From an uncultured Acidimicrobiia bacterium (lineage in GTDB: Bacteria > Actinomycetota > Acidimicrobiia > Acidimicrobiales > AC-14), in contig CAWIIV010000007.1 in NCBI GenBank assembly GCA_963836205.1, positions 32,001 through 96,000 of the forward strand: a stretch of 64,000 nucleotides of DNA, given 5' to 3'. The translations under genes and the position numbers were made by a program. This document shows, in pieces, positions 1 through 64,000 of this stretch. Under the pieces are notes generated by a model that was not told where the DNA came from, did no database searches, and saw only the letters and a program-made list of their open reading frames with translations. The stretch's first letter is position 1. The number at the start of each line of letters is the position of its first letter.

Positions 1-221
1 AAGGCCTGCTCGAAGGCACCGGGGGACGGCGCCGCGGTCGACGGCAGCACCGCCGAGGCGGCCGACCGGGCCCAGAAGGCGGACGGGGTGAGGTCGCGCC
101 CGTCGACGAACTCCTCGTCGCCGAAGCGGATCGACAGCGGCACCACCGTGATCCCGTGTTCCTTGACGACCGCCGCCGGAAGGTCGCAACTGCTGTCGGT
201 GACCACTCGCACGACGGCCAT
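1..221 (-). CDS. DegV family fatty-acid-binding protein (N-terminal part; runs off window)
   Basis: Manual translation from ATG at 221: MAVVRVVTDSSCDLP...GITVVPLSIRFGDEEFVDG...PSTAAPSPGAF, the typical DegV N-terminus (TDS..DL, T..PSPG). Starts 7 bp after the upstream stop. Confidence 0.9.
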   Translation of the reverse strand, partial: MAVVRVVTDSSCDLPAAVVKEHGITVVPLSIRFGDEEFVDGRDLTPSAFWARSAASAVLPSTAAPSPGAFEQA

Positions 222-227
222 GGATCG

Positions 228-2414
228 CTAGCCTCCTCCGAGGGTGCCCGGCGTGGGGAACGGCGGGGACTCGTTGTTGGGGTCCCCGGTGGCGGTGGAT
301 GGCGGCGCGTGGGGGGGACCAGGGACGGCTTGGACGGTAGTGCCCCCGGTGATGATGCGGAGCGGGGGAGGGGCGGGGGCCAGCTCCAGCCCTTCGAGCT
401 CCGACGGTTCCATCAGCCGCCGGGCCCGCCGGCCCTTCATGGAATGTCGTCCCCACCAGAGGGCGAGGAACAGGGCCGCCCCGATGGAGATGGCCAGCCC
501 CACGCCCGACGTGGCCGTGGAGCGGACGGTGAGCCGGGCCCGGCCCACGATGAGGTCGCCGTCGGGCGACTCCAGTGTGATGCGGATGGGGAAGGTGCCC
601 GACGTCCGGGCCACCACGGGGAAGCGGTGGGTGGTGTTGAGCCGGGTGAGGTCGATCTCCAGCCGGGCGCCGCCGGGGAAGTCGAGCTTGTCGCTCTCCA
701 TCCGCACCACCACCTTGACCGGGTGGCCGGTGTGGTTCTGGAACGTCACCGGGATCTCCCCCTCGCGGGAGGTGAGGGTGATCGACCGGTCCTGGGGCAT
801 GACGATGCCGCCCAGCTGCTCGTCGATGGCGTCGCCCACGCCGGCCAGGTAGGGCTCCCGTTGGCGGACGGAGCGGAAGTCGGCCGACTCGGTGACGAGC
901 AGTCGCTCGCCGAGGTTGCCCGACACCGCGTTGGTCGGCCCCAGGACGGAACCGAGGGCGTCGAGGCGGCGCCGCACGGAGCGGATCTCGTCGACCAGCC
1001 CGGTGAGGCTGCCCCCGGGGTCGACCACCGGCCGCCGGACGAGGGGTTCGCCCAGGTCGGTGGCGTCGGGCACGGTGGCGAACAGGTCGTCGAGGCCGAT
1101 GGCCGCCACCACCGGGTGGTTGGCCAGCCCCGCCCGGAAGGTGTCGAGGAACACCCGGTCGGGCTGCCACTCCCGGGGGGCGAGGGCCACCACGCCCCGA
1201 TCGTCGCCGGGCAGGTCGAGGTAGAGCACGGCCAGGTCGGCCAGCAGGTGGCTGGCCTGGAGGGCGGGGTTGGCCTTGCCTTCCTGGTCTGGGCCGGCGA
1301 AGTGGGCGGTCAGCCCCGCGTCGGCCGCCGCCCCGTGCACCGTCGACCGTTCGCCGTCGAGCTGGAACGGGCCGGTGAGGGTGACGAGCTGGTCCGGGAT
1401 GGGGCTGAGCCCGGCCTCGGTGGCCACCACCTGGTCGACGCCGTAGCGGCCGGCGAGCAGGTCGATCGAGGCCGCGTCGAGCGGTTCCTGGGCCACCCAC
1501 GTGCGGCTCACCGGCTCGGGCACCCGGAGGACCTCGCTCAGGGTCGTCGTCCCCCGCTCCATCTGCAGGGCGACCTCGTCGTCGAGGCCGGCGGCGCTGA
1601 GGGCGGGCAGGCTGACGGGGACGTAGGTGCCGCCGATGAGCGACCGGTCGGACACCGCTTCCCGGAGCGACGTGAGCACGACCCCCGCCCGGGGGTCGTT
1701 GCTTGCCACCAGGGAGGCCACCGTCTCCGGCGTGGGGACGAACGACACCGGCAGGCTGCCGGCGGCGTCGATGGCGAGCGCCAAGCCGGCCAGCTCGGTC
1801 TCGTCCGGGCGGCGGCGGGTGCCGTCGGGCTGGAGCGCGGGCTGGTCGTGGATGGGCAGGACGACGGCGACGCCCAGCTTGGGCCCGATGTGCTCGCCCG
1901 GCAGGTAGACGAGGTGGGTGACGAACTCGTCGAGCACGTCGAAGTCGTCGCGGTCGCGCAGCTCGACCCGAACCGGGTGGACGCCGTCGCGGAAGCCGAG
2001 GCCGGCGGTGACGGCCACCGAGTAGTCGCCGTTGGGCTCGGGGTTGAGTCCGCCGAGGGGGAACACCGCCACCGGCAGCTCCGGCTCGCCGAAGATGCGG
2101 TTCTCGAGCGTCTCCTGGAACTCCGACCGGAAGGCGACGGCGGCGTACACGCTCACCGCCACCTCCAGGTTCGAAGGCCCCGTCGGCCGGGTGACCTTGA
2201 AGCGCACGCCCCACTGCCCGTCGGCCACGGCCACGTACGGGGTCTGGGCCACGAAGTCGATCGCCCCCGTGCCCGTGCCCGTGCCTGTCGGCTGGGTGCG
2301 GGCGGCGGCGCGGGCGGCGGCGGCGGCGGTGGTGGTGGCGGCGGTGGTCGCCACGGCGAGGACGATCGCGGCGGCCACGAATGCGGACGCCGTCCGGCGG
2401 AGTTGCGTCGTCAC
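228..2414 (-). CDS. DUF6049-like secreted/membrane-anchored protein
   Basis: 728 aa, signal peptide, C-terminal Ig-like segment (ITLTSREGEIPVTFQN) and TM helix. Matches the conserved actinobacterial protein found near cca. Confidence 0.7.
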   Translation of the reverse strand: MTTQLRRTASAFVAAAIVLAVATTAATTTAAAAARAAARTQPTGTGTGTGAIDFVAQTPYVAVADGQWGVRFKVTRPTGPSNLEVAVSVYAAVAFRSEFQETLENRIFGEPELPVAVFPLGGLNPEPNGDYSVAVTAGLGFRDGVHPVRVELRDRDDFDVLDEFVTHLVYLPGEHIGPKLGVAVVLPIHDQPALQPDGTRRRPDETELAGLALAIDAAGSLPVSFVPTPETVASLVASNDPRAGVVLTSLREAVSDRSLIGGTYVPVSLPALSAAGLDDEVALQMERGTTTLSEVLRVPEPVSRTWVAQEPLDAASIDLLAGRYGVDQVVATEAGLSPIPDQLVTLTGPFQLDGERSTVHGAAADAGLTAHFAGPDQEGKANPALQASHLLADLAVLYLDLPGDDRGVVALAPREWQPDRVFLDTFRAGLANHPVVAAIGLDDLFATVPDATDLGEPLVRRPVVDPGGSLTGLVDEIRSVRRRLDALGSVLGPTNAVSGNLGERLLVTESADFRSVRQREPYLAGVGDAIDEQLGGIVMPQDRSITLTSREGEIPVTFQNHTGHPVKVVVRMESDKLDFPGGARLEIDLTRLNTTHRFPVVARTSGTFPIRITLESPDGDLIVGRARLTVRSTATSGVGLAISIGAALFLALWWGRHSMKGRRARRLMEPSELEGLELAPAPPPLRIITGGTTVQAVPGPPHAPPSTATGDPNNESPPFPTPGTLGGG

Positions 2415-3145
2415 GGCACCAGGCTGCGGTGAAGGACGGCCAGGTTGGACGGCTCCTCCCGGAAGCCGATGCGGACGTAGAGGGCCAGGGCGGCATCGTT
2501 GCCGAACTGGGTGTTGACCACCGCCCGCTGGACGCCCCGTCGCCGCAGCCAGCGCAGGCCGTCGAGGGCCAGGGCCCGGCCCACGCCCGTGCGCCGGGCG
2601 CCGACGGCCACCGCCAGCCGCTGGAGGTAGCCCTGGTCACCGGCCCGGCCGGTGATGGCGTAGCCCGCGATCCACCGGCCCCCTCCGCCGGTGGCGACCC
2701 GGAATCGGGTGGACGGGGTGGCGGTGAGGGCCTCCTCCAGCCCGGCCCGATCGAGCCGCCAGAAGGGGCTGAAGGAGCCGGCGTCGACGTCGAGGATCGT
2801 GTCGTAGTCGGCCGGGGCCGCCTTGCGCAGGTGGTGGGGGCCGACCGCGGGCCGGTAGGGAACGCCGACCAGGTCGTGGCCCAGGAAGCGGAGGTGCTCG
2901 TGGGGAAGGAACCCGACCGCGAGGAACGGGCGCTGCTCGCTGCCGGCCAGGGCCGAGGTGATGACCTGGGTGTAGCCCCGGTCGGCGAGCTGGTCGAGGC
3001 ATCGGAGGAGGAAGTCGGCCGAGGGCGGCGGATCGTAGGGGAGGGGGGCGAGGTAGGCCACGTGACCGTCGCCGCGCCACGGGCCGGCGCGGGCCCGCTC
3101 CCGGCCCCATTCCAGGACCTCGGTCGTGACGGTCATCGGTGCCAT
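2411..3145 (-). CDS. GNAT family N-acetyltransferase
   Basis: GYLQRLAV..ARRTGVGRAL (acetyl-CoA motif A) and NTQFGNDAALALYVRIGF (motif B). Start at 3145 or 3136. Overlaps the next gene by 4 bp. Confidence 0.85.
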   Translation of the reverse strand: MAPMTVTTEVLEWGRERARAGPWRGDGHVAYLAPLPYDPPPSADFLLRCLDQLADRGYTQVITSALAGSEQRPFLAVGFLPHEHLRFLGHDLVGVPYRPAVGPHHLRKAAPADYDTILDVDAGSFSPFWRLDRAGLEEALTATPSTRFRVATGGGGRWIAGYAITGRAGDQGYLQRLAVAVGARRTGVGRALALDGLRWLRRRGVQRAVVNTQFGNDAALALYVRIGFREEPSNLAVLHRSLVP

Positions 3146-3212
3146 CGAGGATACCGGCGGGCGACCGGAGAGCATCGGTCGCCGCCGATCGCCGCCCCCG
3201 CCCACCCCCCCT

Positions 3213-3257
3213 TTGGGTGTGCAGTCGTGTCGGTATATCCACCACAACCGCACAACC
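3213..3257. repeat. imperfect inverted repeat (REP-like hairpin)
   Basis: GGTGTGCAGTCGTG...CACAACCGCACAACC in the divergent intergenic region. Confidence 0.4.
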
Positions 3258-3293
3258 AACCGTGCGAACGGAGTTCCCGGAGACGGCGGTCGG

Positions 3294-3309
3294 TAGCGTT
3301 GTCGCCATG
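3294..3309 (+). promoter_or_regulatory. -10 box TAGCGT with ATG 7 nt downstream (leaderless-type start; probable 5' exon)
   Basis: TANNNT at 3294-3299, ATG at 3307-3309, no Shine-Dalgarno in between. Confidence 0.55.
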
Positions 3310-5267
3310 TTGCGTCCTGAGAACTGGACCAGACCAGCGGGTGCGAGTCCCGCCCGGGTAATCGCCGGAGAGCCCGGTAGCAGGCCCCGGTTCGTCGCCG
3401 AGAGGCGGCGGGCTGAGCGGGGCGTCAAGAGCCTCTTTGGAGGGAGCAAGCGTGCGGGCCGTAGTGCCACCAGGCGCGAGTCCTGCAGCCTCGTCAAACG
3501 CACAACGGGGGAGCCGAGCCGCTCATGTCACGGCGAAGGCCACGTCCGACCGACTGGCGTTCCGGACACGCCCCTGGTCGGGTCCCCTCGGGGTACGGGG
3601 AGCGGCACGTACGCACGGTCAGGTTCGGAACAGGAGAGACCCGTCTGCGCAGCCTCGTCAGCAAAGACCGCTCGTATAAGCCAGTGGTGAAATCGAGCGG
3701 AGCGCAGCGGGAGTCCGACGGGGTCGTAGTACCGCTGATCGCCGGGATGAACCCGGCGGGAGGGAAGGGCCCCGACTTCGGTCACGCCGGAGACGGAAGT
3801 AAGCGCCAGGGCATGGCCGGGAACGCCCGGCCCAACTCCCCCGGCGGGCAGCCGCCCACCGACAACGTGCGAAAACTCCAGAACCGGCTATGGGCTGCGG
3901 CCAAGCAGTCTCCGGGTCGCCGCTTCCACGCCCTGTTCGACCGAATCCACCGCAGTGACGTGCTGTGGACGGCGTGGGAGCGGGTGCGAGCCAATCGTGG
4001 CGCCGCCGGGGTCGATCGACTGACCCTGGAGGCGGTGGAGGACTACGGGGTCGGGCGCGTGCTCGACGAGCTTTCCCGTGACCTCCGTGCAGGCACCTAC
4101 CGCCCGTCGCCTGTTCGGCGGGTGGAGATCCCCAAGCCCGACGGCCGGATGCGGCCCCTGGGCATCCCCACCGTGCGCGACCGGGTGTGCCAGGCGGCAG
4201 CCAAGATCGTCCTCGAACCCATCTTCGAGGCCGACTTCCTGCCGACCGAGCTTCGGTTTCCGACCGAAGCGCTCGGCCACCGACGCCCTGGAAGCCATCC
4301 GGGTGTCCTTCCCCCGAGGACGGCAGTTCGTCTTCGAGGCCGACATCCGCGACTTCTTCGGCCAGATCGACCACGACAGGCTGCTGTCACTGGTCGGCGA
4401 GCGCGTGTCGGACCGGCGGGTGCTCAAGCTCATCCGCCAGTGGCTGCGTGCCGGGGTGCTGGTCGAGGGGGTGCGCTCCGAGACGGTCACGGGCACGCCC
4501 CAGGGCGGGGTCATCTCCCCGCTGCTGGCCAACATCTACCTGCACGCCTTCGACCGGTCCTGGGCCGAGTCCGGCACCGGCGAGCTCGTCCGTTACGCGG
4601 ACGACTTCGTGGTGCTGTGCACGACCCGCAGCCAGGCCGAGACGGCCCAGGCCAGGGCGGCGGCCCTGCTGGGTGATCTCGGCCTGAGCCTGCACCCGGA
4701 CAAGACCCGTGTGGTCGACCTCCGGGAGGGCAAGGAGGGCTTCGACTTCCTGGGTTGTCATCTTCACGCCCGCATGTCGGGCCGGTTGTGGGAACAGCAG
4801 CGGGTCATCCGCTACTACCTCCACCGCTGGCCGTCGCAGCGGTCGATGAAGCGGGCACGACAGCGGGTCAAGGCCCTCACCGGCCGGAACCGGGTCGGCA
4901 TGGAGTTGGAGGACGTGATCTACGACCTCAACCTGTTCCTGCGGGGGTGGGGCAACTACTTCCGCACCGGCAACGCGGCGAATAAGTTCGTCTCCCTCGA
5001 CCGACACGTCGTGTGGCGGCTCAAGCGCTTGCTCATCAAGAAGCGGGGCCGCAACCTACGGGCAGGCCAGGCAGACTGCTGGACCCGCACCTGGTTCCAC
5101 GGCCAGGGCCTGCATCAGCTCATGGGCACCATTCGCTACCCGAAGGCGTCGTAACCATGTCCAGAAGATCGTCGGAAAGCCGTATGCGGGAAAACCGCAC
5201 GTACGGATTGAAAGGGGGATGGGGAAACGTGCTGGCCTTGCCGGCAACGCGCCCCTGACTACCAATG
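3310..5267 (+). mobile_element. group II intron (IIB-like ribozyme plus RT/maturase ORF) inserted at the start codon of the deacetylase gene
   Basis: 5' TTGCG at 3310. Domain V AAAGCCGTATGCGGGAAAACCGCACGTACGGATT at 5176-5209 (AGC triad, AC bulge). Domain VI with candidate bulged A5261. Removing 3310-5267 (or 3309-5266) restores GCC-ATG-GCT-GTG in frame. Confidence 0.92.
3813..5154 (+). pseudogene. ltrA: group II intron reverse transcriptase/maturase, no endonuclease domain, one +1 frameshift near 4248
   Basis: RT0 (AWERVRANRGAAGVD), RPLGIPTVRDR, (S)FGFRP, EADIRDFF, GTPQGGVISPLLANIYL, RYADD, FDFLG and X domain (LRGWGNYF), split across ORFs 3525-4676 and 4078-5154. Confidence 0.9.
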
Positions 5268-6266
5268 GCTGTGCTGGTCGAGAGCTCGCCGGCGTGCAAG
5301 GGGCACCGTCCCGGCGGGGGCCATCCGGAGCGTCCCGAGCGGCTCGACGCGGTGCTCGCCGGCGTGCGTTCGTCGCCGGTGGCGGACGCGGTGGTGTGGG
5401 CCGAGCCCCGGGTGGCCACGTTCGACGAACTGGCCCGGGTGCACCGGCCGGCCCTGGTCCAGGGCCTCGAGCGGTTCGTGGCCGGCGGTGGGGGATGGAT
5501 CGACCCCGACACCGCCGCCTTTCCCGGCTCCTGGGACGCCGCCCTGCGGGCCGCCGGCTCCGGCCTCGACGCTGTCGAGCGTCTCGAACGGGGGGAGGCC
5601 GACGCCGCCTTCTGCGTGGTCCGGCCACCCGGCCACCACGCCACCCCCACCGAGCCAATGGGGTTCTGCCTGTTCAACAACGTGGCCGTGTGCGCGGCCG
5701 CCCTGGCCGAGCGCGGCGAGCGGGTGGCGATCCTCGACTGGGACGTCCATCACGGAAACGGCACCCAGGACGCCTTCTACGCCGACGGCCGCATCCTCTA
5801 CGTGTCCACCCACCAGTCGCCCTTCTATCCCGGCACCGGTCGCTTGACCGAGACGGGCACGGGTGACGGGGAGGGACTCACCGTCAACCTCCCCTTCCCG
5901 GCGGGGACGACGGGCGACGCCTACCGGGCCGCCTTCGACGAGGTCGTCGGGCCGGTGGCCGAGCGCTTCGCCCCCACGTGGGTGCTCATCTCCCTCGGCT
6001 TCGACGCCCACCGGGCCGATCCGCTGGCTTCGCTGGCCCTCTCCTCCGGTGACTACGGGTGGCTCGTCGCCCGATCCGTCGCGGTGGCGCCCGCCGCCGG
6101 CCGCACCATCGCCTTCCTGGAGGGCGGCTACGACCTCGACGCCCTCACCGCGTCGGCCGCGGCCTCGGTGTCGGCCCTCGACGGTGTCGTCCACGACCCG
6201 GAGGCACCCACCACCGGCGGTCCCGGGCGCGACGTGGTCGCCGCCGCCCGCCGGCTACATACCTGA
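5265..6266 (+). CDS. histone deacetylase family (Zn-dependent deacetylase)
   Basis: [47 protein letters not shown]. Confidence 0.95.
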
Positions 6267-6319
6267 GAGCGGCATACCCGAGAGCAGCCGGGGGCCGGGC
6301 CGGTACCGTCGTTGTCACC

Positions 6320-7711
6320 ATGGTCCCCGAGCGGCTGCAGCCGCTTCTCGACGACACCGCTCCCCTCGCCGAGCGCTTCGCGGCCGCCGGTCACCGCCTG
6401 TACCTGGTCGGCGGCAGCGTCCGCGATGCCATCCTCGGCCGCCCGTTCACCCAGGACTTCGACTTCACCACCGACGCCCGGCCCGACGCCATCGAGGCCA
6501 TGCTCCGGGGCTGGGCCGACTCCATCTGGGACCAGGGCCGGCGCTTCGGCACCATCGGCGCCAACAAGGACGGGGTCGTCTACGAGATCACCACCCACCG
6601 GGCCGAGGCCTACTCCCCCGACTCCCGCAAGCCGGAGGTGGCGTTCGCCGACGCGGTCGAAGCCGACCTCGCCCGGCGCGACTTCACGGTCAACGCCATG
6701 GCGCTGGAGCTGGGGGCGGGCGGCCGGGCCGAGCTCATCGACCCCTTCGGGGGACTGGGCGACCTCGCCGGCCACCGCCTGCGCACGCCATTGTCGCCGG
6801 AGGAGTCGTTCACCGACGATCCCCTGCGCATGCTTCGGGCGGCCCGGTTCATCGCCGGCTACGGCCTGGCGCCCGCGCCCGAGCTGGTCGACGCCGTCCG
6901 CCGCTTCCGGGGCCGCATGGAGATCGTGTCCCCCGAGCGCATCCGGGGCGAGCTCGACAAGCTCATGGTGGTCGACGAGCCGGGTGAGGGCCTGTGGTTC
7001 CTGGTCAACACCGGCCTGTCCGACGAGTTCATGCCCGAGCTGCGGGCCCTGTCCCTGGAGCAGGACCCCATCCACCGCCACAAGGACGTGCTGGCCCACA
7101 CGATCGCCGTGGTCGAGAAGACCAGCCCCGACAAGATCCTGCGCCTGGCCGCCCTCCTGCACGACATCGGCAAGCCCAAGACCCGCTCCATCGGTCCGGA
7201 GGGCGTGTCCTTCCACCACCACGAGGTGGTCGGGGCCCGTATGGCCGACACCCGGCTGCGGGCCCTGCGCTACCCGATGGACGAGATCGCCGACATCACC
7301 CGGCTGGTCGAGCTCCACCTGCGCTTCCACGGTTTCGGCACCGGCTGGAGCGACAGCGCGGTGCGCCGCTACGCCCGCGACGCGGGACCGCTGCTGGAGA
7401 AGCTGAACGAGCTCACCCGTTGCGATTGCACCACCCGCAACAAGCGCCGGGCGGAGGAGCTGGCCCGGCGGATGGACGTGCTGGAGGAGCGCATCGCCTA
7501 CCTGCGGGAGCAGGAGGAGCTCGACGCCATCCGCCCCGACCTCGACGGCAACCAGATCATGGAGCACCTCGGCATCGGCCCCAGCCGCGACGTGGGCCGG
7601 GCCCGCGACTTCCTCCTCGAGCTGCGCCTGGAGGAAGGCCCCCTCGGCGAGGACGAGGCCCGCCGCCGCCTCGACGCGTGGTGGAAGTCCCAGCCCGCTA
7701 CGAACCGGTGA
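6320..7711 (+). CDS. cca: CCA tRNA nucleotidyltransferase with HD domain
   Basis: LVGGSVRD..DFDFTT, DLARRDFTVNAMA, DDPLRMLRAARF, LLHDIGKP, CTTRN. Confidence 0.92.
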   Translation: MVPERLQPLLDDTAPLAERFAAAGHRLYLVGGSVRDAILGRPFTQDFDFTTDARPDAIEAMLRGWADSIWDQGRRFGTIGANKDGVVYEITTHRAEAYSPDSRKPEVAFADAVEADLARRDFTVNAMALELGAGGRAELIDPFGGLGDLAGHRLRTPLSPEESFTDDPLRMLRAARFIAGYGLAPAPELVDAVRRFRGRMEIVSPERIRGELDKLMVVDEPGEGLWFLVNTGLSDEFMPELRALSLEQDPIHRHKDVLAHTIAVVEKTSPDKILRLAALLHDIGKPKTRSIGPEGVSFHHHEVVGARMADTRLRALRYPMDEIADITRLVELHLRFHGFGTGWSDSAVRRYARDAGPLLEKLNELTRCDCTTRNKRRAEELARRMDVLEERIAYLREQEELDAIRPDLDGNQIMEHLGIGPSRDVGRARDFLLELRLEEGPLGEDEARRRLDAWWKSQPATNR

Positions 7712-8038
7712 CACCGAGGGCCATCGCCCGAGCGAACCGGTGACGTTTCGGCCGTCCAGCGACCTTTTGCGTCCCCAGTTGGGCCTGAACACCGGCGTCC
7801 CCTCGGCTCCAACACCCCTTCGCCGTCCTCGGCACCTCACCAGCGCCGCGGCCCCGTGTAGTTGCCCGCAAACCATCGGCGCGCTCGGAGATCCGCAAAC
7901 TCCTGGCTGCGTCACGGCAGGAGGCGCAAATCGAAGGTTGCGTGTCGCGAGGCCTCGCCCCCACACAAGTCGTGCCGGGGCTCGGGCTCCTCCGCGGTCC
8001 TGCTGTGCGGACCCCCGGGCCGGTGGCATCATCGGGGC

Positions 8039-9187
8039 TTGTCCGCCGCGCCCCGCCTCGCCGACCTGAGCTCCGACACGCCAGGCGTCCTTCCCAGCCA
8101 GTTGCTGGCGGAGGCGGTCGACGCCGGCTACCTCGACGCCGGTGAGCTCCGCATCTCCCGGGAGAGCATCCAGCCGGCGAGCCTCGACCTGCGTCTCGGG
8201 GAGAGCGCCTTCCGGATCCGGTGCAGTTTCCTGCCCGGGGCGGACACGGTCGAGCGCAAGGTCAAGGACTACGTCTTCGACGAGCTCGATCTCCGGCGGG
8301 ACGGAGCAGTCCTCGAGACCAACCGGCCGTACCTCATCCCCCTGGCGGAACGGCTCGACCTCCCACCGCACATCCGGGGCAAGGCCAACCCCAAGAGCTC
8401 GACCGGCCGGGTCGACGTCTTCACCCGGGTGATCACCGACCACGGCCACCGCTTCGACGAGATCGCCCCCGGCTACAAGGGCCCGCTCTACCTGGAGGTC
8501 GTGCCCCTCTCGTTCCCCATCCGGGTGAAGCAGCACCTGTCCCTCAACCAACTCCGCCTCATGGTCGGCCGCTCGACGCTCACCGACGAAGAACTGGCCG
8601 CCCGCCACCACGCCGAGCCCATCCTCTTCCGCGGTGGCCGCCCGACCCCGAGAGAGGACTTCGAGACCGCCAACGGGCTGTTCCTCAGCCTCGACCTCGA
8701 GGGCGACAAGGGCCAGCAGGTCGGGCATCGGGCGAGGAGCAACGCCGATCTGCTCGACATGTCCGGCATCGGCGCCCACCAGGTGGAGGACTACTGGGAG
8801 CCGGTGCGAAGTGAGGAGGGGGCCCGCCTCGTCCTCCAGCCGGAGCGCTTCTACCTGCTGCTTTCCGACGAGAGCGTGATGGTGCCGCCCGACCTGGCCG
8901 CGGAGATGACGGCCTACGACCCCACCAGCGGCGAACTGCGCACCCACTACGCAGGGTTCTTCGACCCCGGCTTCGGCTACGACCCCGCCGCCGGCCTCAA
9001 GGGCTCACGGGCGGCCCTGGAGGTGCGGGCCCACGACGTCCCGTTCATGATCGAGCACCGCCAAAAGGTGTGCAAGCTCACGTTCGAGAAGATGATCGCC
9101 CCCCCGGCCAAGCTCTACGGCTCCGGCATCGGCTCCAACTACCAGGGCCAGATGGAGACCCTCGGCAAGCACTTCCGCCGGGACTGA
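8039..9187 (+). CDS. dcd: 2'-deoxycytidine 5'-triphosphate deaminase (long two-domain type)
   Basis: IQPASLDLRLG, NPKSSTGR.D, GELRTHYAGFFDPGFG, LEVRAHDVPF, YG...GSNYQGQ. Start TTG 8039 is approximate. Confidence 0.88.
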   Translation: MSAAPRLADLSSDTPGVLPSQLLAEAVDAGYLDAGELRISRESIQPASLDLRLGESAFRIRCSFLPGADTVERKVKDYVFDELDLRRDGAVLETNRPYLIPLAERLDLPPHIRGKANPKSSTGRVDVFTRVITDHGHRFDEIAPGYKGPLYLEVVPLSFPIRVKQHLSLNQLRLMVGRSTLTDEELAARHHAEPILFRGGRPTPREDFETANGLFLSLDLEGDKGQQVGHRARSNADLLDMSGIGAHQVEDYWEPVRSEEGARLVLQPERFYLLLSDESVMVPPDLAAEMTAYDPTSGELRTHYAGFFDPGFGYDPAAGLKGSRAALEVRAHDVPFMIEHRQKVCKLTFEKMIAPPAKLYGSGIGSNYQGQMETLGKHFRRD

Positions 9188-9364
9188 CTCCGCCTGGCCG
9201 CCCGCGTCAGCGGGCGACGACCAAGGCAGCCACCTCGGCCGGGTCGACCAATCGAACCCGTGGTCACGCTCGGAGGTGGTCTCTCGGTGACGGATGGCCA
9301 GGAAGATCGCCGCACCCGGAACGCCCGTCAGCCGGACGGCCTCCGTGACCTTCACCCGGTCGTG

Positions 9365-10075
9365 TCAGATCCCCTCTTTGCGGGCGCGGATCACGAGCGT
9401 GCGGGGGACCCAGCGGGCGGCTTCGTCCCAGAAGGGGCTGCGGTTGCCTTCGACCGACGGCTCGGGCTCGAGGACGATGTCGACCCGGAACTTGGCCCGG
9501 CTGAGGCCGGTGAACAGGTCGGACACGGTGTGGTGGAAGCCGTCGGCCAGCGGCGTGTGGTCGAAGTACGACCGCCGGATCACCAACGCCTGGCCGTGGT
9601 GGTCGATGAGGTCGTAGACGGGATGGGGGAGGGAGAACACGAACGGCGCCCCCTCCTTGAGCACCCGGTGGACCTGGCGGAAGACCCGGTTGAGGTCCTC
9701 CACGAAGCCCAAGGCGTAGGCGGAGAACACCAGGTCGACGCTGTCGCCCCGCATGAAGGCGAGGTCGGCCAGATCGCCTTGATGGAGCTCGACCCGCACA
9801 CTCTCGGCGTCGGCCAGGCGCTTGGCCGCCGCCAGCTGGGGGGCGGCGAAGTCGAGGCCGATGGTGTGGGCGCCCTTCTTGGCCAGGCACACGAGGGACT
9901 GGCCGGCGCCGCAGCCCAGCTCCAGCACCCGCTTGCCCTCCAGGTTCCCGAGCAGCCGCAGCTCCGACTCGGTGACCACGTCGGGCCCGTACTGGACGTC
10001 GGCCACCGGGCCGAGCGACTTGGTGGTGTCACCGGGCGGGAGGCGTTTCCACCCGACCAGGGCGTCGTTGGCCAT
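9365..10075 (-). CDS. class I SAM-dependent methyltransferase
   Basis: VLELGCGAG motif I, DLVFS, RVLKEGAPFVFS..HP. Confidence 0.9.
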   Translation of the reverse strand: MANDALVGWKRLPPGDTTKSLGPVADVQYGPDVVTESELRLLGNLEGKRVLELGCGAGQSLVCLAKKGAHTIGLDFAAPQLAAAKRLADAESVRVELHQGDLADLAFMRGDSVDLVFSAYALGFVEDLNRVFRQVHRVLKEGAPFVFSLPHPVYDLIDHHGQALVIRRSYFDHTPLADGFHHTVSDLFTGLSRAKFRVDIVLEPEPSVEGNRSPFWDEAARWVPRTLVIRARKEGI

Positions 10076-10134
10076 AAGCGGCCATTGTGGCCGACCCGCG
10101 GGGTGCGGTCGGGGACACCCCCCTCGGCCCTCGC

Positions 10135-10662
10135 CTATTCCTGGGCGGCGGTCTCCAGCCCCAACTCGACCCAGCGGCGCACTTCGGGATCGGGATCGTC
10201 GGCCGCGATCCGCAGGACCTTGCGGATGGGCTCGTCGTCGGGCGAGGACGATACGACCATCGCCAGGTGGTAGGCGCCCATGCGCCGCAGCGGCGGCGTG
10301 CGCAAGAGGAGGTTGCACGCCGCGCCCACCGTCAGCCCCGCCTCGTGGGCCGCCACCGCCAAGGTGTCGACCACCCCGTCGTCGACCTCCTCGGCGCCGA
10401 CCGCGATGAGGCTGTCGCAGACGGTCTGGGCCAGCGCCCGGTGGGCGTGGCCCAACCGGCCGAGGATCCGGGCCGCAGCCGCCCGCCGCACCGAGTCGGA
10501 GTCGCCCAAGAGCGGCAGGACCGCGTCGAACGCGTCCCATTCGTGGGCGGCGATGGTCGTGGCCTGCTCGACGAAGGCCGCGGCCAGGGCGGGGTCGTCG
10601 GGATCGAGCTCGGCCGCCCGCCGGGCCTCGACTGCGGCCGTCACCTGCTCTGCGAGGGACAC
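10135..10662 (-). CDS. HEAT-repeat-like hypothetical protein
   Basis: LLGDSDSVRRAAAARILGRLG and DDPDPEVRRWV. Confidence 0.6.
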   Translation of the reverse strand: MSLAEQVTAAVEARRAAELDPDDPALAAAFVEQATTIAAHEWDAFDAVLPLLGDSDSVRRAAAARILGRLGHAHRALAQTVCDSLIAVGAEEVDDGVVDTLAVAAHEAGLTVGAACNLLLRTPPLRRMGAYHLAMVVSSSPDDEPIRKVLRIAADDPDPEVRRWVELGLETAAQE

Positions 10663-10690
10663 GATCCGCCCATACTGCCGCAGCCGCAGG

Positions 10691-11749
10691 TCAACCGTCC
10701 CCGTCGGCCTGGACGAACTGGCCCTGGACCAGCGCCGCGGTCGACTCCCGCTCGCCATCGACCACCACGTCGGAGAACGCCAACGGCAACCCGAACCCTT
10801 CCAGCGCCGTCGGCGAATCCTGCAGGTGGACGTGCAGGTGTGGCTCGGAGGAGTTCCCCGAGCTCCCGCACAGCCCGAGTGGCTGCCCCGCCTCCACCCG
10901 ATCGCCGGCCTTGACGGCCACGCTGCCCTCCTGGAAGTGGGCGAGGAGCACGTACTCGCCGTGGCCGACGTCGAGCAGCACATGGTTGCCGGCGGGGTCA
11001 GTGGTGTTGACGCCGCCCGTGAGGGGCTGGTTGTCGGCGATGCCGTCGACCGCGGCCACCACCTGGCCCGCGGCCGGGGCGACCACGGGCTGGCCCCACG
11101 CCCAGTAGTCGGTGTTGGCGGCTCCCGTGCCGGCGTGGGTCGCACCATCGCGCCACACCGCCAGGTCGTAGGCGTGGCGCTGGTCCGGCGCCCGAACGTG
11201 GTGGTTGGTGCGGTCGCTGTCCCCTCCCCAGAAGGTGAACCACTCGCCTTCGACCGGCAGCCGCAGCTGAGCCCGGACCTGGTAGCCGGCCCTGGGGTCC
11301 TCCGGTAGAGGGTCGAGCGCAGGCCGGATCTGGCCCGCGATGATCGAGTCCTCCTCGTCGAACACCATTCCGAACGACCAGCGGGCGTCGCCGACCTCGT
11401 GCTCGGCCGTGTAGACCCGGAACTCGGGACCCTGAATCAACGATCCCTCGTCGGTGCGGGCGCCGACGCCGCCCGCCCGCCGTAGCTCGGCGACGAGCTC
11501 GCGAACCTGGTCGGGGGGGAACTGGGCCGCCAGGTCGGGGCTGAACCGGGCCGCCACCGTGTCGGCGTCGCCGGCCTCGAGTCGGGCGACGACCTCGCGG
11601 CCGACCGCTTCCACCTCGCGCTGGGCGGACGCGTACTCGGCGGCGGCGGTCGCATCGGGGTCATCGCCCGACCCGCACCCGGCCGCCATCAAACCGACGA
11701 CCGCAGCCACGACGACCGGGAGCCCGAGCGTCCCGCGGGACAGGCGCAT
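10691..11749 (-). CDS. M23 family metallopeptidase lipoprotein
   Basis: Lipobox AAGC, AYD, GNHVLLD..H..EYVLLAH, GSSGNSSEPHLHVH. Confidence 0.88.
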   Translation of the reverse strand: MRLSRGTLGLPVVVAAVVGLMAAGCGSGDDPDATAAAEYASAQREVEAVGREVVARLEAGDADTVAARFSPDLAAQFPPDQVRELVAELRRAGGVGARTDEGSLIQGPEFRVYTAEHEVGDARWSFGMVFDEEDSIIAGQIRPALDPLPEDPRAGYQVRAQLRLPVEGEWFTFWGGDSDRTNHHVRAPDQRHAYDLAVWRDGATHAGTGAANTDYWAWGQPVVAPAAGQVVAAVDGIADNQPLTGGVNTTDPAGNHVLLDVGHGEYVLLAHFQEGSVAVKAGDRVEAGQPLGLCGSSGNSSEPHLHVHLQDSPTALEGFGLPLAFSDVVVDGERESTAALVQGQFVQADGDG

Positions 11750-11796
11750 CTCCTGGACCTACCCACCATCGTCGAGGCCGCCAACCTCATACCGGA

Positions 11797-12867
11797 TCAG
11801 CCGGCGATGAAGTCCTCGAGCATCTGACGGGCGACGTCGTCGTGGTACTGCACCGGCGGCGACTTCATGAAGTAGGCGGAGGCGGCCGGCAGGGGTCCGC
11901 CGATGCCCCGGTCGAGGGCGAGCTTGGCGCAGCGGACGGCGTCGATGATCACGCCGGCCGAGTTGGGGGAGTCCCACACCTCGAGCTTGAGCTCGATGTT
12001 CAACGGCACGTCGCCGAAGTTGCGTCCCTCCAGCCGGATGTAGGCCCACTTGCGGTCCTCCAGCCAGGCCACGTGGTCGGACGGGCCGATGTGGACGTCG
12101 TCGGCCGCGATCCCGTTGTCGAGCTGGCTGGTGACGGCCTGGGTCTTGGAGATCTTCTTCGACTCCAGCCGTTCCCGTTCGAGCATGTTCTTGAAGTCCA
12201 TGTTGCCGCCGACGTTGAGCTGGTAGGTGCGGTCGAGCACCAGGCCCCGGTCCTCGAACAGGCGGGCCAGTAGGCGGTGGACGATGGTGGCTCCCACCTG
12301 GCTCTTGATGTCGTCGCCCACGATGGGGATGCCGGCGGCCCGGAAGCGCTCGGCCCACTCGGGGTCGGACGAGATGAAGACGGGGATGGCGTTGACGAAG
12401 GCCACCCCCGCCTCCAGGCAGGCGTTGGCGTAGTAGCGCTGGGCGTCCTCCGAGCCGACCGGGAGGTACGACACCATGACGTCGGCCTGGGCGTCGCGGA
12501 GGGTCTGGGCCACGTCGACCGGCTCGTCGAGCGACTCCTCGATGGTCTGGCGGTAGTACTTGCCCAGCCCGTCGAGGGTGGGGCCCCGCTGCACCTCGAT
12601 GCCCAGCTCGCCGACCCCGGCGAAGCGGATGGTGTTGTTCTGGCCGGAGAAGATGGCCTTGCCCACGTCGAGGCCGACCTTGGCCGCGTCGACGTCGAAG
12701 GCGGCGACCACCTCGACGTCGTGGACGTGGTAGCCGCCGAGCACCACGTGCATGAGGCCGGGGACGGTCTCGGCCGGGTCGGCGTCGCGGTAGTACTCCA
12801 GGCCCTGCACCAGCGAGCTGGCGCAGTTGCCGACTCCCGCGATGGCCAACCGAATCTTCTTGGTCAC
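11797..12867 (-). CDS. ino1: myo-inositol-1-phosphate synthase
   Basis: [47 protein letters not shown]. Confidence 0.97.
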
Positions 12868-13541
12868 TGCTGTCCTCCCGAATCAGGAATGGCCAGATCA
12901 GACTTCGCCTGGCGTTCGATAGCGATCAGGCGGTCGAGCCAGGAGATGTCGCGCTCCGCGGCCTCGGTGCCGTGATCGATCAGCGATTGCGTGTAGGTGT
13001 CCATGCGGTCCCGCCGGCCGCGGAGGCTGGTACGGGTGCGGTCCAGCCGGTCCTCCAGCTGGGCCCGCCGGCGTTCGAGCAGCCGAAGCCGCCGGTCGGG
13101 CGGCAAGAAGCGGCAGAACGCCAACTTGAGGTTGAACGACTTGTCGTCGTCGCCCACCGACTCGGCGTCGAGCAGCTCCTCGAAGAGCTGCTGGCCACGG
13201 TCGGTGATGGCGTAGACCTTGCGGGTGCGGGCGGAGCGGGGCTCGCTCCGCCGCGCGGCCGTGGCCGCTGCCCGTCGGGCGCGGAAGGCGGCCGCCTCGC
13301 CGGCGATGGAGCCGGTCATGGGGACGGCGGCCCGCAACGGGGCGTCGGGGGTGGTCGCCGTAGGCGCCGGGAAATCGACCGCCCGGACCGCCCCCGCCGT
13401 CTCCAGACGGTTGAGGGCCGGATAGAGCGAGCCGAAGGAAACGCTCGAGAACGGCCCGAGGGCCTCGGTGAGGCGCTTCTTCAGTTCGTACCCGTGGAGC
13501 TGCTGTTCCTTCAGCAGCCCCAGGACGGCCAACTCCAGCAA
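12864..13541 (-). CDS. PadR family transcriptional regulator co-transcribed with ino1
   Basis: [38 protein letters not shown] start with GGAAGGGG RBS. Confidence 0.92.
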
Positions 13542-13551
13542 CCTGAGTCCC

Positions 13552-13582
13552 CTTCCGATATATCGATCCGATATATCGGAAG
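13552..13582. promoter_or_regulatory. perfect 14-bp inverted repeat, probable PadR operator
   Basis: CTTCCGATATATCG-atc-CGATATATCGGAAG, 10 bp upstream of the PadR start. Each half contains the palindrome CGATATATCG. Confidence 0.75.
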
Positions 13583-13666
13583 CAAGTATGCCACGGTGCC
13601 GACGTTGTGCAACCCGCGGCCCGCCTACGGGCGCCACGCTCGGGACGGTCGCCGTCCTTGTCGTGC

Positions 13667-13749
13667 CCGGGCGGAGGCGGGCCGGGCGGAGGCGGGCCGG
13701 GCGGAGGCGGGCCGGGCGGAGGCGGGCCGGGCGGAGGCGGGCCGGGCGG
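13667..13749 (+). repeat. 15-bp tandem repeat (GCCGGGCGGAGGCGG) x ~5.5
   Basis: Seen directly in the PadR/DUF5318 intergenic region. Confidence 0.95.
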
Positions 13750-13848
13750 TGCATGGCCCAACCGGCCGTGGCCCCGGCCCGTCACCGGTTCGACGGGGCG
13801 GACGACGCAAGCGGGGTCGTTCGCTACCCTGGCTGCGGTGAGGCGTTC

Positions 13849-14262
13849 GTGAGCTTCCGACCCGAATCGATCCGCGGCGCGGGCGCGTCTCCCGCGGGAC
13901 AGATCGACTACCGGCTGGTGCGACGGCACACCGTCGACGAGTTCCGCCGGGGCCGCCTCGGCCGGCGCGACATCTGCGACGCCCACCCCGAGCTCATGCG
14001 GGCCGCCCGGGGCATCGGCCGTCCGAGCCAACCGCTCGAGTGCCCCATCTGCGAGGAGTCGGCCCTGGTGCTCGTCTCCTTCGCCTTCGGGGCCAACCTC
14101 CCCCCGTCGGGCCGGGTCGTCGACACCCACAAGGAGATGACCAGGCTCTCCCGCCGGCGGGACGAGTGCACCTGCTACGTCGTCGAGGTGTGCCCCGAGT
14201 GCGCCTGGAACCACCTCGTCCGGGCCTTCCCCCTGGGCGGCCGCCGCACCGGCACCGGCTGA
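13849..14262 (+). CDS. DUF5318 family protein
   Basis: IDY.L.RR, CDAHPEL.RAA, CPIC, YVVEVC..C.WNHL. Usual position upstream of the class A PBP. Confidence 0.85.
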   Translation: MSFRPESIRGAGASPAGQIDYRLVRRHTVDEFRRGRLGRRDICDAHPELMRAARGIGRPSQPLECPICEESALVLVSFAFGANLPPSGRVVDTHKEMTRLSRRRDECTCYVVEVCPECAWNHLVRAFPLGGRRTGTG

Positions 14263-14314
14263 GCCGACCCCCGAGGCCCATCGCCCGCCCCGGCGAGGGC
14301 CGATGCCCGTCGGG

Positions 14315-14437
14315 TTCACGACGCTTTTGACGCTCGAGGCGTTCCGATCGTCAGAATCGTCGTGAAACGGCGCGTTCAGGGCCCGATCACGACCATTTCG
14401 GCGCGTGATGCATTCGGATCGTCGGAATCGTCGTGAA
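14315..14437. repeat. REP/BIME-like palindromic element, family A copy 1
   Basis: Ends TTCACGACG...CGTCGTGAA with a second internal GAATCGTCGTGAA. Similar to 38711-38852. Confidence 0.6.
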
Positions 14438-14770
14438 GTTGCCTCTGAGGGCCCGGGTACCAACCCTCTCGGCAGGGAATGTTCGGGCCCGTCGCGAGGC
14501 CTGGCACCGGGCTGTCGACGGGCCTCATCCCACCAGCGAGAAGGTCGGCTGGGGCCGATTCTGGGCTCCGGGGCGCCTGCCTTGGTAGTCTTCGAGTCTC
14601 GTGCGCCCACCCGTAGCGCTGTCTCCGAGCCGCCATCGGCGGTCGTTCGGCCAATCGCGGCCGGGTCCGGCTGCCGCCGGCCGGGGCTCCCACGACCCCC
14701 GCGCCGCCACCGGTCTCGACCTCGACGAGACGGTAAGGCTTGGCCCCCCGGGCACCGTCGGAGCCCCGAT

Positions 14771-17700
14771 ATGAGCCAGCAGGCCACCGGGCCGCACCCG
14801 CCGCCGGGCCGTTCCCGTCCGGTCGGACCCGACCAGAACCCGGCCGCCGCCCGCAAGCGCCAGCGGGCCGCAGCCGCCGCCCGCCGGGGCACGGCCAACA
14901 CGCTCCGTCCCCGCGCCGGCCAACCCGCCCCCGATCCCCACCGTGCCCGCACCGCCGCCGGCGAAATCGCCGATTCCCTCGGGCCCCGTCCCGCCGCCGG
15001 CCAAGTCCCGGACCCCCGCAGGACTCGCACCGCCGCCGGCGAGGTCGCCGATTCTCGCGGCCGCCGTCCCGCCGCCGGCCAAGCCCCGGACCCCCGCCGG
15101 CTCCGCACCGGTCCACCACCGACCGCCCCCGGCCCGCAGCCGATAACCGCCCGCCCCGCGGCCATCGACAGCGTTGCCGACCCCCGCAGCGCCCCCGCCC
15201 CGCAGCCGATCTCGACCCGTCCCCCGGCAAGCCAGGGCGTCGCCGACCCCCGTATCGCCCCCGGCCCGCAGCCGGTAACGGCCCGTCCCGCGGCCGTCGA
15301 CAGCGATGCCGACCCCCGCACCGCTCCCGGCCCGCAGGCGATGGCGAGCCATCCGATCGCCCCGTCCCGGCCGCCGATCGCTCCCGGCCCCACCCGGCCC
15401 CTGCGCGGCCCGGCCGCGGCCGACCGCCGGCTGCCGGGGCCCGTCGCCCGTGGCGCCCGGGGGGGTGCGGCGCCGGGCCACCGGACCCCCCTACCCCGCC
15501 GGACGGCGGGCGTGGCCACCGGACCCCGTGGCCGTCCCGTCGCCCGTGGCGGCCGGTCCGGGTCGACCACCACCCGCCGATCACCGACCGGGCTCCTTGC
15601 TGGCGGCACCGGCGTCATCGACCCCCGCCAGACCAACGGCCACGGCGGCAACGGCCAAGGCAACGGCCACGGCGGCAACGGCGGTCGCCGGGGCCGGAGT
15701 CGCGGCAAGAAGGCCAGCTTCCTGTGGCGGTACCGGCGGGTGTGGTTCCTGTTCGGCGTCATGGTGGTCACCGCCCTGGCCGGAGCGGCGTGGGTGCTCA
15801 CCCAGGTCCCCCTCCCGCCCGAGGCCGCCCTGTCCCAGACGACGATCATCTACGACGCCACCGGCAACCAGATCGCCACCCTCCATGGCCAGGAGAACCG
15901 CTTCCCGGTCAAGCTCGACCAGGTTCCCGCCATCGTCCAGAGCGCGGTCGTGGCGGCCGAGGACCGCAAGTTCTTCCAGCACGGCGGCATCGACCCCCTC
16001 GGCATCGCCCGGGCCACCTGGGCCGACGTCCGCCACAAGGGCGCCACCCAGGGCGGATCCACCATCACCCAGCAGTACGTCAAGCAGGTCTACGTGGGCA
16101 GCGACCCCACCCTGTGGCGCAAGCTGCGGGAGGCGGTCATCGCCATCAAGCTCGAACGCAAGCTCGACAAGCGCCAGATCCTCGAGCGCTACCTCAACAC
16201 CGTCTACTTCGGGCGGGGCGCCTACGGCATCCAGGCCGCGTCCCGCACCTGGTTCGACAAGGACGTCAACCAGCTCGGACTGCAGGAGGCGGCATACCTG
16301 GTCGGGCTCATCCGATCACCCTCCGCGGGCGACGTCGTGGCCGACCCCGCCCTCGCCTACGAGCTGCGCACGTTCGTGCTCCAGGCCATGGTCGAGACCA
16401 AGGCCATCACCCCCGCCCAGATGGCCGAGGTGGAGGCCACCAAGCTCGAGTCCTACGTGGCCGAGCGCACCGAGCTCGACTCCGAAGTGGCCCTGCCCGG
16501 CATCGGCGCCGAGTACTACGTCCAGTACGTGCGCCAGCAGCTGGAGAAGTCGTACTCCGAGGACTTCGTCCTCCGCCAGGGCCTGCGGGTCCAGACCAGC
16601 CTCGACCCCGAGCTCCAGCGCCAGGCCTACGAGGCTGTCTACGGGCTGCTCGACGAGCCCGGCGATCCTGCCGGCGCCCTCGTCGCCATCAACCAGGACG
16701 GCCAGGTGGTGGCCATGGTCGGGGGACGGGACTGGGACCAGTCCGAGGTCAACCTGGCCGTCGGCGACGAGGGCGGAGGCTCCGGCCGCCAGGGCGGCTC
16801 CACCTTCAAGCCCTTCGCCCTGGCCGCCGCGGTCAAGGAGGGCTACAGCCTGGAGTCGTCGTTCCGGGGACCGGCCAAGATCATCCTCCCCAAGGCCGAC
16901 CGGGGCAACGACTGGGAGGTCACCAACTACGAGGGGGCCTCCTTCGGACAGGTGAACCTCATCGACGCCACCGTCGACTCGGTGAACACCGTGTACGCCC
17001 AGCTGGTCGACAGCCTCGGGCCGGCCGCGGTCGTCGACACGGCCAAGCAGCTCGGCATCATCTCCGACCTCGAACCGGTGGCCTCCATCGCCCTCGGCAC
17101 CCAGAACGTGTCGGTCCTGGAGATGGCCAACGCCTACTCCACCCTGGCGCGGGGCGGGGTCCGCTACGAGCCCCAGGTGATCACCAAGGTCACCATGAAC
17201 GACACTGTCCTGCCCGACACCCGGCCCAAGGGGGTGCGGGTGCTCGAGAAGTCCCAGGCCGACCAGGTCAACTTCGCCCTCGAACAGGTGGTGGCCCGGG
17301 GCTCGGGCACCGGCGCCCAGATCAAGAACACCAAGGTCAAGGGCAAGACCGGCACCACCGAGGACTTCGGCGACGCCTGGTTCGTCGGCTCCACCCGCTC
17401 CCTCACGGTGGCGGTGTGGATGGGCTATCCCGAGGGCCAGAGCCAGCAGCTGCTCGACGTCCACGGGGTGCGGAAGGTGAACGGCGGCTCGCTGCCGGCC
17501 CGCATCTTCCAGCGCTTCCTGAGCGGCCTGCCCCCGGAGAACGACGACACCGCCACCGCCGCCCCCGAGTTCGAGGGTCGGGCGCTCACGCCCATCATCC
17601 GCTACACGACCCCATCGGCCACCGTCCCCGAACCGGAGCCCACCGTCACCAGCGTTCCCGACGGCTCCGTCACCCTGAGCGCACCGACCACCACGGTGGC

Positions 17701-17878
17701 GGAGGCCACCGGGGGCGACGATCCGGGTGAGGCAACCGCCGACGGCGACGCCTCGTCCACCGCCAACATCGACTCCGAGGCCACGGTCGACACCACCCCG
17801 GCCACCACCAGACCACCGCGCACCAACACCTCGCCGACGTTCACCCTGCCGCCCGGCGTGACCCTTCCCGGGGGATAG
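14771..17878 (+). CDS. ponA: class A penicillin-binding protein (transglycosylase/transpeptidase) with long repetitive N-terminus
   Basis: EDRKF..H.G, GGSTITQQ, RK..E, YLN..YFG; SxxK (STFK), SxN (SVN), KTG. Start uncertain. Confidence 0.92.
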   Translation: MSQQATGPHPPPGRSRPVGPDQNPAAARKRQRAAAAARRGTANTLRPRAGQPAPDPHRARTAAGEIADSLGPRPAAGQVPDPRRTRTAAGEVADSRGRRPAAGQAPDPRRLRTGPPPTAPGPQPITARPAAIDSVADPRSAPAPQPISTRPPASQGVADPRIAPGPQPVTARPAAVDSDADPRTAPGPQAMASHPIAPSRPPIAPGPTRPLRGPAAADRRLPGPVARGARGGAAPGHRTPLPRRTAGVATGPRGRPVARGGRSGSTTTRRSPTGLLAGGTGVIDPRQTNGHGGNGQGNGHGGNGGRRGRSRGKKASFLWRYRRVWFLFGVMVVTALAGAAWVLTQVPLPPEAALSQTTIIYDATGNQIATLHGQENRFPVKLDQVPAIVQSAVVAAEDRKFFQHGGIDPLGIARATWADVRHKGATQGGSTITQQYVKQVYVGSDPTLWRKLREAVIAIKLERKLDKRQILERYLNTVYFGRGAYGIQAASRTWFDKDVNQLGLQEAAYLVGLIRSPSAGDVVADPALAYELRTFVLQAMVETKAITPAQMAEVEATKLESYVAERTELDSEVALPGIGAEYYVQYVRQQLEKSYSEDFVLRQGLRVQTSLDPELQRQAYEAVYGLLDEPGDPAGALVAINQDGQVVAMVGGRDWDQSEVNLAVGDEGGGSGRQGGSTFKPFALAAAVKEGYSLESSFRGPAKIILPKADRGNDWEVTNYEGASFGQVNLIDATVDSVNTVYAQLVDSLGPAAVVDTAKQLGIISDLEPVASIALGTQNVSVLEMANAYSTLARGGVRYEPQVITKVTMNDTVLPDTRPKGVRVLEKSQADQVNFALEQVVARGSGTGAQIKNTKVKGKTGTTEDFGDAWFVGSTRSLTVAVWMGYPEGQSQQLLDVHGVRKVNGGSLPARIFQRFLSGLPPENDDTATAAPEFEGRALTPIIRYTTPSATVPEPEPTVTSVPDGSVTLSAPTTTVAEATGGDDPGEATADGDASSTANIDSEATVDTTPATTRPPRTNTSPTFTLPPGVTLPGG

Positions 17879-17933
17879 AATCGGGGCGCCGCCGGCAGGC
17901 TTGGGCCGCCGGACGGAAGGAGGTAGCACCGCC

Positions 17934-18803
17934 ATGGCTCCTGCGTCCCTGCACGTCACCGTCCCCGCCCTCCGGTCCCGCAAGGGAGGGACGCCCCTGG
18001 TGATGGTCACCGCCTACGACGCGCCCACCGCCCGGGTGGCCGACGAGGCCGGCGTCGAGATCGTGCTCGTGGGCGACTCGGTGGCCATGGTGGTCCTCGG
18101 CTACGACGACACCCTCCAGGTCACCGTCGACGACATGGCCCGCCACGTGGCCGCGGTCGCCCGCACCCACCCCCGTCCCCTGGTGGTGGCCGACCTGCCG
18201 TGGATGAGCTACCACGTGTCGCCGGAAGACACGGTCCGCAACGCGGCGGTGCTCGTGCGGGCGGGGGCGGGGGCGGTGAAGCTGGAGGGCGGACGGCGGC
18301 GCCTGCCCGTGATCGACGCCCTCCTCGGCGCCGAGATCCCGGTGATGGGCCACCTCGGGCTGACGCCGCAGTCGGTGCACATGATGGGCGGCTACCGGGT
18401 CCAGGGCCAGCAGGTCGAGGCGGCGGCCGGCCTGATCGACGACGCGGTGGCGCTGGCCGAGGCCGGCTGCTTCGCCATCGTGCTGGAGTGCGTCCCCCGG
18501 GAGGTGGCGGCGGCGGTGACGGCGGCCGTGCCGGTGCCCACCATCGGCATCGGGGCCGGTCCCGACTGCGACGGCCAAGTGCTGGTGTTCCACGACCTGG
18601 TCGGGTTGGAGGACCGGGTGCTGCCCAAGTTCGTGCGCCGCTACGGGTCGCTGCGGGCCGACGCGGTGGCGGCGGTGGCCGCCTTCGGCGCCGACGTGCG
18701 CGCCGGGCGCTTCCCGTCCGACGACGAGAGCTACCACCTGTCGGCCGAGGTCGCCGCCGCCCTGGGGACGGCGCCGCCGTCGTCGGCGTCGCGCAGCGCG
18801 TGA
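17934..18803 (+). CDS. panB: 3-methyl-2-oxobutanoate hydroxymethyltransferase
   Basis: MVTAYD, LVGDS, VKLEGG, GHLGLTPQS, IGIGAG..CDGQVLV. AGGAGG RBS. Confidence 0.97.
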   Translation: MAPASLHVTVPALRSRKGGTPLVMVTAYDAPTARVADEAGVEIVLVGDSVAMVVLGYDDTLQVTVDDMARHVAAVARTHPRPLVVADLPWMSYHVSPEDTVRNAAVLVRAGAGAVKLEGGRRRLPVIDALLGAEIPVMGHLGLTPQSVHMMGGYRVQGQQVEAAAGLIDDAVALAEAGCFAIVLECVPREVAAAVTAAVPVPTIGIGAGPDCDGQVLVFHDLVGLEDRVLPKFVRRYGSLRADAVAAVAAFGADVRAGRFPSDDESYHLSAEVAAALGTAPPSSASRSA

Positions 18804-19384
18804 CCCCCTACACCCGGCGAGCGCTGAACTGGGGGCTCCCCATCCTGGCCGTGCTGGCCATCGTCGGCTTCGTGCTCGCCGGTGCCGACGGGCCGCCCAA
18901 CCCCTCCTTCCGCCTCGGACCGCCGGGGGCGGCGCCCGACACCACCTCCCAGGTGCGGAGCCGGGTGAGCGGGTTCGGGGAGATCACGTTCCGGGTCGAC
19001 ACCACCGGGGTGCTCTTCGGCGGGGGGTCGGTGTCGGCCGCCCGCTGCGCCCTGCTGGCGGCCACGGCCGAGCAGCAGAGCCAGGGGCTGATGGGACGCA
19101 CCGACCTGTCCGGCTACGACGCCATGCTGTTCCGCTTCGAGCGCGACACCCAGTCCGAGTTCTACATGAAGGACACGCTCATCCCGCTGTCCATCGCCTG
19201 GTTCGACGGCGAGGGCCGGTTCATCTCGGCGACCGACATGCCGCCGTGCGGCGACGAGGATCCGTGCCCGACCTACGGGGCCGAGGCCGCCTACCGCTAC
19301 GCCCTCGAGGTGACGGAGGGCGACCTCCCGTCGCTCGGCATCGGCCCCGGCACCCGCCTGGTCATCGGCGAGGAGACCTGCTGA
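18800..19384 (+). CDS. DUF192 domain protein
   Basis: GLMGR..L..MLF, FYMKDTLIPLSIAW, YALEV. Confidence 0.88.
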   Translation: MTPYTRRALNWGLPILAVLAIVGFVLAGADGPPNPSFRLGPPGAAPDTTSQVRSRVSGFGEITFRVDTTGVLFGGGSVSAARCALLAATAEQQSQGLMGRTDLSGYDAMLFRFERDTQSEFYMKDTLIPLSIAWFDGEGRFISATDMPPCGDEDPCPTYGAEAAYRYALEVTEGDLPSLGIGPGTRLVIGEETC

Positions 19385-19443
19385 CCGCCTGACAGCGGCC
19401 CCCCAGCCGACGGACCGCCGCCCCGGCTCGTTGTCTCACCCCT

Positions 19444-19560
19444 TTGCCAAGCTGTGGGTGTGGACGGGTACCATGGACGTTTTCACCCCACACCCTGCCC
19501 CCGGAACCGTCCGCGGGGCCCTGCGCGTCACCACGCCAGGTCCAGAGGGAGGCAGTGCGC
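19444..19560 (+). promoter_or_regulatory. rpsF promoter and structured leader (candidate S6:S18 autoregulatory RNA)
   Basis: TTGCCA (19444) and TACCAT (19469). CTGCCCCC near 19496 can pair with GGGAGGCAG covering the RBS. Confidence 0.4.
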
Positions 19561-19564
19561 AGAC

Positions 19565-19960
19565 ATGCGACCCTACGAGGTCATGATCATCATCGACCCC
19601 GGCCTTGACGACGACGTCATCCGGGCCGAGGTCGACCGAGCGGTGGAGCTCATCCGCTCCCGGGGCGGCACCCCCGGGCGGGTCGATCGCTGGGGCCGGC
19701 GGCGCCTGGCCTACGAGATCGCACACAAGCGGGAGGGCTACTACGTCCTGCTGGAGGCCACCGCCGAGCCGGCAGTGATGGCCGAGCTCGACCGCACCCT
19801 CCACCTGGCCGACGCCGTGATCCGGCACAAGGTCATTCGACAGCCCGACCGCCCCGCCGGGAAGGCCCGGCCCGCTTCGACGGCCTCCGCACCGGAGGCC
19901 TCCTCTCTCGCCGCCGAGACGGCTGCAGTAGCACCCCGCACCGACGCGAACGGAGCGTAA
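19565..19960 (+). CDS. rpsF: 30S ribosomal protein S6
   Basis: MRPYEVMIIIDP, WGRRRLAYEI, EGYY, VIRHKV. Ala-rich C-terminal tail. Confidence 0.97.
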   Translation: MRPYEVMIIIDPGLDDDVIRAEVDRAVELIRSRGGTPGRVDRWGRRRLAYEIAHKREGYYVLLEATAEPAVMAELDRTLHLADAVIRHKVIRQPDRPAGKARPASTASAPEASSLAAETAAVAPRTDANGA

Positions 19961-19966
19961 AGAGAG

Positions 19967-20575
19967 ATGTCCAACGGAAACAGCGTCACCCTTGTCGGCA
20001 ACGTCACGCGCGACCCCGAGTTGCGCTTCACCCCCAGCGGCCAGGCCAACGCCTCCTTCGGCCTGGCCGTCAACCGCATCTGGAACGACCGCCAGACCAA
20101 CGAGCGCAAGGAGGCGGTGTCGTTCTTCGACGTCGTCTGCTGGCGGGAGATGGCCGAGAACGTGAGCGAGTCGATCACCAAGGGCGCCCGCGTGCTCGTC
20201 ACCGGCCGCCTCGAGCAGCGCAGTTGGGACGGCGCCGACGGCGAGCGGCGTTCGAAGATCGAGATCATCGCCGACGAGATCGGCCCCAGCCTGCGGTGGG
20301 CCACGGCCGAGGTCCGCAAGAACGACCGGCGGGGCCCGGCCGACGGCGGCGGTGGCGGCGGCCAAGGCGGTGGCGGCTACGGCGGCGGCCAGGGAGGCGG
20401 CTACGGCGGTGGCGGCCAAGGCGGTGGCGGCCAAGGCGGTGGCGGCCAAGGCGGCGGCCAGGGCGGCCAAGGTGGGCAGGCTCCTGCCGGCGGCCAGGGG
20501 GCGGGCAGCTACACCCCGGCGGCGCCGGCCCCGTCCGGCGGGCAGTCGTACGACTACGGGGAGGAACCCTTCTAG
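19967..20575 (+). CDS. ssb: single-stranded DNA-binding protein
   Basis: VTLVGNVTRDPELRFTPSG, GGQGG linker repeats, C-terminal EEPF. Confidence 0.98.
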   Translation: MSNGNSVTLVGNVTRDPELRFTPSGQANASFGLAVNRIWNDRQTNERKEAVSFFDVVCWREMAENVSESITKGARVLVTGRLEQRSWDGADGERRSKIEIIADEIGPSLRWATAEVRKNDRRGPADGGGGGGQGGGGYGGGQGGGYGGGGQGGGGQGGGGQGGGQGGQGGQAPAGGQGAGSYTPAAPAPSGGQSYDYGEEPF

Positions 20576-21021
20576 TGAAGATCATCCTGCGGGCCGACGT
20601 GTCCAACGTCGGCAAGAAGGGCGACGTGGTCGACGTCTCCGAGGGGTACGCCCGCAACTACCTGGTCGCCAAGGGGCTGGGCCTCAAGGCCACCGACGGC
20701 GCCGTGGCCCAGGCCGCGGCCATGCGCCGCTCCCGCGACCTCAAGGACGCCCGCGACCGGGAGTCGGCCGAGAAGCTGGCCCGGGCCCTGGTGCCCGTCG
20801 TCATCCGCATCCCGGCCAAGTCCGGCAGCGAGGGCCGGCTGTTCGGATCGGTCACCGCCAACGACATCGTGGCTGCCATCCAGACCCAGACCGGCGCCGC
20901 CCTCGACCGCCGCCGCCTCCACCTCGACGACCCGATCAAGGCTCTCGGCGTGCACGAGATCCCCGTCCGCCTGCACCCCGAGGTGGAGTTCCGGGTCACG
21001 GTGGAGGTCGTCCCGCAGTAG
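20575..21021 (+). CDS. rplI: 50S ribosomal protein L9
   Basis: GTG overlapping the ssb TAG; KIILRADV..VGKKGDVVDVSEGYARNYL, GRLFGSVT. Confidence 0.97.
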   Translation: MKIILRADVSNVGKKGDVVDVSEGYARNYLVAKGLGLKATDGAVAQAAAMRRSRDLKDARDRESAEKLARALVPVVIRIPAKSGSEGRLFGSVTANDIVAAIQTQTGAALDRRRLHLDDPIKALGVHEIPVRLHPEVEFRVTVEVVPQ

Positions 21022-21123
21022 CCGCCCGCCTCCCCGCCCAGGCTCCCGGCCGGGCGGGCTCGGCCTCCTTCGGCGCGCCCGATCACCCGGAGAGAGGGTG
21101 TTCGACTCCGGCCGGGATGTGGG

Positions 21124-21144
21124 TAGACTACGAACGTATGTTCG
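21124..21144 (+). promoter_or_regulatory. -10 box TAGACT followed by a LexA (SOS) box
   Basis: CGAAC-GTAT-GTTCG at 21131-21144 matches the Gram-positive/actinobacterial CGAAC-N4-GTTCG consensus. Confidence 0.75.
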
Positions 21145-21163
21145 CACCGGGCGACATCCGACT

Positions 21164-21172
21164 TGTGGACAA
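21164..21172 (-). promoter_or_regulatory. DnaA box
   Basis: TTGTCCACA on the minus strand, the actinobacterial consensus, upstream of dnaB. Confidence 0.6.
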
Positions 21173-21262
21173 CCCGTCGTTGTCCGCCCCTTCCTCCCCG
21201 CGAAATCCCGAGGTTTGCGCGCTTACGACCAACAGCCGTTTCGGGGGATGGTGAACCCCTTC

Positions 21263-23953
21263 ATGGCCCAAGTGATCCGCACCGTCGCCCGCCGCACGCC
21301 CGCATCCGGGGCCCGCGTCCCGCCCCACAACCTCCAGGCCGAGGAGTCCCTCCTCGGCGCCATGCTCCTCAGCCGCGACGCCATCGTCTCCGCGGTCGAG
21401 GTCCAGCTCGACGCCGACGACTTCTACAAGCCGGCCCACGGCCACATCTACGACGCCGTCACCTCGCTCTACGCCCAGGGGGAGCCGGCCGACCCGGTCA
21501 CCGTGGCCGACGAGCTGTCCCGGGCCGACCTGCTGGAGGCGGTGGGGGGGGCGGCGGTCCTCATCTCCCTCCAGGCCGGCACCCCCGCCATCGGCAACGC
21601 CGGCCGCTACGCCCGCATCGTCGAGGAGCACGCCCTCCTCCGCCGCCTCATCTCGGTGGCGGGCGACATCGCCGAGATCGGCTACAGCCTGCCCGACGAC
21701 ATCGCGGGGGCGGTCGACCAGGCCGAGGCCCTCGTGTTCGACGTAGCCGAGCGGCGGGTCACCGACTCCATCTCGCCCCTGCGCGACCTCCTCGGCCCCC
21801 ACCTCGACCACCTGGAGGCCCTCTTCGAGCACGACGAGGCCGTCACCGGCGTCCCCACCGGCTTCATCGACCTCGACCAGCAGCTGGCCGGCCTCCAGCC
21901 GTCGAACCTGGTCATCGTGGGTGGCAGGCCGGGTACCGGGAAGACCAGTTTCGCACTGGGCGTGGCCGCCCACGCGGCCATGGCCTCCCACGTCCCGGTG
22001 CTCGTCTTCAGCCTGGAGATGAGCCACCAGGAGCTCACCCACCGTCTGCTGTCCTCGGAGGCTCGGGTCGACGCCACCCGCATGCGCACCGGCCGCCTCA
22101 TGGAGTCCGACTGGCCCAAGATCACCAACGCCATCGGCCGCCTGGCCGAAGCCGACATCTACATCGACGACAACCCCCGCCTCACCGTCATGGAGATCCG
22201 GGCCAAGGCCCGCCGGCTCAAGAGCCGCCACGGCCTGGGGCTGATCGTGGTCGACTACCTCCAGCTCATGAGCGGCCGCTCCGACGCCGAGAACCGCCAG
22301 GTCGAGGTGTCCGAGATCTCCCGTGGCCTCAAGATTCTGGCCCGCGAGCTCGAGGTGCCGGTGGTGGCGCTGTCGCAACTCTCCCGAAATCTTGAATCCC
22401 GGGCCGACAAAAGGCCGGTATTGGCGGATTTACGCGAATCGGGCTGCATGCCGGCCGCCACCAAGCTCATGCGGGCCGACAACGGCCAGGAGATCTCGCT
22501 GGGCGAGCTGGTGCTGGGCCAGGAGCAGCCCCTGGTGTGGTCGGTCGACGAGCACCAGCGGCTGGTGCCGGCCCGGCTGGTCAAGGCGTTCCCCTCGGGT
22601 ATCAGGTCCGTCTTCACCCTGCAGCTGGCCTCGGGCCGCAGCGTCACCGCCACCGCCAACCACCCGTTCCTCACCATCGACGGATGGACCCGGCTCGACG
22701 CCCTGGAGCCGGGGTGCCTCATCGCCACCCCCCGCCGGCTCCCGACCCCACTGCAACCCAACGCGGACTGGACCGACGACGAGCTGATGCTCCTCGCCCA
22801 CCTGCTGGGCGACGGCACCATGGGGTCGAGCTTCAAGTACGCCACCGCCGACCCGGCCAACAAGGAAGTGGTCGAGGACATGGCCCGCCGCCTGTTCGGG
22901 ATCGAGACCGAAGGCGACAAGGTCGGCAACACCTGGCAGCTCTGGTTCCCGAGCCCCTACCGGCTCACGCACGGGGTGCACCACCCGATGCGGAACTGGC
23001 TGGAGCCGCACGGCCTGTGGAGGTCGAGGGCGTGGACCAAGTTCTGCCCCGAGTCGCTCGTCGGCCTCCCCGACGCCCAGGTGGCGCTGTTCCTCCGCCA
23101 CCTGTGGGCCACCGATGGCTCGATCACCATCGGCCGCAACGCCCGGGGCCCCATCGTCTCCACCTACTACGCCACCACCAGCCGGCGCCTGGCCCTCGAC
23201 GTCCAGCGCCTCCTGCTTCGCCTCGGGATCCGGTCCACCATCGGCACTTCCAAGAAGCAGCGAGCCGGCCGTCCCGACGACGCCGGCCGCCAGCACTACC
23301 GGGACGGATTCAGCGTCCGCATCCAGGGTGCTGCCAGCCAGGCGAGGTTCCTGCGCACGGTCGGCTGCCACGGGCAACGGGGCGAGTGCATCCCCGAGGC
23401 CCTGGCGATCCTCGACGGGATCAAGGAGAACCCCAACGTCGACCTGGTGCCTTGGCCGGTCGCGGCCCGGGTTCAGGAGGCCGCCCGCCGGGCGGGCGTC
23501 ACCCAGCGCCAGATCGCGGCCGGCTTGGGGGAGGGCTACTGCGGCAGTTATCTGCTCGGCACTGAGCAGCGTCCCCGCCGGTTCTCCCGCGACCGCCTGG
23601 CCGCCATCGCCGGCATCGTCGGCTCGCAGGAGCTGGCCGACATCGCCTCGTCCGACCTCTACTGGGACGAGGTGGTCGAGGTCACCTCGGGCGGCTCACA
23701 GCCCACGTTCGACGCCACCGTCGAGGGCACCCACAACTTCGTCGCCGACGGCGTCCTGGCCCATAACAGCTTGGAGCAGGACGCCGACGTGGTGATTTTC
23801 ATCTACCGCGACGAGGTCTACAACCGCGACAGCCCCGACCGGGGTACGGCCGAGATCATCGTGGCCAAGCACCGTAACGGCCCCACCGGCGTCACCAACC
23901 TGGCCTTCCTCGACCACTACACGAGGTTCGCCAACATGGCCCGAGGCGTCTAG
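21263..23953 (+). CDS. dnaB: replicative DNA helicase (intein-containing)
   Basis: PPHNLQAEESLLG, GRPGTGKT, FSLEM, IVVDYLQLM, LRESG|intein|SLEQDAD, AKHRNGPTG. Confidence 0.98.
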   Translation: MAQVIRTVARRTPASGARVPPHNLQAEESLLGAMLLSRDAIVSAVEVQLDADDFYKPAHGHIYDAVTSLYAQGEPADPVTVADELSRADLLEAVGGAAVLISLQAGTPAIGNAGRYARIVEEHALLRRLISVAGDIAEIGYSLPDDIAGAVDQAEALVFDVAERRVTDSISPLRDLLGPHLDHLEALFEHDEAVTGVPTGFIDLDQQLAGLQPSNLVIVGGRPGTGKTSFALGVAAHAAMASHVPVLVFSLEMSHQELTHRLLSSEARVDATRMRTGRLMESDWPKITNAIGRLAEADIYIDDNPRLTVMEIRAKARRLKSRHGLGLIVVDYLQLMSGRSDAENRQVEVSEISRGLKILARELEVPVVALSQLSRNLESRADKRPVLADLRESGCMPAATKLMRADNGQEISLGELVLGQEQPLVWSVDEHQRLVPARLVKAFPSGIRSVFTLQLASGRSVTATANHPFLTIDGWTRLDALEPGCLIATPRRLPTPLQPNADWTDDELMLLAHLLGDGTMGSSFKYATADPANKEVVEDMARRLFGIETEGDKVGNTWQLWFPSPYRLTHGVHHPMRNWLEPHGLWRSRAWTKFCPESLVGLPDAQVALFLRHLWATDGSITIGRNARGPIVSTYYATTSRRLALDVQRLLLRLGIRSTIGTSKKQRAGRPDDAGRQHYRDGFSVRIQGAASQARFLRTVGCHGQRGECIPEALAILDGIKENPNVDLVPWPVAARVQEAARRAGVTQRQIAAGLGEGYCGSYLLGTEQRPRRFSRDRLAAIAGIVGSQELADIASSDLYWDEVVEVTSGGSQPTFDATVEGTHNFVADGVLAHNSLEQDADVVIFIYRDEVYNRDSPDRGTAEIIVAKHRNGPTGVTNLAFLDHYTRFANMARGV
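22445..23767 (+). mobile_element. 441-aa intein with LAGLIDADG homing endonuclease
   Basis: Begins with Cys after LRESG, block B TANHPF, LLAHLLGDG and FLRHLWATDG motifs, ends HN before Ser +1. HTH-like segment VTQRQIAAGLG. Confidence 0.95.
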
Positions 23954-24168
23954 CGGGCGAGAGAGGCGGGGCGGCAGCAGCAGGACCCTGATCTAGTTCA
24001 ACAATCGCGGAGATAGTTCCGCACAGGCTCAGCAATCCGTCGGATCTATTTCAGCAACGCCCTCGGCGGAGGCGGAAGGATGTGCCACCCTCTGCGTCGG
24101 GCGCCGACGACGAGGTCGCGACTTACCCTGCGGAACAACTTCAGCGATGTTGTGAGGACCTGCCGTGC

Positions 24169-24633
24169 TCATGCCGCGGCGCTGTATGGAGCCCGCACCC
24201 ACGCCATCGTGACGGCTGCGGCGTTTCGCCGCCTGAGCGCCCCGAGGAGATGCTCCGCGTCCTCCAAGGCCCCCTGATGAGCACGGTCGACCTCGACGAG
24301 CTCGCGTCGGATGGCCACCGCCTGAGATACCGCCCTGCGGGCGGCGGAGATCTCGTCGAAACCCAGCAACAGCCCCAGAAGATGCAAAGAGCTGGCGAGC
24401 TCGGGCAGACGGCGATCGTCAGCTTCGGCGAGCTGGCGGCGGATTTCGACGGCCTCTTTCACTGAAGCCAGGGCGTCCCCTTCCCGCGTTCCCAGCTCCC
24501 CGAGGCGTAGTGCGACTCGATGGAGCGCAGCGGCCAGCTCAGACTGAGCAGTGGGGTTGGGGGCCGCGAGGCGACCGCGCATCCGTACGGCCTCCTCGAG
24601 CGCGGCAAAGCCGGATGCCCCCGGACTCAACAC
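24169..24633 (-). pseudogene. tetratricopeptide-repeat protein, probably a C-terminal remnant
   Basis: Repeats EAV.IRR.LA...LA.SL..L..LLG; no convincing start. Confidence 0.55.
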
Positions 24634-24674
24634 GCCGTCGAGCCAGAAGAGGGCGGGCCGCTCGAACGCGCCGG

Positions 24675-24929
24675 CGCCCGGGCCTCGCGCCTGACGAAGC
24701 CGATCGGGTCTTCGACCGCTTCTACCGTGGCGACCACTCCCGCGCCCGGACGACCGGTGGGTCGGGCCTGGGCCTCGCCATCGCCAAGTCGATCATCGAC
24801 GCCCACGGTGGCCGCGTCGACCTCGTCACGGCCAAGGGTCGGGGCGGCACCTTCACCGTCCGCCTCCCGGCGCGCGCTGGCGATGAGTTTTCGAGTCGCC
24901 ACCCGTCCAAACTCATACCGCCGGGGTAG
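24675..24929 (+). pseudogene. histidine kinase HATPase C-terminal fragment
   Basis: PGL...[30 protein letters not shown]; no upstream HisKA or N-box. Confidence 0.8.
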
Positions 24930-24971
24930 CGACGGCAGGAGCCGCTACCCGACATTCAAGGAGAGAAGACC

Positions 24972-25577
24972 ATGGCAGAACTCCTCGTTGACTTCATCAC
25001 CTCCCTCGACGGCTACGCGTCAGCGGACGGCTGGCCGGGATGGTGGGGGCTGGAAGGGCCTGAGTACCTCGCCTGGCTCGGCGAGCAACCCGAATCCACG
25101 CTGCTGATGGGAGCGAACACGTACCGAGTGATGTCGGGCTTCGCCGCGGGAGAGCTCCCGGCGGGAACGGACGAGTTCAGGCCCGACGAGGCGGCCTCCA
25201 TAGACGAACTGGCGCGAGCGTCGAAGGTCGTCTTCTCCACCTCGCTCGAGGCGCCGCTCATGTGGGCCAACGCCACGCTCGTTCGGGATGACGCGGTCGA
25301 AGCCGTCCGCGCCATGAAGGAGAGCGACTCGGGCCTCCTGAGCACGATCGGCAGCATCAGCCTGTGCCGGTCGCTGCTGCGGGCCGGACTCGTCGATCGC
25401 TTCCGGGTTGTCATGTTCCCGGTGATCACCGGCGCCACGGGAGCAGAGCGCATCTACGACGGCTACCCGGACGTCGCCCTCGAGATGATCGACAACCGCA
25501 CCTTCGACGGCTCTATCCAACTGGTCGAGTACCGGCCCCGCGTGCTCGAGCACCCACCGGTGGATCCCAACGCCTGA
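24972..25577 (+). CDS. dihydrofolate reductase/RibD C-terminal family protein
   Basis: FITSLDGY, LLMGANTY, KVVFSTSL, LLRAGLVD..FPVITG. AAGGAG RBS. Confidence 0.85.
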   Translation: MAELLVDFITSLDGYASADGWPGWWGLEGPEYLAWLGEQPESTLLMGANTYRVMSGFAAGELPAGTDEFRPDEAASIDELARASKVVFSTSLEAPLMWANATLVRDDAVEAVRAMKESDSGLLSTIGSISLCRSLLRAGLVDRFRVVMFPVITGATGAERIYDGYPDVALEMIDNRTFDGSIQLVEYRPRVLEHPPVDPNA

Positions 25578-25618
25578 TTCGAGGTCCAGGCCGGACGTCC
25601 ATTCGACGGCGCCAGCCG

Positions 25619-25972
25619 CTACATCGTCGCCCAGGGCGTGAAGAGCTGCACGGGGCCGCCGCCGGGGAGCTTTGCCCGGAGCTCCGGGCTGGGTTCACCG
25701 AGGAGCTCGCCCGACACCGATCCCGTGGCGATGATCGCGTCCATCAGGTGGGCGAGGTTCTCGCTGTGCCGTATGAGCGCGTCGGAGTCGCAGAACCGCT
25801 CGATGACGATGCATTCCGTTTCGTCGTCATTAAAGTAGGTGTCGTACTGCAGCGTCCCGGTGTCCTGGGTACGGACGATCTCCATGCACTGCTCGGACAG
25901 GCGCTTGAACTCCTCGACGTCGCCGTCGTGGAACCGGAACCTGACAATGGCCTGAAGTTCGGTGGAAGCCAT
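25619..25972 (-). CDS. antibiotic biosynthesis monooxygenase (ABM)-like protein
   Basis: EEFKRL..C.EIVRTQDTGTLQYD.YFN.DETECIV.ER..DS.AL..H. Confidence 0.7.
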   Translation of the reverse strand: MASTELQAIVRFRFHDGDVEEFKRLSEQCMEIVRTQDTGTLQYDTYFNDDETECIVIERFCDSDALIRHSENLAHLMDAIIATGSVSGELLGEPSPELRAKLPGGGPVQLFTPWATM

Positions 25973-26120
25973 GTCCGCTCTCTCCGTCCTGTGGAACCCC
26001 GGGTGGCTGCGCCGACCCAGGGACGACGCGGGGGCCGGGTTCTCGACATCCGATGGCGAGATTCCCCGGCCGCTCGCACGCTCAAACCGCAGGCGACCGC
26101 CCCAGAACGCCGTCCCGCTG

Positions 26121-26687
26121 TCATGATGAGGCGCGTACGCGGTAGTGGAGATGAACGACGCCGTTTCCGAAGCGGCGCTCATCGAGCAGTTCGAGTTGGG
26201 CGCGGACGTTGTCCGGCAGGGCGCGTTTGCCGCCACCAACCACGATCGGGCAGAGGAAGAGATGGCACTCGTCAACCAGCCCGGCGCCGATCGCCTGGCC
26301 GGCGAGCTCGCCGCCGCCGACTGCGATGTCGGCCGTCGAGGACAGCTTCAGCTGCCGGACCGCGTCCGGCTCGAACTCGCGCTCGATCCGAGTCCTGGCG
26401 CTGGATGGCGCCTGAAGCGTCCGTGAGTACACGATCTTCTCAGCTGCCCGCCAGATCCCGGCATATTCCAAGAACACCGTCGGCTCATCGGCCTCGGTGC
26501 TCACGGTCTCCCAGAACACCATCGTCTCGTACATCCGGCGCCCGTAGAGGTAGGTGCCGATCGGCCGCTCGAGATCGTTGACGAACGCATGCACCTCGTC
26601 ATCCGGCGCCGCCCAGTCGAACCTGCCCTCCGCGTCCTCGAAGTACCCGTCAAGCGAGCTGAGTACCGCATAGATCAGCTTGGTCAT
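26121..26687 (-). CDS. dihydrofolate reductase/RibD C-terminal family protein
   Basis: SSLDGYFED..G.FDWA, YLYGRRMYETM, GGGELA..AGLVDE..PIVVGGGK. Confidence 0.88.
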   Translation of the reverse strand: MTKLIYAVLSSLDGYFEDAEGRFDWAAPDDEVHAFVNDLERPIGTYLYGRRMYETMVFWETVSTEADEPTVFLEYAGIWRAAEKIVYSRTLQAPSSARTRIEREFEPDAVRQLKLSSTADIAVGGGELAGQAIGAGLVDECHLFLCPIVVGGGKRALPDNVRAQLELLDERRFGNGVVHLHYRVRASS

Positions 26688-26756
26688 GTCTACTCCAATC
26701 GATCGTTTCTCACCCAGTCCACTGAGACTGCGATCCGCACTCGTGGGCACAGAGCA

Positions 26757-26880
26757 GTCTCGTTGTTCGACTTCGCGCTCACCGACGACGACATGACCCG
26801 GATCGCCACCATGGAAACCGGACCCCCCTCAACTTCGACCACCACGACCCCGCCATTGTCAGCTGGCTCAACAGCCGCAA
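26757..26880 (+). pseudogene. aldo/keto reductase C-terminal fragment
   Basis: LFDFALTDDDMTRIATMETG then frameshifted FDHHDP...WL, the typical AKR tail. Confidence 0.6.
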
Positions 26881-26934
26881 GGGGCCTGACCACGACGCCT
26901 TCTGGGCCGGCGCCCTGACATCCCCAGATCGTGC

Positions 26935-27828
26935 TCAGGAGGTCGGGGCGCTGGCGCGATAGGCGGCGATGACCTGACCGAGGGCCTCCAGGCTGGGCTC
27001 ATGGGTCGTCACGCTGTCGAACCCGTACACCGACTGTCGGCGGCGCAGTTCCTCCGCCGCCTGGTGGGCGTCGGGCGCGAGGAGCACGAAGGGGCTGTCG
27101 AGCACGCCCGCCGCGGTGAGGCCCGGCACGTGCGACGCGATCTCGGCCGCCGCGTCCTCGGGGTCGCGGTCGACGGCGACCATCTGGAGGAGGGCGTCGG
27201 ACCGGTAGGGCCGGGCGCCGGCCAGGCGTCGGACCTCGGCCACTCGCGCTGCCGTCTCCGCCGCCGTCGACACCGTCAACGTCCCGGCGGGTGCCCCCTT
27301 GATCTGCCGGGTACCGGCGAACCCGACGATGTCGGCGTGGCTGGCCGCTACTGCCAGCCCGGCCCGGGACATGGCGCCCACCATCATGGGCACGGGCTGT
27401 TGCACCGGGTGGGGCCGGCACGACTCGTCCGCCAGTCGCCGGCGGACGTCGACGACGGCCGCCTCCATCGCCTGCACCCGTCGCTCGAAGCTAGGCCAGG
27501 GCAGACCGGCGCTGACGTGCTCCGCCTTCACGTGGCCGGCGCCGAGGCCGAGCTCGACTCGTCCGTCGGAGAGCAGGTCGAGGGTGGCGGTCTCCCGGGC
27601 CAGGAGGGCGGTGTTCCAGAAGCCGACGTTGAGCACGTACGTGCGTAGGCGCAGGCGACCGCTGATCGTCCCCGCCGCGGCCAGGATCGAGAAGGGAGCG
27701 AGGGAGCCGAGGTGGTCGGGCGCGGCGAGCACGTCGAAGTCGAGCTCGTCGGCCCGGCGGACCAGTCGTTCGAGGGCCCGGCCCGACGAGGGGAAGCGCA
27801 CGTTGACGCCGAACTGGAGTCCCGGCAT
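26935..27828 (-). CDS. LLM class F420-dependent oxidoreductase
   Basis: PDHLG, ARETATLDLLSDGRVELGLGAG, PVQQPVP, A..HADIVG. Confidence 0.88.
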   Translation of the reverse strand: MPGLQFGVNVRFPSSGRALERLVRRADELDFDVLAAPDHLGSLAPFSILAAAGTISGRLRLRTYVLNVGFWNTALLARETATLDLLSDGRVELGLGAGHVKAEHVSAGLPWPSFERRVQAMEAAVVDVRRRLADESCRPHPVQQPVPMMVGAMSRAGLAVAASHADIVGFAGTRQIKGAPAGTLTVSTAAETAARVAEVRRLAGARPYRSDALLQMVAVDRDPEDAAAEIASHVPGLTAAGVLDSPFVLLAPDAHQAAEELRRRQSVYGFDSVTTHEPSLEALGQVIAAYRASAPTS

Positions 27829-27974
27829 GGGCCCATGGTGGCAGGCCGCGGCGAGCGATTCGGCCGGTGACCCGTACGACGAGACCACGACCGGACGCGC
27901 CGGGCCCCTTGCTGCTCGATGGGTGCCGCGTCAGGCGGCGACGTAGCGGCCGGCGAGCCGGTTGCTCGTCGTGG

Positions 27975-28110
27975 TCGTACCGCCGGTGCGGGAGTCGCAC
28001 TGAAACCCTTGACCACCAGCCAGACGCCGATGGAGAACTCCCAGAGGGCGATGGGGAAGGCGAGCAGCGCGCCCCACGTCGAGACCTGGTCGAAGACCCG
28101 AAGATCGACA
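27975..28110 (-). pseudogene. membrane protein C-terminal fragment (DUF4386-like)
   Basis: FDQVSTWGALLAFPIALWEFSIGVWLVVKGF without an N-terminus. Confidence 0.5.
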
Positions 28111-28202
28111 GCGTGGCGGACACCAGGATGAGGGAGGAAGCGACTCCGCGCCGTTGGGGAGCAGCTTGCTCGCTCAGCGGCAGCGCCATCTCGACGTTGC
28201 GA

Positions 28203-28247
28203 CCGAGGAATTGTTGCGGCCGAGGAATTGTTGCGGCCGAGGAATTG
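28203..28247 (+). repeat. 17-bp tandem repeat CCGAGGAATTGTTGCGG x2.6
   Basis: Seen directly. Confidence 0.9.
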
Positions 28248-28476
28248 ACACCCTTCGCCGACCACGGGGTCGCCCTACCGGGGTGCCCCCGTGCCGTTCA
28301 GGAGGTTCACCCCTGGGGCCGTCTTGGTCGAGGCCGAGAGACCGCGAGCCTCAGCAGGGCGTTTGCGCAGCCGCCGCCCGCCTCCGGCGGGCCGGGGCCG
28401 GGCGTGGCCGTCGTCGTATCCTTGGTGGACTTGGTCGTGCGCCTCGAACCAGGACGGAAACGCCTTGCCTGAGCGT

Positions 28477-29421
28477 GTGAAGAAGGTCGATTTGGTGCTC
28501 GAGGGCGGCGGTGTCAAGAACATCGCCCTGCTCGGCGCGGTGACGGTCCTGTCCGAGGCCGGGTACACCTTCCCGCGGGTGGCCGGCACCAGCGGCGGCG
28601 CCATCATCGCGGCCGGGGTCGCCGCCTACCAGAAGGCGGGGCGTGATTTGGGCGGGATGCTCGACGTGTCGCTGCGCGTCGACAACTCGCGGTTTCTGGA
28701 CTGGCGATGGCGCGGCCGTGTCGCAGGGCCGGTCTCGGGCGCGGTCGACCTGCTGCGCCGGGGCGGCCTGCACTCGGGGGACTACCTCTACGAGTTTCTC
28801 GGCCCTGCCCTGGACGATGTCGGCGTGCGGACCTTCGCCGACCTGCGCATCGACGACGACCACGGGTCCTCGCTGGCCGAGCATCAGCGGTACTCGCTCG
28901 TCATCCACGTGGCCGACGTCACCCACCGGGTGCTGGTCCGCCTCCCGTGGGACTACCCGCTCTACGGGCGCCCGGCCGACGAGCAGCCGATCACCGACGC
29001 GGTTCGGGCGTCGATGTCGATTCCCTTCTTCTTCCGTCCCGTCAACGTGGAGACCGACCACGGCGCCGCCACATGGGTCGACGGCGGCCTCCTCGCCAAC
29101 TACCCCATCACCGTGTTCGACCGCACCGACGGCCAGCCGGCGCGCTGGCCGACCTGGGGGGTCAAGGTCAGCACCTCGCCGCCCCATGGTCCGGACCGGC
29201 CGGTGCGCACGGCCGTGGGCTTGGGCGTCCGTTGCCTGGCGACGATGACCGGCGATTGGTACCGCTCGTCGCTGGGCGCCGACACCGCCGGTCGGCGGAC
29301 CATTCAGGTCGACACGTCGGGCGTTCCCGCCACCCAATTCGACGTCGACAACCGCTCCCGGCTCCGCCTGTTCGAGAACGGCCGCGCCGCCGCCACCGCC
29401 TTCCTGGAACGCCTTCCCTGA
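28477..29421 (+). CDS. patatin-like phospholipase
   Basis: LVLEGGGVK, GTSGG nucleophile elbow, ASMSIP, DGG. Confidence 0.92.
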   Translation: MKKVDLVLEGGGVKNIALLGAVTVLSEAGYTFPRVAGTSGGAIIAAGVAAYQKAGRDLGGMLDVSLRVDNSRFLDWRWRGRVAGPVSGAVDLLRRGGLHSGDYLYEFLGPALDDVGVRTFADLRIDDDHGSSLAEHQRYSLVIHVADVTHRVLVRLPWDYPLYGRPADEQPITDAVRASMSIPFFFRPVNVETDHGAATWVDGGLLANYPITVFDRTDGQPARWPTWGVKVSTSPPHGPDRPVRTAVGLGVRCLATMTGDWYRSSLGADTAGRRTIQVDTSGVPATQFDVDNRSRLRLFENGRAAATAFLERLP

Positions 29422-29631
29422 TCCTCACCGGGACGAGCTCGGCCCGGACCTGACCGACTGCCCACCGGGACGAGGACCGTCGCCGAGTCGGCTCGAGTCA
29501 GCTGGGCGACGCAGTGGGACGGGACGTCGACCGACCCGCTCGCAACGGCACCTCCGGGTGGCTGCGGCTGCCACCGTGATCTTTGGCGCGCCTAACGCGT
29601 CGGGTAAACGACGCCTAAGCTGTGGGGAACG

Positions 29632-30473
29632 ATGACTGGCACCGGTACCGACCACGACCTGCGGGCCGACGACCTGCGGGCCGACGACCTGCGTCTGGCC
29701 TACGACGCCAAGGTCGTCGTCGACGGGCTGTCGCTGGCCATCCCGCCCGGCAAGATCACGGTTATCGTCGGGGCCAACGCCTGCGGGAAGTCGACCCTTC
29801 TGCGGGCTCTCGCCCGGCTGCTCAAGCCCAAGGCGGGCACCGTCCACCTCGACGCGAGAGCATCTTCCATCTCCCGACCCGCGACGTCGCCATCAAGGTC
29901 GGCATCCTGCCCCAGTCGCTGATCGCCCCCGAGGGCCTCACCGTGGGCGACCTGGTGGCCCGGGGCCGGTACCCGCACCAGCGTTGGTTCCGGCAGTGGT
30001 CCCCCGAGGACGAGGCCGCGGTCGGCTCCGCCCTGGAGGCCACGGGCACCGCCGACCTGGCCAACCGTCCGGTGGACGAGCTCTCCGGCGGCCAGCGGCA
30101 GCGGTCGTGGATCGCCATGGCCCTGGCCCAGGGCACGCCGATCATGCTCCTCGACGAGCCCACCACGTTCCTCGACATGGCCCATCAGGTGGAGGTGCTC
30201 GACCTGCTGGCCACGCTCAACGCCACCGACGGCCGCACCGTGGTGATCGTCCTCCACGACCTCAACCAGGCGTGCCGCTACGCCCACCTGGTGGCGATGG
30301 CCGGCGGGACGATCGTGGCCGAGGGGGCGCCGGCCGACATCGTGAGCGAGGAGCTGGTGGCCATGGTCTTCGGCCTCGACTGCCGGGTCGTGCCCGACCC
30401 GGTCGCGGGCACGCCGATGATCATCCCCATCGGGTCCCGGCACCGCCGCCCCCTCGTCCTCGCCGCCGACTGA
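29632..30473 (+). pseudogene. iron-siderophore ABC transporter ATPase (FepC/FecE-like), frameshift near 29852
   Basis: GANACGKST in ORF 29632; [18 protein letters not shown] and [11 protein letters not shown] in the other frame. Confidence 0.85.
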
Positions 30474-30483
30474 GGGTGCTGGG

Positions 30484-31008
30484 TCAGGCGTTGCGCACGG
30501 CGGCTTCCACCGCTCGACGGAACGAAGGCGGGTCGATCGCCGGGAACCGGTACAACTCGTCTTCGATGGCGGAGAGATAGGCGAGCAGCCCTTCCCGCCC
30601 TACCAGGTCCCGCTCCAACATCGCCCGCACGTCCCCGAGGTCGCGGGCGTGTCCTCGCTCGAGCTTGGCCACCGCCTGGGCGGTCAGGTCGAAATGGCGG
30701 ACGGAGAGCATCCCCTCGGTGGCCTCCCAGGGACTGCGGTCCTCCCACCCCGGCGGCACCGGGATGAACAGGTCGGGCGAGGCCAGCTCGACGTTGATCT
30801 CGAGCTCGTCCTTCAGTCTGGGCACGGCTCGCAGGAGCGATCCCGAGTCGGGAACCAGCTTGAGGTCGATGTCGATGGTGCTGTCCCGCCAGCCGAGGAG
30901 CACGGCCGTCGACCCACCGGTGAGGTAGGCGGTGGTGGGCTCTCGGGCGGCGGCGCCCAGGCGGGACAGGAAGGTGCGGATGCGCTCGGCGGTCGCTAGC
31001 CGACGCAC
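30484..31008 (-). CDS. DUF6036-like nucleotidyltransferase
   Basis: YLTGG.TAVL.GWR.ST.DIDL (GG..DxD), K..RGH.RD..DV. Confidence 0.75.
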   Translation of the reverse strand: MRRLATAERIRTFLSRLGAAAREPTTAYLTGGSTAVLLGWRDSTIDIDLKLVPDSGSLLRAVPRLKDELEINVELASPDLFIPVPPGWEDRSPWEATEGMLSVRHFDLTAQAVAKLERGHARDLGDVRAMLERDLVGREGLLAYLSAIEDELYRFPAIDPPSFRRAVEAAVRNA

Positions 31009-31280
31009 GCCGCAGCCCGTTCGAAGCTGACGAGCAGTCGGACGAGTGCGTTGTACCGGCCGTGGGCGCTGTCGGCATCCTCCGCCGCCAGCAGCTCGTA
31101 CAAGGCATGGTCGGCCTCTGCGATCGGGGTCGAGACCTCGAATCCGAGCTGGCCGAGCCGGGGGGCGCCGATGGACACGACGAGCGCAGCGACGGTGCGG
31201 CGACCCTCGGCCAGGTCGTCCAGGCCGGCCGCGACGAGCTCCGAGCCGGGGAGGGCGGCCATCGACGGTCCCACGGCCAT
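30996..31280 (-). CDS. small hypothetical protein coupled to the nucleotidyltransferase
   Basis: LPG.ELV..GL.DL...L.V.IGAPRL...AH.RYNALVR.LVSFERA; 13-bp overlap with the downstream gene. Confidence 0.7.
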   Translation of the reverse strand: MAVGPSMAALPGSELVAAGLDDLAEGRRTVAALVVSIGAPRLGQLGFEVSTPIAEADHALYELLAAEDADSAHGRYNALVRLLVSFERAAACVG

Positions 31281-31299
31281 CACCGTATGCGACCTTCGA

Positions 31300-32470
31300 T
31301 CAGCTCGGCGGACGCCGGTCGGACCATGCCGCCCACAGCTCGGCGTAGCGACCGCCGGCGGAGACCAGCTCGTCGTGGGTCCCCTCCTCCAACCAGGCGG
31401 CCGGCGTCGAGGACCACGATGCGGTCGGCGGTGGCAGCCTGGGTCAGGCGGTGGGCGACGACGAGCGACGTTCGGCCCGCGACCGCGGCCGCGGCCGCCG
31501 CCTCCAGGATCCGGGCCCCGGCGCTGCCCGCCTCGGCAGTGGCCTCGTCGAGGACGGCGACCACAGGGTCGGCCAGGACCAGGCGGGCCAGGGCCAGGTG
31601 CTGGGCCTGAGTGGTGGTCAGGGGGTGGCCGCCGTCGCCGACGACCGTCTCGATGCCCGCGGGCAGGGCCCGGACCCATCCCAGGGCGCCCACCGTGGTG
31701 AGGGCCCGTTCCAGGTCGGCGTCGCTGGCCTCGGGGGCGGCCAGCCGGAGGTCGTCGGCCAGGGTGCCGGCGAACACGTGGACCTCCTGGGTGACGAGGG
31801 CGACGGCGACCGCCCCCGGCGCCACCCCGCCGATCGTCACCGATCCGGCGACGGGCTCGTGGACCCCCGCCACCAGCTTGGCGACGGTGGTCTTGCCCGC
31901 CCCGCTCGCCCCCACCACCGCCACCCGTTGGCCGGCCTCCACCCGCAGCCCGAGCCCGTGGAGGACGAGGTGGTCGGGCTCGTAGGCGAAGTCGACGCCC
32001 TCGAAGGCGACGATCGCCGCCGCCGCCGGGATGTCGACTGCCGTCACCGGCGCCTCGCCCGGCCTGTCGGCCACTCCCACCAGGCGGGCGAGGGCCGCGG
32101 TCGCGGCCTGGGCCTCGTCCAGGAGGTAGAGCAGCCCGTTGATGGGGTCGAACAGGCGCTGGAACTAGAGGGCGGCGGCGGTGACCGCACCCACGCTGGC
32201 ATCGCCGTTGCGGACCCCAGAAGCCGGTGAGGAGGATGGCGCTCAGGCCGACGACCTCGGCCAGGTTGAGGCGGCCGAAGAACCGGGTCCGTAGCCGGCT
32301 GGCGCTGACGACCAGCTCGACCGCGGTCCGGGACCGGCCCGCGACCTTGTCCGAGTGGCTGCCGGCCAGGTCGGACGCCCGCACCGTGTCGGCACCGGCG
32401 ATGGTCTCCAGCAGCTGGCCCGCCCGTTCCCCGGCCGCGGCCCGCTCCGACGCGTACACGCTGAGCCCCC
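31300..32470 (-). pseudogene. ABC transporter permease/ATPase (IrtAB-like), truncated and frameshifted
   Basis: GASGAGKTT, LDEATAEAGS, AHRL, RYAELW; TMD part has an in-frame stop and frameshifts; no N-terminus. Confidence 0.8.
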
Positions 32471-32562
32471 GGTCAGGGAATCTGTAAGGCTCCCGATGCC
32501 CGAGCGCTCCTTGTTCGTGAACGTGTCGCCACCGGACGACACCCAGGAGAGAGGAGCGAACG

Positions 32563-32805
32563 ATGCATCGTCTACGGAAGCTGACCGTGATCGCAGCCAT
32601 GGCCGGGGGCCTGCTCTGGACGGGCGAGGCCCAGGCCACGATCACCCCCACGCCCGACGACGCCAAGTGCACCTACACCAACGACAACGTCGCCGTGTGC
32701 ACGCTGAAGGACGGGTCCACGATGTGCAAGGACCACAACGGGATGGACATCGACTGCCCGCAGCCGAGGGTCCGTCTCCGGCTGGGCGTCACCGCCGCCG
32801 GCTGA
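32563..32805 (+). CDS. small secreted 4-Cys protein
   Basis: GAGGAG RBS, signal peptide ending AQA, Cys spacing C-x9-C-x8-C-x9-C. Confidence 0.65.
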   Translation: MHRLRKLTVIAAMAGGLLWTGEAQATITPTPDDAKCTYTNDNVAVCTLKDGSTMCKDHNGMDIDCPQPRVRLRLGVTAAG

Positions 32806-32891
32806 GCCCGCTCACCCGCCCCACCCGTCCCGGCCGTCGTCCATCTGCTTGGGCGACGGCCGGGACGACGGCTGGGGCACCAGCCGGGTGA

Positions 32892-33207
32892 TCAACGGGC
32901 GGTGTTCGTGGCGGGGTCGCCGTCGACCGCCGCTGCCAGGCGGGGAACCAGCTGGTCGAGCACGGTCGGCAGGCTGAGGAGGGTGTTGACCCCGTACGCC
33001 GCCTGCAGCAGGTCGTCCTGGGCGAGGAAGACGTCGCGGCCCTGCTTGGCCACGTCGAGCGTCGGTTAGACGGGGTTGCCGTCGAGGCGGCTCGTGGCCC
33101 CGTCCCGCAGGAACACGATCCAGACAACCAGATCGGCGGACACCAACCCGACCTGCTCGTCGCTCACCTCGGCGTAGAACCGGTCGGCGATCATGTCGGT
33201 GACCGCC
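32892..33207 (-). pseudogene. iron-siderophore substrate-binding protein C-terminal fragment
   Basis: DRFYAEVSDEQVG..SADLVVW...LDVAKQGR...AYGVNTLLSLPTVLDQLVPRLAAAVDGDPAT, with frameshifts. Confidence 0.6.
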
Positions 33208-33209
33208 TT

Positions 33210-34109
33210 CCGCGGCCGGGCCCATCGCCTTCGTCGGACTGACCGTCCCCCACGTGGCCCGGGCCATCACCGGGCCCGACTACCGCTGGGTGTTGCCCTA
33301 CTCCGGCGTGCTGGCACCGATCCTGCTCCTCGGCTCCGACATCGTCGGCCGCCTCGTGCTGCGACCGGGCGAGCTGCAGGTGGGCATCGTCACCGCGGTG
33401 GTCGGTGCGCCGTTCTTCATCCTGCTCTCCGGCCAGGCTGCCTCACAGCTCGGCCAGCTTGCGCCGGCGGACGCTGGGCGGGGGTCTGGTCGCCACCCTC
33501 GCCGTCTACCTGCTCGCCTACCGGAAGGGCATCAGCGGCTACCGCCTGGTGCTGGTGGGCATCGGCATCTCCTTCATGCTCTACGCCGTCGTCGACTACA
33601 TGCTCACCCGGGCCGAGATCTTCGACGCGGCCCAGGCCACCATCTGGCTCACGGGGAGCCTCAACGGCCGGGGCTGGGAGCACGTCCGGCCCGCCGGCGT
33701 GGCCCTGGCCGTGCTGCTGCCGGCGGCGCTGGTCCTCAGCCGCCAGCTGCGCACGCTGCAGCTGGGCGACGACGCCGCCCGCGGCCTCGGTGTCCGCATC
33801 GGGCGGGCCCGGTTGGGGCTGATCGTGACCGGGGTGGGGCTGGCGGCGGTGGCGACGGCGTCGGCCGGGCCGGTCCCCTTCGTCGCCCTCGTCTCGCCCC
33901 AGATCGCCCGCCGGCTGGCGGGAGCATCGAACCTGTCCCTGGTGCCGGCGGCCCTGGCCGGGGCGGCCCTGATGCTCCTGTCCGACCTCGTCGGCCGCCG
34001 GCTGTTCGCGCCGACGCAGCTTCCCGTCGGGATCACCTCCTCGATCGTGGGCGCCCCCTACCTCCTGTGGCTCCTCGCCCGAGCCAACCGCATCGGTCGA
34101 GGCGGGTGA
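33210..34109 (+). pseudogene. fused remnants of two FecCD-family siderophore permeases (FepD C-terminus plus FepG C-terminus)
   Basis: [38 protein letters not shown], followed by [38 protein letters not shown]. Confidence 0.75.
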
Positions 34110-34185
34110 CGACTATGGACCGGCGCCGTGGTTTGTGCCCGGCGCCAGGCGGGGTGTGCCGCGTGGGGCGTACGCTCGGGACGTC

Positions 34186-34788
34186 ATGAGGACGACCCCT
34201 CGCCGCGCCGGTGTGGCGGTGGTGGCCGCTCTCGGTCTGGCAGGCCTCGGCCTGGCCCACGTCCTCGAGTACCTCGCCCTGGTGCCGAATGGCCACCACC
34301 GGGCCGACGTCCTGGCCGCCACCGGGCACGCCTACCTTCCCTCCGTCCTCAGCGCGGCCGGCTTCCTGGCCGCAGTGGCAGTTGCCGCCGTGTTCGTGCG
34401 CGGGTTCCGCGCCGGCGACGGCAATGGGCGGGCGGTCACCACCACCGGGACGGACTGGACCCGACTCCTCCCTGTGGTCCAGGCCGCCGCGTTCGTGGCG
34501 GTAGAGGTGGCGGAGCGGCTCGTCGTCGGCGCCTCTCTTGCCGATCTCGGGCCCGTCCTGGTCCTCGGCCTGCCCTTGCAGGTGCTGGCCGGCATCGCCG
34601 GGGGTCGGGTGCTCTCCGCGGCGGCGCGGGCCGGCACCCGGCTGGCCCGAGCCTTGGCCGGCTCGGGTTTCGCTCGCCGCCGGCCGACCCCCGGTTGGCG
34701 GCCGCTCGCCGACGTCGCACCCGTCACCACGCTCGCGGGCGGGCCGACGCCGGCCCGCGGCCCACCCTCGCTCCTCGTTCCCGTCTGA
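34186..34788 (+). CDS. His-containing membrane protein, first gene of copper cassette
   Basis: Several TM helices; LAH.LEY, GHH, GHAY. TACGCT -10 at 34171. Confidence 0.6.
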
Positions 34789-34842
34789 GCCAACACAACC
34801 GACCGCCCCGGCGCGGGGCGGCAGACAACGAGGAGACTTCCA

Positions 34843-35496
34843 ATGAGATCGCTTTTCCCGCGGCTGGCCGCGGCCGGATTCGGGCTCGTCATGCTCGTCG
34901 GACCCCTGGCCGGGGCCGCTTCCGCCCACGAGCGGCGCTCCGTCGGCACGCTCCAGTTTGTCGTCGGCTGGGGTGCCGAACCGACCTTCACCGGCTACCT
35001 CAACGGCGTGCAGATCACCATCCGGGACGCGTCGGCGGCCGGGGACCCGGTGCCCGTCACCGACGCTGCCGACACCCTGAAGGTGGAAGTGGCCTTCGGC
35101 GACCAGAAGGTCGGCCCTCTCGACCTCGACACCGTCTTCAACTCGCCCGGCGAGTACCAGGCGCCGCTCGTGCCCACCCGGGCCGGCGTCTACTCGTTCC
35201 GCTTCGTGGGGACGGTGAAGGGCCAGGCGGTGGACGAGACGTTCACCTCGTCGGACACCACGTTCGAGTCGCCCGAGGAGACAACGGAGATCGAGTTTCC
35301 GGTGAAGGACCCGAGCCCGGCCGAGCTCTCCAGCCGGGTCGAACGGGTGGACGCCCGGGCCGGGGCGGCCGCCGATTCGGCCGACGACGCCGGTAGCAAG
35401 GGCTCGACGGCGACCGCCATCGGTGCCGCCGGGCTGGCGCTGGCGGTGGTGGCCCTCGGGCTGGCCATCAGGCTGCGCAAGGGGTCCAAGGCCTAG
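34843..35496 (+). CDS. secreted, membrane-anchored protein with predicted N-terminal His
   Basis: Signal peptide ending ASA|HERR, C-terminal TM, GAGGAG RBS. Confidence 0.7.
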   Translation: MRSLFPRLAAAGFGLVMLVGPLAGAASAHERRSVGTLQFVVGWGAEPTFTGYLNGVQITIRDASAAGDPVPVTDAADTLKVEVAFGDQKVGPLDLDTVFNSPGEYQAPLVPTRAGVYSFRFVGTVKGQAVDETFTSSDTTFESPEETTEIEFPVKDPSPAELSSRVERVDARAGAAADSADDAGSKGSTATAIGAAGLALAVVALGLAIRLRKGSKA

Positions 35497-35499
35497 CCG

Positions 35500-37455
35500 G
35501 TGCCGCGCTCCACCCCGACGGTGGCCAGGGCGGTGCTGGTCGCCCTGGCCGTCGTGGCCGGACTGGCCGTGGGTCCGACGCGGGCGGCCTGGGCCCATGG
35601 CGTGCTGCGGGCGTCCGACCCGGCTGCCGGCGCGGCCGTCGACCAGTCCCCGGCCCACCTCACCCTCAGCTTCACCGAGGCGCCCGAGCTGCGCTTCTCG
35701 TCGGTGAAGGTCCTCGACGGCACCGGTCGCTCGTTCGGCACGGGCGGTGTGCAAGAGGTCGCGGGCGATCCGGAGACGATCACCCAACCCCTCCAACCCC
35801 TGCCCAAGGGCGTCTACACGGTGAGCTGGCGCATCGTGTCCCGGGTCGACGGCCACCTCACCGCAGGGTCCTTCGCGTTCGGCGTGCAGACGCCGGTGAC
35901 CGCGGACGCCGCGGCCGCGGCCGGCGCGCGGACGGCGTCGCCAGCCGCCAACCGGTCGCTGGCCGCCGTCGGGGGACGGGCCCTGCTCTACGCCGGGCTG
36001 GCGTGTCTCCTGGGCGGGGCGTGGGTCGGCGCCCTGCTGTTCCGCGAGCGGCGCCGAGGTCTGGTGGTCCTGCTGGGGGCGGGCTGGTTGGTCGCCCTCG
36101 CCGGGGTGGTGGCCGTCGGTCTGGCTCAGCGCAGCACGACGGGGGCCTCGCTCAGCGTGTTTCTCCAGTCCCGGCTGGGCCGTTCGGTGCTCTGGCGGCT
36201 GATCGGGCTGTTGGCGGCCGGCGTGGGCGTCGCCCTTGTCGCCGGCCGGCGCCGGTGGCGGCCGGGTCTGGCGCTGGTGGCCGCCGGCACGCTGGGCACG
36301 ATCGTGGCCCACGTGGTGTCGGGCCACGCGGCCGCGTCGTCGACGGCGTGGCTGGCCGTCGGTGTGCAGGCGGTCCACGTGGTGGCGATGGCCGTCTGGA
36401 TCGGCGGGCTGGCCGCGCTACTGGCGGGCGCCGTTGGCCGGGCGGGCGACCTCGCGGCGGCGGCCGCGGTCAGGAGGTTCTCGGCGGTGGCGGCCGTTTC
36501 CGTCGGCGCCCTGGTCGTCACGGGTGTGCTCCGGGCCATCGACGAGGTGGACGGGTGGCGGCCGCTGGTCGACGCCACCTACGGACGACTGGTGCTGGTC
36601 AAGGGCGCGCTCCTGGCCGTGATCGCCGCCCTGGGGGCGGTGAACCGCTACCGTCACGTGCCGGCCGCGGGCCGTTCTCTCACCGGCCTCCGCCGGATCG
36701 GGACGACGGAGGTGGCGGTGGCCCTCCTCGTGTTCGCCGTCACCGGCCTGCTGACGACGTCTCCGCCGCCGGCCACGGCCAGGGTGACCGATCCGGCGGT
36801 GGTGGTCACCGCCTCCGACTTCGGCACCACCGTCCGGGCCCGGCTGACGGTGTCACCGGGGCAGCCCGGCGTGAACCGGTTCACGGTCGAGCTCACCGAC
36901 TACGACACCTATGAGCCGGTGGCTGCGGCCGGCATATCCGCTCGCTTCGTCCTGCCCGCCGACGGAGGGGTCAGCCCGTCGACGCTCGACCTACCGCCGA
37001 CGGGTGCCGGGACCTTCGCCGCCTCCGGTCCCAACCTGACGCTGCCCGGCCGGTGGCGGGTCACGCTGGTCATCAATCGGGGGGCGGACGCTCTGGAGCT
37101 CACTGCCGACCTGGTGACCCGTGCGCCACCGGGACTGGTGACGATCACCCCCGGCCGGCCCACCGTCTACAGCGTCGACCTCGGCCAGGGCCGCACGGTC
37201 CAGGTCTACGCCGACCCCGAGGCACCCGGCGCCATCGAACTGCACGCCACCTTTTTCTCGGCCGCCGGCACCGAGGAGCCGGTCGACGTGGCCACCGTGA
37301 CCGCGTCGGGAGCGACGGCCACGCCTCGGCGGCTAGGGCCGGGCCATTTCGTCGCCGATGTCCAGGCCCCATCCGGCGCCTGGCCGGTTGAGGTCACCGG
37401 CGTCACGCCCGGCGGCGACTACCTGTACGCACCCCTGACCCTGGAGATCGAGTGA
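35500..37455 (+). CDS. CopC-CopD fusion copper transport protein with C-terminal YtkA/FixH-like domains
   Basis: AWA|HGVL..SDP, YTVSWR.VS.VDGH (CopC); GHA, H..A...W.GGL, RRFS, YG..V.VK (CopD). Confidence 0.88.
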   Translation: MPRSTPTVARAVLVALAVVAGLAVGPTRAAWAHGVLRASDPAAGAAVDQSPAHLTLSFTEAPELRFSSVKVLDGTGRSFGTGGVQEVAGDPETITQPLQPLPKGVYTVSWRIVSRVDGHLTAGSFAFGVQTPVTADAAAAAGARTASPAANRSLAAVGGRALLYAGLACLLGGAWVGALLFRERRRGLVVLLGAGWLVALAGVVAVGLAQRSTTGASLSVFLQSRLGRSVLWRLIGLLAAGVGVALVAGRRRWRPGLALVAAGTLGTIVAHVVSGHAAASSTAWLAVGVQAVHVVAMAVWIGGLAALLAGAVGRAGDLAAAAAVRRFSAVAAVSVGALVVTGVLRAIDEVDGWRPLVDATYGRLVLVKGALLAVIAALGAVNRYRHVPAAGRSLTGLRRIGTTEVAVALLVFAVTGLLTTSPPPATARVTDPAVVVTASDFGTTVRARLTVSPGQPGVNRFTVELTDYDTYEPVAAAGISARFVLPADGGVSPSTLDLPPTGAGTFAASGPNLTLPGRWRVTLVINRGADALELTADLVTRAPPGLVTITPGRPTVYSVDLGQGRTVQVYADPEAPGAIELHATFFSAAGTEEPVDVATVTASGATATPRRLGPGHFVADVQAPSGAWPVEVTGVTPGGDYLYAPLTLEIE

Positions 37456-37886
37456 TGAGAATCCGAAGCCCCCTGGCCGCGGCCGCCCTGCTCGCCCTGG
37501 CGACCGCCTGTGGCGGGGGCGACGGCGGAGGAGGGGCGCCCGAGGGCGTCCGACCATCGTCGACCGCCACCCTTTCCATCGTCGACCCGGCCAATGAGTC
37601 CACGGTCCCGCCCGGCCTGCTCACCGTCCGTCTCGACCTCCAGGGGGCCCGCATCGTGGAGGAGGCGACCACCGCCTTGCGGCCGGACGAGGGCCACGTC
37701 CACCTCAACCTCGACGGCAAGCTGGTGTCGATGGCGTACGGCCTCGAGCAACAGGTGGAGGTCACGCCCGGCATCCACCAGCTGATCGCCGAGTTCGTCG
37801 CCGGCGACCACGCCCCCTTCAACCCGCGGGTGGCGGCGACCCGGACCTTCGCGGTGTCCGACGGCCAGGCGCGCCCAAGTGGGTAG
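37455..37886 (+). CDS. lipoprotein with GHVHL motif (putative metal-binding)
   Basis: Lipobox ATAC, EGHVHL.LDG, H...AEFVA.DH.PF. Confidence 0.65.
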   Translation: MRIRSPLAAAALLALATACGGGDGGGGAPEGVRPSSTATLSIVDPANESTVPPGLLTVRLDLQGARIVEEATTALRPDEGHVHLNLDGKLVSMAYGLEQQVEVTPGIHQLIAEFVAGDHAPFNPRVAATRTFAVSDGQARPSG

Positions 37887-37896
37887 AGAGGGTTCC

Positions 37897-38418
37897 ATGG
37901 TGGATCCCCGGCTGGACGTGCTCGCCGGCGTGGTGGGACGGGTGGAGGTGAAGGCGCGGTGGCTGGCGCGCCTGGCCACGAGGGGCGCCGTCGCCGGCGC
38001 GGTCGCCGCCTTCCCGTTGTGGTGGGTGGTGGCCGGCGACGGAGTCACCGAGTGGTTTGCGGGGACCGCGGCGTCGCTGCTGGTCCTGGGCCTGTTCCTC
38101 GCGCCGGCGGCGTGGCTGGTGAACGTGCGGTTCGCACTGCTCGAGCTGGTCGAGCTGCCGCAGAAGCTGGCCGGCGTGGCGACTCGTCGGGCGGCGCACC
38201 TGCGAACGGGCGCCCCGGAACGGCCCGACCAAGGATCCTTCGCCGCGGCGCGGTCGGTGTGGGGAGTCCTCAACGACTATGGCGACGTCGTCGGGGCCTG
38301 GGGCACCGTCGCCCAACTGGTCGCCCCGTGGTTCTGGCTCCTCACCGCCGCCGCCTTCGTTGCCGTGCCGGTGGTGGGGCTGCTGGCGGCGGTGATAGTG
38401 CTGGTGGGGCTCGTGTGA
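37897..38418 (+). CDS. hypothetical membrane protein
   Basis: Three hydrophobic segments; GC3-rich frame. Confidence 0.55.
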   Translation: MVDPRLDVLAGVVGRVEVKARWLARLATRGAVAGAVAAFPLWWVVAGDGVTEWFAGTAASLLVLGLFLAPAAWLVNVRFALLELVELPQKLAGVATRRAAHLRTGAPERPDQGSFAAARSVWGVLNDYGDVVGAWGTVAQLVAPWFWLLTAAAFVAVPVVGLLAAVIVLVGLV

Positions 38419-38441
38419 TGACGCAGACCAAGGAGGACGCA

Positions 38442-38648
38442 ATGGAAACCGTGGCCCGGGTGACCGAGATCAGCGCCATGTCGGCGACCGGCTTCGAGGA
38501 CGCGATCCGGGTGGGGATCACCCGGGCCTCGCAGACCCTCCGCCAGGTCACGTCGGCCTGGGTCAAGGAGCAGCGAGTCGAGGTACGCGACGGCGCCATC
38601 GTCGGCTACCAGGTGAACATGCTGGTGACGTTCGTCCTCGACGACTAA
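38442..38648 (+). CDS. dodecin family flavin-binding protein
   Basis: VARVTEISA.S..GFEDAI..GI.RA..TLR.V..AWVKEQ..YQV...VTFVL. AGGAGG RBS. Confidence 0.9.
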   Translation: METVARVTEISAMSATGFEDAIRVGITRASQTLRQVTSAWVKEQRVEVRDGAIVGYQVNMLVTFVLDD

Positions 38649-38710
38649 CCCAACTCGGTCGCGGCTGGGGGTCGCCGCCGGTTCTCCACCCCGCGCCGGG
38701 GTCCCGTCCG

Positions 38711-38852
38711 CACGACGATTCCGCCGCACGGAACGCTCGTCGCGTTTGGCATCCGCCGAATCGGTGTGAAACGGGCGGCGAATCCAGCCCGAATCACGCC
38801 GGTTTCGGGGCACGAAGCCACGAGGAGCATTTGGATCAACCAAGACGTCGTG
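38711..38852. repeat. REP/BIME-like palindromic element, family A copy 2
   Basis: Ends CACGACG...CGTCGTG; shares GAATCG..GTGAAACGG, GCCCGA.TCACG..TTTCGG and GCATT.GGATC with 14315-14437. Confidence 0.55.
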
Positions 38853-38957
38853 TACCGGGCGGGAGCGATGGCCGCTCCCAAGTCACCGGCGCCACTGGTT
38901 CGGCGACGGAGGTGGCCGGTCGCGGGGCGGCCGTCGGCGGGGTGGAACAGTGGTGGC

Positions 38958-40070
38958 GTGGGCCGTCGCCGGGTGCCGAGGTCGCTCCGGCGGGTGGCGA
39001 CCGTGCTCATCGTGGTGGTGGTGATCGAGTACTTGGTCCTGCCCCAGATCGCGGGCGCCCGCCATTCCCTCGACCTGCTGGCCTCGGTCAGCATCCCCTA
39101 CCTGGTGGCCGGCGTCCTCTTGGAGGCGGCCGCCATCGGCGCCTACGCCAAGCTCACCCAGGCCACCCTGCCCGCCATCGGCCGCCCGCCCCTGCCCACC
39201 CTCCTGCGCATCGACCTGTCGACCATGGCCGCCAGCCACATCGTCCCCGGGGGCTCGGCGGCCGGCGCCGGCCTCGGCTATCGGCTCCTCACCGAGGCGG
39301 GGGTGAGCGGCACGAACGCCGGCTTCGCCCTCGCCACCCAGGGCCTGGGCTCGGCCGTCGTCCTCAACCTGATCCTCTGGCTGGGGCTGCTCGTCTCGAT
39401 CCCCCGCCGGGGCTTCAACCCCCTCTATCTCACCGCGGCCGTGGTCGGGGCGGTCTTGATCGGCGGCTTCGCCCTGGCTGTGGTGTCGCTGACCCGGGGC
39501 GAGGAACGTCTCGCCCGGGTGGTGTGCCGGGCCGCCGGCCACGTCCCGATCCTCGACGGCGACGCGGTCGCCCGGGGGCTGAGCCGGGTGGCGGAGCGGC
39601 TGCGGGTGCTGGGGGCCGACCGGAGGCTCCTCCTGCGGGCCGGGTCGTGGGCGACGGCCAACTGGCTGCTGGACGCGGCCTCGCTGTGGGTGTTCGTGGC
39701 CGCCTTCGGCCACCGGGTCGAGCTGGACGGGCTGATCGTCGCTTTCGGGCTGGCCAACGTGCTCGCTGCCGTACCCATCACCCCTGGTGGGTTGGGCGTG
39801 GTGGAGGCGGTGCTGACGTCGGCCCTCGTCGGTTTCGGGACCCCCCGCGGCACCGCGGTCCTGGGTGTGGTCATCTACCGGCTGGTCAACTTCTGGCTGC
39901 CCATCCCGATCGGCGGCCTGGCCTACCTCTCGCTCAAGGTGGGACCGGCCTCGGCCCGGGGCGAGCGGGCGGCCGTGCTGCGACGGGCGGCGGAGGAGTC
40001 GATCGCCGCCGCCGAGGACCCGAGGAAGTGGGCCGAGGACCGCGGCATCAGGCTCCCCCGGGGCGACTAG
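38958..40070 (+). CDS. lysylphosphatidylglycerol synthase TM domain (YbhN/UPF0104) protein
   Basis: PGG, PITPGGLGVVE, YRLVNFWLP; multi-TM. Start approximate. Confidence 0.85.
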   Translation: MGRRRVPRSLRRVATVLIVVVVIEYLVLPQIAGARHSLDLLASVSIPYLVAGVLLEAAAIGAYAKLTQATLPAIGRPPLPTLLRIDLSTMAASHIVPGGSAAGAGLGYRLLTEAGVSGTNAGFALATQGLGSAVVLNLILWLGLLVSIPRRGFNPLYLTAAVVGAVLIGGFALAVVSLTRGEERLARVVCRAAGHVPILDGDAVARGLSRVAERLRVLGADRRLLLRAGSWATANWLLDAASLWVFVAAFGHRVELDGLIVAFGLANVLAAVPITPGGLGVVEAVLTSALVGFGTPRGTAVLGVVIYRLVNFWLPIPIGGLAYLSLKVGPASARGERAAVLRRAAEESIAAAEDPRKWAEDRGIRLPRGD

Positions 40071-40329
40071 TCGTCGTCATCCACGCGGCGGCGGTGGCCA
40101 GGGGCGCGGTGGTGGCCGACCAGAGCACCTCCCGACCCTCACGGCGGGAGTCGACCAGGTCGGCGTCGGCGAGGGACTGGAGGTGGTGGACCACCGCCTG
40201 GCGGCTCATGGGAAGGTCTCGGGCCAGACCGGTGGCCGGCATCGGGCCGCCCTCCACCAGGCGGGTGAGGAGCCACCGGCGGGTGGGGTCGGCCAGGGCC
40301 GCGAAGACTGCGTCGAGGGTGCCGCTCAT
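40048..40329 (-). CDS. ArsR/SmtB family transcriptional regulator
   Basis: VFAALADPTRR.LL..L, SRQAV..HL..L..A.LV...R.GRE. Confidence 0.85.
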   Translation of the reverse strand: MSGTLDAVFAALADPTRRWLLTRLVEGGPMPATGLARDLPMSRQAVVHHLQSLADADLVDSRREGREVLWSATTAPLATAAAWMTTTSRPGGA

Positions 40330-40346
40330 GCAAAGGAATACTTGCA
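40329..40346. promoter_or_regulatory. TGCAA-N8-TTGCA palindrome, probable ArsR autoregulatory operator
   Basis: TGCAAaggaatacTTGCA abutting the ArsR start codon. Confidence 0.6.
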
Positions 40347-40372
40347 CGTCGGCCGACCCGGAGGCCGGAGCC

Positions 40373-40597
40373 CTAGACCCGGCGGTCCGACTCGGCCAGC
40401 GCGGCCAGGATCAGGGACCACGACGCCAGGCCGTGCTCGCACCACTGGTCCGGGGCCACCAGGCACTCGTCGGGGCACCGGCAGACGCCGTCGGCCACCC
40501 ACTCGGCCAGGGTGTCGTCGTCGGGGGGCGCCCACCCGGTGTTGACCTCGAACCACTCATGGGCCCGGCGCACGGCGGCGGCGGCGGCGGAGGTCAC
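40373..40597 (-). CDS. small Cys/His-rich protein
   Basis: CRCPDECLVAPDQWCEHG..SW; directly follows the lipoprotein gene. Confidence 0.65.
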   Translation of the reverse strand: MTSAAAAAVRRAHEWFEVNTGWAPPDDDTLAEWVADGVCRCPDECLVAPDQWCEHGLASWSLILAALAESDRRV

Positions 40598-40604
40598 CCC
40601 GACG

Positions 40605-41147
40605 TCAAACCGCCCCGTCGATCACCGTGCGCCCGCCGAGGGGGGCGGTCAGGGTGACGGTGGCCGACTTCAGCTGGGCGATCATGATGCACATCGTCTC
40701 GCCACCGGCGGCCTTCTCGTAGATGGTGACCCGTACCGAGTCGGCGCCCTCGTCGGCCACGATCGAGTCGAAGACCGAGCACGGCTCGACCCCCGCGTAG
40801 TAGGTGAAGGTGAGGGTGGCCCCGTCGGCCCCGACCGTGTAGTCCTCCCACCGGTGGGGCTGGCCGCGGTCGCCGGGGATCGTCGTGGTCGGCGAGGGAT
40901 CCTCGTCGGCCGGCGGGCTGGTCGGCGCCGGCCCCGGCGTCGGCGTCGGCCCGGGGGCCGGTGCCGTCGAGGTCTGGCCCGACGGGACGGTGGTGACGAC
41001 GGTCGAGCCGGTCGTGGCCGTTGTCCGCCCGGCGCGCACCTCCTCGTCCGGATTCGAGTCGGCGCAGCCGGCCAGCGCGAGCGCCAGTGAGACGCCTGCC
41101 GCGGCGAGCATCCGGCCGGGGGTGAGGGTCCACGTGCGAGTGGTCAT
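40605..41147 (-). CDS. lipoprotein with Pro/Thr linker
   Basis: Lipobox LAGC; domain with two Cys (GVEPC, CIMIA) ending L.APLGGRTVIDGA. Confidence 0.75.
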   Translation of the reverse strand: MTTRTWTLTPGRMLAAAGVSLALALAGCADSNPDEEVRAGRTTATTGSTVVTTVPSGQTSTAPAPGPTPTPGPAPTSPPADEDPSPTTTIPGDRGQPHRWEDYTVGADGATLTFTYYAGVEPCSVFDSIVADEGADSVRVTIYEKAAGGETMCIMIAQLKSATVTLTAPLGGRTVIDGAV

Positions 41148-41577
41148 GTGCTTTGGACGACCGTCGGCGGCGTCAAGTTCCCTTCCCGGGACGGGCGGCG
41201 CGTAAGCGCCCCGCTCGCCTGACGGCGGATCAGGCGAGGCGGGGCGCACCAGATCTTGTCAGGTGTGGCCTCCGGGGGCAACGCAGGGTGTCGGAGATGG
41301 GGCTCCGGTTGCGGTGCGGTTGCGGAGGATCCGTATGGTCCACGGCAGGGACGTAGGCACGACGGACTTTCCAGGTCATCGGCGAAGAACGACGGAGCCG
41401 ATGACGTGGGTTGGGAATGTTGCCACCGCCGATGCCGGCCCGGTGGGGGCGGCCGGAGAACCGGCACGCTTGCTCGCGGCATCGGCGGGGTCCCGCCCCT
41501 GATGGCGCGCGGCTCCTTGTGGCACCCTTAAGAGCCCTCCGAACAGGCGTGATGGCAGACGAAGGGGCTCCCGTAAG

Positions 41578-44500
41578 GTGCGGATCTCTCTCAGCGGTCC
41601 CATGTCGATCGAGCTCGGCGACACCGTGGTGGAGGAGAATCGCCTCGGTGGGGCCCGGGCCCGGCTGGCCTTCGCGGTCCTCGTCCTCGAGCGGCCCCGG
41701 CCCGTCGACCGCCACCATCTGGCCGAGGTCTTGTGGCCCGACGCGCTCCCCGCCTCCTGGGAGGCGGCGCTGCGGGTCGTCATGAGCCGGGTGCGGGCCT
41801 TTCTCGGCGCCGCCGGCCTGCCCGCCGCTCAGGTCCTCACCAACAGCTACGGCTGCTACCGGTTGAGCCTGCCCGACGACGTCGTGGTCGACGTGGAGGT
41901 GGCCGCGGCGGCGGTGGAGGCGGCCGAGGCGGCCTGGGCTGCGGGGGCGCCGGAGCCGGCCCTCGCCGCGTCCGCCGAGGTGCGGGCCATCACCGCCCGG
42001 CCGTTCATCGGCGGGGCCGAGGGCGAGTGGACCGACGCCGTCCGGCGCCGCCTGGGCGCGCAGCGGGCGCGGGCCCTCGACGTCATGGTGCGGGCCTCGA
42101 TTCACCTCGGGGACGCGGCGCTGGCCATCGACGCGGCCCAGGAGTTGCTGAGCCTCGACCCTTACCGCGACACCAGCCACGTCCTGATCATGCAGGCCCA
42201 CCGGGCGGCCGGGAACCGGGCCGAGGCGCTGCGGGCCTACGGCTGGTGCCGCCACGTGCTGGCCGAGGAGCTGGGCGTCGACCCGTCCCCCGAGACCGAG
42301 TCCCTCTACCGCTCGCTCCTGCGGGAGGAGCACGGAGGCGACGCGGGCCGCGACGCGGTGTGGCTGCCCTCGTCCGCCGACCGGCCGCCCGACAACCTCC
42401 CGTCCCGGCTCAGCACCTTCGTCGGTCGCGACCGGGAGCTGCGGGAGATCGGGAAGCTGCTGGAGGGAGAGCGCCTGGTCACCCTCACCGGCCCCGCGGG
42501 ATCCGGCAAGACCCGCCTGGCCCTCGAGGTCACGTCCCGCTCACTGGCCGCCCATGCCGACGGCACGTGGTTCGTCGACCTGGGCCGGCTGTCCGACGAG
42601 GCCCTGGTGGCCCGGGCTTTCGCGGCGGCGGTGGGGGTGGTGGAGCAGCCCCCCCGGGCCCTCGTCGACACGCTCGTCGACCACCTCCGGCCCCGGGATG
42701 CGATCCTCGTGGTCGACAACTGCGAGCACGTGTTGGACGCAGCCGCCACCCTGGTCGATGCCCTCCTCCGGACCTGTCCCCTGCTGTGGGTGCTCGCCAC
42801 CAGCCGGGAGCCGCTGGGCGTCCCCGGTGAGGTCGTGTGGCGGGTGCCGCCGTTGTCGACCCCGGAGCCAGGAGCGGCAGCCGGTTCCATCGAGGCCCTG
42901 TTGGAGTACGAGGCGCCCCGGCTGTTCGTCGATCGCAGCCGGGCCCTGGCCGCCGACCGGGCGCTCACCGACGCCGACGCCCACGCCCTGGCCCAGATCT
43001 GCGTCCGCCTCGACGGCATCCCCCTCGCCATCGAGCTGGCCGCGGCCTGCACCACTGCCCTGAGCGTGGAGCAGATCTCCCTCCGCCTCGACGACCGCTT
43101 CCGGCTGCTCACCCTCGGCCCCCGCACCGCCCAGGCCCGCCACCAGACCCTCCAGCGGGCGGTGGAGTGGAGCCACGACCTGCTCACGCCCCGCCACCAG
43201 GTGCTGCTGCGGCGCCTGTCGGTGCTGGCCGGCGGCTTTACCCTGGAGGCGGCGGAGGACGTCGGCGCCGGGGGCGACCCGGCGGGCGATGGCCGTGCTG
43301 CCGGTGTCGAAATCGGCCGGGCCGACGTCCTCGACCTGCTCATCGGGCTGGTCAACGCGTCGTTGGTGGTCAGCCGCATCGCCGGCGGCCCGGCCCGCTA
43401 CGGGTTCCTGGAGACCATCCGCCACTTCGCCCGCGACCGGCTGGTGGAGTCGGATGAGGAGGCCGCAATCCGCGACGCCCACCTGGCGTGGTGCGTCTCG
43501 CTGGCGACGGAGGCGGAGCCGGAGCTGAGCGGGCCCGACCAGGAGGCGTGGTTCCGGCGGGTCGACGTCGAGCTCGACAACCTCCGGGGCGCCCTCGATT
43601 GGGCCTGCCGCCAGGGGGCAGCCGCGCCCGCCGTCCGCATCGCGGGTGCGCTCACCCTCTACTGGCACGTGCGGGGCTACTACCCGGAGGGTCGGCGGTG
43701 GACGGAGGCGGCCCTGGCCATCGGCGGCGACGTCCCGCCTCTTCTGCGGGCCAGGGCGCTGTGGGAACTCGGGTTCCTGTCCTTCTATCTGGGCGACGTC
43801 GCCGTCACCGTTCCCGCCATCGAGGAATGCCTGGGCCTGGCCCGGGCCGAGGGGGCGGCGGTGGAGACGGCTCGGGCGCTGGCCATGATGGGCGACCTGG
43901 CCGCGGCCCAGGACGTGCCTGCGGCCCACTCGATCCTCGCCGAGAGCGTGGATCTGGCTCGCAGCACGGGCGACTCGTGGTGCCTCTCCTACTCGCTGGC
44001 CAGCCGGGCGTGGGCCGAGTTCTACCGGGGCCCGTCGGCGGCGGGCCGGCGCTTCATCGAAGAGGCGATGGAGGTCGCCCGCCGGGCCGACGACACCCGC
44101 AACCTGCTGCGGGGCTCGGTGTGCATGGCCTGGGGCGCCCTCCTGGAAGGCGATTTCTCCACCGGCGGCGCCGCCGAGCAGGCGCTCGACCTGGGCTCCA
44201 CCCTGGCTCGGCGCCTGGGCGACCTGGGCTGGACCGGGCTCACGCTCCACGGCCAGGGCGAGCTCGCCTGGCGCCGGGGCGACTACGACCGCGCCGGTCG
44301 CCTGCTGGAGGAGAGCGCCGAGATCGGCCGCCGGCTGGGCTCGCCCTACGCCCTGGCCCCGCCGTACGGGCTGCTCGGGCGCCGGGCCAAGGCCATGGGC
44401 GACCTGGACGAGGCGGCCACCTGGTTCGAGGCTGCCCTCGACCTCTCCCGCCAGGCGGGGATCCACCTGTTCGTCCCGTGGTGGGTCGGGGGTCGGGCCG

Positions 44501-44991
44501 ACGTCTACCGGCTGGCGGGCGACCACGAGTCCGCCCGCACGTGGCTGGCCGAGGCCCGCTCGCTGGCGGAGGCGGTGGGCAACGAGCCGGTGGTGGCCCA
44601 CACCGTCTGGGCCCGCGGCGAGATGGCCCGGGTCGAGGGCCGGGTGGGCGAGGCCGACGGCCTGCACCGGGAGGCGCTGCGGCGGGCGCAGGCGGTGGGC
44701 GACGGGAATGCCATCCTCGACTCCCTCGAGGCCCTGGCCGGGCTGGCCGCCGCTCGGGGCCAGGCGGCACGCGCCGTCCGCCTGCTGGCCGCGGCCGGCG
44801 CCCACCGGTCGCTCACCCGCTGCGCCCGGGCCGCCGTGGCCCGAGCGGGCTACGACGCCGACCTGGCCGCGGCCCGGGCCGGCCTGTCCGACGACGCCTT
44901 CGCCCAGGCGTGGGCCGAGGGCCAACGGCTGTCCCGAGTCGACGCGGTTGCCCTCGCCCTGGGCGACGTCGACCGGCCGGCCGCGGTTTGA
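41578..44991 (+). CDS. AfsR/SARP-type regulator: wHTH, BTAD, STAND-like ATPase and TPR
   Basis: L...LWP, AGNRAEALRAY..LAEELGVDPSPET (BTAD), FVGR, GPAGSGKT, DNCEH, LATSREPL, LDGIPLAIELAA, TPR tail. Confidence 0.92.
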   Translation: MRISLSGPMSIELGDTVVEENRLGGARARLAFAVLVLERPRPVDRHHLAEVLWPDALPASWEAALRVVMSRVRAFLGAAGLPAAQVLTNSYGCYRLSLPDDVVVDVEVAAAAVEAAEAAWAAGAPEPALAASAEVRAITARPFIGGAEGEWTDAVRRRLGAQRARALDVMVRASIHLGDAALAIDAAQELLSLDPYRDTSHVLIMQAHRAAGNRAEALRAYGWCRHVLAEELGVDPSPETESLYRSLLREEHGGDAGRDAVWLPSSADRPPDNLPSRLSTFVGRDRELREIGKLLEGERLVTLTGPAGSGKTRLALEVTSRSLAAHADGTWFVDLGRLSDEALVARAFAAAVGVVEQPPRALVDTLVDHLRPRDAILVVDNCEHVLDAAATLVDALLRTCPLLWVLATSREPLGVPGEVVWRVPPLSTPEPGAAAGSIEALLEYEAPRLFVDRSRALAADRALTDADAHALAQICVRLDGIPLAIELAAACTTALSVEQISLRLDDRFRLLTLGPRTAQARHQTLQRAVEWSHDLLTPRHQVLLRRLSVLAGGFTLEAAEDVGAGGDPAGDGRAAGVEIGRADVLDLLIGLVNASLVVSRIAGGPARYGFLETIRHFARDRLVESDEEAAIRDAHLAWCVSLATEAEPELSGPDQEAWFRRVDVELDNLRGALDWACRQGAAAPAVRIAGALTLYWHVRGYYPEGRRWTEAALAIGGDVPPLLRARALWELGFLSFYLGDVAVTVPAIEECLGLARAEGAAVETARALAMMGDLAAAQDVPAAHSILAESVDLARSTGDSWCLSYSLASRAWAEFYRGPSAAGRRFIEEAMEVARRADDTRNLLRGSVCMAWGALLEGDFSTGGAAEQALDLGSTLARRLGDLGWTGLTLHGQGELAWRRGDYDRAGRLLEESAEIGRRLGSPYALAPPYGLLGRRAKAMGDLDEAATWFEAALDLSRQAGIHLFVPWWVGGRADVYRLAGDHESARTWLAEARSLAEAVGNEPVVAHTVWARGEMARVEGRVGEADGLHREALRRAQAVGDGNAILDSLEALAGLAAARGQAARAVRLLAAAGAHRSLTRCARAAVARAGYDADLAAARAGLSDDAFAQAWAEGQRLSRVDAVALALGDVDRPAAV

Positions 44992-45013
44992 GCGAATCGA
45001 AGACGGGAGGAAC

Positions 45014-45262
45014 GTGGCCGAGAGCCTGCAGGAGGCCCGCAAGAAGCTGGAGGACGAGTTCGGGCAGGTGCGGCGGCATCTGGACAAGATCCACGACGCC
45101 CTCGACCGGGTGGAGGCGGCCGGTCCCGAGGACGACCTCACGGGGTTGCTCGACGACCTGGAGAAGGTGGTGAAGGAGATGCGCGACGGCGGCGTTCTCG
45201 GCTCCGGCGCCCACGGCCACAAGCGGGCCCGCAAGGAGTACCTGAAGCTCAAGGAAGGCTGA
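45014..45262 (+). CDS. small helical hypothetical protein
   Basis: GGGAGG RBS plus GTG; 82 aa, GC3-rich. Confidence 0.7.
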   Translation: MAESLQEARKKLEDEFGQVRRHLDKIHDALDRVEAAGPEDDLTGLLDDLEKVVKEMRDGGVLGSGAHGHKRARKEYLKLKEG

Positions 45263-45339
45263 CCGCCGGGAGGAGGGGTGGCGACGGTCCGAGGAGGCCG
45301 GGAGGGAGTCCTGCGCAGCGGGTGTTCGCGTAGGTTGCC
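45262..45339 (-). ncRNA. candidate small RNA with C-rich anti-SD loops
   Basis: Minus strand: hairpin ACCGTCG-ccacccctcctcc-CGGCGGT plus CTCCCTCCC and CCTCCTC tracts. Confidence 0.35.
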
Positions 45340-45431
45340 TTGGGAGTACCGGCCTCCCCAGGCCGTCGCATCAAAACACGTCGTCAACTCGGGCCCGCGG
45401 CTTGAGCGAAAACTCACGGTAGGTTCGGCCC

Positions 45432-45638
45432 GTGTTCCTGGGTGAAGACCTCCTGCCCTACCTCCTGCTCGCCCTCGGCGGGGCCCTGGTGTTCGGCAAC
45501 GTGCTCGCCCTCGCCCGGCCGCCCCGGGAGGCCAAGGACGGCGACCTGCCCCGCCCACCCCTCGGCCGGAGCGTCGTGATGATCGTCATCGGCCTGGTGA
45601 CGGCCATCTGGGCGCTGGCCAGCCTCGTCTCCGGCTGA
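45432..45638 (+). CDS. small two-TM membrane protein
   Basis: MFLGEDLLPYLLLALGGAL..GN..AL...W.LASL; -10-like TAGGTT 6 nt upstream. Confidence 0.7.
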   Translation: MFLGEDLLPYLLLALGGALVFGNVLALARPPREAKDGDLPRPPLGRSVVMIVIGLVTAIWALASLVSG

Positions 45639-45671
45639 CCTCAGCCCGTCCGCCTCGCGGGCTTGCGGTCG

Positions 45672-45716
45672 TGGGCATGAAAAGGGGTGTCTGACGCACC
45701 TTTTCCTGCCCAAGAA
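45672..45716. repeat. REP-like hairpin, family B copy 1
   Basis: TGGGCATGAAAAGGGG...GCACCTTTTCCTGCCCAAGAA. Confidence 0.75.
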
Positions 45717-45833
45717 GGTTGATCGCGTCGCGTGATCGCCGACGCCTGACACGCCAGAGGACGGTCGGCCGGACTCGTCCCGCCCCGGACTCGACGCGCC
45801 GTCGGGCTGCCGCCCGCCCTGTCGCCGATTCGC

Positions 45834-46691
45834 TCAGGTGCCGGCGGCCGCCTGCTCGAGGGCGGTGGCCTGGCGTTCGGCCTCGTGGGCCGCGTCGCGC
45901 AGCTCGCGGGCGGCCCGGCGGGAGTCGACGGCCGTCTTGCGAGCCCGGATCACCTCCTCCTCCAGCCGTTCACGTTCGCGCTCGGCGTGCTCGGCCGCGT
46001 CCCGGGCCTGGTCGGCGAGGGTCCGGGCCCGGGTGGCCGCGGTCCGGGCCGTCACCGCCCGCTGGCGGGCCTCCTCCGCCCGCCGGGCCCGTTCCGCCGC
46101 CACCCGCTCCGCCTCCTCGTCCGCGGGCGGGGTGGTGGTGGCCTTGGCCTTGGCCGGCGGGGCGACAGGGCGCGGCGTGGGCGTGGTCGCCGTTGCCGTC
46201 CAGTCGAGCTCGCCGAAGCCGCTCGGCGGATCGAGCTCCTTGGACAGGCGGCCGGCGACCACGTCGGCGGCCACGTCGGGATCGAGGGAGGCGGCGTCGA
46301 GGGTGGCCGCGATCCCGTCCCGGTGGGCGTCGCCCGATCGTCCCGACTCGGTGAGGATGGCGACCGCCCGGTCGGCCAGGTCGGCGATGGCCTCCCGGCG
46401 GCGGCGTCCGGCGGCGGCGGTGTCGTCGTCGCGCCCGCCGGACAGCAGCCGCTCGTGCGCCCGCCGCAGCTCCGCGCCCCGCTCGACCAAGCCGTCCAGC
46501 TCGTCGGGGTGGCGGCGGGCCAGCTGGTTCACGGCCCAGGCGGCCGCCGTCGGCCGTCGCAGCCCGGCCACCTCCGCCGCGCCCGCCTTGTCGCCCTCCG
46601 CCCGCATCCGCTTCACCAGCGCCTGGCGGGCGGCGACGAACTGGTCCGGGTCGGCCGCGTAGAGAGCGTCGACGTCGTCCTCGACCGCCAT
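45834..46691 (-). CDS. conserved actinobacterial hypothetical protein with coiled-coil C-terminus
   Basis: D.LY...P..FVAAR..L...LRRPT.AAWAVNQLAR. Confidence 0.7.
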   Translation of the reverse strand: MAVEDDVDALYAADPDQFVAARQALVKRMRAEGDKAGAAEVAGLRRPTAAAWAVNQLARRHPDELDGLVERGAELRRAHERLLSGGRDDDTAAAGRRRREAIADLADRAVAILTESGRSGDAHRDGIAATLDAASLDPDVAADVVAGRLSKELDPPSGFGELDWTATATTPTPRPVAPPAKAKATTTPPADEEAERVAAERARRAEEARQRAVTARTAATRARTLADQARDAAEHAERERERLEEEVIRARKTAVDSRRAARELRDAAHEAERQATALEQAAAGT

Positions 46692-46700
46692 CGGGCGACC

Positions 46701-47081
46701 TTACGCCGGGGGCGCCAGCCGGTCGAGGAGCCAGGTGGGCCCCACCACGTCGGCCCCCGCCCGCCGGGCTCGTTGTCCCAGCTCCCGGTCGGCCGACACC
46801 AGCGTCACCAGCTGACCGCCGCCGGTCAGGGCCGCGGCCAGGGCGGCCATGGTGTCGTCGCCCTCACCCCGGGCGTGGACGACCTCCACCCCGCCGACCG
46901 TCCCCTCCTCCACGCCCCGCCGGGCGGCACCCTCCAACACCACGACCACCGGTGTCTCCAGGCGCCCGCCCTCGGCCGCCGCCCGCACCTGGTCGACGAA
47001 CGTGCGGGCCGCGCCCGCCCGGTCGCGCCACCATCCCGTGGGGCGGGAGCCGACCACGTTGGCCGCGTCGACGAGGAGCAT
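46701..47081 (-). CDS. PIN/NYN-like domain protein
   Basis: LLVDAANVVGSRP.GWWRDRAGA, GDD, VSADREL..R, GP.WL. Confidence 0.7.
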   Translation of the reverse strand: MLLVDAANVVGSRPTGWWRDRAGAARTFVDQVRAAAEGGRLETPVVVVLEGAARRGVEEGTVGGVEVVHARGEGDDTMAALAAALTGGGQLVTLVSADRELGQRARRAGADVVGPTWLLDRLAPPA

Positions 47082-47106
47082 CCGGTCGACCTACCGGCGG
47101 GTCGCC

Positions 47107-47934
47107 CTACCGGCGCGTCGCGTAGCCGGCGGCGACGTTGAGGAGGGTGAGGGCGGCGGCGTCGACCGTGACGTGGGCCACGTCGGCCGTGGGATCGACT
47201 TCCACGATGTCGACCGCCCGCACCGACGGGTGGGCGCCGGCGGCGTAGGCGGCGTCGAACACCTCGCCCGGCCGGGCGCCCCCCGGCCGCGAACCCGGGC
47301 AGCCGGGGGCGAAGGCCCGGTCGAGGACGTCGAGGTCGATGTCGACGTAGATGGCGTCGCACCGCCCGGCGAGGATGTCGAGCAGGTCGGGTACGTCCTC
47401 CAGCCGGTTGGGCCCGAGGACGGTGATGCCCGCGGCCAGGCACCACTCGAAGTGGGCCCGGGAGTTGGAGAACCCGTTGATACCAACCTGGATGACGTTG
47501 CCCCCGGGCAGGCCGGCGTCGACCAGCGCCCGCACCGGCGACCCGTTGCCGACCGACCCCGGTTGGTACGGCCGGACGTCGTGGTGGGCGTCGAGCGTGA
47601 GCAGGCCCACCCGATCGAGCTCGGCGCCGGCGAGGGCGTGGAACGTCACCCCGTTGTGCCCGCCCAGGAGGACGGTGAGGGGGGCGGCGAGGGGCGGGGG
47701 CCGCACGTCGTCGCCCACGTCACGCACCTCGACGTGCTCCAGGTCGACCCGCCGAGGGCTTAGCCACGTCGACAGCTTCGCCAGCCGTTCACGCACCGCG
47801 GCCGGCGCCAGGTCGTAGCGCGACGCGGTGACCGCGTGCTCCACGAGGGGAACGCCCGCCACCACCAGGGCGTCGGGGTCGTCGCTCCCGCGGGCCAGCC
47901 ACTCCGACGCCCGGGGCCAGTCGGCCGCATTCAT
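47107..47934 (-). CDS. hutG: formimidoylglutamase (arginase family)
   Basis: DAHHD, NGSP, D.DLDVLD..FAPG, DIVEVDP; last gene of the hut operon. Confidence 0.85.
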   Translation of the reverse strand: MNAADWPRASEWLARGSDDPDALVVAGVPLVEHAVTASRYDLAPAAVRERLAKLSTWLSPRRVDLEHVEVRDVGDDVRPPPLAAPLTVLLGGHNGVTFHALAGAELDRVGLLTLDAHHDVRPYQPGSVGNGSPVRALVDAGLPGGNVIQVGINGFSNSRAHFEWCLAAGITVLGPNRLEDVPDLLDILAGRCDAIYVDIDLDVLDRAFAPGCPGSRPGGARPGEVFDAAYAAGAHPSVRAVDIVEVDPTADVAHVTVDAAALTLLNVAAGYATRR

Positions 47935-49082
47935 GCGACGACCCGCCCGTCCTTCACGACCGCGTGCACCAGGGGCATGCCCGGCCGGTAGGCGAGGTCG
48001 GCCCACCGGTCGCTGTCGAGGACCACCAGGTCGCCCCGCGCCCCCGGTCGGAGGTGTCCGACATCGCCCCGCCGGAGGGCCTTGGCCCCACCTTCGGTGG
48101 CGGCCCGCACCGCCTCGTCGGCGGTCAGCCCGTAGGCGCTGCACGCGAGGGCGATCACGAAAGGCATCGACGTGGTGTTCGACGTGCCCGGGTTGCAGTC
48201 GGTGCCGAGGGCGAGGGTCACGCCCCCATCGTGCAGCATCCGGGCGGGGGCGTAGCCCGACCGCAGGGAGAACGACGTGGCCGGCAGCAGGACGGCCACC
48301 ACCCCGGCCGCGGCCAACGCCCGGGCGTCGGCCTCGTCGACGAGCACCAGGTGGTCGGCCGACAGGCAGTGCAGCTCCGCCGCCAGCTTGGCCCCGCCGG
48401 TGTGGGCCAGCTCCTCGGCGTGGATGCGCGGCGCCAGCCCGTGGCGTTGCCCCGCCTCCAGCACCCGGCGGGCCTGGTCGACCGTCAGCGCCCCCTCGTC
48501 ACAGAAGGCGTCGCAGCTCACGGCCAGGCCGGCGCAGGCGGGCAGCATCTCGTCCACCACCAGGTCGAGGTAGTCGGGGTCGGGGGCGAGGTGGGCGCCC
48601 AGGAACGTGGGAACCAGCTCGGCCGGCGTGCGGGCGTCGGCCGCCGCGATCACCTCCAGCAGCCGCCGCTCGTGGGTGACGTCGAGCCCGTAGCCGGACT
48701 TGACCTCGATGGTCGTGGTCCCCGTGGCCAGCGCCGCCGCCGCCCGCCCGACCACGCCCTCGACCAGCTCCTCGAACGGCGCCGCCCGGGTGGCAGCCAC
48801 CGTCCGCATGATCCCCCCGGCGGCGTACGGCCGCCCGGCCAGCCGGGCCTCGAACTCGTCGCACCGGTCGCCGGCGAAGACGAGGTGGGTGTGGGCGTCG
48901 ACGAAGCCGGGGATCACCGCCCGCCCGCCGGCATCGAGCTCGGGCAGGTCGAGGTCGACCGTGACGTCGGCGTCGGCCACGACCCGCTCGACGACCCCGC
49001 CCCGCACCACGATCGCCGACGGCCCGTCATCGCGGCGGTAGCCGAACACCCGCCCCGCCCGTCGAACGACGAGGTCAGCCAT
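47931..49082 (-). CDS. hutI: imidazolonepropionase
   Basis: [40 protein letters not shown]. Confidence 0.95.
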
Positions 49083-50715
49083 CGGCCATCGGCACCCGTA
49101 CGCCCTTCGCGGCGGCGACGTCCCGGGCCCGGTCGTAGCCGGCGTCGGCATGCCGCATGACGCCGGTGGCGGGGTCGTTCCACAACATCAGCTCGGCTCG
49201 CCGGGCAGCGTCGTCCGACCCGTCGACCACCAGTTGGGCCCCGGCGTGGATCGACTTGCCCATCCCCACGCCCCCGCCGTGGTGGACGGCCACCCACGAC
49301 GCCCCCGAGGCTGTGTTCAGCAGGGCGTTGAGGATGGGCCAGTCGGCGATGGCGTCGGACCCGTCGGCCATGGCCTCGGTCTCCCGGTAGGGCGACGCCA
49401 CCGACCCCGCGTCGAGGTGGTCGCGGCCGATGACGATGGGCGCCTTCACGTCTCCCCGCCGCACCAACTCGTTGAACAGGACCCCGGCCCGGTCGCGCTC
49501 GCCCAGGCCCAGCCAGCAGATGCGGGCGGGCAGCCCCTGGAACCGCACCCGGGCCGGCGCCAGCTCCAGCCACCGCTGCAACAGGGGGTCGTCGGGGAAG
49601 GCGGCCGCCGCCGCGGCATCGGTGACGGCGATGTCGGCCGGGTCTCCGGACAGGGCCACCCACCGGAACGGACCCTTGCCCTCGCAGAACAGCGGGCGCA
49701 GGTAGGCGGGCACGAAGCCGGGGTACCCGAAGGCGTCGGCGAAGCCACCGGTCCGGGCCTCGCCCCGCAGGTTGTTCCCGTAGTCGAACACGACCGCCCC
49801 GGCCCGCAGGAACCCCACCATGGCTTCGCAGTGGGTGGCCATCGCCGCCCGGGCCCGCCGGACGTACTCGTCGGGCTCGGCCGCCCGTAGCGCCACGGCC
49901 TCCGTCAACGTCATCCGGTTGGGGACGTAGCCGTACAGGGGATCGTGGGCGGATGTCTGGTCGGTGACCACGTCCGCCTCGAAGCCCGCGGCCAACAATG
50001 CGGGGAAGGCGTCGGCCGCGTTGGCCACCACGCCCACCGACAACGCTCGCCCCTCGGCGGCCGCGGCCCGGCAGCGACGGACGGCGTCGTCCACCGAGTC
50101 GGCCCGCTCGTCGAGGTAACCCTCGGCCAGCCGCCGCTCCACCCTCGACGGGTCGACCTCGACGCACAGGCCCACCCCACCGTTCATGGTGACGGCCAGC
50201 GGCTGTGCTCCCCCCATCCCGCCGAGGCCGGAGGTGAGCACCACCCGTCCCGCCAGCGTCCCCCCGAAGTGACGGTCGGCGACCGCGGCGAACGTCTGGA
50301 ACGTCCCCTGGAGGATCCCCTGGGTGCCGATGTAGATCCACGACCCGGCCGTCATCTGGCCGTAGGCGGTCAGCCCCAACGCCTCCAGCCGCCAGAACTC
50401 GTCCCACGTGGCCCAGTCCGGCACCAGCAGGGAGTTGGCCAGCAGCACCCGGGGGGCCATGGGATGGGTGCGGAACACGCCCACCGGCTTGCCCGACTGC
50501 ACCAGCAGGGTCTGGTCGTCCTCCAGGGCGGTCAGCTCCCGGACGATGGCATGGAACGCGTCCCACGACCGGGCTGCCTTCCCCCGCCCGCCGTACACGA
50601 TCAGGTCTTCCGGACGCTCGGCCACCTCGGGGTCGAGGTTGTTCATCAGGCACCGCAGCGCCCCCTCCTGGGCCCACCCCTTGCACGTCCGCTCCGGACC
50701 GCGGGCCGCCCTCAC
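49075..50715 (-). CDS. hutU: urocanate hydratase
   Basis: [58 protein letters not shown]. Confidence 0.97.
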
Positions 50716-52262
50716 GCCAGCTCCACCGGCACCGAGCGGAGGACGGCCCCGCTGCGCACCAGTTCCTCGGCCGCGGCCAGGTCGGGCGCGAGGAAGCGGT
50801 CGACGTCCATGCGGGGGACGTGCCGGCGCAGGCACTCGAGGGCGGCCCCGGTGGCCGGACCCGGCTCCAGCCCCCGCAACTCCACCGCCTCCGCCGCGCA
50901 CACCAGCTCGATGGCCACCACCCGCATGGCGTCGGTGACGGCCGCCCGCAGCGACAGGCAGGCGTTCCACCCCATCGACACGTGGTCCTCCTGGCCGGCG
51001 GAGGTGGACACCGAGTCGCACGAGGCCGGCGTCGCCAAACCCCGCAGCCGGTTGACGAGGGCGGCCGCGGTGTAATGGGCCAGCATGAAGCCCGAGTTCA
51101 CGCCCGCCTCGGGGGCGAGGAACGGGGGCAGCCCGTCGGACCGGGACGGGTCCATGAGCCGGTCGACCCGCCGCTCGACGATCGACGCCAGGTCGGCCAG
51201 GGCGATGGTGGCGAAGTCGGCCGCGTACGCCAACGGCTGGCCGTGGAAGTTGCCCGTCGACACCACGTCGTCGGTCTCGGGGTCGTCCGACTCGGGAAAC
51301 ACGACCGGATTGTCGGTCACCGACGCCAGTTCGACCTCCACCACCCCCCGGCACCACTCGACCACGTCCCGGGCGGCGCCGTGCACCTGGGGCGCGCACC
51401 GCAGCGAGTAGGCGTCCTGCACCGCGTGCTCGACATGGCGGTGGGAGGCGACGATGGGGGATGCCTCGAGCAGGCGCCGGAGGTTGGCCGCGCTGGCCCG
51501 TTGCCCGGCGTGGGGCCGTAGGGCCTGGATGCGGTCGGCGAACGGGGCATCGGTGCCCCGCAGCGCCTCCACACTCAGGGCGCAGGTGATGTCGGCCGTC
51601 GGCAGGAGGACGTCGAGGTCGGCCAGGGCCAGGCAGAGGTGGGCGAGCATGCCCTCGGTGCCGTTGAGCAGGGCCAGCCCCTCCTTGGCCTCCAGCCGGA
51701 TGGGCTCCAGCCCGGCCGCGGCCAGGGCGGGACCGGCGTCGACCCGTTCGCCGGCGACCGTCCCATCGAGCACCCACCCCTTGCCGAGGAGGACGATGGC
51801 GGCGTGGGCCAGGGGGGCGAGGTCGCCCGACGCCCCCAGGGAGCCGATCTCGGGGACGGCCGGGGTGACGCCGGCGTTGAGGAGACCGGCGATGGCCCGC
51901 ACGAGGAGCGGTCGCACGCCCGACGCCCCCGCGGCCAGGGTGCGAGCCTTGAGCAGCTGCATGGCCCGCACCACCTCCCGGTCGACGTTCGCCCCCATGC
52001 CCGCGGCGTGGCTCTGCACGAGGGCGTACTGCACCTGGGCCACGTGCTCGGCCGGGATCCGGGTCGAGGCCAGGGCGCCGAAGCCGGTGGTCACGCCGTA
52101 GACCGTGCGCCCCTCGGCCACCGCCCGCTCGACCAGGGCCCGGGACGCGGCCATGGTCGTGTCGAGGTCGGCCGCCACCTCCACCGGCGCGCCGTCGCGA
52201 GCCACCGCCACCACGTCGGCCACCGCCAGCGGCTCCCGTCCGACGACGACCATCACGGCCAT
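50712..52262 (-). CDS. hutH: histidine ammonia-lyase
   Basis: [17 protein letters not shown] (MIO ASG), [24 protein letters not shown]. Start 52262 or 52253. Confidence 0.96.
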
Positions 52263-52278
52263 CTTGCCCGGACGGCCG

Positions 52279-52327
52279 TTCCTGGGCATGAAAAGGGGCG
52301 CCAGGCACCCCTTTTCGTGCCCAAGAA
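52279..52327. repeat. REP-like hairpin, family B copy 2
   Basis: TTCCTGGGCATGAAAAGGGG...GCACCCCTTTTCGTGCCCAAGAA between divergent hutH and glpX. Confidence 0.75.
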
Positions 52328-52380
52328 CCCAGCCTGATGCCCTGGTCGGACCCGTCGGCGGCCCCGGGTAGTGTCCGAAG

Positions 52381-53361
52381 GTGACCCCCGAACAGCTGCA
52401 CACGCCCGACCGCAACCTGGCCATGGAGTTCGTCCGGGCCACCGAGGCGGGGGCGATGGCCGCCGCCCGGTGGATGGGCCGGGGCGAGAAGGAGGAGGCC
52501 GACGGGGCCGCGGTGGAGGCCATGCGCCTGTTCCTCAACAGCGTCCTCATGACCGGCGTCGTCGTCATCGGGGAGGGGGAGAAGGACGAGGCTCCCATGC
52601 TCTACAACGGTGAGGAGCTGGGCCGGGGGGGCCCGCCCGAGGTCGACATCGCCGTCGACCCGGTGGAGGGCACCACCCTCGCCGCCCTGGGCCGGCCCAA
52701 CGCCCTGTCGGTGATCGCGGCCAGCGAGCGGGGGACGATGTTCGACCCCGGACCCTGCTTCTACATGAACAAGGTGGCGGTGGGCGCGGCCGCGGCCGGT
52801 TCGATCGACATCGACCGTCCCCCCCGGGAGAACCTGGAGGCGGTGGCCAAGGCCCTCGGCCTGCCGGTGAGCGACGTCACCGCGGTCGTCCTCGACCGTC
52901 CCCGCCACGCCGACCTCATCGCCGAGATCCGGGCCGCGGGCGCCCGCATCCGCCTCATCGAGCACGGCGACGTGGCCGGCGGCATCTCCACCGGCTGGCC
53001 CGACGCCGCCGGCGACATCCTCTTCGGCATCGGCGGCACCCCCGAGGGCGTCATCACCGCCGCCGCCCTCAAGTGCATGGGCGGCGAGATGCAGGCCCGC
53101 CTCTGGCCCAAGGACGACACCGAGCGCCAACGGGTGATCGACGCCGGCATCGACCCCGACCGCGTCCTCGGCACCCACGACCTGGTCCGGGGCGACAACT
53201 GCTTCTTCGCCTGCACCGGCATCACCGACGGCGAGCTGTGCCGGGGCGTCCGCTACGACGCCCGGGGCGTCACCACCGAGTCACTGGTGATGCGCTCCCA
53301 GTCGGGCACCGTCCGCAAGATCACCGCCGTCTACCCCCCCGGCCACGCCTGGGCCCACTGA
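52381..53361 (+). CDS. glpX: class II fructose-1,6-bisphosphatase
   Basis: [45 protein letters not shown]. Confidence 0.96.
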
Positions 53362-53376
53362 GGCCGGCGGCCCGGC

Positions 53377-54783
53377 TCAGGCGAGGAGCGCGAGCAGGGC
53401 CCGGCGGTCGGGCCCGGGCATTCGCAGGGGCGGGCCCGGGGGCACCGCCCCGACCTTCTCCATGAACCCGGGCCGGGCGAAGACCTCCTGGGGCAGGGCC
53501 AGGCACATGGCCGTCTCCAGGACACCCCGGAACACGTCCGGGTCGTGGAACATGGCTCCCCCCACCGCCACCATCGTGGGGTCGGGCGCCGGCGGCTCGT
53601 CGCCTCGGCGGAGGGCGTCCATCTCGGCAATCCGCCGACGGTCGGCCGTGATCTGGTTCCAGTAGTAGGGCGCCACCCGCTCCTCGGTCACCTGGTCGAA
53701 CGCCCTCACGAGTCCCTCGGGGTCAGCCACACCCCATGTCCGCACCACCTGCCGCAGTCCCTGGGCATGGACGAGCCCGACGGTGATGCCCCGCCCGGCG
53801 GACGGGTTGGTGCACGCCCACGCGTCCCCCACCGCGACCACGCCCGTCGCCACCGGTTGGTCGTCCACCACGAACCGCCGGTAGCGGTCGAGCACGCCGG
53901 CCATGGTGAGCACGCCCGTGATCGGTTCCCCCCGCACCCAGCCCGCCTGCAAGGGGCAGGCTTTCACCACCGCGGTGAACCGGTCGGCGTCCTTGAGCCC
54001 CCGCAGGGCGGTGTCGGCCGACGCCGCCCACACCGTCACCGACCACGTGCCGTTGTCGCCGGGGATGGTGAGCAGGGAGATGGTGCCGATCTCGGAGATC
54101 GGCGACGACAACACGCGGGGCAGCCTCGGGCCGGTGAAATACCGGGTGTGGTAGACGAACCCGGAGTCCTCCGACTCGACGTGGGGACGACGAGCGCCTA
54201 CCGCCTCCAGCCACTCGGCCAGGCGGGTGCGGCGGCCAGTGGCGTCGAGGACGAGGTCGGCGGCCAGCTCGTCGCCGTCGGTCGTGTGCACCCCGACCAC
54301 GTGGGGCACGCCCGCCACCACCTCCTCCGCCGCCGGTCCAGCAAGTAGTCCCGCGCCGGCGACGCCCCGCCGAACCTCCACCCCGTCCTCCGCTTCCGCC
54401 GCCTGGGCGAGCACCGCCTCGATCACCGGCCGCCGCCCGGTGACGAACCGGAACCGGTCGTCGCCGTCCTGCGGGGTCTTGTCGAGCGACGGCGGGGCCA
54501 TGCCGATGGGATCCACCCACACGCAGCCGGCCTCGACCAACCGGTCGACCACGCCCGGCAGTTCCTCGTCGAGGATGAGACGAGCCCGGGAGAACAGGTT
54601 GTGGGGCTGGTGGAACTGGGCCACTCCCGGCCGCGACCACCCCTCCCAGGCGTCGGCGGCCGGGCCCGGCGGCGGGGGCGACCCGTCCCGCTCCAAGACG
54701 GTCACCCGGTGGCCGTCCCGGGCCAGCATCATCGCCGACGCCAGCCCGATGACACTTCCCCCGCACACCACGATCGACGCCAT
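53377..54783 (-). CDS. FAD-dependent oxidoreductase
   Basis: VCGGSVIGL..A..LAR.G..VTVLERD, DATGR, GDA...NP..GRG. Confidence 0.85.
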   Translation of the reverse strand: MASIVVCGGSVIGLASAMMLARDGHRVTVLERDGSPPPPGPAADAWEGWSRPGVAQFHQPHNLFSRARLILDEELPGVVDRLVEAGCVWVDPIGMAPPSLDKTPQDGDDRFRFVTGRRPVIEAVLAQAAEAEDGVEVRRGVAGAGLLAGPAAEEVVAGVPHVVGVHTTDGDELAADLVLDATGRRTRLAEWLEAVGARRPHVESEDSGFVYHTRYFTGPRLPRVLSSPISEIGTISLLTIPGDNGTWSVTVWAASADTALRGLKDADRFTAVVKACPLQAGWVRGEPITGVLTMAGVLDRYRRFVVDDQPVATGVVAVGDAWACTNPSAGRGITVGLVHAQGLRQVVRTWGVADPEGLVRAFDQVTEERVAPYYWNQITADRRRIAEMDALRRGDEPPAPDPTMVAVGGAMFHDPDVFRGVLETAMCLALPQEVFARPGFMEKVGAVPPGPPLRMPGPDRRALLALLA

Positions 54784-54828
54784 CGCCACCACGGTACGGC
54801 GCCATGAGTTCTCCCGACCGCCGCCGGA

Positions 54829-56454
54829 TCAGAACTCGGGCAGCTTTTGCTGGCGACCGATCAGGGCGACAAGGGGGTCTCCCCGACCATTCCGATTACC
54901 TGGGGCCAGCCGGTCGAGGACGGTGCGGATCGTCCACCGGTCGGGGCGGAGGTCGGGGTCGTCGAGCTCGTCCCACTCGATCGGCACCGACACCGGGGCT
55001 CCCGGGGACGGGCGGGCGCTGAACGGGGCCACCAGGGTCTTGTTGATAGCGTTCTGGGTGTAGTCGAGGCGGGCCAGGCCGTGGCGGCGGTTGGTCTCCC
55101 ACTCCCAGCTGACCAGCTCGGGCACCGTCGCACCCACCGCCCGGGACACCTTCTCCACCCACTTGCGGGTCTCGGCGAACGTGTAGCCGTCGGCGACCGG
55201 CACCCAGATCTGGATGCCCCGCTTGCCCGTCACCTTGGGCATCCCGGCCACGCCCAGGTGCTCCAGGGCGGTGCGGTAGAGCCGGGCCAGGACGACGACA
55301 TCGTCGAACGTCACCTTGGGCCCGGGGTCGATGTCGATGAGGGCCCACGTCGGCTGGTGGACGTCGGGGAGCCGCGACGTCCACGCGTGCAGCTCGAGGC
55401 CCCCGTAGTTCGCCATCCAGGCCAGGGCGGGGACGCTGTCGACCACGAAGTACAACGCCGTCTCGCCCGGGTCGACGTCCTCCCGATGCCAGCGGGTCAG
55501 CCACTCGGGGGCGTGGCTCGGCACCTCCTTGTGCCAGAACCCGGGCTTGCCCGCCCCGTCGGGGAAGCGGTTGAGGTTGATGGGCCGGTCGTACAGGTAG
55601 GGGAGCATGAAGGGCGCGACCCGGGCGTGGTAGCGGATGAGGTCCCGCTTGGTCACCGCGTCCTCCCCGTCCCGGGCGGGAAAGAGGACCTTGTCGAGGT
55701 TGGTGAGCTTCAGCTCCTGGCCCTGGAGGGTCCACGTGCCGGCCTTGCCCAGGGCGTCGAGGGCGGCGAGTTCCTCGTCGGTCGGCGGGTCCCACGTGGG
55801 CGGCGGGCCGCTCCCCAGCTGGACGGCGGCCTCGGCCGCGGGCCGGTCGCTGTGCCACTCCACGTCGGGCGCGGCCAACACCTCGTCGTTGGTGCGCCCG
55901 GTCTTGACCGAACGGGGGTGCTCCTCCGGGTCCCACCCCGACTGGGCGTGGTCGTCCTTCTTGTGGAGCAGCAGCCACTGCTCCTTGCCGCCTTTGTCCT
56001 TGTCCCTATCGGTGCGGACGAGGACGAAGCGCCCGGCCAGCTTCTCTCCTTGGAGGTCGAAGTGAAGCTCGCCCTGGTCGATGGCGGCGGCCGCGTCGGC
56101 GTCGGCGGGGCGCGACGGCTGCCAGGTCCCCCAGTCCCAGACGATCACGTCGCCCCCGCCGTAGGAGCCCTTGGGGATGACGCCCTCGAAGTCGAAGTAC
56201 TCGATGGGATGGTCCTCCACGTGGACGGCCAGCCGGCGAGCCTTGGGGTCGAGGGTCGGGCCCTGCGGAACGGCCCAGCTGGCCAGCACCCCGTCGACCT
56301 CCAGCCGGAAGTCGTAGTGGAGCCGGCTGGCCCGGTGTCGCTGCACGACGAAACGCCTTGAGCCGGGTGACGTCGCGCCCCCGGCCGGCTCGGCGGTGAC
56401 GGTGAAGTCACGCTTGGCCCGGTAGGTCTTCAGCCGCTCCTGGGGATCGGGCAT
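54829..56454 (-). CDS. ligD: LigD-like NHEJ protein: 3'-phosphoesterase plus polymerase (PrimPol) domains, no ligase domain
   Basis: Y.AKRDF..T.EP, FVVQ.H.A.RLHYDFRLE, EDHP (PE); LTNLDKVLFP, RFPDG, DIDP, K.TGKRG, DYTQN, PVS.P..WDEL (Pol). Confidence 0.88.
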   Translation of the reverse strand: MPDPQERLKTYRAKRDFTVTAEPAGGATSPGSRRFVVQRHRASRLHYDFRLEVDGVLASWAVPQGPTLDPKARRLAVHVEDHPIEYFDFEGVIPKGSYGGGDVIVWDWGTWQPSRPADADAAAAIDQGELHFDLQGEKLAGRFVLVRTDRDKDKGGKEQWLLLHKKDDHAQSGWDPEEHPRSVKTGRTNDEVLAAPDVEWHSDRPAAEAAVQLGSGPPPTWDPPTDEELAALDALGKAGTWTLQGQELKLTNLDKVLFPARDGEDAVTKRDLIRYHARVAPFMLPYLYDRPINLNRFPDGAGKPGFWHKEVPSHAPEWLTRWHREDVDPGETALYFVVDSVPALAWMANYGGLELHAWTSRLPDVHQPTWALIDIDPGPKVTFDDVVVLARLYRTALEHLGVAGMPKVTGKRGIQIWVPVADGYTFAETRKWVEKVSRAVGATVPELVSWEWETNRRHGLARLDYTQNAINKTLVAPFSARPSPGAPVSVPIEWDELDDPDLRPDRWTIRTVLDRLAPGNRNGRGDPLVALIGRQQKLPEF

Positions 56455-56522
56455 CCCGCCTTCCTACCCGAACCGGTGACGATCAGCGCCGCGCACCGGA
56501 GTCCAGCGCCACCGGTTCGTCG

Positions 56523-57113
56523 TCAGGTGGCCGACCAGGCGGGGTCGCGGCCGGCGAGACCGACGACCCGGTCGATGAGGGGGGCCGAGTCGGGCTGCTC
56601 CACGGGCGGCCCGAACAGGCCTTGGCGGCCTTCCTCGTCCCCGGCCGCGACCTCGGCCACGAAGGCGTGCACCGCCTCCAGCGAGGCCGGGTCGCAGTCG
56701 TAGGGCTGGCCGCTGGCCCGGGCCACGTCCCAGCCGTGGACGACGAGCTCGTCGAGGGCGACCACGCCGGCCACCTCGCCCGGCAGGTCGATGCCGCCGG
56801 CCTGGGTCATGCCCTGCCACGCGGCCGGGTCCCGCCACGCCTCGGCCAGGGCGGCCAGTTGGCGGGGGATCTGGGTGCGCCAGTCGTCCGCCAATCGGGA
56901 CGCGTCGCCCGCCGGCCCCTGCGTCGTGGCCCCGCGGTCGAAGTCCTTGGCCGCGGCCGCGGTGAAGGCCGTTGCCAGCCCGCCGACGTGCTCGACCAGA
57001 TCGCCCAGCGAGTAGTCGGGACACGGCGTCGGCCCGGACAGGAGGTCGTCGGGGACGTTGGCGATCAGCTCGGCCATGCGCGTGGCGGCCGGTTCGAGGT
57101 CGACGGTCGTCAT
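56523..57113 (-). CDS. TIGR03086-like metal-binding protein (MDMPI/DinB superfamily)
   Basis: PTPC.DY...DLV.H, ELVVHGWD.ARA.GQ, GRDP. Confidence 0.85.
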   Translation of the reverse strand: MTTVDLEPAATRMAELIANVPDDLLSGPTPCPDYSLGDLVEHVGGLATAFTAAAAKDFDRGATTQGPAGDASRLADDWRTQIPRQLAALAEAWRDPAAWQGMTQAGGIDLPGEVAGVVALDELVVHGWDVARASGQPYDCDPASLEAVHAFVAEVAAGDEEGRQGLFGPPVEQPDSAPLIDRVVGLAGRDPAWSAT

Positions 57114-57271
57114 CAGAGGCGCTCCTCAGGGGTGGCGGTCGTGGTTCTCCCCAGTATGACGACGGGGGGCCGCCGAACTCGTCGGTGTCGGCGTCGTCAG
57201 CCGCGCTTGCCGGCCTGCGAGCGGGGGTAGGGATGCGCCTAGCCGCCGCCCGGAGTCCAGGAGGTCGCCCG

Positions 57272-58240
57272 ATGGTTGCCTACGGCTACACCCTGTCCAG
57301 CGAGGAGCACGGACCCTCCGACCTGGTGCACAACGCCCGCCGGGCGGAGGAGCTCGACTTCGATTTCGTCTCGGTCTCCGACCACTTCCATCCGTGGGTG
57401 AGCGCCCAGGGCCACAGCCCGTTCGTGTGGTCGGTGCTCGGGGCCATCGCCGCCTCCACCGAGCGGCTGCGGGTCGGCGTCGGCGTCACCTGCCCGATCA
57501 TCCGCATCCACCCCGCCATCGTCGCCCAGGCCACCGCCACCACCTCGCTCCTGTTCGAGGGCCGCTTCTTCTTCGGCGTGGGGTCGGGCGAGGCGCTCAA
57601 CGAGCACATCCTGGGCGAGCGGTGGCCGCCGCCCGGGGTTCGCCTGGCGATGCTGGAGGAGGCGGTCGAGCTGATCCGCAAGCTGTGGACGGGCAAGACC
57701 GTCGACCACCGGGGGGAGTACTACGAGGTCGAGAACGCTCGCCTCTTCGATCCCCCGACCGACCCGCCACCGGTCGTCGTGTCCGCCTTCGGGCCGAAGG
57801 CCATCGCCCTCGCCGCCCGCATCGGCGACGGCTACTGGGGCAACGCCCCCGAGCGCGAGCTGATCGACGGCTACCGCGACGGTGGCGGCACCGGTCCCCG
57901 CTACGCCCAGCTCGACATCTGTTGGGCCGACGACGAGGCGGTCGCCCGCAAGACGGTGCACGAGGTGTGGCCCAACGGCGGCGTCCCCGGCCAGCTCTCC
58001 CAGGACCTGCCCACGTGGACCCATTTCGAGGAAGCGGCCAAGCTGGTGACCGAGGAGGACGCCACCAAGTCGGTGCCGTGCGGGCCTGCGGTCGAGCCCG
58101 TCGTCGAATCCGTCCGCCAGTACCTCGACGCCGGCTACGACCACCTCTATTTCCACCAGATCGGCCCTGACCAGGACGGATTCTTCCGCTTCTGGTCGGA
58201 ACAGCTGCAACCGGCACTGGCCGACCTCGACGACACCTGA
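57272..58240 (+). CDS. F420-dependent LLM oxidoreductase (TIGR03557-like)
   Basis: GY.LSSEE, SDHFHPW, VTCP..R.HP, GSGEALNEH, HQIGPDQ. AGGAGG RBS. Confidence 0.9.
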   Translation: MVAYGYTLSSEEHGPSDLVHNARRAEELDFDFVSVSDHFHPWVSAQGHSPFVWSVLGAIAASTERLRVGVGVTCPIIRIHPAIVAQATATTSLLFEGRFFFGVGSGEALNEHILGERWPPPGVRLAMLEEAVELIRKLWTGKTVDHRGEYYEVENARLFDPPTDPPPVVVSAFGPKAIALAARIGDGYWGNAPERELIDGYRDGGGTGPRYAQLDICWADDEAVARKTVHEVWPNGGVPGQLSQDLPTWTHFEEAAKLVTEEDATKSVPCGPAVEPVVESVRQYLDAGYDHLYFHQIGPDQDGFFRFWSEQLQPALADLDDT

Positions 58241-58255
58241 GCCCGGGGACGCGGC

Positions 58256-59965
58256 TCAGCCGCGGTTGATGGCCATCCAGAACCCGCGCCTGGGCAATGC
58301 GCCGCGGAGCTTCTCGAGGTCGATCCGCTCGCGGTTGCGCTGAGCCCGGCTCTGCTCGGCCGCCTCGCCGACCGTCGGCCAGTGCCGGTCGGGAAGCAGG
58401 CTCGGATTGCCGGTCTTCTTGGCCTCGGCCTCGAGGTCGGGGCTGACGAGCGGGATGCCGGTCGGCGCGGTCCCGGCGGCGCTCATCTTCCGCTGGAGCC
58501 GGGCGTGCAGCTCCCGCAGCCGCGGCTCGTCGTCGACGAGGCCGGCCAGATTCGAGTCCTCGGACGGGTCGGCCTTCAGGTCGTACATCTCGTACTCGAA
58601 CTTGCTGGCGATCGTGTTGAAGTACACCGCGTAGAGCCACTCGCCGGTGCGAATCGCCCGGATGTACGGCGGAATCTCGCCCGACAGATAGCCGTCGTCG
58701 TACGTGAAGTGGACCAACTCCTGCACCTGGGTGTCGGGGTCTTCGAGCACCGGGCCCAGGTCGACCCCGCGAAAGACGTACTCGTAGAAGTCGTACGAGC
58801 CCGCGATCCGGGCCAGCGTCGGCAGGAGGTCGATGCTGCTGGCCAGGGCCTCGGTCTCCCGCGGCTCGGGAAAGAGCAGGGGATTGGAGATGATCAGCGG
58901 CACGTGGATGGTCTCCTCGTAGGCGTTGTACATCTTCTCCCGCATCCCGTGCGCCACCCCCATCTCACCGTGGTCGGCGAAGCGCACGATGAGGGTCGAC
59001 TCGGTGAGCCCCCGTTCGTCGAGCGCGTCGAGGACGGCGGTCACGTGACGGTCGGCCAGCGTCTGCAGGTAGGCGTAGAAGTTGACGTAGGCGCTCTGGT
59101 TGGCCGGCAGCCTCATGCTCTTGTCGGGCCCGAACTCCTTCTCGGTCAGGGAGTCGTACTGGGCCCGGAAGTACTCCTGCGCCATCGGCTTGGTGACGAG
59201 ATCCTCGTCCGCGTTGGCGGGTATGGGCAGGCCGAACTCGCTACCCAGTCCCGGTACGTAGCCGCTGCCGGGGGCGAAGCCCGGCGCGGCCCAGATGTCG
59301 TGCGGGTTCACGATGGAGACGACCAGACAGAACGGTCCGTCTGCGGGGTCGACGGTGCGCAGGAACTCGAGCGCGCTCTGGCCGGCCGGCGAATCCCGGT
59401 CCCCGGGCAGGCGGACGCCGGTGGTGAAGCGGGCGTCGTTGTCGTACAGGTCGCCGCCGCCGAGGGTGCTGTAGTCGTCGATCGAGTCCCCGGCGTCGTT
59501 GGGGTTCCAGTCGTCGAACCCGTAGGCCGTGCGGATGAAGTCGACGTCGTCCTCAGTCCAACGATTCGTCCCGTCGACCGGCAGGCTGAGGTGCCACTTG
59601 CCCTTCCAGACCACCCTGTAGCCGGCGGCTTTCAGGACCCGCGCCAGGTTCGGCTGGGTCGGCAGGAGCGGTTGTTGTTCGAATCCCGGCGGCGCGTCGC
59701 CGTTGCTGCCGTCGCCCGGCATCGACAGCGTGTGCAAGACCCCGGTCTGGGCCGGATAGGTGCCCGTCAGCATCGCCCCCCGGCTCGGCGAGCAGGCACA
59801 CGTGGCGGTGAAGAAGTTGCGGAAGGTCAGGCCGTGCCGCATGAGCCGATTCATCGCCGGGAGGTGCTCGACCGCCCACTCGACGGGCCAGTCGCGCTCG
59901 AACCGCTGCTGGTCGTTCAACAAGATGAGGATGTTCGGCTTCATCGGAAGCTTCTCGAGACCCAT
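58256..59965 (-). CDS. sulfatase (Cys-type, formylglycine-dependent)
   Basis: PNIL....DQ, CSPSR..MLTG, GKWHL, NPHD, ADHGE, YEE...VPLI, E.YDL..DP.E..NL. Confidence 0.9.
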   Translation of the reverse strand: MGLEKLPMKPNILILLNDQQRFERDWPVEWAVEHLPAMNRLMRHGLTFRNFFTATCACSPSRGAMLTGTYPAQTGVLHTLSMPGDGSNGDAPPGFEQQPLLPTQPNLARVLKAAGYRVVWKGKWHLSLPVDGTNRWTEDDVDFIRTAYGFDDWNPNDAGDSIDDYSTLGGGDLYDNDARFTTGVRLPGDRDSPAGQSALEFLRTVDPADGPFCLVVSIVNPHDIWAAPGFAPGSGYVPGLGSEFGLPIPANADEDLVTKPMAQEYFRAQYDSLTEKEFGPDKSMRLPANQSAYVNFYAYLQTLADRHVTAVLDALDERGLTESTLIVRFADHGEMGVAHGMREKMYNAYEETIHVPLIISNPLLFPEPRETEALASSIDLLPTLARIAGSYDFYEYVFRGVDLGPVLEDPDTQVQELVHFTYDDGYLSGEIPPYIRAIRTGEWLYAVYFNTIASKFEYEMYDLKADPSEDSNLAGLVDDEPRLRELHARLQRKMSAAGTAPTGIPLVSPDLEAEAKKTGNPSLLPDRHWPTVGEAAEQSRAQRNRERIDLEKLRGALPRRGFWMAINRG

Positions 59966-60120
59966 GTCCGTCTCCTTGTGAGGTCCTACGGTCTTCTACC
60001 TCTTCTTGGTGGCTGGCGTCCGTCCTCCTGGGAGAATGTGCCGCCGTTGTATCGGTCGATGTCCCACACCGCGTGTGGCCGGTTCGGCTCGAAACACCTG
60101 CGCCCGATTGATTGACGGGT

Positions 60121-60594
60121 TTACCTGGCACCCGTCACGCAGAGCGGCCCGATGATGCAGCGGCAGTGATCGAGATCGTCCTCGATATTCTCCACGACGG
60201 CGTCGAGCCTCCTGTTGAGATGGATCATTGCCGAGTTGTCGCGGTGGACGACCGACGAAACCGCCACCGCGCCCGCGGCCTTGGCTTCAGCCATTACGGC
60301 CTCCTTGAGCATCCGGCCGTAGCCCTTGCGCTGGTGGCGCAAAGCGACTGCGACGACATCGCTTCGGCACAGGACTGGAGGCATCACGTCGTAGATTCGC
60401 CACGAAGCGACACCACAGAGCACGGCGTTCTCATCGAACAGCCCTACTGCAGACACACAACCAGCGACGAGCTGGTCGGTGAGGTCGTGCCTGACGACCT
60501 CCTGGACCGCCTCCGTCCATGCTTCGCCGATTCTGGCGCAGGTAAAGGTGGCAAGCAGCTCTCGATCGGCGGCGGTGAGCGGCCGGATCGTCAC
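60121..60594 (-). CDS. GNAT acetyltransferase, putative toxin
   Basis: L..F.C N-terminus, VAVALRHQRKGYG motif A, N.AM..LN; 8 bp downstream of the Panacea gene; lower GC than flanks. Confidence 0.75.
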   Translation of the reverse strand: MTIRPLTAADRELLATFTCARIGEAWTEAVQEVVRHDLTDQLVAGCVSAVGLFDENAVLCGVASWRIYDVMPPVLCRSDVVAVALRHQRKGYGRMLKEAVMAEAKAAGAVAVSSVVHRDNSAMIHLNRRLDAVVENIEDDLDHCRCIIGPLCVTGAR

Positions 60595-60602
60595 CGGATC
60601 GG

Positions 60603-61151
60603 TCAGGTTCGAACGCTGTCGCCCAAGATCCGGAGTGTTGCCTCGCGGAGGACATCCGGCATCGGGGGACCCTCAAGGCCGTAGACGTCCCGTCGCTCGC
60701 GCAGCCTTGCAACCGCGGCCCTTTGGGCGAGGTATTCGTCATCCTGGCCAAACCACGACAGGAGTGCGTGGTGGGTTATTTCCGGGTTCTCCGTGGCGAA
60801 GCTTTCGTCGCTCTCGCTCACATCCCTCCACGGGTCTTCGAGATGGGTCTTCCTCACCAACTCGCGGCCCGTGTACCTCCCATAGCGTCCGACCACATAG
60901 TCGATGACCGCGAGTTGGTCGTCATCCGGTTGCTGCGCCGGGGGGAGAAGGCGGCCCCGCTTTTCGTCGTGCCAGAGATCGGCGACGACCGGTCCGTTCG
61001 TCCAAGCCTCGATCTGCTCTGGGAACATGCATTCGCCAGTTCGTACGATGTGCCAACCCTGGCAGTAGTACACGAGCTTGTGTATCTTCAGGTCGCCTAC
61101 CTGAGGCAGCCGGTGGCGCAACTCACGGGCGACATCGTGCGCAGACAGCAT
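60603..61151 (-). CDS. Panacea (SocA/DUF4065) domain antitoxin
   Basis: SAHDVA, LKIHKLVYYCQGWH, F.E.IEAW.NGPVV, YG.....L...TH.E.PW. GGAAAGGAGG RBS. Confidence 0.88.
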   Translation of the reverse strand: MLSAHDVARELRHRLPQVGDLKIHKLVYYCQGWHIVRTGECMFPEQIEAWTNGPVVADLWHDEKRGRLLPPAQQPDDDQLAVIDYVVGRYGRYTGRELVRKTHLEDPWRDVSESDESFATENPEITHHALLSWFGQDDEYLAQRAAVARLRERRDVYGLEGPPMPDVLREATLRILGDSVRT

Positions 61152-61279
61152 GGGCGGCACCTCCTTTCCTGTCTCTACCAACGGTAACGAATGGCTGGGA
61201 CAGCTTCGGTGACCCCGCCGGAACGTTAACACCGCAGTCTGACGACACGTTGGCCGACGCCGCCGCAACGCCGTCCTAG

Positions 61280-62275
61280 TTACGCGGGAAGCAGCGCCGC
61301 TCCGATCGGCGAGGACTTCGCGTCGACAGTGGGGGCGCCGGTCGTCACCCGGACCGAGACCGCCGACCCCACCTCGAGGCCGAGGGACAGAGAGTCCGTC
61401 CGGGTCATCGTCGCGACCACGACCTGATCGGCGGTCGCGATCTCGAGCCGTACCTCGAATCCGACGCGGACGACCCGGTTGACGCGCCCTTGGACGGCGT
61501 CCGCGACCGCCGGGCCGGCTCGAACCTCCAGGTCGTGCGGGCGGACCAGCTTCGGGCCGAGCTGGGTCACCGGGCCCAGGAAGCGCATGACGAAGTCGCC
61601 GCTCGGAGAGTCGTAGAGGTCGTCGGGTGAGCCGATCTGCTCCACCCGACCTTCGTTGATGACGACGATCTCGTCGGCCACCTCCAGCGCCTCCTCCTGA
61701 TCGTGGGTGACGAAGACGGTGGTGACGTGGACCTCGTCGTGGAGGCGGCGCAGCCAGTCCCGCAGCTCCTTGCGCACCTGGGCGTCGAGGGCGCCGCACG
61801 GCTCGTCGAGGAGAAGCACCTTGGGCTCCACTGCCAGCGCTCGGGCCAGCGCCATCCGCTGCCGCTGGCCGCCCGAGAGCTGGGACGGGAGCCGGTCGGC
61901 GAACTGCTCGAGGTGCACCAACGCCAGCAGCTCGTGGACCCGCTCCTTGATCTCGGCCTTGGGCCGCTTGCGGATCTCCAGGCCGAACGCCACGTTGCGG
62001 CACACCGACAGGTGCTTGAAGGCGGCGTAGTCCTGGAACACGAACCCGATCTTCCGCCGCTCGGGCGGAAGATCGGTGGCGTCGACGCCCTCGATCTCCA
62101 CCCGGCCGTCGTCGGCCCGCTCCAGGCCGGCGATGATGCGCAGCAGCGTCGACTTGCCACCCCCACTGGGGCCGAGCAGGGCCGTGAGTTGGCCGGTCGG
62201 GATGCTCACCGAGACGTTGTCGAGGGCCACGAAGTCGCCGAAGCGCTTGTTGAGGTTGATGACCTCGATACTCAT
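61280..62275 (-). CDS. cysA: sulfate ABC transporter ATP-binding protein
   Basis: [50 protein letters not shown] tail. Confidence 0.92.
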
Positions 62276-62285
62276 GTCCGGGGGC

Positions 62286-63131
62286 TCACTGTTCCTTCGG
62301 TCGGAGGATGGAGACGATCACGATGCAGGCGACGGAGATCAAGGCGAGCAGGAAGGCGGTGGCGTAGGCCCCGCCCCTGGTCGAAGTTGAGGTACTTCTC
62401 CTCCACCACGAGCGTGGCCGTTCGCGTCTCCCCCAGGATGTTGTCGGACACGACCTTGACCGCGCCGAACTCCCCCAGCGATCGGGCCAGGCTGAGGACG
62501 ACGCCGTAGACGATCGCCCACTTGATCGCCGGCAAGGTGATGCGGCGGAAGGTCTGCAAGGCGCTCGCCCCCAGGCTGTGGGCGGCCTGCTCCTGCTCGA
62601 CGCCGATCTCCTCGAGCACCGGCACCACCTCCCGGATGACGAGCGGGAGGGCCACGAACACCGGCCATCACGATCCCGGGAGTGTTGAAGATCACCCGGA
62701 GTCCGGCGCCCTCGAGCGTGGGCCCGAACCAGCCGTCCCGACCCCCGTACACCAGGACCAGGGCGAGGCCCACCACGATCGGCGACACCGACAGGGGCAG
62801 GTCGATGAGGGCGCTCAGGATCCGCTTGCCCGGGAACTGGTACCGCGTCAGTAGCATCGAGATACCGACGCCGAAGACGGTGTTGATCACCACCGCGATG
62901 ACGGCCACGGTGACGGTGAGGCGCAGGGCGTGGACGATGTCGGGGTCGTCGAGCACGCGCCCGCAGGTTGTCGAGGCCGCCGGCGAAGGTCTTGCGGGCA
63001 ACGAGCGACACCGGCCACGCCACCAGGAGGAACAGATAGGCGGTGGCGATCAGACGGAAGACGTAGGTGCTGACGGTGGGCTTCGGTTTGTACCGGCGAC
63101 CCACGGCCGGCACCGGGGGATGGTCAACCAC
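62286..63131 (-). pseudogene. cysW: sulfate ABC transporter permease, several frameshifts
   Basis: IDLPLSVSPIVVG, REVVPVLEE.G.EQEQAA..LGA, ARSLGEFGAV split over three frames. Confidence 0.85.
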
Positions 63132-63350
63132 GTCGGGCCACCCGCCGTTGCAGGACGTCGAGGATCACGATCACCGCCAGCGAGATGGCGAGCAGGATGA
63201 CCGCCACCGCGGCGGCTCCGGCCGGGTTGTCGTTCTCGATACTGCTCAGGATGCGCACCGAGGTGACCTCGGTCTTGAAGGGCAGGTTTCCCGAGAGCAG
63301 CACCAGCGACCCGTACTCGCTCACCCCCCGGGCGAACGAGAGCCCCGGTC
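63124..63350 (-). pseudogene. cysT: sulfate ABC transporter permease, C-terminal remnant
   Basis: GLSFARGVSEYGSLVLLSGNLPFKTEV; similarity stops abruptly near 63350. Confidence 0.8.
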
Positions 63351-63825
63351 GAGCTACGCCTCGGGGCACTCGTTGGGCGCCTGGGGTCCTCCAGCAGCTC
63401 GGCGAGCATGCCACCCGGCCGGCGGCGCCTCCGGGCCACGAGCGTGGTGCGGGGCGGTGGCGGTCCGGCCATGGCTACGACGAGGTCGTCGTAGCCAGCA
63501 CGGCGATGACGGCACTGTGCCGGCTGTGACCCCATCACCGGCGCGGGGGTCCTGCTGCCCCCGCCCCTGATGGTGGGCGGGGTCGGGCACCACGGGCGAC
63601 GATCATCTGGTCCGGATCGCATACATCGCCCGGCTCCAGTGACGTGTTCTCTCTCACTGGCCGCCGTACGCGAACTGCTGTGGGGCTGGGACCAGGGCCC
63701 GCCCGCACCGAGGTGTGGGGTAGGCCTTGCCGGCCGGCCTCGCCACCGCCCAGTTGGGATACCATCACGGCGCGGCTCGGGCGCGACACGACTTTCAGAT
63801 TTCAAATCGAGAAAGGATCCGTCCC

Positions 63826-64000
63826 ATGAGGAGTCGGCTCTCACTACTCATGGTTGGCGCGCTTACGGCGACCATGCTACTTATCGTCACCCCGGCGGCG
63901 TCGGCGGGGCCGCAGCCGGTCGACCTTACGTGCGTAGGCAACTTGGCGGCCACGTTCAGCCCCGGCGTCACCTTGGCGTCCGTTGACCAGACGGTGACCG
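63826..64000 (+). CDS. secreted protein (N-terminus; runs off window)
   Basis: GAAAGGA RBS; MRSRLSLLMVGALTATMLLIVTPAASAGPQPVDLTCVG...FSPG. Confidence 0.65.
   Translation, partial: MRSRLSLLMVGALTATMLLIVTPAASAGPQPVDLTCVGNLAATFSPGVTLASVDQTVT

Follow-up and report, generated by a model that had tools for sequence, protein, structure and literature searches.

A group II intron lineage of Actinomycetota that lies directly behind start codons and appears to read the promoter -10 box of its host genes

Introduction

In the genome of an uncultured Acidimicrobiia bacterium, a group II intron stands at the very beginning of a deacetylase gene, with an ATG at either side of it. How does an intron come to lie there, and where exactly does it begin and end? 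To our knowledge, the bacterial group II introns described so far either stay clear of genes or shelter behind terminators. The original prediction for this locus was that the intron targets start codons. We have followed it up in a window of 64,000 nucleotides, meaning the whole stretch of DNA analysed (contig CAWIIV010000007.1, positions 32,001 to 96,000), and in homologues from other genomes; all features below lie on the forward (+) strand of the window. Our literature search found no paper linking group II introns with leaderless genes or -10 boxes, and supplementary intron catalogues may include members of the lineage.

The intron and its host gene

The intron occupies 3310-5267 (1,958 nt, with the ends UUGCG...CCAAUG), as delimited by Rfam matches, other copies, covariation and intron-less alleles. 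Ribozyme domain 1 (D1) is matched by RF02003 at 3335-3469 (E 6e-20) and partially by RF02005 at 3487-3594 (E 6.5e-9; 39.2 bits against a gathering score of 49), and D5/D6 by RF00029 at 5175-5259 (37.8 bits against a gathering score of 40). Domain 5, placed by the RF00029 alignment, spans 5177-5209 and has the triad AGC. Domain 6 (5213-5263), taken from the consensus fold of 11 copies, contains a bulged A, A5261, which is the candidate branch point, 7 nt from the final intron base. Domains D1-D3 sum to 374 nt, and the D1 core match begins 26 nt from the 5' end. Assignment to group II draws on D1, D5 and D6, a reverse transcriptase (RT) with maturase in D4, EBS1-IBS1 and EBS3-IBS3 pairings, presence or absence relative to intron-less alleles, and multiple copies; group II introns have the consensus ends 5' GUGYG and 3' AY, which the lineage does not share. 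The window genome holds eight copies (seven full and one cut), and five of these are 99-100% alike at five different sites; because near-identical copies occupy different sites, we regard the lineage as mobile. These sequence comparisons make 3310-5267 a copy of a mobile group II intron lineage that lacks an endonuclease and occurs across Actinomycetota.

At the left junction, the hexamer TAGCGT (3294-3299) is followed by a 7-nt spacer, tgtcgcc (3300-3306), the ATG at 3307-3309, and TTGCGTCC from 3310. The right junction reads ...CTGACTACCA, ATG (5265-5267), then GCTGTG. Excision of 3310-5267 gives ATG GCT GTG CTG GTC..., and the resulting protein matches Hist_deacetyl from residue 20 (Pfam, E 2.8e-89). 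The 3' exon (5268-6266), identified by Pfam, covariation and alleles, is thus the deacetylase coding sequence from codon 2, with G5268 as IBS3. Four intron-less alleles from the same genus read TANNNT-N8-9-ATG GCC/TCC GTG CTG GT. (M-A/S-V-L-V-E). They agree with the Pfam match in upholding the prediction that excision restores the in-frame ATG of the deacetylase, and comparison with them, a check that had been proposed along with it, confirmed the boundaries of the intron. The hexamer, 7 nt before the start codon, is -10-like by its sequence, by the site survey and by its orthologues, and there is no room for a Shine-Dalgarno site between it and the ATG at 3307. In its signals, the window site is of the leaderless type, having a TANNNT about 6-8 nt ahead of an RTG and no Shine-Dalgarno site; the spacers of 8-9 nt in the deacetylase orthologues would allow a leader of 1-2 nt.

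Insertion sites across Actinomycetota

Homologues were collected from the window genome, its family, and 80 GenBank records across Actinomycetota. An anchored rule for 5' ends defined 96 distinct flanks, de-duplicated on 30 nt, and some of the sites are phylogenetically non-independent. Loci of unpublished genomes were excluded from the counts (L016, L023, L024, L030, L071, L075, L080, L097, L101, L105 and L110, of genomes G004, G012, G037, G038, G041, G054 and G055), and those of G039, also unpublished, were unused.

A start codon lies directly 5' of the intron at 96 of the 96 distinct sites (ATG 68, GTG 27, TTG 1), which is what the proposed targeting of start codons demands. The TANNNT box that was to be sought upstream was found 6-9 nt away at 94 of these sites, with spacers of 6 (62 sites), 7 (26), 8 (5) and 9 nt (1); among control RTG triplets from the same loci, 109 of 17,402 (0.63%) have such a box. 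In 64 of 71 copies, the frame set by the RTG is the one with the highest GC3 in the 3' exon, and in 58 of 71 the ligated open reading frame (ORF) has at least 100 codons, indicating that the RTGs inserted at are real gene starts. The survey confirms that members of the lineage are always found immediately behind a start codon, in genes with leaderless-type signals. A reading that places the intron before the start codon was rejected, GTG being retained in the orthologues of GTG sites.

The -10 box appears to be a feature of the host, because it is conserved where the intron is absent: TAC[CG]AT-N6-8-RTG is kept in 14 of 26 published intron-less MoaB-like orthologues, and TANNNT-N8-9-ATG is present in all four intron-less deacetylase alleles. 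One copy (L004) is clearly intragenic. It lies in a histidine kinase gene, behind an in-frame GTG and 7 nt after a TATCGT, and this TATCGT arises by a synonymous G>T change unique to that genome.

Base pairings with the target

Covariation identifies three pairings between the intron and its target. First, IBS1 (3306-3309) consists of the deacetylase start codon and the C that precedes it, and pairs with the loop of the EBS1 hairpin, CUCAUGUCA (3522-3530), in which EBS1 proper is C3524-G3527; the hairpin is placed by the consensus fold and by covariation. At position -3, the pairs are A-U (57), G·U (14) and G-C (12), with no A-C. The fourth pair also covaries, position -4 having C-G in 72 copies, G·U in 4, U-A in 2, A-U in 1 and mismatches in 5. 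The EBS1 variant CAC is confined to GTG sites (15/15). Second, EBS3 is the C at 3596 (in GGGGUA-C-GGGG), whose partner is G5268, the first base of codon 2. This position covaries with IBS3 with a mutual information (MI) of 1.55 bits and is complementary in 75 of 75 copies (A-U 29, G-C 21, C-G 19, U-A 3, G·U 3).

The third pairing involves the promoter, and its signal is visible only with the sites aligned on the hexamer. An IBS2-like element, CGTT (3297-3300), is made up of hexamer positions 4-6 and the first spacer base. Its partner is an EBS2-like segment, AACG (3497-3500), within a 13-nt single-stranded loop, UCAAACGCACAAC, that alifold leaves unpaired. With box anchoring, hexamer position 4 and intron position 191 are complementary in 80% of cases (MI 0.64), hexamer position 5 and intron position 190 in 79% (MI 0.78), and the first spacer base and intron position 188 in 77% (MI 0.74); the 96% for hexamer position 6 (T) and intron position 189 rests on two near-invariant columns. 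On average, 3.02 of the 4 positions of this helix are paired, whereas shuffling the partners gives a mean of 2.36 and, in 200 shuffles, a highest value of 2.58. In the window copy the pairing reaches G3296. A search anchored on distance, for the longest helix between intron 180-200 and exon -24 to -4, gave 4.34 bp for true and 4.30 bp for mismatched partners, and no intron column was found to covary with hexamer positions 1-2.

Counts and covariation together show a target of the form TA-N-[NNT-N]-N4-7-[N-RTG]|[N], the bracketed parts being those that three RNA-DNA pairings read. Because the -10 hexamer, in part, and the base before the start codon pair with the intron, recognition is of DNA and not of an RNA 5' end.

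Recognition of the TA and access to the -10 box

The three pairings leave the TA to be accounted for. Among sites in the window genome that are compatible with the pairings, 5 of 29 with a hexamer TA are occupied, as against 0 of 2,162 without it. Hexamer positions 1-2 (TA) are, by this comparison, required for occupancy.

Might the TA be read by the host rather than by the intron? In one such reading, the TA and access to the top strand would come by way of the host RNA polymerase or sigma factor, with the intron particle invading single-stranded -10 DNA that sigma has opened or still holds. A TA...T with a 6-9-nt spacer and a purine start marks sigma-dependent start-site choice, and the sites of the lineage have this signature; their variation in spacer resembles start-site selection, and endonuclease-less introns need single-stranded DNA. 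In the open complex, however, sigma holds the -10 bases, T at -7 above all, and hexamer positions 4-6 and the next base are those that pair with the intron, making simultaneous binding impossible. We therefore consider this reading unlikely, although not implausible.

Somewhat more doubtful still is a second possibility, that the intron inserts wherever its pairings fit and that TANNNT reflects later selection for copies behind working leaderless promoters. It would suit the lack of any intron column that covaries with hexamer positions 1-2, and an intron dependent on the host ATG for translation of its RT would spread only from such sites. The unoccupied sites without TA argue against it, since the five copies at the occupied ones are 99-100% identical and so must be recent. 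The histidine-kinase copy also argues against it: this copy is in frame inside a transcribed gene, where a promoter is unnecessary, and yet it lies behind a newly made TATCGT.

We give very little credence to a third reading, in which the intron reverse splices into the 5' end of a leaderless mRNA (pppRUG|N) and enters the genome through cDNA. The insertion point is indeed only 3 nt from the presumed RNA 5' end, but such an RNA would contain neither the -10 hexamer nor the base preceding the start codon, both of which covary with the intron, and 3 nt of upstream homology would probably be insufficient to guide recombination.

The ends of the intron

The EBS3 pairing also bears on the ends of the intron. 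Its 5' terminus is UUGCG in 53 of the 96 copies and GUGCG in 43, and CCARTG terminates all 79 complete copies, so that the 3' end is UG in 79/79. The ATGs on both sides, which had been pointed out at the window locus, are therefore not due to chance, given that RTG or TTG closes every one of the 96 distinct 5' flanks. The original prediction had also noted that TTGCG...AT cannot be correct at both ends, which we judge to be right, and had left two options. It is the first of these, UUGCG...AUG, that the evidence favours, because EBS3 covaries with the base that directly follows CCARUG (complementary in 75 of 75), because sister copies start GUGCG right after the RTG, and because the bulged A5261 then lies at the usual -7.

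The second option would make this an ordinary intron with the canonical ends GUUGCG...AU, and the start-codon position and flanking ATGs a chance 3-nt repeat. The sequence does permit four registers, all yielding an identical ligated product, and GU and AU match the textbook ends. However, EBS3 covaries with the base that follows the G, GUGCG directly follows the RTG in sister copies, the bulged A would be moved to -6, and a start codon precedes the intron at every one of the 96 sites; we find this option barely credible. The comparisons show non-canonical ends, 5' UUGCG (GUGCG in sister copies) and 3' ...CCAAUG. With UG at the 3' end and a variable first base, they depart from those of textbook ribozymes, and splicing competence is a prediction.

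The last three intron bases, AUG (5265-5267), copy IBS1 and, by covariation, track EBS1. The antepenultimate intron base is A with U in EBS1 in 67 copies, G with C in 7 and A with C in 5, and never G with U. Five independent A>G changes have occurred in this terminal triplet, every one on the CAC background.

The lead frame and the RT gene

According to the ORF list, a lead ORF of 127 codons (3307-3690) runs from the host ATG through D1-D3 to a TGA at 3688-3690 that overlaps the RT start; the listed ORF 3139-3690 shares its frame with the ATG at 3307. Of the 79 copies, 71 keep the lead frame open up to the RT start or to a point at most 7 nt before it; 65 of them end at the overlapping TGA and 6 at a TAA 7 nt ahead of the start. 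The other two frames of this region have means of 2.6 and 4.5 stops. The remaining eight copies depart from this pattern, and L206, L207 and L212 extend beyond the assigned RT start. This openness, which could stem in part from GC-rich sequence, suggests that translation of the RT is coupled to that from the host start codon.

The RT/maturase gene itself, placed by ORFs and homologues, extends from a GTG (3684-3686) to a TAA (5152-5154), and across copies the RT start codon is GTG in 38 and ATG in 38. Copy L003 has an intact RT of 489 aa with RVT_1 (2.2e-36) and GIIM (1.9e-16); no endonuclease domain was found in this protein by Pfam, and it stops 32 residues after GIIM. Its nearest solved RTs are GsI-IIC (6ar1, 2e-64) and 7uim (2.6e-58), classes D, E and F having no structures to compare. 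In the window copy, the gene is broken by an additional nucleotide at 4244 and has a cluster of substitutions at 4235-4272; this copy would rely on intact copies elsewhere in the genome.

Discussion

Counts and covariation indicate that members of the lineage retrohome into DNA at gene starts of the leaderless type, the point of entry being exactly between the start codon and codon 2. The start codon and its preceding base are read by EBS1, and the first base of codon 2 by EBS3; over a linker whose length varies, the EBS2-like loop pairs with the 3' half of the -10 hexamer and the base that follows. We propose that the host promoter would then transcribe the inserted intron. If transcription begins at the A of the ATG, the 5' exon of the RNA would be AUG alone, and the EBS2-like helix and the fourth EBS1 pair would serve only in DNA targeting. 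Ribosomes starting at the host ATG would read the 127-codon frame and stop on the RT start (GUGGUGA), which has no Shine-Dalgarno site, leading to coupled synthesis of the RT. Splicing would join AUG to GCU and thereby restore the deacetylase mRNA, and might, as the original prediction suggested, act as a gate for expression of the host gene. Taken as a whole, this account of promoter and start-codon targeting, non-canonical ends and life cycle is in our opinion probably the best explanation of the data. We are far more tentative about a joint reading in which a promoter-reading intron invades a melted or sigma-opened -10 box, has pppAUG as its exon, borrows the start codon and uses its 3' copy of IBS1; that copy would act in a mobility or self-control step new among group II introns.

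In contigs of four soil metatranscriptomes, relatives of the intron with 88-99% likeness cover 3343-5286 only, with zero cover upstream at 3100-3261 and little or none beyond 5286, a coverage that cannot reveal the ends, shows neither a start site nor a spliced joint, and does not establish transcription; 24 RNA runs contain at most 13% of the sampled words.

The lineage resembles known systems in several respects. The IIB1 lineage of Avi.groEL and EcKTE56.groEL, as summarised from Michel et al. (2007) in PMC12584367, inserts at start and stop codons by a site-finding mode stated there to be unknown. Its members lie within or near codons (in groEL, between bases 2 and 3 of the stop codon), are proteobacterial, and have a large 5'-subterminal insertion (300-700 nt, at the base of D1) and an endonuclease-bearing RT (PMC12584367). 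Like the window lineage (96/96 sites), it is a monophyletic lineage tied to initiation or termination codons of its hosts. The window lineage differs from that description in its Actinomycetota hosts, compact ribozyme, lack of an endonuclease, non-canonical ends, invariable position exactly after the start codon, and use of a -10 box as part of the target. That the window intron is a member of this IIB1 clade, with which it has in common the habit of occupying translation signals (PMC12584367), is highly improbable, since its D1-D3 sum to 374 nt and its D1 core begins after 26 nt, leaving D1 without the basal insertion of 300-700 nt, since an endonuclease is lacking, and since the hosts are not proteobacterial.

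Group IIC introns such as B.h.I1 and GsI-IIC have their insertion sites downstream of transcription terminators or of attC hairpins, are without EBS2, and have CGC as the D5 triad. The window lineage is like them in its endonuclease-less RT, whose nearest solved relatives are IIC, in an IBS1 of 3-4 bp, in having EBS3, and in a target that joins a short pairing to a transcription signal. It is unlike them in that this signal is a promoter -10 box and not a hairpin, in its covarying 4-bp EBS2-like helix, and in its AGC triad. Folding energies give no sign of extra structure in the 5' flanks (-10.65 against -10.89 kcal/mol), and no hairpin was found in them.

A pairing with a role in DNA only has a precedent in EBS2a-IBS2a of IIB1 and IIB2 introns, an RNA-DNA pair found by comparative analysis that DNA integration requires and splicing does not (Monachello et al., 2021; PMC8643678). 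If transcripts start at the RTG, both the EBS2-like helix and the fourth EBS1 pair would be restricted in the same way. However, EBS2a-IBS2a is there a single pair adjoining IBS2 in endonuclease-bearing introns, whereas the window lineage has a 4-bp promoter helix separated from IBS1 by 4-7 unpaired bases. Ty3-type retroelements, which are known to target transcription start regions (PMC7306698), also land at a fixed place relative to a promoter. Ty3, however, is an LTR element of eukaryotes that takes its guidance from host transcription factors, whereas the window lineage appears to read its target largely by RNA-DNA pairing.

If the proposed life cycle is correct, the lineage would include a natural ribozyme that works with a 5' exon of 3 nt and dispenses with the conserved G1 and AY ends. 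The lineage also suggests a retroelement that seizes both the transcription and the translation start of its host gene, and in many housekeeping genes of soil Actinomycetota it puts splicing directly between the promoter and the protein. The target rules that it supplies are explicit and testable and include a promoter element, and they may provide a gene-targeting tool for leaderless genes. Cultured carriers among the records are Acidiferrimicrobium sp. IK, Kribbella sp. DT2, Embleya sp. NBC_00896 and Citricoccus sp.

Target sites of the intron

The original prediction was that this group II intron targets start codons, and its relatives bear this out. Of the family's 58 genomes, 39 contain intron matches, with 5' junctions gathered from five of these 39, and a scan of GenBank genomes returned 249 relatives of the intact reverse transcriptase (RT), of which the best 80 (64-93% identity) were sampled. 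The majority of these 80 are labelled as Acidimicrobiia or Acidimicrobiaceae MAGs, and further carriers among them are Acidiferrimicrobium, Kribbella, Humibacillus, Pseudonocardia, Propionicimonas, Arachnia, Embleya (chromosome and plasmid), Citricoccus and Solirubrobacterales. De-duplicating on the 30-nt flank and excluding loci from unpublished genomes left 96 different 5' flanks to be counted, together with 79 complete copies. All 96 flanks end in a start codon (ATG 68, GTG 27, TTG 1), and 94 carry a -10-like hexamer, TANNNT, upstream of it across a spacer of 6 (62 flanks), 7 (26), 8 (5) or 9 nt (1), the other two reading TAGCGA and TAGGAC; such a box precedes 109 of the 17,402 remaining ATG or GTG (RTG) triplets of the same loci (0.63%). 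Because the RTG-set frame has the highest third-position GC in 64 of the 71 copies with enough 3' exon, and the ligated open reading frame (ORF) reaches at least 100 codons in 58 of them, most insertion sites are true gene starts.

Two carriers (loci L163 and L207) are MAGs labelled outside the Actinomycetota (Bryobacteraceae and Woeseiaceae), which could be binning error or transfer; the TAGGAC hexamer, one of the two without a final T, is that of L207. In the cultured strain Embleya sp. NBC_00896, copies lie on the chromosome and on a 3.1-Mb plasmid (L208, L209), and L208 has a second intron 3' end, CCAGTG, 2.4 kb downstream. Derivatives were seen at L020 (G056:C9), L053 (G010:C255), L167 and G022:C10 26772-30281: one is 1,615 nt with an internal deletion; one has shrunk to roughly 170 nt, the first 35 nt or so fused to the last 137 or so, and retains its position behind TACGAT-N6-GTG; one is 2,789 nt long; and one is interrupted by an insertion of about 1.5 kb.

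Eight copies, seven full and one cut, are present in the window's genome. Five of them share 99-100% identity and start with TTGCG; three start with GTGCG and are about 90% identical to these five. The 5' flank ends in ATG in six and GTG in two, a TANNN[T/A] hexamer lies 6-8 nt ahead of the start codon in 8/8, and CCAATG is the 3' end in 7/7. Judging from the peptides, we take the ligated frames to be those of a deacetylase, a PIG-L/MshB-like protein, a HIT protein, a MoaB-like protein and a 501-codon ORF, Pfam covering the deacetylase alone; the ORF downstream of one copy has just 19 codons. Another copy, L004 (G000:C17), lies within a histidine kinase gene, in frame behind a Val GTG (GLGLSIVRAV before the intron, AKAHGG after it).

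Intron boundaries and intron-less alleles

In the window, the host start codon ATG (3307-3309), with TTGCGTCC directly 3', follows a TAGCGT hexamer (3294-3299) across a 7-nt spacer, and the right end, CTGACTACCA-ATG (ATG at 5265-5267), is followed by GCTGTG of the exon, whose product matches Hist_deacetyl (Pfam) from residue 20. The ligated product is identical for four possible registers, and the register was chosen by mutual information (MI) between intron and exon columns. The base 3' of CCARTG is complementary to intron position 287 (window C3596) in 75/75 copies (1.55 bits; A-U 29, G-C 21, C-G 19, U-A 3, G.U 3), and with this EBS3-IBS3 pairing the 3' exon begins past the G. The EBS1 loop, CUCAUGUCA (3522-3530), identified by covariation, has C and A opposite the invariant G and U of the start codon. 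Its third base pairs with the start-codon purine (A-U 57, G.U 14, G-C 12, A-C 0), CAC loops occurring at GTG sites only (15/15, one from a 5-nt flank, among 68 GenBank copies with both ends), and its fourth with the base ahead of the start codon (C-G 72, G.U 4, U-A 2, A-U 1, mismatches 5). The EBS3 and EBS1 covariation, together with a bulged A5261 7 nt from G5267 in a consensus fold of 11 copies, places the predicted ends at UUGCG...CCAAUG. Of the two options originally offered, UUGCG...AUG is retained and GUUGCG...AU is abandoned, the 3' exon starting after the G.

At L171, the TTG start codon faces an EBS1 CAU, so that the third pair is a U-U mismatch. Intron base 1, U in 53 flanks and G in the other 43, switched 14 times on a FastTree tree of 77 complete copies. 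The final three bases of the intron repeat IBS1, the first of them facing the EBS1 loop as A/U 67, G/C 7, A/C 5 and G/U 0; on the same tree, the A-to-G change in this triplet has five origins, always on a CAC background.

Intron-less alleles agree with these boundaries. In four genomes of the same genus the deacetylase gene reads TANNNT-N8-9-ATG GCC/TCC GTG CTG GT., the exact product of excising 3310-5267. Similarly, same-genus orthologues of the MoaB-like gene, a GTG site, read TAC[CG]AT-N6-8-GTG (one ATG), then ACC/AAC CTG CAG; they keep the GTG, so the start-codon purine is part of the exon, which rules out an intron placed before the start codon. The box is in frame in 14 of 26 published MoaB-like loci and the intron in none, and the -10-like box is a host feature. 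At the kinase site the intron is absent from 13 published orthologues, whose sequence is ..tcG/tcC atc g.. (three additional rows, from unpublished genomes, were left out); the synonymous tcT is unique to the window's genome, and this G>T creates TATCGT 7 nt ahead of the occupied GTG.

Pairing with, and proposed recognition of, the -10-like hexamer

Anchored on the splice site, the alignment gave weak signals only, at exon -9 to -12, and a longest-helix test for intron-exon pairing was negative. Anchored on the hexamer (84 sites), complementarity emerged between hexamer position 5 and intron 190 (79%, MI 0.78), position 4 and intron 191 (80%, MI 0.64), the first spacer base and intron 188 (77%, MI 0.74), and T6 and A189 (96%, both columns almost invariant); position 3 gave no pairing signal (48%, MI 0.08), and positions 1-2 (TA) had no covarying intron column. 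True partners paired at 3.02 of the four positions, against 2.36 in 200 shuffles (maximum 2.58). This EBS2-like segment lies within a 13-nt loop left single-stranded by the consensus fold, and in the window copy AACGC (3497-3501) stands opposite GCGTT (3296-3300).

The window's genome has 2,191 sites at which the pairings of the five young copies would fit; 5 of the 29 with TA are occupied, versus 0 of the 2,162 without, and TA is needed for occupancy. Besides the occupied sites, 24 in this genome match the full rule, with TA.CGT at spacer 6-8, C preceding the RTG and G following it, and all are empty; the lineage therefore has not saturated its targets.

A transcript starting at the RTG would contain neither the hexamer nor the base preceding the start codon, and these contacts therefore speak for a target read as DNA, like ordinary retrohoming. 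Such transcripts would be spliced with three EBS1 pairs and EBS3 only; EBS2a-IBS2a (PMC8643678) is a precedent for a pairing required on DNA and dispensable on RNA. The TA itself may be read by the intron protein or by sigma/RNA polymerase. It may instead reflect selection after insertion, but five copies are young and the kinase copy sits at a newly made TATCGT, and we therefore favour recognition over later selection.

Relationship to known introns

Rfam RF02003 matches D1 at 3335-3469 (E 6e-20; RF02005 in part), and RF00029 matches D5/D6 at 5175-5259 with 37.8 bits, below the gathering score of 40. In D5 (5177-5209) the AGC triad has its G opposite A, not the usual partner U, a position flagged non-canonical in the Rfam alignment and unchanged in aligned sister copies. 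The protein of an intact sister copy comprises RVT_1 and the maturase domain GIIM with no Pfam domain beyond, and its closest solved structures are the IIC RTs 6ar1 (2e-64) and 7uim (2.6e-58), ahead of LtrA and TeI4h.

As described in PMC12584367, the lineage known from start and stop codons, the Avi.groEL-type clade named earlier, is IIB1 and proteobacterial, with a 300-700-nt D1 insertion, an endonuclease-bearing RT and targeting that had no explanation yet. In contrast, this intron lacks both of these structural features, the D1 insertion and the endonuclease. It shares an endonuclease-less RT and a short IBS1 with IIC introns, although these use hairpin targets without EBS2, whereas this intron uses a -10-like box and an EBS2-like pairing. 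Introns at leaderless starts are not described in the accessible main text of the literature searched, which included PMC4028801, PMC4424553, PMC3753933, PMC3552965 and PMC7306698.

Expression and the reverse transcriptase gene

Contigs from four soil or rhizosphere metatranscriptome studies (X1, X3, X4, X10) match the intron at 88-99%. Their coverage is nil over 3100-3261, upstream of the intron, and slight or absent past 5286, and they represent intron relatives only; such relatives are common in soil RNA libraries, with DNA carry-over possible.

In the window copy the RT gene is split by an extra base at 4244 and a substitution cluster (4235-4272) relative to intact copies. About nine substitutions fall within these 38 nt in comparison with L003 and L004, and the copy L002 carries part of the changes. 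The stretch is able to form a hairpin and has a weak, chance-level Rfam match on the minus strand; the changes may reflect true decay of the gene, gene conversion or an effect of assembly within a repeat.

The frame from the host start codon stays open for about 125 codons and ends at a TGA overlapping the RT start (RTGGTGA) in 65 of 79 complete copies; in six more it ends at a TAA 7 nt ahead of that start, and eight deviate. The remaining two frames average 2.6 and 4.5 stops across this span. No purine-rich Shine-Dalgarno sequence precedes the RT start. As the host-start frame runs open to the RT start (GTG 38, ATG 38), translation of the RT is probably coupled to that of the frame beginning at the host start codon.

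Follow-up and report, generated by a model that had tools for sequence, protein, structure and literature searches.

Probable homing of an endonuclease-less group II intron to leaderless start codons by way of three short exon pairings

The intron, its relatives and its protein

How could a retroelement find the initiation codons of numerous unrelated genes? The question is raised by a locus in the window (the whole stretch of DNA analysed here, 64,000 nucleotides from an uncultured Acidimicrobiia bacterium), in which a group II intron of 1958 nt (TTGCG...CCAATG) is inserted directly 3' of the ATG at 3307-3309 of a histone-deacetylase-family gene. We hold with considerable confidence that this is a mobile IIB-like group II intron, without an endonuclease domain, that homes to leaderless start codons by means of EBS1, EBS2 and EBS3. 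The features on which the argument turns are the following.

3294-3300, + strand: -10-like hexamer TAGCGT (3294-3299) and T3300, with IBS2 at 3296-3300 (covariation, orthologues)
3306-3309, + strand: IBS1, formed by C3306 and the ATG start codon (3307-3309), with which the 5' exon ends
3310-5267, + strand: group II intron (Rfam, eight copies, empty site in L090 and L091)
3365-3370, + strand: loop CCGGAG, candidate alpha, complement of 3560-3565 (comparative test weakly positive)
3497-3501, + strand: EBS2, AACGC, in the unpaired strand GUCA-NANNN-ACA (covariation with the hexamer, consensus fold)
3513-3540, + strand: EBS1 hairpin, with EBS1 (C3524 A3525 U3526 G3527) in the 9-nt loop 3522-3530
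3560-3565, + strand: loop TTCCGG of the next hairpin, candidate alpha' (comparative test)
3596, + strand: EBS3, C3596, whose partner G5268 is the first 3'-exon base (mutual information, pairing counts)
3813-5154, + strand: intron-encoded protein gene (reverse transcriptase and maturase), frameshifted (intact in copies L003 and L004)
5177-5210, + strand: domain V (sub-gathering RF00029 match, nhmmer conservation)
5213-5263, + strand: domain VI with predicted branch adenosine A5261, the A of CUACC (by eye; permuted RNA contig, run X18)
5265-5267, + strand: intron-terminal ATG, in frame with the 3' exon (59 parsed ends)
5268-6266, + strand: 3' exon, the remainder of the histone-deacetylase-family gene (Pfam Hist_deacetyl, 2.8e-89, residues 20-304)

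Identification of the intron is based on Rfam matches, further copies and an empty site. Domain I was recognised by RF02003 (91 bits at 3335-3469, gathering score 49), and two matches fell below threshold, namely RF02005 (39.2 bits at 3487-3594), which draws exactly the hairpin 3513-3540, and RF00029 (37.8 bits at 5175-5259), just under the gathering score of 40. The genome carries eight copies at different sites, and the orthologues L090 and L091 show a precise empty site with a single ATG, reading ATG GCC. A search of genomes for relatives rendered at least 599 matching stretches; the set of loci analysed comprised 88, the eight own copies and 80 from other genomes, and the domain V segment was kept in 82 of these as judged with nhmmer.

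The termini are atypical with respect to the 5' GUGYG and 3' AY of group II introns, the window copy starting with UUGCG and ending in AAUG. Relatives start with GUGCG or UCGCG, the outgroups share the atypical terminus style, and 59 parsed 3' ends read CCAATG (53), CCAGTG (4), CCCATG (1) or CCTATG (1). A GTGCG at 3262 was rejected as the 5' end of the intron, since all copies diverge upstream of 3307.

Copies L003 and L004 carry an unbroken gene for a protein of 446 aa. Only RVT_1 (1.7e-36) and GIIM (1.6e-16) were found in the L003 protein, which ends soon after domain X, so that an endonuclease domain is absent. In the window copy the gene is broken by one extra base near 4245, and this copy would therefore need the protein of another one. 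A search of plasmids rendered matches labelled 'ltrA' only, with no class label for the intron-encoded protein.

Pairing with the exons and splice register

The EBS1 hairpin reads GCC (3513-3515), GA, GCCG (3518-3521), CTCATGTCA (3522-3530), CGGC (3531-3534), GAA, GGC (3538-3540), and CATG occupies 3524-3527; these coordinates, and those of TTCCGG (3560-3565) and CCGGAG (3365-3370), are as given in the preliminary description. Folded as a single sequence it did no better than chance (z = -0.88, with 20 of 100 shuffles folding as well). Conservation is more telling: the hairpin motif occurs in 81 of the 88 loci and the hairpin is conserved in 69 parsed relatives. Its stem is almost invariant and so offers no covariation of its own; the stem enclosing it (alignment columns 245-250 and 328-333) shows 13-42 double changes per pair.

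At the 69 loci at which the intron follows nTG, loop positions 3-4 are C-A without exception, and at the 11 other loci, where it does not follow TG, C-A is never found there. Given that the junction rule demanded TG at exon positions -1 and -2, these two do not count as independent evidence. Loop position 5 is paired with exon position -3 in 65 of 66 sites, and loop position 6 with -4 in 62 of 66 (G:C 47, A:T 4, T:A 3, T:G 6, C:G 2). When sites were shuffled among introns, the observed EBS1 count was reached in none of 10000 shuffles, both overall and within structural groups. Beyond -4, loop positions 7-9 are unpaired with the exon (29, 34 and 18 of 66), and an extension of EBS1 to -5/-7 was rejected for lack of pairing. 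In the outgroups the same loop forms 5-7 bp with exon bases, and the pairing stops right at the splice site. Comparison across the family identifies the loop 3522-3530 as the EBS1 loop, four bases of which pair with C3306-G3309.

The minimal EBS1 proposed earlier is thus borne out by covariation as four base pairs (C-A-Y-N with N'-R-U-G), three of them in the start codon, and so is the proposal that the family sits at start codons, which are ATG at 54, GTG at 14 and TTG at 1 of the 69 loci. An invariant CAT had been expected. C-A is indeed fixed, the third base is U or C, and position 6 covaries with exon -4. With U or C as its third base, EBS1 can pair with A or G in the exon, whereby both ATG and GTG are read; all five CAC loops are at GTG. 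The exceptions are L016, at TTG, and four sites mismatched at -4. As a speculation, the loop sequence CUCAU may be likened to the anticodon loop of initiator tRNA, on its 5' side. Covariation of the intron-terminal RTG with EBS1 was also considered: L017 and L084 (CAC loop, AGTG end) fit, and the link was ruled out by L053 and L058 (AGTG with CAU) and by L014 and L027 (CAC with AATG).

The relationship among the loci was approached with an unrooted FastTree phylogeny of 69 proteins. Six near-identical own copies were removed from the 88 loci, leaving 82 rows, 13 of which lacked a 300-aa open frame with the YADD motif and were left out. L070, L071, L075, L076, L077 and L081 form one branch (support 99). 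This branch holds five of the nine rows that the script had labelled 'other', together with L070, which is labelled start-type yet has 7 bp of EBS1 pairing. The remaining four (L023, L048, L069, L086) fall among the start-codon introns; three of them are parse failures or truncated loci ending CTACCAATG, and L086, which stops short of domain VI, sits on a long and unreliable branch. A single origin of the start-codon introns is compatible with this unrooted tree.

The second element, EBS2 (A3497-C3501), lies on an unpaired strand before the inner stem and covaries with the exon 8-13 nt upstream, in the 3' half of a TAnnnT hexamer. A3498 is paired with hexamer T6 in 63 of 63 sites, 3499 with position 5 in 92% (mutual information 0.98 bits), 3500 with position 4 in 70%, and 3497 with the base after the hexamer in 76%; pairing of 3501 with hexamer base 3 was rejected, as it holds in only 30 of 63. 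In total 243 pairs were counted against 175.5 in shuffles, and the three variable positions alone gave 150 against 90.2 in within-group shuffles, values reached in 0 of 10000 shuffles in both cases. The pairing is imperfect: among the 63 sites, 18 have 5 bp, 23 have 4, 17 have 3 and 5 have 2. Outgroups carry an EBS2 of 6-8 nt at the homologous site. An RNAalifold consensus and the RF02005 alignment differ in the outer stem, and 3494-3506 are unpaired in both. No pairing partner was found in the intron for the invariant T1 and A2 of the hexamer, which may be recognised by the protein or kept by selection for promoter function. The third element, EBS3 (C3596), is paired with the first 3'-exon base in 97% of cases (n=59; mutual information 1.53 bits), and in 53 of 55 against 24.3 in shuffles.

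These results bear on the reading from which this work started, namely that recognition relies on nothing but 3-4 bp of the loop with AUG, with no EBS2, and that specificity comes from that alone. EBS1 has in fact only 4 bp, and the single sequence shows no 6-nt complement to the exon. C-RTG is, on the other hand, too frequent to provide specificity: in the own genome TAnCGT-N5-6-C-RTG occurs at 43 sites, which include all five subfamily-1 copies, sharing TAnCGT at a fixed distance, and 3205 sites are found when the TA is not required. The significant covariation at 3497-3500 and 3596 contradicts the same reading, which we therefore regard as very improbable indeed. The claim that domain I contains no other complement to the exon fails with EBS2 and EBS3. 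The reduction of recognition to 3-4 bp holds for EBS1 and not for the whole, to which EBS2 and EBS3 add pairs, and covariation of another element with the exon, named beforehand as a point against the proposal, was found in part, in EBS2. Start-codon targeting is thus explained not by EBS1 alone but by the three elements, which together read a promoter/start-codon module.

The preliminary description had also noticed that the loops 3365-3370 and 3560-3565 match like an alpha-alpha' pair. The mean longest complementary run between them was 5.69, against 5.28 when shuffled (reached in 0 of 300 shuffles), which lends weak support to a putative alpha-alpha'-type contact. Variants of the two loops, such as UCGGU/ACCGA, occur among relatives.

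Because the ATG stands at the 5' and the 3' junction alike, DNA alone leaves the register ambiguous; our boundaries were set from the outgroups and from a lariat-like contig. Splice sites shifted 5' by one to three bases, into the start codon or ahead of it, would agree with the ATG or GTG present at both junctions, and with a shift of one base the intron would have G as an invariant first base (G1) and would end in A-U. Such a shift is quite unlikely in view of the outgroup EBS1 pairing, which ends exactly before [G/U][U/C]GCG, of the L081 intron, which starts UCGCG after an exon A, and of EBS1 and EBS3, between whose targets the G|N junction lies. The predicted branch adenosine A5261 is the seventh base from the 3' end, and the same 6-nt distance is found in the outgroups L071 and L077, again against a shift. 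Finally, a soil RNA contig of run X18 contains 26 letters of a subfamily-2 domain VI, then a T standing at the predicted branch A, and then the intron from base 1 onward, the base at window position 3310. This contig, a single one of depth 3.9 from a relative, looks like the junction of a lariat in which the predicted branch A is joined to intron base 1.

A promoter-like target

With the register placed directly after the start codon, TAnnnT is found 6-8 nt before that codon in 63 of 66 sites. Comparison of the sites defines the putative DNA target as TA-nnnT-n, 4-6 unpaired bases, and N'-RTG | N, the bar marking the insertion point. The invariant positions T1, A2 and T6 correspond to those of a textbook -10 element. 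Orthologues of the host gene that have no intron carry TAnnnT 6-10 nt before the start codon in nine of nine cases, and with the hexamer kept there the target looks like a leaderless promoter followed by a start codon. Nine of nine tested 3' exons open full-length Pfam domains within residues 4-22, as expected of true gene starts, and both copies in Embleya sp. NBC_00896 are at TACGGTg-N5-CATG|A. Two copies are exceptional: L006 has neither the hexamer nor a gene downstream (there is a 19-codon ORF), and L004 lies inside a histidine-kinase gene, still with TATCGT at the right distance. In mycobacteria, according to the cited sections of PMC4633059, nearly one quarter of transcripts are leaderless, and leaderless translation depends on RTG at the 5' end of the transcript, TTG and CTG working poorly.

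It could also be the case that the hexamer is only a binding site of the intron (IBS2 plus a protein contact) and no promoter, the genes not being leaderless and the start-codon position a by-product. A3498 and its neighbours do pair with T6 and the adjoining bases, the intragenic L004 carries its TATCGT at the right distance, and a sigma-70 consensus scan of 3150-3350, which also demands a -35 match, rendered no promoter. This explanation is nevertheless unlikely, since the intron-less orthologues keep TAnnnT, since the invariant hexamer bases are those of a -10 element and include T1 and A2, unpaired with EBS2, since the 6-8 nt spacing varies as -10-to-start distances do, and since the tested sites are true N-termini. 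The best sequencing run held at most 0.16 of the query words, and the RNA contigs other than the permuted one showed neither transcript starts nor spliced exons.

Another explanation would be promiscuous insertion at N-RTG, with the pattern arising by later selection, inasmuch as only copies behind a promoter, at a dispensable position, persist and multiply. Survivorship must contribute in some measure, and ectopic copies (L006, L004) exist. Selection alone does not predict, however, the base-for-base match of a variable intron segment to the hexamer, nor a hexamer at the intragenic L004 (about 1.3% expected), and we consider it improbable as the source of the pattern.

In the mechanism we favour, that of homing to leaderless start codons, EBS1 (C3524-G3527) pairs with the start codon and the base before it, EBS2 (A3497-C3501) with the 3' half of the TAnnnT hexamer 6-8 nt upstream, and EBS3 (C3596) with the base that follows the start codon. 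The hexamer would be the -10 element of a leaderless promoter, as promoter geometry and its conservation in orthologues suggest. If so, the pre-mRNA would start at the AUG or one base before it, and the 5' exon in the RNA would be of 3-4 nt, which would explain why EBS1 is so short. IBS2 would then not be transcribed, and EBS2-IBS2 would hence serve DNA homing only. Splicing by branching at A5261 would restore a leaderless mRNA.

EBS2, the gap of 4-6 nt, EBS1 and EBS3 span promoter positions -9 to +4, the stretch melted by RNA polymerase at opening. A particle without endonuclease may therefore read the non-template strand of an already opened promoter. This stronger proposal, in which IBS2 is untranscribed, EBS2 acts on DNA only, the 5' exon of the RNA consists of the start codon and nothing else, and the particle reads a promoter opened by RNA polymerase, we put forward as a possibility of which we are doubtful.

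Implications and comparison with known systems

The code is concrete and testable: CAYN against N'RTG, NANN against a -10 hexamer, and one base against +1. It leads one to expect a splicing substrate whose 5' exon measures 3-4 nt, and suggests a division of labour between the pairings. Since cultured strains whose genomes are complete also harbour relatives (e.g. the Embleya strain above), it can be tested at the bench. The introns could mark leaderless promoters naturally in uncultured bacteria, and a short modular code might be developed into a means of tagging or switching leaderless genes. A survey of the literature at the level of titles and the beginnings of abstracts found no description of this targeting rule, which may have been described earlier in an intron database or in supplementary tables, and at the same level no link between group II introns and leaderless genes or -10 elements.

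A specialised IIB1 clade at start and stop codons (Avi.groEL, EcKTE56.groEL) is, in the cited sections of PMC12584367, described as proteobacterial and homing to one gene by a mechanism stated to be unknown, with a CL1 reverse transcriptase bearing an endonuclease domain, a subdomain Ia of 300-700 nt and canonical IIB1 pairings including EBS2a. As far as that account goes, the window family is similar in adjoining initiation codons and differs in having no endonuclease domain and in targeting many unrelated genes. The window copy also lacks the insert, with about 30 nt from the 5' end to the conserved GGGUG, and the distant relatives L034-L063 have a short extra segment of some tens of nt at its place.

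Group IIC introns, as the cited parts of PMC12584367 and PMC3753933 have it, combine a short EBS1-IBS1, no endonuclease domain and a generic genomic signal, and they have no EBS2 and recognise an upstream DNA hairpin, a terminator or attC. The window family, set against these parts, shares the short EBS1-IBS1, the endonuclease-less protein and a generic signal. Unlike group IIC introns it has an EBS2 that covaries, and its signal is a -10 hexamer with a start codon; a terminator consensus scan of 3150-3350 found no terminator-like hairpin before the site.

RmInt1 is the studied example of endonuclease-less IIB-like introns. These include, among the varieties named in the cited part of PMC3552965, introns with proteins of classes D, E, F and unclassified ones. 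The window intron resembles them in having reverse transcriptase and maturase (X) domains and no HNH/En domain, a likeness judged by domains, as well as in its EBS1 in a terminal loop, its EBS2 upstream in domain I, its separate EBS3 and its several copies per genome. It differs from them in that EBS1 is a fixed CAYN of only 4 bp, in that EBS2 is of about 4 bp with 4-6 unpaired bases between its target and IBS1, and in that IBS2 overlaps the -10 hexamer, the target being not one sequence but a class of sites, which are probably the starts of leaderless genes.

The intron, its borders and the interrupted gene

A group II intron is found on the + strand of the window, with the following parts:

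3310-5267, + strand: intron, TTGCG...CCAATG, directly 3' of the ATG at 3307-3309
3335-3469, + strand: domain I (Rfam RF02003, 91 bits)
3487-3594, + strand: partial RF02005 match (Rfam, relaxed threshold), drawing the hairpin treated in the next section
5175-5259, + strand: domains V/VI (RF00029, 37.8 bits at relaxed threshold; cut-off 40)

A reverse transcriptase-maturase gene (RVT_1 + GIIM) without an endonuclease domain lies between domain I and domains V/VI, and an IIB-like group II intron with an endonuclease-free protein is the most suitable classification of the lineage. Eight copies are present in the genome (25 contigs, 71.5% G+C), five of them nearly identical, including that of the window (subfamily-1), and three belonging to a roughly 90%-identical subfamily (subfamily-2), one of which is interrupted by a contig end. 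One extra base near 4245 disrupts the protein gene in the window copy; two other copies of the genome carry the gene intact (446 aa). This extra base, together with a cluster of substitutions at 4236-4273, is shared by the window copy and L002 relative to L003-L005, and could be due to decay or to misassembly of a repeated element; L005 has a 1-nt deletion of its own, near 3873. Two introns in other genomes are much longer and may contain nested elements: that at L015 has 2789 nt, with an additional ca. 0.8 kb separating domain I from the protein gene, and at L023 domain V is found ca. 2 kb past the end of the protein gene.

The 3' exon starts at G5268 and encodes a histone-deacetylase-family protein (Pfam, 2.8e-89). 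The empty site in the orthologues of two same-genus genomes (89% and 87% identical) reads ...ATG GCC GT..., with a single ATG, and the intron is therefore a clean insertion. Since ATG is present at both borders, DNA alone gives a 3-nt register ambiguity. The borders are fixed as AUG↓[G/U]UGCG...CCAAUG↓N by the EBS1 pairings of outgroup introns, which set the 5' border, by the 3' ends of those outgroups, in which the branch A lies six bases before the end (CUA-CCUCAC↓ in L071 and L077; compare CUA-CCAAUG↓ in the window intron), and by a permuted 472-nt contig (depth 3.9) from the soil metatranscriptome X18. This contig runs from domain V through 26 letters identical to domain VI of subfamily-2 and then into intron base 1 onward, with T at the predicted branch A position. 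When a reverse transcriptase crosses a 2'-5' link, one substituted base at the branch is the usual trace; being a single one from a relative, the contig is no more than a hint of branching in vivo.

Among 59 parsed 3' ends, 53 are CCAATG, two CCCATG or CCTATG, and four end in GTG (window positions 5265-5267). The terminal ATG or GTG shares the frame of the 3' exon and thereby leaves the interrupted gene with a start codon immediately before codon 2. It may be inherited rather than adaptive, as the outgroup L073, which does not lie at a start codon, likewise ends GATG. Within 3139-3690, the reading frame set by the host start codon continues into the intron and is uninterrupted for 127 codons, to 3690, possibly by chance in DNA of 71.5% G+C, and a ribosome beginning on unspliced leaderless RNA would traverse domain I. 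A divergent open frame is located upstream (2411-3259, - strand); its end resembles an acetyltransferase by eye, and its likely start near 3140-3150 places the host promoter in a short divergent intergenic region. The window copy, in an Acidimicrobiia genome, shares its kind of host gene with the distantly related L024 (intron proteins 65% identical), in a genome labelled Melainabacteria: each intron interrupts a histone-deacetylase-family gene at its start codon, and the N-termini of the two host proteins differ.

The hairpin loop as EBS1

The preliminary description had proposed that the loop of the hairpin GCC-GA-GCCG-CUCAUGUCA-CGGC-GAA-GGC (3513-3540, CAUG at 3524-3527) is an EBS1 aimed at start codons, and the hairpin is as it stated. 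The motif was detected in 81 of 88 loci, namely the eight copies of this genome and 80 loci from other genomes, among the matches listed, which encode relatives of the intron protein (93-48% identity) and belong to Actinomycetota, Myxococcota, Pseudomonadota, Planctomycetota, Acidobacteriota and others. An intron start, defined as a [G/T][T/C]G[C/T]G motif 150-330 nt upstream of the hairpin and preceded by TG, was parsed in 70 of these 81; removal of L048, a truncated locus that had been parsed wrongly, left 69. Exon positions -1 and -2 (TG) are set by this rule, and pairing there is no independent evidence.

C-A occupies loop positions 3-4 in 69/69 loci following TG and in 0 of 11 whose intron does not follow TG. 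Position 5 is U, or C in five loci, and pairs with exon -3 in 65 of 66 cases (U:A 51, U:G 9, C:G 5; U:U 1), all five CAC loops being at GTG. Position 6 pairs with exon -4 in 62 of 66 (G:C 47, A:T 4, T:A 3, T:G 6, C:G 2), and pairing at positions 7-9 (29, 34 and 18 of 66) is not above chance. When sites were shuffled among introns, the observed EBS1 pair count was reached in 0/10000 shuffles, and likewise when shuffling was carried out within two structural groups. In the outgroups L070, L071, L073, L077 and L081, the homologous loop pairs with the exon over 5-7 bp, up to exactly the base that precedes [G/U][U/C]GCG. The loop is EBS1, reduced to 4 bp in this lineage, because position, homology and covariation agree; the proposal is borne out also as regards the target, the start codons at the insertion sites being ATG in 54, GTG in 14 and TTG in one.

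Further exon contacts and the nature of the target

The preliminary description erred in confining exon recognition to this loop: EBS2 (3497-3501) and EBS3 (C3596) covary with the exon as well. A mutual-information scan of all domain I columns against all flanking exon positions rendered two signals beyond EBS1. C3596 covaries with the first base of the 3' exon (1.53 bits, 97% paired, n=59; 53/55 in the hexamer-bearing subset versus 24.3 in shuffles) and is EBS3. The other emerges with exon positions anchored on a -10-like hexamer, TAnnnT: its base 5 covaries with intron 3499 (0.98 bits, 92% paired), its base 4 with 3500 (70% paired) and the base following the hexamer with 3497 (76% paired), and an invariant A3498 stands opposite the invariant T6. 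This covariation, the unpaired state of the GUCA-NANNN-ACA segment in the consensus fold, and the 6-8 nt EBS2 found at the homologous place in the outgroups, matching exon -8 to -19, establish EBS2. Five bp are possible in the window between A3497-C3501 and T3300-G3296; among 63 sites, 18 allow five pairs, 23 four, 17 three and five two.

Of the 66 sites whose flank is long enough, 63 have the hexamer upstream of the start codon (38 at a distance of 6 nt, 21 at 7 nt and four at 8 nt), and the three remaining sites are near misses. It belongs to the genes and not to the intron, since TAnnnT is found 6-10 nt before the start codon in 9/9 intron-less orthologues of the host gene. Full-length Pfam domains start within the first 4-22 residues in 9/9 3' exons tested, which indicates that the insertion points are true gene starts. 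As judged from sequence, the geometry of hexamer and start codon is that of leaderless promoters, from which we infer that the transcripts would be leaderless. In mycobacteria, according to PMC4633059, almost a quarter of the transcripts lack a leader, and an RTG at the 5' end of the transcript is both required and enough for translation, TTG and CTG being poor; this requirement agrees with the codons that can pair with a CAY loop.

Target recognition and known systems

The likely targeting mechanism is a three-part code, in which EBS2 would read the -10 hexamer, EBS1 the N'RTG and EBS3 the +1 base, placing the intron at the first codon of leaderless genes. If the genes are leaderless, the short EBS1 fits an RNA exon of 3-4 nt. 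Three observations argue for direct recognition of the target rather than survival of copies. The variable intron segment is complementary to the target base for base. All five subfamily-1 copies are located among only 43 TAnCGT-N5-6-C-RTG sites of the genome (3205 without the TA requirement), of which 17 with +1 G remain free. Finally, L004, one of the five near-identical copies, lies inside a histidine-kinase gene, yet has TATCGT at the right distance. This copy (contig C17) splits HATPase_c at position 82 of the 111-position profile, after ...SIVRAV (GTG), at no gene start, with the hexamer 7 nt upstream. In the cultured Embleya sp. NBC_00896, both copies are at TACGGTg-N5-CATG↓A, in agreement with the predictions from their EBS2 (CACU) and EBS3. 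The subfamily-2 copy L006 (contig C6), which follows CATG, has TAGCGA rather than TAnnnT at the usual distance and a 19-codon frame downstream, and is probably an ectopic insertion.

In the literature searched, no account was found of group II introns that target leaderless genes or -10 elements; one may exist elsewhere. Proteobacteria are already known to carry group II introns associated with start and stop codons, and the mechanism by which these find the codon is stated to be unknown in PMC12584367. Two of the defining features of that clade, as described there, are lacking in the present introns: the endonuclease domain and the subdomain Ia of 300-700 nt. A short EBS1 is shared with IIC introns, which, according to PMC12584367 and PMC3753933, have no EBS2 and read a DNA hairpin; here, no terminator-like hairpin was found before the insertion site in a scan of 3150-3350, and EBS2 covaries with the exon.
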